Origin: Candidatus Thorarchaeota archaeon
GTDB taxonomy: Archaea; Asgardarchaeota; Thorarchaeia; Thorarchaeales; Thorarchaeaceae
Direction of reading: 5' to 3'
DNA: 12,930 nt
Assembly: GCA_048884965.1 (NCBI GenBank)
Contig: JBHLQH010000064.1
Span: 1 to 12,930, forward strand
A program made the translations under genes and the position numbers. The stretch's first letter is position 1; every line of letters begins with the position of its first letter. Positions 1-12,930 of the stretch are shown piece after piece. The notes beneath the pieces are model-generated. The model was not told where the DNA came from, made no database searches, and saw only the letters and a program-made list of their open reading frames with translations.

Positions 1-1
1 T

Positions 2-487
2 CCTGAGATTACTTGGGAGTACTTTGGTAGCTATACGGATGGGGACCCTGGGTATATCGTGGTGACAGCTTCAGATGCATCAGGTCTAGATATGGATCCA
101 TCAGGAACATACTACTTGACATCCGATCTAGGTGAGCAAACCTTTGATCTTACAGCAGTTGATGGAGATACTGATAGGCCTGGGGATAGTCTGAGCACTG
201 CAATCACAGTTTCTATCGAAATTATAGATGACGATACAATTGCTCCTGAAATAACTTGGGAATACTTTGGTGATGAAACTGATGGAAATCCTGGCTATAT
301 CGAGGTATTCGCTTCGGATACTTCTGGACTCTTTGAAGATCCCTCGGGAATCTACTATCTAACTCCAGATCTAGGCAACCACGTATTCACCTTTGTCGCT
401 GTCGATGCTGATGAGGATCGAGTCGGAGATCAGCTAACTACCACTGTGATCGTCACAATCGAGATAGTAGATGATGACACCATCGCA
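2..487 (+). repeat. Two 243-nt (81-aa) tandem intragenic repeats, followed by two more diverged units (488-832 and about 833-1125)
   Basis: PEITWEYFG starts at 2 and 245, and the next unit (PVVQIDYF) starts at 488, an exact 243-nt period. Shared motifs: DG(D/N)PGYI, ASDxSGLxxDPSGxYYLT, DxDxDR, IEIxDDDTIA. Confidence 0.9.
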
Positions 488-1792
488 CCAGTGGTTCAGA
501 TCGATTACTTCGACGGAGATGGCACCGATCAAAATCCCGGCTACTTTGCTTGGATCATCACAGACTCCGATGATGGAATTGGAGGAGATGGAGATACAGG
601 TTTCAGTAGCATTGAGATCGTTGTAACCTACTCATCTCTGGATGGTTTGAGTGATTTCACCATTACCTTACCAGACAGCGAATCTGGAGAATGGTACCTA
701 CCATCTGAGTTGGGAACATATTCCATCTCAGTCTATGCTCAAGACAACGATGATGATAGAACACTACTTGTGGACTCACTTACGACATCAGCTTCGTTGG
801 AACAGGAGATAGTGGATGATGATACGACTCCTCCTGTGCTGGCCGACTTGATGATTACCGAAACTGAATCTCATCTGATAGTCAGCTTCAATGCATCTGA
901 TGATTCAGGAATCTCAACTGTAGAGATACTCTTTGATGGGCTTTCCTTCGTGCCAGACGTTGTCATTATTTCTGGAGAATCCTATACATACGAGTACAGT
1001 AAGGTGATTCTCTTCGCTCTTGGTATAGGGACTCACCTCCTTGAGATCTATCTAACTGATGGAGATGACGACCGACCAAACGATGAATTGACCTCTGTCT
1101 ACTCAGAGACCATCGACATCCTTGTTGACAACTTGCTTGAATTCATAAAGTACGAGCTGCTGGTCTTGAAGAGTGAGGTCCATGATAATGTGGGTCATCC
1201 ATTCGGGATGATTATCGAGAAGAAGCTCGACAAAGCCATCTGGCGAATTGATTGGGCCATGCAGGAATATCTTGAAGGCAAGATATCATGTTCTTTGATG
1301 CTGGAGCGACTCTCGAAGGTCACCCTTGAGATTATCGAGATTGTTGCTGAGGTTGGAGATTGGTGTGATAAGATTGATAGCTCCTTTGCTGACTATCTAG
1401 TGATACGTCTTCATGAGATTCGAGACCACATCACTTTCGCAATGGCGTCATCAATTGGTACTCAAGTAGCAATCGATATTGCTGCAGTCGAGATACTGAT
1501 TGATCAATTTGCTGATGGACTCTACGATGAGATGTCCTTCTGGGCTGCATTGATAATTGATGTTCACCTTGGTCAAGCTACTAGAAAGTTGGATCAGGTC
1601 TTCATTCAATTGGCACGAGGTCATGAATGTGGAGCAGAGCATCTACTAGAAAGTGCAATTAGAGACCTATACGAAACTGAATGCTGGATTCGCTGCTTGG
1701 CACGATGTGATGTGATTCCGAATGACTTGGCTGATGGTATGATCCTTGCGATTCAGGGATTCATCACGTCACTTCAGGAAATCGTAATTTGA
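2..1792 (+). CDS. Large acidic repeat protein, 5'-truncated: cadherin-like/Ig-fold Ca2+-binding repeats plus a duplicated C-terminal helical domain
   Basis: The frame is open from base 2 (PEITWEYFGSYTDGDPGYIVV...), so the track start at 59 is an internal GTG. Repeats contain AxDxDxDR and (I/V)DDDTxxP motifs and are Asp/Thr/Ser-rich with a beta-strand pattern. A roughly 220-aa helical region follows, ending at TGA 1790-1792. Confidence 0.8.
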   Translation, partial: PEITWEYFGSYTDGDPGYIVVTASDASGLDMDPSGTYYLTSDLGEQTFDLTAVDGDTDRPGDSLSTAITVSIEIIDDDTIAPEITWEYFGDETDGNPGYIEVFASDTSGLFEDPSGIYYLTPDLGNHVFTFVAVDADEDRVGDQLTTTVIVTIEIVDDDTIAPVVQIDYFDGDGTDQNPGYFAWIITDSDDGIGGDGDTGFSSIEIVVTYSSLDGLSDFTITLPDSESGEWYLPSELGTYSISVYAQDNDDDRTLLVDSLTTSASLEQEIVDDDTTPPVLADLMITETESHLIVSFNASDDSGISTVEILFDGLSFVPDVVIISGESYTYEYSKVILFALGIGTHLLEIYLTDGDDDRPNDELTSVYSETIDILVDNLLEFIKYELLVLKSEVHDNVGHPFGMIIEKKLDKAIWRIDWAMQEYLEGKISCSLMLERLSKVTLEIIEIVAEVGDWCDKIDSSFADYLVIRLHEIRDHITFAMASSIGTQVAIDIAAVEILIDQFADGLYDEMSFWAALIIDVHLGQATRKLDQVFIQLARGHECGAEHLLESAIRDLYETECWIRCLARCDVIPNDLADGMILAIQGFITSLQEIVI

Positions 1793-1827
1793 GTAGGGTA
1801 TGAAACTATAGGAGGTATTGCGGTACT

Positions 1828-2208
1828 CTAGAAGACCGCAATAGCCTCAATCTCTACTCTTACATCCTTTGGAAGCCTTGCGACTTCAACAGCAGCTCTT
1901 GCAGGTGGCTTCTCTGTGAACCACTTGGCATATTCAGCATTCATCTCAGCGAAATCATTCATATCTTTCAGGAAAACGGTCACCTTGACTACTTTGCCCA
2001 AGGATGAGCCTGCAGCTTCGATGACACCTTTTACATTGGCTAGAGATTGCTTTGTTTGTTCAGTGATTGAACCTGATACCAATTCTCCTGTGGCAGGATC
2101 AATGGGAATCTGTCCTGAACAGAACACGAAGCCGTTTGCTTTGATTCCCTGTGAATAGGGACCTATAGCTTTAGGTGCATTATCTGTTGCGATAACTTCT
2201 CGAGTCAT
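1828..2208 (-). CDS. ridA: RidA family (YjgF/YER057c/UK114) reactive enamine/imine deaminase
   Basis: Signature motifs [34 protein letters not shown] (catalytic Arg) and VEIEAIA; 126 aa. Confidence 0.95.
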
Positions 2209-2263
2209 TTTGCATCGAGTCAGGTGAAGTATTGACTTCTGCTTTAATCTAGCGGTTGTAGTA

Positions 2264-3235
2264 CTAGCCCGGCGGAGGTGGTGGGACCGCGAAACCTTGG
2301 ACGATAGTCGTGCCAGTTTCCCCTCTTAGAGCACGTGTGATATTCTCAGGATTCGTGATGATTGCCTGCTTGCCTCCGCGCTTGATGAAATCAATGCAAG
2401 CCTCAATCTTTGGCAACATGCTACCTGCGGCAAAATGTCCTTGCTCCATGTACTGCTGAGCTTTGATGTGATCAATCTTCAGGAGGGCTTCTTGGTTTGG
2501 TTTTCCAAAGTTCAAGTAGACCTGTTCAACTGCAGTTGATATCAAGAGGATGTCTGCATTAAGACCATTGGCAAGTAGGCTAGAAGCTCTATCCTTGTCG
2601 ATAACAGCAGCGACACCTTCAAGGTCGCCATCCTTATTCTTAATCACTGGGATTCCTCCACCACCGACAGCATATACTATAGTTCCCAATCGATTTAGAG
2701 CTTTGATTGATTCAAGTTCAACAATATGTTTCGGAATTGGTGAAGCTACAACCCGTCTCCATCCTCGACCGGAGTCTTCTTTGATACTCCAATGCTCCTC
2801 TTTCTCTCGGCGCTTAGCTTCTTTCTCATCCATGAACGATCCTATTGGCTTGTTCGGATTCTGAAATGCTGGGTCCTCTTTGTCCACCAGAACCTGTGTG
2901 ACGATACTTGCTACTTCCTTCTCTATTCCTCTCTTGGAGAATTCGTTGTACATCGCTCGTTGAATCATGTAGCCGATTGCGCCTTGTGTGTCAGCGCCGC
3001 AATAGTCTAACGGGACTTCATGAAGCTCATGTGCTGCGAGCTCAGAACGTCTCAGAATGAATCCTACCTGTGGACCATTTCCTGAAGTGATGACGACATC
3101 CCAACCTTCTACAACCATGTCCGCAATATGCTTGCATGTTTCTGCTGTTGCAGCAAATTGATCTGGGACTGTCTTGTGGTCCTTGTCCTTTATGAGTGAG
3201 TTTCCTCCAATTGCAATAACTGCCTTCTTGGCCAT
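2264..3235 (-). CDS. arcC: Carbamate kinase
   Basis: Motifs [70 protein letters not shown] and GTTI. The ATG at 3235 (MAKKAV) has GAGGA upstream and matches the usual N-terminus; 3274 is an alternative start. Confidence 0.93.
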
Positions 3236-3486
3236 AGTATCAATCCTCGTCTTAGAGGTCCCCAACGGGGACATATCTCCTACATAAACCGAGTGGTTAA
3301 GACCTATTCGATTTAAAAGCTCATACTTGCAAATATATTGTGGTAGAAACTTGGATGATTAAGCGAGTATTTGGAATCTCTACCGTAGGACTCTGGATTC
3401 GACTAAGGTATCAGAGAGTTATAGTAATGATTGATGAGCCCTAAGGTCTATATCGAGCGATGATAGTTGTAGGTAAGTGACCTAGG

Positions 3487-4440
3487 ATGACAACTACAAG
3501 AGAGAGATACGAAGGATGTATGTTGGGACTCGCCATTGGAGATGCCATAGGTGCAGCTACTGAGTTTCTCACATTCGATGAGATTAGGGTGAGGTGGCCT
3601 CCAAATGGAGTTGAATCCTATAATCCCTTCAGAGGGCTCAGGCCTGGTTCATACACTGATGATACCGAACTGTCAATCGCTGTAGCTTTGGGTCTCCTCC
3701 ACGCAAAGGATCATGGAACCAGATTGATAATGGAGAGCATGACAAACGAGTTCATAACTTGGATGGCAAACACTAACAGCTCTCGATCACCAGGAAACAC
3801 CTGTATGATGGGTGTTCAGCACCTGAAGTCTGGTGTCGATTGGTCCGAGTCTGGAATGAACGATTCAAAAGGATGCGGCACTGCGATGAGAGCGGCTCCG
3901 ATTGGACTTGCATATCATCATGCACTCGATGCACTTACCAGCATTTCTTCCCGCATCTCAAAGATGACTCATGGTCATCCATGTGCAACAGCCGGATCCT
4001 TCGCTACCGCATTCCTTGTAGCACGTTCTCTAGATGGTTCCACAACAAGCAACCTACTGGATGAGCTAATCAGTCGTAGTTCATTCATCAGCGATGAGTT
4101 TTCCAATCATATGAAAAAAATACAAGATGCATTGAGTACTGGCAATTCAAAGAGCGCATTTGAGATTCTCGGACAGGGTTGGGTCGCAGAAGAGGCAGTC
4201 GCTGGTGCAGTATATGCCAATATCAAGCATCCTGATTCCTTCAGGGATTGTATTCTTGAGGCTGCAAATTCTGGTGGAGATACCGATTCAAAGGCGTGTA
4301 TTGCTGGAGCGATAGCTGGGACTCGCCTTGGGCGAGATGCAATACCGAATGGATGGATAGAAGGAATCGAGAATCGGGACCTACTCATTGACTTGGCGAA
4401 TCAACTACTTCGATTGCAGAAAGAGCTGGAGCAGATATGA
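3487..4440 (+). CDS. ADP-ribosylglycohydrolase (ARH/DraG family)
   Basis: Motifs GLAIGDAIG, YTDDTE, SKGCGTAMR, MTHGHP and GGDTDS, including the acidic Mg/Mn ligands; 317 aa. Confidence 0.92.
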   Translation: MTTTRERYEGCMLGLAIGDAIGAATEFLTFDEIRVRWPPNGVESYNPFRGLRPGSYTDDTELSIAVALGLLHAKDHGTRLIMESMTNEFITWMANTNSSRSPGNTCMMGVQHLKSGVDWSESGMNDSKGCGTAMRAAPIGLAYHHALDALTSISSRISKMTHGHPCATAGSFATAFLVARSLDGSTTSNLLDELISRSSFISDEFSNHMKKIQDALSTGNSKSAFEILGQGWVAEEAVAGAVYANIKHPDSFRDCILEAANSGGDTDSKACIAGAIAGTRLGRDAIPNGWIEGIENRDLLIDLANQLLRLQKELEQI

Positions 4441-4441
4441 T

Positions 4442-5719
4442 TCAGTAGGAGACAATCCCAACATCATTGTTAAGATTGGCTATATATGCCAGGTACTCCT
4501 TGTCAATATCGCTAGCGTTTTCTGTCGTAGGAGTAGAGCGTTTGAAGAACTCCTCAAATCGATCCACCTCTTGTTGCAGCATTTCCTTTTCGAATAGAAT
4601 ATGTGCTCCTTTGTGAACTTCCATCTGAAGGTCTTCGATATACTTGTGTGCATCACTCACTACATTGGGAGCCTTCTCAGATTGCCTTCGAAGCACTCGT
4701 TCTCTTCTCCACCAGAATGACTCTTCTGAGTATTTCTCGCCTGCAATATCCCATCCTTTGTATACATAGGGGTCTTTGAAAACGAAGGGCCAATGTACAC
4801 TGAAGCATGGATTTGAGGACCCAGTAAACCAATGGATCTCCTTTCCAAGTTCTGAGATCTGACTGCCTGTTGAGGAATCCCTTCTTGTGTGTGATGTGTG
4901 CTGACAAATTGGGGGATTCTCATATTCCCAAGGTTTCCAATCAACAGGATGACTTCGTAGTATTCTCGAGATGTCCTCGAATGTGATCCCTCCTTTCTTC
5001 TGCTCCAGGTACTCTGATGTGTTGGATTGTCTGATCGTACACGCAGTGATATAGTCCATCATCTCGTTGCCATATGCCTGTGAGAATGAGAACGAATTCC
5101 TGTCCTCAACCCATTCTTGTTGAATAGCGAACTCAACTAGGTCCGCTGATGAAAGATCCCACTCTGTACCTATCGTGTAGCCATTTGATATTGAACGAAC
5201 ATCCTCAATTTTCTCTGCAATCCATCTTCGCTGAGAGGTTTCAAGTACCCACCCCTCAATCTTATCTGCGATAATGAAGCTGTTGTGATAGGTAAGCATC
5301 CCTCCTAGTTCGCATGATCCACCTTGTCCATGCGTTTCTAGAAGCTGTGTGATCACATCCAGTGCATCTTTTGCAGACTTTCCCCGTTCTAATCCTAATC
5401 GCAACAGGTCCATACCCAATAGTCCTGTGTCAGGAACTTCTTCTTTCGAGAACACTGCTTCATTCCCAATAACAACTCCATGCTCGTTTGCTCCCATCTC
5501 TGCTCCCCATATCCAATGTGGACGTGAGATGAATATTGCATAGGTTTGCTTCACTTGTGGAATACTGATGTGAGTGCACTTGACCTCATTCTCATCATGA
5601 TCTTTTGCAGGATGATATTCAACTATCTGGGCTTCATTTGGAGGACGATCGCTATTCTTTCCAAAGAGTACATTTCCATCTTTAGTCGCTTTACCAAGAG
5701 CTACCAGAGTATCGCACAT
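4442..5719 (-). CDS. Peptidase C69 / secernin-like N-terminal nucleophile hydrolase
   Basis: True start is probably ATG 5719, giving MCDTLVA with Cys2 as the nucleophile. Motifs FGKNSDR, WGAEMGANEHGV, GNEAV, LLGMDLLRLGLERG, GQGG, YHNSFIIAD and RSISN. Confidence 0.9.
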   Translation of the reverse strand: MCDTLVALGKATKDGNVLFGKNSDRPPNEAQIVEYHPAKDHDENEVKCTHISIPQVKQTYAIFISRPHWIWGAEMGANEHGVVIGNEAVFSKEEVPDTGLLGMDLLRLGLERGKSAKDALDVITQLLETHGQGGSCELGGMLTYHNSFIIADKIEGWVLETSQRRWIAEKIEDVRSISNGYTIGTEWDLSSADLVEFAIQQEWVEDRNSFSFSQAYGNEMMDYITACTIRQSNTSEYLEQKKGGITFEDISRILRSHPVDWKPWEYENPPICQHTSHTRRDSSTGSQISELGKEIHWFTGSSNPCFSVHWPFVFKDPYVYKGWDIAGEKYSEESFWWRRERVLRRQSEKAPNVVSDAHKYIEDLQMEVHKGAHILFEKEMLQQEVDRFEEFFKRSTPTTENASDIDKEYLAYIANLNNDVGIVSY

Positions 5720-5786
5720 TCTAATCAGAAAATAATATGCAAAACTCCCTGAGTAATCTTGTGGTTTCAAGAAGGATAGCTGCGAA

Positions 5787-6521
5787 TCACTGTTTCATCT
5801 CGTTTAACCACTCTTCAAGGTAAGTGGACTCTGTCTCATCTGCTCCGCCAACAGTCCTTCCAGTCATCGCATCAACCAAGCTTTTGGCTCTTAGCAGGAT
5901 TGAGCGATCCTTCTTGATCAGCGTTTCAGCATACTCAAGTGCGGCTGGAAGTAATTCTGTTTGAGGAAGGACTCTATCTGCTAGTCCGATTCTCAAGCAT
6001 TCATCAGCAGAAACTGTTCTTCCTGACATTAGAATGTCCTTTGCTCGAGAAGGTCCTACCAGGTGGACCAGGTTGGACGCTGCACCTGCGCCTGGGAAAA
6101 CTCCCACATCGATTTCAGGAAGACGATAAGCGGCATTTTCAGAAAAGAATCTGAAATCACATGCACCTGAGACCATTGCACCGAATCCAATAGCATAGCC
6201 ATTGACTGCTGCGATAGTAATGCAATGCCTTGCCTGACGGATGATTCTGATGATTTTCTCTAGCCTCTTGAAGAAGTCATACTTTTCGTGCTTGTCAAGA
6301 CCAGTGATCATCTTGAGGTCAAATCCAGCACTGAAGGCCTTCTCTCCCTCTCCCGTGAAGACTATTGCTTGTATTTCTGAATCATTAATGAACTTTGAAA
6401 CCTTATCTGCAAACGAATCCAACATCTCAGCAGTCACACTGTTCAGCTTCTCAGGGCGTGAGAAGGTTATTGTGACGATTGAATCCTTTCTCTCTGATTT
6501 AATTTCTCCATTCACATTCAT
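5787..6521 (-). CDS. Enoyl-CoA hydratase/isomerase (crotonase) family protein
   Basis: Motifs SRPEKLNS, AFSAGFDL, IAAVNGYAIG, CDFR, LPEIDVGVFPGAG, LVGPSRAKDILMSG and GLADRV. Confidence 0.92.
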   Translation of the reverse strand: MNVNGEIKSERKDSIVTITFSRPEKLNSVTAEMLDSFADKVSKFINDSEIQAIVFTGEGEKAFSAGFDLKMITGLDKHEKYDFFKRLEKIIRIIRQARHCITIAAVNGYAIGFGAMVSGACDFRFFSENAAYRLPEIDVGVFPGAGAASNLVHLVGPSRAKDILMSGRTVSADECLRIGLADRVLPQTELLPAALEYAETLIKKDRSILLRAKSLVDAMTGRTVGGADETESTYLEEWLNEMKQ

Positions 6522-6647
6522 TCACCAATGATACCGCATTTCAGAGAACATGATATAGCCTTTTGGGGAGATGGAATTGAACAGTACTTGGTTAGTAACC
6601 TTCATCTGGATTCGAGTCGTATCTACTACTGTGGTGGGGTGACATTG

Positions 6648-7016
6648 ATGCTATCCATTCTTCTTCTATGGCCGAATGTGATTATCTATGGAGTCATATT
6701 TGTGATTCTATATCATACAGAATTCAGAAAGGAACGAAAGAAAGGAGTTTATGCACCCTCCTACATCTTCCTGCTTCTATGGCTCTGTGGAACACTGTTT
6801 TTTTTCGTTTCTGCCTACAATGCCTACATAGCTGTTCTTGCACCAGATCCTTGGGGGGTTTATATCTCCCCCTCCGATGAAATCATCTATTGGAACACTC
6901 TCTGGGGTCTAATTCCCGCAACGATTTTCTTGCTGATACTCTCTATATCATTTGCCATTGATAGCATCCTTTCAAAGAAGATTCCCACCGAGCAATCTCC
7001 CAAACCGGGATGGTAG
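6648..7016 (+). CDS. Hypothetical small membrane protein with about 3 TM helices (paralog 1)
   Basis: Three hydrophobic segments. ATG 6648 is preceded by GGGGTGA and aligns with the start of the downstream paralog, so it is preferred over track start 6528. Confidence 0.75.
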   Translation: MLSILLLWPNVIIYGVIFVILYHTEFRKERKKGVYAPSYIFLLLWLCGTLFFFVSAYNAYIAVLAPDPWGVYISPSDEIIYWNTLWGLIPATIFLLILSISFAIDSILSKKIPTEQSPKPGW

Positions 7017-7043
7017 TTGGGCTCATTTCTGGAGGTTCAAAGT

Positions 7044-7388
7044 ATGCTGATTCTATTCTGGCCTGGTGTCATTGTCTTGGGAACAGTTACTTTCTTTCTT
7101 CATTTTACATCTTTTAGAGAACAGCGAATGAGAGGAAGCTATGGTAACACGAATTTATTCGTGCTGCTATGGATGGTCGCTTTCCTTGGCTTCTTTGCAC
7201 TAGCCTACAAATCCTACTTTCCACTCCTCCATCTCGAGATTCATGATCTATGGATTTCACCTTCTGCATACGATGAGTTTTGGAACTTCTATTGGAGCGC
7301 ATTACTCTCCTCTATAATTTTCCTCACACTTGCGCTCCTAAGTTTCTACGAGAGAGTTATAATTCCAAGAAGGAAGTCTATTCAATGA
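7044..7388 (+). CDS. Hypothetical small membrane protein with about 3 TM helices (paralog 2)
   Basis: GGAGGT SD before ATG 7044. Colinear with the 6648-7016 product (WP, TxFRxxRxxGxY, LLW, AYxxY, ISPS, WNxxW). Confidence 0.78.
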   Translation: MLILFWPGVIVLGTVTFFLHFTSFREQRMRGSYGNTNLFVLLWMVAFLGFFALAYKSYFPLLHLEIHDLWISPSAYDEFWNFYWSALLSSIIFLTLALLSFYERVIIPRRKSIQ

Positions 7389-7839
7389 ATAATTGATCCA
7401 GAGGCTTCTCACCTTTGTAGATGTACTTGCATTCAGGATAGAGCGCACATCCATAAAAAATACCCTTCCCGTCCTTCTTCTTCTTCTTGATGAGAGGATG
7501 TCCTTGGGGATCGACATAGTCTGTTATCATGTCTATAAGTTCCTCAATCTTATCAGCAAGATTCTCATCCCAGTTCGTAGTTCGAAGAGTCTTGGGAGCG
7601 GTTTCCACGATCTTTCTATCATTATACATCAATACAGTCTTTATGGCATCACTCCCTTTTTCGCGTGATACTCCGGTGTTCTTGTCAATTGTGGAATATA
7701 TCCAGATGGACATCTTGTTGAGGAAGGAGATCTTATAGACTGCCTCGAAAACTCCGGGAGGTCTGATTAGTATTGGTTTGTACCTCTTCAATGCCTTCTC
7801 AAAATCATATTGAGTCATCTCTACATATCTATCGACCAA
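7378..7839 (-). CDS. Hypothetical protein with a C-terminal topoisomerase-type (zf-C4-like) zinc ribbon, degenerate
   Basis: The C-terminus DPQGHPLIKKKKKDGKGIFYGCALYPECKY fits the GxFxGCxxYPxC ribbon motif. TTG start with GGGAGA upstream. Confidence 0.75.
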   Translation of the reverse strand: MVDRYVEMTQYDFEKALKRYKPILIRPPGVFEAVYKISFLNKMSIWIYSTIDKNTGVSREKGSDAIKTVLMYNDRKIVETAPKTLRTTNWDENLADKIEELIDMITDYVDPQGHPLIKKKKKDGKGIFYGCALYPECKYIYKGEKPLDQLFIE

Positions 7840-7882
7840 TTGAATCTCCCAATGATTCTCAGGCAGTTACTAAAGATAAATC

Positions 7883-8467
7883 CTAGCTATCCTCTTTTTG
7901 TAGCAGGCTTTCTACCTTGCCTATGGAATCTTTGATGTATGAATTGTTGGGGTCGAGCTTCAGTGCGTAGAAGAAAGCATCATACGCCTCCTCATATCGC
8001 TTCAGTTTCACATAGATTCGTCCCAGTGATATCCAAGCTGTTTCTTCAGTGTCATCGATATCTAGAGACCTTCGTATCATCTCGATGGCCTCATCATCCT
8101 GATTTTTCTTCTCAAGAACGTTGCCAAGTCGATGCCAGTTACGAGCATTTTCGGGATTGAGCTTTATAGCTTTTCTGATGTAATCTTCTGCTTTGTCATA
8201 CTGCTTGAGGAGAATAAGGGACTCCCCAAGGTGTGCCCACGCTAAACCGTTTGCTGGGTCTAGTCTAACTGCACGGGCGAGATACTTCATTCCCTGTTCT
8301 GCTGATTTCCGAGATGAGTTAAGCATCACACCGAATGCAATGAGTGCCTCGAGGTTATCAGGATCCATTTTGAGAGCTCTTCGAAAGAGAGCACGAGCTC
8401 TATTCTGTTCTCCCTTCAATGCAGCACCCTTGGCTTCTAGTATGAGGTGCTCGATATCCTCGGACAT
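7883..8467 (-). CDS. Tetratricopeptide repeat (TPR) protein
   Basis: About five units of roughly 34 aa with TPR consensus: ALKMDPDN, AWAHLGE...AIKLNPEN, NWHRLGN, AWISLGR...ALKLDPNN. Confidence 0.9.
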   Translation of the reverse strand: MSEDIEHLILEAKGAALKGEQNRARALFRRALKMDPDNLEALIAFGVMLNSSRKSAEQGMKYLARAVRLDPANGLAWAHLGESLILLKQYDKAEDYIRKAIKLNPENARNWHRLGNVLEKKNQDDEAIEMIRRSLDIDDTEETAWISLGRIYVKLKRYEEAYDAFFYALKLDPNNSYIKDSIGKVESLLQKEDS

Positions 8468-8558
8468 TCCTAGTATCGATTGGATGTACTTTGTTTAACA
8501 CTTGTGGTAAGATGCATAAAGGGGACTAATTCAAATAGATGGAGTATGTGGGAGCCAT

Positions 8559-9884
8559 ATGCGTTTCTTTGAACCTGCAGAGAACCAATCTTGCTATTAT
8601 TGTAAGAAGATACATACAGTTGAGGATGGCTATCCAATTCGGAATAGCGTGTACTCGTATGAAAACTATGTCTATCGGTGTACATGGCATTCAAGATTTC
8701 AATGCTCGAAGTGCGGAAAGGAGTACCATTTCAGCTGGTTCTATTGGTGTCCTGAAACCAAGGAACTCGTCTGTGGGGGTTGTAGCAAACCCCGATTATA
8801 TCCTGTCAAGTTCTGGGATCGTACTTATGCATACGAATTCTATTGTGAAACCTGTGATACACATCACTATGACCTTCTTTACTCCGAGTACTGTGGTACT
8901 CATCCATGGCAAATTGGAATCTTCAAGTTGAAGAATACTATAGGCTCTTCCGATCCATGGCAACCAATGTGGTGCCCGGAAACGCAACGTTCTGGTGAAG
9001 CTCTTACCTTGGAGGAGTCATTGAGACTTGAGAATAGAGTCTTCGCTCTTCGAAAGGAGCTGAGTGTCTACGAGCCTGTTGCAGCGATTGTGCCAGAGAA
9101 TGATATGAACGAGTCTGAAACTGAAGAGGCCTGGGAGAGATTTAGTGAAGAATGGCTGACACGATTGGATTCCGATTCCCCAGATGAAGGTGATATGAAT
9201 CGAAGGTATGTTATTGACCCTGCATTGATGAAATTAATTGGAGATGTGAGTGGGCATAGGATTCTCGATGCCGGTTGCGGGAATGGTTACCTATCAAGGA
9301 AACTGGCTCGCTTGGGTGCAACAGTCACAGGCGTAGATTTTACTAGTCCATTCATCGATTATTGCAAGCGTAGAGAATCTGAGAACCCACTAGGTTGTAC
9401 ATTTATCCAAGCTTCATTGGATGACCTTTCGTTCTTTGACGAAAAGATGTTTGATCTTGTTGTTTCAAATATCGTCATGGTGGATGTCGTGAACTTCAAA
9501 CAAGCATTTCGAGAGATCTGTAGAGTCCTCACAGATGATGGAAGATTCATCTGGTCAAATACACATCCCGTATTTGGTAGGTCCGGATCTTTTGATGTAA
9601 GATTGCCCAGTGACACGGCTCGACCAGAAGAGAGATACCTGAAGCTTGTTGACCGATATTTCGATTCGGGGGGAATACTATTCGACTGGGATGGTCATAA
9701 CCTCTGGCAAATTGACCGAACATTGGAGGAATATAGCAAAGCATTGAAACAAGCAGGCTTAGTAATTTCGGAGATAATTGAACCAAGACCATCTAATGAG
9801 GCTATTCAAGAAAATCCTAGATACTTCGCTTTTGATGGAGATAGATGGACTCATTTTATTATCTTTGAGTGCATGAAGCGATAG
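8559..9884 (+). CDS. Class I SAM-dependent methyltransferase with an N-terminal Cys/His-rich multi-zinc domain
   Basis: SAM motif I RILDAGCGNG, plus VTGVDFT, FDLVVSN and RVLTDDGRFIWSNTHP. Residues 12-115 carry several CxxC/CxxH pairs. GGGAG SD before the ATG. Confidence 0.88.
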   Translation: MRFFEPAENQSCYYCKKIHTVEDGYPIRNSVYSYENYVYRCTWHSRFQCSKCGKEYHFSWFYWCPETKELVCGGCSKPRLYPVKFWDRTYAYEFYCETCDTHHYDLLYSEYCGTHPWQIGIFKLKNTIGSSDPWQPMWCPETQRSGEALTLEESLRLENRVFALRKELSVYEPVAAIVPENDMNESETEEAWERFSEEWLTRLDSDSPDEGDMNRRYVIDPALMKLIGDVSGHRILDAGCGNGYLSRKLARLGATVTGVDFTSPFIDYCKRRESENPLGCTFIQASLDDLSFFDEKMFDLVVSNIVMVDVVNFKQAFREICRVLTDDGRFIWSNTHPVFGRSGSFDVRLPSDTARPEERYLKLVDRYFDSGGILFDWDGHNLWQIDRTLEEYSKALKQAGLVISEIIEPRPSNEAIQENPRYFAFDGDRWTHFIIFECMKR

Positions 9885-9935
9885 TGTAGACATTGCTTCT
9901 GAATTACACATTCTGTTTAGCGTAGAACGAGGTCA

Positions 9936-9943
9936 TTATATTT
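9936..9943 (+). promoter_or_regulatory. Putative archaeal TATA box (TTATATTT) for the 9964 gene
   Basis: The AT box begins 28 nt upstream of ATG 9964, a spacing typical of leaderless archaeal transcripts. Confidence 0.35.
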
Positions 9944-9963
9944 GGGTTCATTCCGAATTCGAC

Positions 9964-10461
9964 ATGATAGATATGGGCATATCTCTGAGTGACAATCCAA
10001 ATCTTCGCAAGCTCGTACGAGAAATCAGGAGTGTTCGAAATCATCCTTTCAGGTTAAAACAGCTTCTTGCTGAATATGAAGCAAACTATGGGGAAGACGC
10101 CAATAGCGCGGTACTGCAGATAGTTGCAGAGGACACTAGAAGAATTTGGGCAGGTATTGCGTATGATAAGGGAAGTAACTCTCTTGATGATCTACTTGAC
10201 TGTCTATGGATACAATTTGAGGATACAGGAGGAGAATTCGCTCTTCATCACGAGGATGGAGCTATTCATGTTTGTGCAACTAAGTGCCCAATTGCAGATG
10301 TCTACAAAAGAATTGGAAAGGAATCCTTGGGAATGTTGTTTCATTGCAGCTCGGATCCTTTCATTGTGGAAGGCTTCAATGATTCGATAGAATTCTCATT
10401 GGCAAAAACCCTGATGGAAGGGGATGACTATTGCGATCATCGCTATTCTCTGAAGAACTAG
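9964..10461 (+). CDS. L-2-amino-thiazoline-4-carboxylic acid (ATC) hydrolase-like / V4R-fold protein
   Basis: The pattern TKCPIADVY...FHCSSD...EGFN...KTLMEGDDYCDHRY matches the three-Cys family signature. Confidence 0.8.
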   Translation: MIDMGISLSDNPNLRKLVREIRSVRNHPFRLKQLLAEYEANYGEDANSAVLQIVAEDTRRIWAGIAYDKGSNSLDDLLDCLWIQFEDTGGEFALHHEDGAIHVCATKCPIADVYKRIGKESLGMLFHCSSDPFIVEGFNDSIEFSLAKTLMEGDDYCDHRYSLKN

Positions 10462-10559
10462 CACATTCTCTCTTTAAACTAGGAAATGCAACAGGTTGAG
10501 ACATACAGACAATGAATCCTCATTGGGTTGTATGCAATATATTTCTCTGGCAAAAAGAG

Positions 10560-10805
10560 ATGAAAGATGATCAGTTTCTGAAGACTATAAAGGACATCAA
10601 GGAGAAAGTAGATTCCCTGATGGTAAGATTTCGGAATTTCAGTTATGCTTCCGAGGAATTCTGGGCTGTTCATGATGAGATCGTTCAACTTCTGTACAAA
10701 GGACTTGATCTTGCAAACGCGATTGAAGAGGTCGGATATGCTAGGGAATTCAGAGAAAAACTCAATATTCTGAAGGATAGTGTTCCATCCGGCTATTGGA
10801 AATAG
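10560..10805 (+). CDS. Small helical hypothetical protein (81 aa)
   Basis: Amphipathic helical pattern (MKDDQFLKTIKDIKEKVDSLM...). ATG 10560 is preferred over 10512 because the extension looks non-coding. A strong hairpin follows immediately. Confidence 0.6.
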   Translation: MKDDQFLKTIKDIKEKVDSLMVRFRNFSYASEEFWAVHDEIVQLLYKGLDLANAIEEVGYAREFREKLNILKDSVPSGYWK

Positions 10806-10806
10806 C

Positions 10807-10855
10807 ACGCAATTGGTCTGAATTAGACGAATTTTGACCAATTGTGTTTATGTTT
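10807..10855 (+). terminator. Hairpin followed by a T-rich tract directly after the 10805 stop
   Basis: CAATTGGTC (10810-10818) and GACCAATTG (10836-10844) are a perfect inverted repeat, extendable with G-U pairs and followed by TGTTTATGTTT. Confidence 0.5.
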
Positions 10856-10996
10856 AAAGAAGGCACAATCGTAAATTTGTATCATTGCACAAGGACAATG
10901 GGTTCATTTCATATTTCTTGAAGCAAATAGGGATGTCAGAATATTCGGATACTTTTCATAGCCAAATGTCTGACACCCTCTTTGAAGAGAACGGGA

Positions 10997-11113
10997 TTAC
11001 ACACCCGTCCATCCCATATGTAGTCTGTCCTCGATCAGTGTAATGTTACGCCTTGAATTCCTGGAATGGTTATTCCTGCGTTTCCTTCCACTAGAGTTGT
11101 TATGTCTGCCCAC
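10997..11113 (-). CDS. Putative 38-aa Arg/Asn-rich small protein (not in the ORF track)
   Basis: GTG start 5 nt after a GGAGGTG SD (11119-11125 on the - strand). Translation: MGRHNNSSGRKRRNNHSRNSRRNITLIEDRLHMGWTGV*. Confidence 0.5.
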   Translation of the reverse strand: MGRHNNSSGRKRRNNHSRNSRRNITLIEDRLHMGWTGV

Positions 11114-11531
11114 TTACCCACCTCCCTGCTCGCCGGTCGAATGCCTGACGTACAATGTCACTGATGTGAATAGCAATTACTCGGGAAGAAGGAGTGGGCT
11201 GATGGTTATTTTGACAAGATCGTAATCTGTCAATTTTGTTCCGAGAATCGTTTTTTGACTTAATCATTTAGTGGCAATCGCCTAGCCAAAAATTATGAAC
11301 ATCTTTACTCATAAATATTTGTTAGTATCAATTGATAATCTAGATGCGCGCTAGAGCACGATTCATGAAAGCGCCTGAAAATTCTGCAGGCGATGTGAAG
11401 AATTTGGATACATAATATGCGTAATTATCATCTTGCTTCTTCCAAGAAGACATTCTCTAGAATTCCGCCTGTAGGAAGATTTGAATAAGTCCGTTCATAA
11501 TGAAGAAAACTCTACGGAGCGCGTGATATTC

Positions 11532-11927
11532 ATGGCACAATTAGTTTTCACATATGGAATGTACTTCATTCTTGCAGCCCTGATTACCTACACAATCGCA
11601 GTATGGGGCGAACAACTAACACATGATCTAAAGCCCATATTCGTTGTGATGTTCTGTATCGGCGTCTGCTGTGACACGACCGGGACAATGATAATGGCAC
11701 TGAATCTGGAGTCATTAGGAACTCCCCTCAGTCCGCTGGATGCCCTATTTCATTCTGTCACTGGTTTGGCAGCCATCATTCTAATGCTTATCCATGCCAT
11801 CTGGGCGATACGGGTGTTATTGCAGAAGGATGAGGTTTCAGCCGCACGATTCCACAGGTTCTCAAAGTATGTGTGGGTATTCTGGTTGATTCCATTCTTC
11901 TCTCCGATGATTGCCCAGCAATTTTAG
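11532..11927 (+). CDS. hsmA: HsmA / TIGR03987-family 4-TM putative heme-binding membrane protein
   Basis: Motifs ALITYTIAVWGE, GVCCDTTGT, FHSVTGLAAIILMLIHAIWA and FHRFSKYVWVFWLIPF match the family as I recall it. Start at ATG 11532 (MAQLV) rather than TTG 11481. The symbol is family-level only. Confidence 0.8.
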   Translation: MAQLVFTYGMYFILAALITYTIAVWGEQLTHDLKPIFVVMFCIGVCCDTTGTMIMALNLESLGTPLSPLDALFHSVTGLAAIILMLIHAIWAIRVLLQKDEVSAARFHRFSKYVWVFWLIPFFSPMIAQQF

Positions 11928-12007
11928 AATGCAAAAAGTCGTCAAAGATATATATCGTTCGCGAGGATTTTTACACGAGAAAGAGTGGAAAAGGAATTGA
12001 TAACCAA

Positions 12008-12930
12008 GTGGGTTTCGATAGATCAAATAGATTCTACGGTGCTTTAGCCTTCTTTATTTTCATCATGGCTCCTGCAGGCTTCTTCTTTGGCCAGACCCCT
12101 GCGAATGTACGATATGACAATGTGACTCCCTTCCGTGATTATGGGGATTCATCAACGTATCGGATTGAGAACTATGAAGTTGATGTATATCCTCAATCAG
12201 ATGGTACATTGAATGTCCATCTATTGATTGAGTACTATGTGCTAAGTGGAACGAAAACAAGAGGATTCAAGCAATTCTTGTTGCCAACCCCTAATAGCTA
12301 TATCTACGGAGCAGAGGCATATGATGGGCAGTCATTAGATGTTCATGTCACTCCTGATGGTATGTACATCGAGGTTGGCTGGACATTTTATTCGCCCTTC
12401 ACTGGGCCAAAGACAGTTAATGTGGAATTTAATGTGGGGAACGGTGTTTCTCAGGAGTTATTTGCTGACGTAATTCGTCTTCCAAATGCAGGACGATGGG
12501 GTGTGAGTGTTAGTAGATCCGTGTACAGAGTGCATCTTCCTGATGGTGCAGGTCTACTAAGCAATGTTTCACAAAGCGTATTCGAAGACCATCTCATAAC
12601 ATGGGACCCTCCAGAGGTCTATGCGACTCCCTTTACAGGGATTGCATCGAGATTTGCTGGTGTTCTCTGCATCGCATTGACGATTATCTGCATAACTGGC
12701 ATTATTCAGACCGAACGATCCAAGGTCACATTATCTCCGGGTAACCATCCCCGACCGACTTCCTTTCCAGTTGGATTCTTGGCTGCAATGAAATTCGGAG
12801 TATCAAAGGCAATCTGGGCCTCATTATTTGCCATGGAGATATATGGGAAAAGGGAATCCAAAGCAAGTATTCTTCCATCCAGATTCATTAGAGGTCATGA
12901 GTATGTCATCGCACAGTCAACAGGGGCCGC
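12008..12930 (+). CDS. DUF2207-like membrane protein, 3'-truncated (missing from the ORF track because there is no stop in the window)
   Basis: Open frame from GTG 12008 to the window end. Signal-like MGFDRSNRFYGALAFFIFIMAPAGFFFG, then YRIENYEVDVYPQSDGTLNVHLLIEY, YRVHLP, a TM helix FAGVLCIALTIICITGII, and PRPTSFPVGFL. Confidence 0.75.
   Translation, partial: MGFDRSNRFYGALAFFIFIMAPAGFFFGQTPANVRYDNVTPFRDYGDSSTYRIENYEVDVYPQSDGTLNVHLLIEYYVLSGTKTRGFKQFLLPTPNSYIYGAEAYDGQSLDVHVTPDGMYIEVGWTFYSPFTGPKTVNVEFNVGNGVSQELFADVIRLPNAGRWGVSVSRSVYRVHLPDGAGLLSNVSQSVFEDHLITWDPPEVYATPFTGIASRFAGVLCIALTIICITGIIQTERSKVTLSPGNHPRPTSFPVGFLAAMKFGVSKAIWASLFAMEIYGKRESKASILPSRFIRGHEYVIAQSTGA

Follow-up and report, generated by a model that had tools for sequence, protein, structure and literature searches.

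LIM domains follow the consensus C-x2-C-x16-23-H-x2-C-x2-C-x2-C-x16-21-C-x2-(C/H/D), in which two four-ligand sites succeed one another and are not cross-braced. FYVE, RING, and B-box fingers, on the other hand, are cross-braced, and the FYVE type is recognizable by its signature motifs WxxD, R(R/K)HHCR, and RVC. Among methyltransferases, the RlmA(I) enzymes, which act on rRNA, carry an N-terminal zinc domain (basic, with a single small four-ligand site) before a Methyltransf_11-like core, and class I methyltransferases may also be attached to Trm112, a small zinc-knuckle activator that forms a subunit of its own and has one site. By both sequence and fold, the nearest solved structures to the catalytic part described below are 3G5L from Listeria monocytogenes and 3BKW from Mesorhizobium loti, both uncharacterised class I methyltransferases from structural genomics.

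The window analysed here, a stretch of 12,930 nucleotides from a Candidatus Thorarchaeota archaeon, contains a gene for a 441-residue protein in which a known enzyme class carries an undescribed domain (Table 1). The start codon is backed by homologues, which share the same Met and the same first residues. All 16 Cys and His positions listed in the preliminary description are present, with codon 12 starting at nucleotide 8592 and codon 115 ending at nucleotide 8903. Short open reading frames that overlap the gene at 8559-9884 in other frames or on the other strand are shadows of it.

Table 1. Features of the methyltransferase gene, in positions of the window
Feature	Position	Strand	Basis
Whole gene, 441-aa Zn-domain methyltransferase (P0001)	8559..9884	+	ORF list, translation
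Cys/His-rich N-terminal domain, aa 8-120	8580..8918	+	No Pfam or NCBIfam match; AF2 pLDDT ~90 over aa 11-120
Candidate site 1, C12/C15/C41/H44 (C3H; knuckle, hairpin, short helical turn)	8592..8690	+	Conservation, AF2 secondary structure
Candidate site 2, C49/C52/C72/C75 (zinc-ribbon-like)	8703..8783	+	Conservation, weak zinc-ribbon matches at aa 46-77
Candidate site 3, C64/C96/C99/H103, putatively interleaved with site 2 (cross-brace)	8748..8867	+	Co-loss pattern
Domain-closing motif, consensus L-D-x-x-E-(Y/F)-x-G-x-H-P-W-Q, includes H115	8871..8912	+	Conservation
Linker, aa 121-190; W138, P140, G146, L155 conserved; two short helices	8919..9128	+	Alignments, AF2
Class I SAM-methyltransferase Rossmann core; motif I L-D-A-G-C-G-N-G at aa 236-243	9129..9563	+	Pfam, Foldseek
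Methyltransferase C-terminal beta-rich subdomain	9564..9881	+	phmmer to 3g5l/3bkw up to aa 414-422; AF2 strands
Family-specific 10-residue loop, aa 348-357, (R/K)-x-P-x-D-(S/T)-x-R-x-E	9600..9629	+	33 fused vs 15 unfused members

A class I methyltransferase with an undescribed N-terminal domain

Judged by its sequence, the part spanning residues 231-334 is an ordinary class I SAM methyltransferase core with its SAM-binding motifs kept: Methyltransf_11 (PF08241) matches there, at residues 236-331, with an E-value of 4.5e-22 and 78.9 bits against a cutoff of 21.2, Methyltransf_25 also scores well above its gathering score over the same residues, and motif I, of the form (D/E)-x-G-x-G-x-G, is invariant across the family, as is D260, which fits the acidic ribose-binding residue expected downstream. 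The Rossmann-like fold is recovered by Foldseek (E 5e-16 to 3g5l_A, with target-normalised TM-scores of 0.82-0.85 to 3g5l and 3bkw), and phmmer matches extend over residues 221-422 with E-values of 1.5e-15 and 1.9e-15 to 3G5L and 3BKW, respectively; as these two proteins are themselves uncharacterised, they allow no transfer of function. The NCBIfam equivalogs listed as hits (BioC, UbiG, UbiE, CpaM, ArsM, and others) all score far below their cutoffs, the best being BioC with 59 bits against 185, and public annotations of the family go no further than 'class I SAM-dependent methyltransferase' or generic names of the UbiE/UbiG type.

Setting 33 fused members beside their 15 closest unfused counterparts, methyltransferases of about 234 residues, separates what is common to the enzyme class from what accompanies the domain. 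Both groups share W192, D212, motif I, R247, D299, H336-P337, Y367, R387, Y392, and E408-P409, whereas 3G5L, 3BKW, and the unfused homologues lack the N-terminal Cys/His domain, the loop at residues 348-357, and the insert at residues 379-385; the extension is missing from the nearest methyltransferases, in line with what had been proposed. The loop is near-invariant in the 33 fused members and falls in a gap in 14 of the 15 unfused ones, yet it is modelled at low confidence (AF2 pLDDT below 50 at residues 351-360), and the insert, of about seven residues, is likewise limited to fused members in this comparison.

The composition of the N-terminal part is distinctive: residues 1-120 include 28 aromatic residues (W5, Y16, F7; 23% Trp/Tyr/Phe) besides 11 Cys and 6 His, while the 251 residues of the methyltransferase part (191-441) hold just 5 Cys and 4 His. 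Searches of residues 1-165 against Pfam and NCBIfam gave no matching family, and a PDB profile search gave no family match either, its best hit being the eL43 ribbon with an E-value of 0.19. Weak generic zinc-ribbon matches below threshold fall at residues 46-77, with ADK_lid appearing in 10 of 23 members at a best E-value of 0.0086. These results bear out the earlier view of an undescribed module; a literature search returned no paper on this Cys/His domain.

The AlphaFold and Foldseek examination that had been proposed yielded a confident model and no fold match in the PDB. Modelled alone from its profile alignment (A2), the domain reaches a pLDDT of 84.2 and a pTM of 0.81. In this model, a helix at residues 13-21 begins at the first knuckle, a hairpin precedes C41, three short strands (55-57, 61-64, and 69-72) separate the knuckles of C49 and C72, the C96 knuckle terminates a long hairpin at 79-96, and a strand bearing H103 is accompanied by a helix at 106-112. 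Foldseek against the PDB returned nothing for the domain model at E ≤ 0.001 (best E 0.41), and the same threshold left BFVD empty (best E 0.03); VIA-align against 48,161 representative chains yielded just one that reached Z 2, with a Z of 2.6 over 62 aligned residues and an rmsd of 5.3, a second fold comparison peaked at Z 2.4 with dynactin p62, and ESM Atlas scores were all below 0.9. A search for internal duplication by hhalign of sub-alignments gave trivial overlap only. The domain is real and, in these searches, matched no known family or fold.

The possibility that the fusion is an assembly artefact was rejected, since the identical architecture of domain and methyltransferase occurs on more than 100 independent contigs. 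Carriers belong to the Thor-, Hermod-, Heimdall-, Hod-, and Promethearchaeota, with a few in Bathyarchaeia and in Methanobacteriota and Thermodesulfobacteriota MAGs; the nearest relatives of the 441-residue protein are from Thorarchaeota. A word-indexed search with residues 1-200 returned 28 proteins, 24 of which are 438-467 residues long (the shorter ones being partial), and wherever Pfam domains had been precomputed the methyltransferase was among them. When one genome per species was scanned, 32 loci for the same protein came up in the same five Asgard groups, together with divergent copies in Bathyarchaeia, one of them a pseudogene. In the phylum samples, the domain was present in 77 of 301 Asgard genomes, unevenly by family, and in 5 of 201 Bathyarchaeia genomes. 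The genome that contains the window also encodes, on contig 4, a deep paralogue termed type B, a protein of 431 residues with the same architecture, whose identity to the window protein is 27-30% in the N-terminal domain and 28% when the full lengths are compared.

Searching for the domain alone or in other fusions, as had also been suggested, showed it on this methyltransferase only. The domain profile (A2, 162 positions) matched just 94 proteins among 1.84 billion cluster representatives, named members including Heimdallarchaeota and one Methanobacteriota MAG, and every complete match tested consists of the Zn-domain followed by Methyltransf_11. Ten longer representatives compared with Pfam gave the same pairing except for three without a Pfam match, two of which (P0055 and P0056) are frameshifted high-GC calls, and in one protein from a Thermodesulfobacteriota MAG two methyltransferase domains come after the Cys/His domain. 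Neither a free-standing domain nor another fusion was found among the 94 matches, the short ones being contig-end fragments or frameshifted high-GC calls; conversely, the shorter proteins found with the methyltransferase part are only fragments and the unfused relatives of about 234 residues. An apparent 719-residue fusion (L026) was discarded as an open reading frame read across a run of N. The domain is exclusive to this methyltransferase and has been inherited together with the loop in the catalytic domain.

Candidate metal sites and comparison with known fingers

In an alignment of 23 rows (52% mean column identity, reaching down to 27% identity), 13 Cys/His positions are invariant, so the pattern is not due to chance. 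Across 120 sequences aligned to the domain profile, C12, C15, C41, H44, C49, C52, and C72 are 99-100% conserved, C75 is kept in 99 of 104 sequences, C64 in 100 of 108, H57 in 100 of 111, and H115 in 83 of 85. Most of the ligands originally listed are thus conserved in homologues; H102 and C112 (as well as H19) are not, and H103 is a His in part of the family only (57 of 93 sequences). C96 and C99 are jointly swapped for Ser-Ser or Ser-Thr in about 17 sequences. Position 67, a Thr in the window protein, is a Cys in the deep type B grade, whose spacing is C-x2-C-x11-C-x2-C-x4-C-x2-C-x20-C-x2-C. C67 occurs without H103 in 17 sequences and H103 without C67 in at least 46, while two sequences have both and four have neither, yet retain C96 and C99. 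In the closing motif, conservation among representatives at 50% identity reaches 80% or more for L106, E110, H115, P116, and Q118.

Ligand changes were placed on a tree built from the methyltransferase part only. Position 67 changes state once on this tree, which makes the C67/H103 swap one event only, and the C96/C99 pair shows three state changes, with losses in two clades. Losses of H103 fall in the clades that lost C96/C99, losses of C64 occur only within those clades, and the remaining eight ligands are retained throughout; the co-loss amounts to two or three independent events, too few for a significant sign test. Conservation and co-loss together support the earlier estimate of about three sites, taken as metal sites, for which the sequences suggest the following pairing, which we infer along with the identity of the metal. 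Site 1 may be formed by C12, C15, C41, and H44 as a C3H finger, site 2 by C49, C52, C72, and C75 in a ribbon-like manner, and a dispensable site 3 by C64, C96, and C99 with H103 (C67 in type B). This assignment leaves out H57 (~90% conserved) and H115 (~98%). Because C64, C96, C99, and H103 were lost together in two or three clades while C49, C52, C72, and C75 stayed, sites 2 and 3 appear to be interleaved, which suggests a FYVE/RING-like cross-braced binuclear module after the C3H finger. The N-terminal 120 residues or so are probably an undescribed metal-stabilised, zinc-binding domain.

The possible likeness to FYVE, RING, and B-box fingers is one of arrangement: the eight-Cys spacing of type B is similar, the co-loss fits the combination of pairs 1 and 3 and of pairs 2 and 4, and a helix follows the last pair in the AF2 model of the window domain. 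In weak local Foldseek alignments, FYVE, B-box, and RING structures recur over about 30-35 columns with an rmsd of 1.7-3.8, all at E > 1. However, there is no significant match in sequence or fold, an extra C3H finger precedes the module here, and the window protein departs from the FYVE-like set of eight Cys in that a His located 36 residues further on stands in for one of them. None of the three FYVE signature motifs occurs in the window protein, the Pfam FYVE profile does not match, and FYVE structures appear in Foldseek only at E-values of 1.4-3.0.

The preliminary description had read the domain as LIM-like tandem fingers, and some resemblance does exist, since a LIM domain shares the two successive four-ligand sites including one His and has a comparable total length. 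The first eight ligands, the same residues that candidate sites 1 and 2 would use, can be written as two four-ligand fingers with loosely LIM-like spacing, and in one neighbouring Atlas cluster 26% of the members bear LIM (cosine 0.87, below the lead threshold). The spacing observed in the window protein, C-x2-C-x25-C-x2-H-x4-C-x2-C-x19-C-x2-C, nevertheless lies outside the consensus: the first loop, at 25 residues, is too long, C-x2-H stands instead of H-x2-C so that the His is the fourth rather than the third ligand, and the junction has four residues rather than two. In addition, the putative third site seems to be interleaved with the second finger, and the model has a helix beginning right at the first knuckle, unlike LIM. 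The LIM profile (PF00412) gave no match to the window protein at E ≤ 10, a threshold at which HMMER filters may still hide very weak ones, and the 25 families hit by most of the 23 members do not include LIM. Foldseek listed a single LIM entry, LMO2 (2xjy_A), which was rejected as noise (rank 15, E 1.6, TM 0.16, rmsd 14.3) and stayed below Z 2 in the second fold comparison, although a fold cannot be called different on the strength of a weak or absent match. Taken with the differences in spacing, His position, and junction, these results leave the LIM reading unsupported; the N-terminal domain is very probably not a LIM domain.

With respect to accessory zinc proteins of methyltransferases, weak Trm112p profile matches occur in 7 of the 23 members (best E 0.051, at residues 57-84 in the window protein), yet they are far below the gathering score, and Trm112 is absent from the fold-search lists. 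The RlmA(I) enzymes resemble the window protein in placing an N-terminal zinc extension before a related class I core, but the domain described here has about 110 residues and about three putative sites, and no sequence match between the two was seen.

Proposed role and competing explanations

Under the preferred reading, the metal-stabilised N-terminal cap would be held in one place on the catalytic domain, the cap and the loop at residues 348-357 would form part of the substrate-binding surface, and together they would determine the specificity of a methyl-transfer core that is otherwise ordinary. That an integral cap and the loop shape the substrate site in this way, for a protein or small-molecule substrate, is given a probability of roughly 0.55. 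Both the docking and the substrate-defining role are points that we infer. The full-length AF2 model (pLDDT 83.2, pTM 0.82), in which the linker reaches a pLDDT of 92 at residues 141-150, suggests a fixed arrangement of the domain on the catalytic part; docking is not certain because the five full-length models vary, spanning pLDDT 69-83, and a high pTM is no proof that the domain contacts the active site. An integral part of the enzyme is favoured over a portable reader because the fusion is obligate and apparently rigid.

Of the competing explanations, in descending order a structural or oligomerisation domain, a redox or iron module, an RNA-targeting module, and a LIM-like portable reader, the first is the best placed, though unlikely. 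It holds that the domain serves dimerisation or thermostability and has no part in the choice of substrate. The domain's conserved residues other than ligands are mostly aromatic, as expected for a small metal-stabilised core, and site 3 has been lost at least twice with the gene retained. Against this stand the exclusive fusion, the gain of a charged loop (D352, R355, E357) together with the domain, and the motif E-x-x-G-x-H-P-W-Q at the end of the domain, which is invariant even in members without site 3.

It is also quite improbable that the Cys clusters bind iron in the manner of rubredoxin or constitute a thiol/redox switch that regulates the methyltransferase in anaerobes. Knuckles of the form C-x2-C-G, such as C49-S-K-C-G, are found in rubredoxins too, the hosts are sediment anaerobes as judged by MAG titles, and in one family the neighbours of the type B gene, as judged by eye from the translations, include a permease and an ArsR-type regulator as well as a small thioredoxin-like gene. 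That neighbourhood, however, is limited to the one family, and the mixed Cys/His sites and the weak zinc-ribbon matches better suit structural zinc.

The odds are similarly low for a nucleic-acid-targeting zinc module by which the enzyme, like RlmA(I), would modify rRNA or tRNA. Apart from the shared layout with RlmA(I), this explanation can draw on the top non-significant Foldseek rows, which include the RIG-I C-terminal domain, and on the weak profile matches to ribosomal zinc ribbons. The domain is, however, neutral to acidic (net charge -10 to +3, pI 4.8-8.3 across 23 members), unlike the basic zinc domain of RlmA(I), which makes a nucleic acid less likely as substrate than a protein or small molecule, and the presence of the gene in about a quarter of the sampled Asgard genomes is unlike that of a core RNA-modification enzyme. 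Lastly, it is very improbable that the domain is a tandem finger of the LIM kind, whether by homology to eukaryotic LIM or by analogy, and acts as a portable reader that guides the methyltransferase to protein or RNA, given the comparisons above and a domain that is never portable among its 94 profile matches.

A bolder form of the preferred substrate-site reading would see in the domain a new fold, a C3H finger with a cross-braced pair, that serves substrate recognition in a methyltransferase enriched in Asgard archaea and acting on proteins or metabolites, and that is related, on the archaeal side, to the cross-braced FYVE/RING-type fingers that later diversified in eukaryotes; this is speculative and, on balance, distinctly doubtful.

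The domain is of interest as a conserved unit of about 110 residues and about three putative metals that has no family name, solved relative, or detectable fold match, in a family that occurs mostly in Asgard archaea, with a few carriers among other archaea and bacteria of sediments. If the domain defines the substrate, it marks an undescribed methylation reaction in the closest prokaryotic relatives of eukaryotes; if the cross-brace is confirmed, it would provide a prokaryotic example of a finger type known mostly from eukaryotes. As the domain is compact, soluble-looking, and well predicted, it should lend itself readily to structure determination and to a Pfam entry.

As regards gene context, no neighbouring gene that might hint at the substrate is conserved across families for type A members, and the same holds for type B. 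A divergent TPR gene upstream is common to five close relatives only. In one family, the type B paralogue is found near a Ras-like gene and a small methyltransferase in addition to the permease and the ArsR-type regulator, an instance of local synteny only.

Type B paralogues and their surroundings

The genome of the window also encodes, on another contig, a type B protein, a member of a deep paralogous grade of the Zn-domain methyltransferase with the same architecture; the two proteins share 27-30% identity over the N-terminal domain and 28% over their full length. GNAT acetyltransferase genes lie on either side of this type B gene, followed by a gene for an Acyl_transf_3 membrane protein.

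In one Asgard family (region L038:1923-5849, and likewise loci L039, L040, L044, and L053), the type B gene has as neighbours the genes for a 198-aa methyltransferase, a divergent Ras-like GTPase, a thioredoxin-like protein of 80 aa, a permease of 463 aa, and a regulator of the ArsR type, the last three named by eye from the ORF translations. This synteny is restricted to that family, except for the Ras-like ORF, which also clusters with an ORF in L048, a locus from a different family.

Genes upstream of the Zn-domain methyltransferase

The C-terminus of the 153-aa protein matches a Top1-type C4 zinc ribbon at 31 bits, slightly below the cutoff of 32. The upstream position of the TPR gene is retained only in five close relatives. 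The two adjacent plus-strand ORFs cluster together and with one ORF of locus L001, and thus make up a tandem paralogous pair.

Coordinates of the type B gene and of the upstream window genes
Feature	Location	Strand	Remark
Type B Zn-domain methyltransferase, 431 aa	G000 (genome of the window) contig 4, L036:565-1860	-	
153-aa protein	window 7378-7839	-	upstream of and divergent from the Zn-domain methyltransferase gene
194-aa TPR protein	window 7883-8467	-	upstream of and divergent from the Zn-domain methyltransferase gene
ORF	window 6528-7016	+	no Pfam matches
ORF	window 7017-7388	+	no Pfam matches

Unusual and interrupted copies

In a Thermodesulfobacteriota MAG, the 676-aa protein P0034 carries two tandem Methyltransf_11 domains after the Zn domain. 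An apparent 719-aa methyltransferase with a DNA-ligase-like C-terminus (L026:6010-8166) is not a real fusion, as its ORF crosses a run of N (X in the translation).

One Bathyarchaeia copy, at L032:5962-6900, is a pseudogene: several in-frame stops interrupt it across the Zn domain and further downstream. Domain copies in two Asgard genomes (G046:C19:68030-68440 and G039:C20:10157-10504) each contain a single in-frame stop; one of these stops is TAG and the other TGA.
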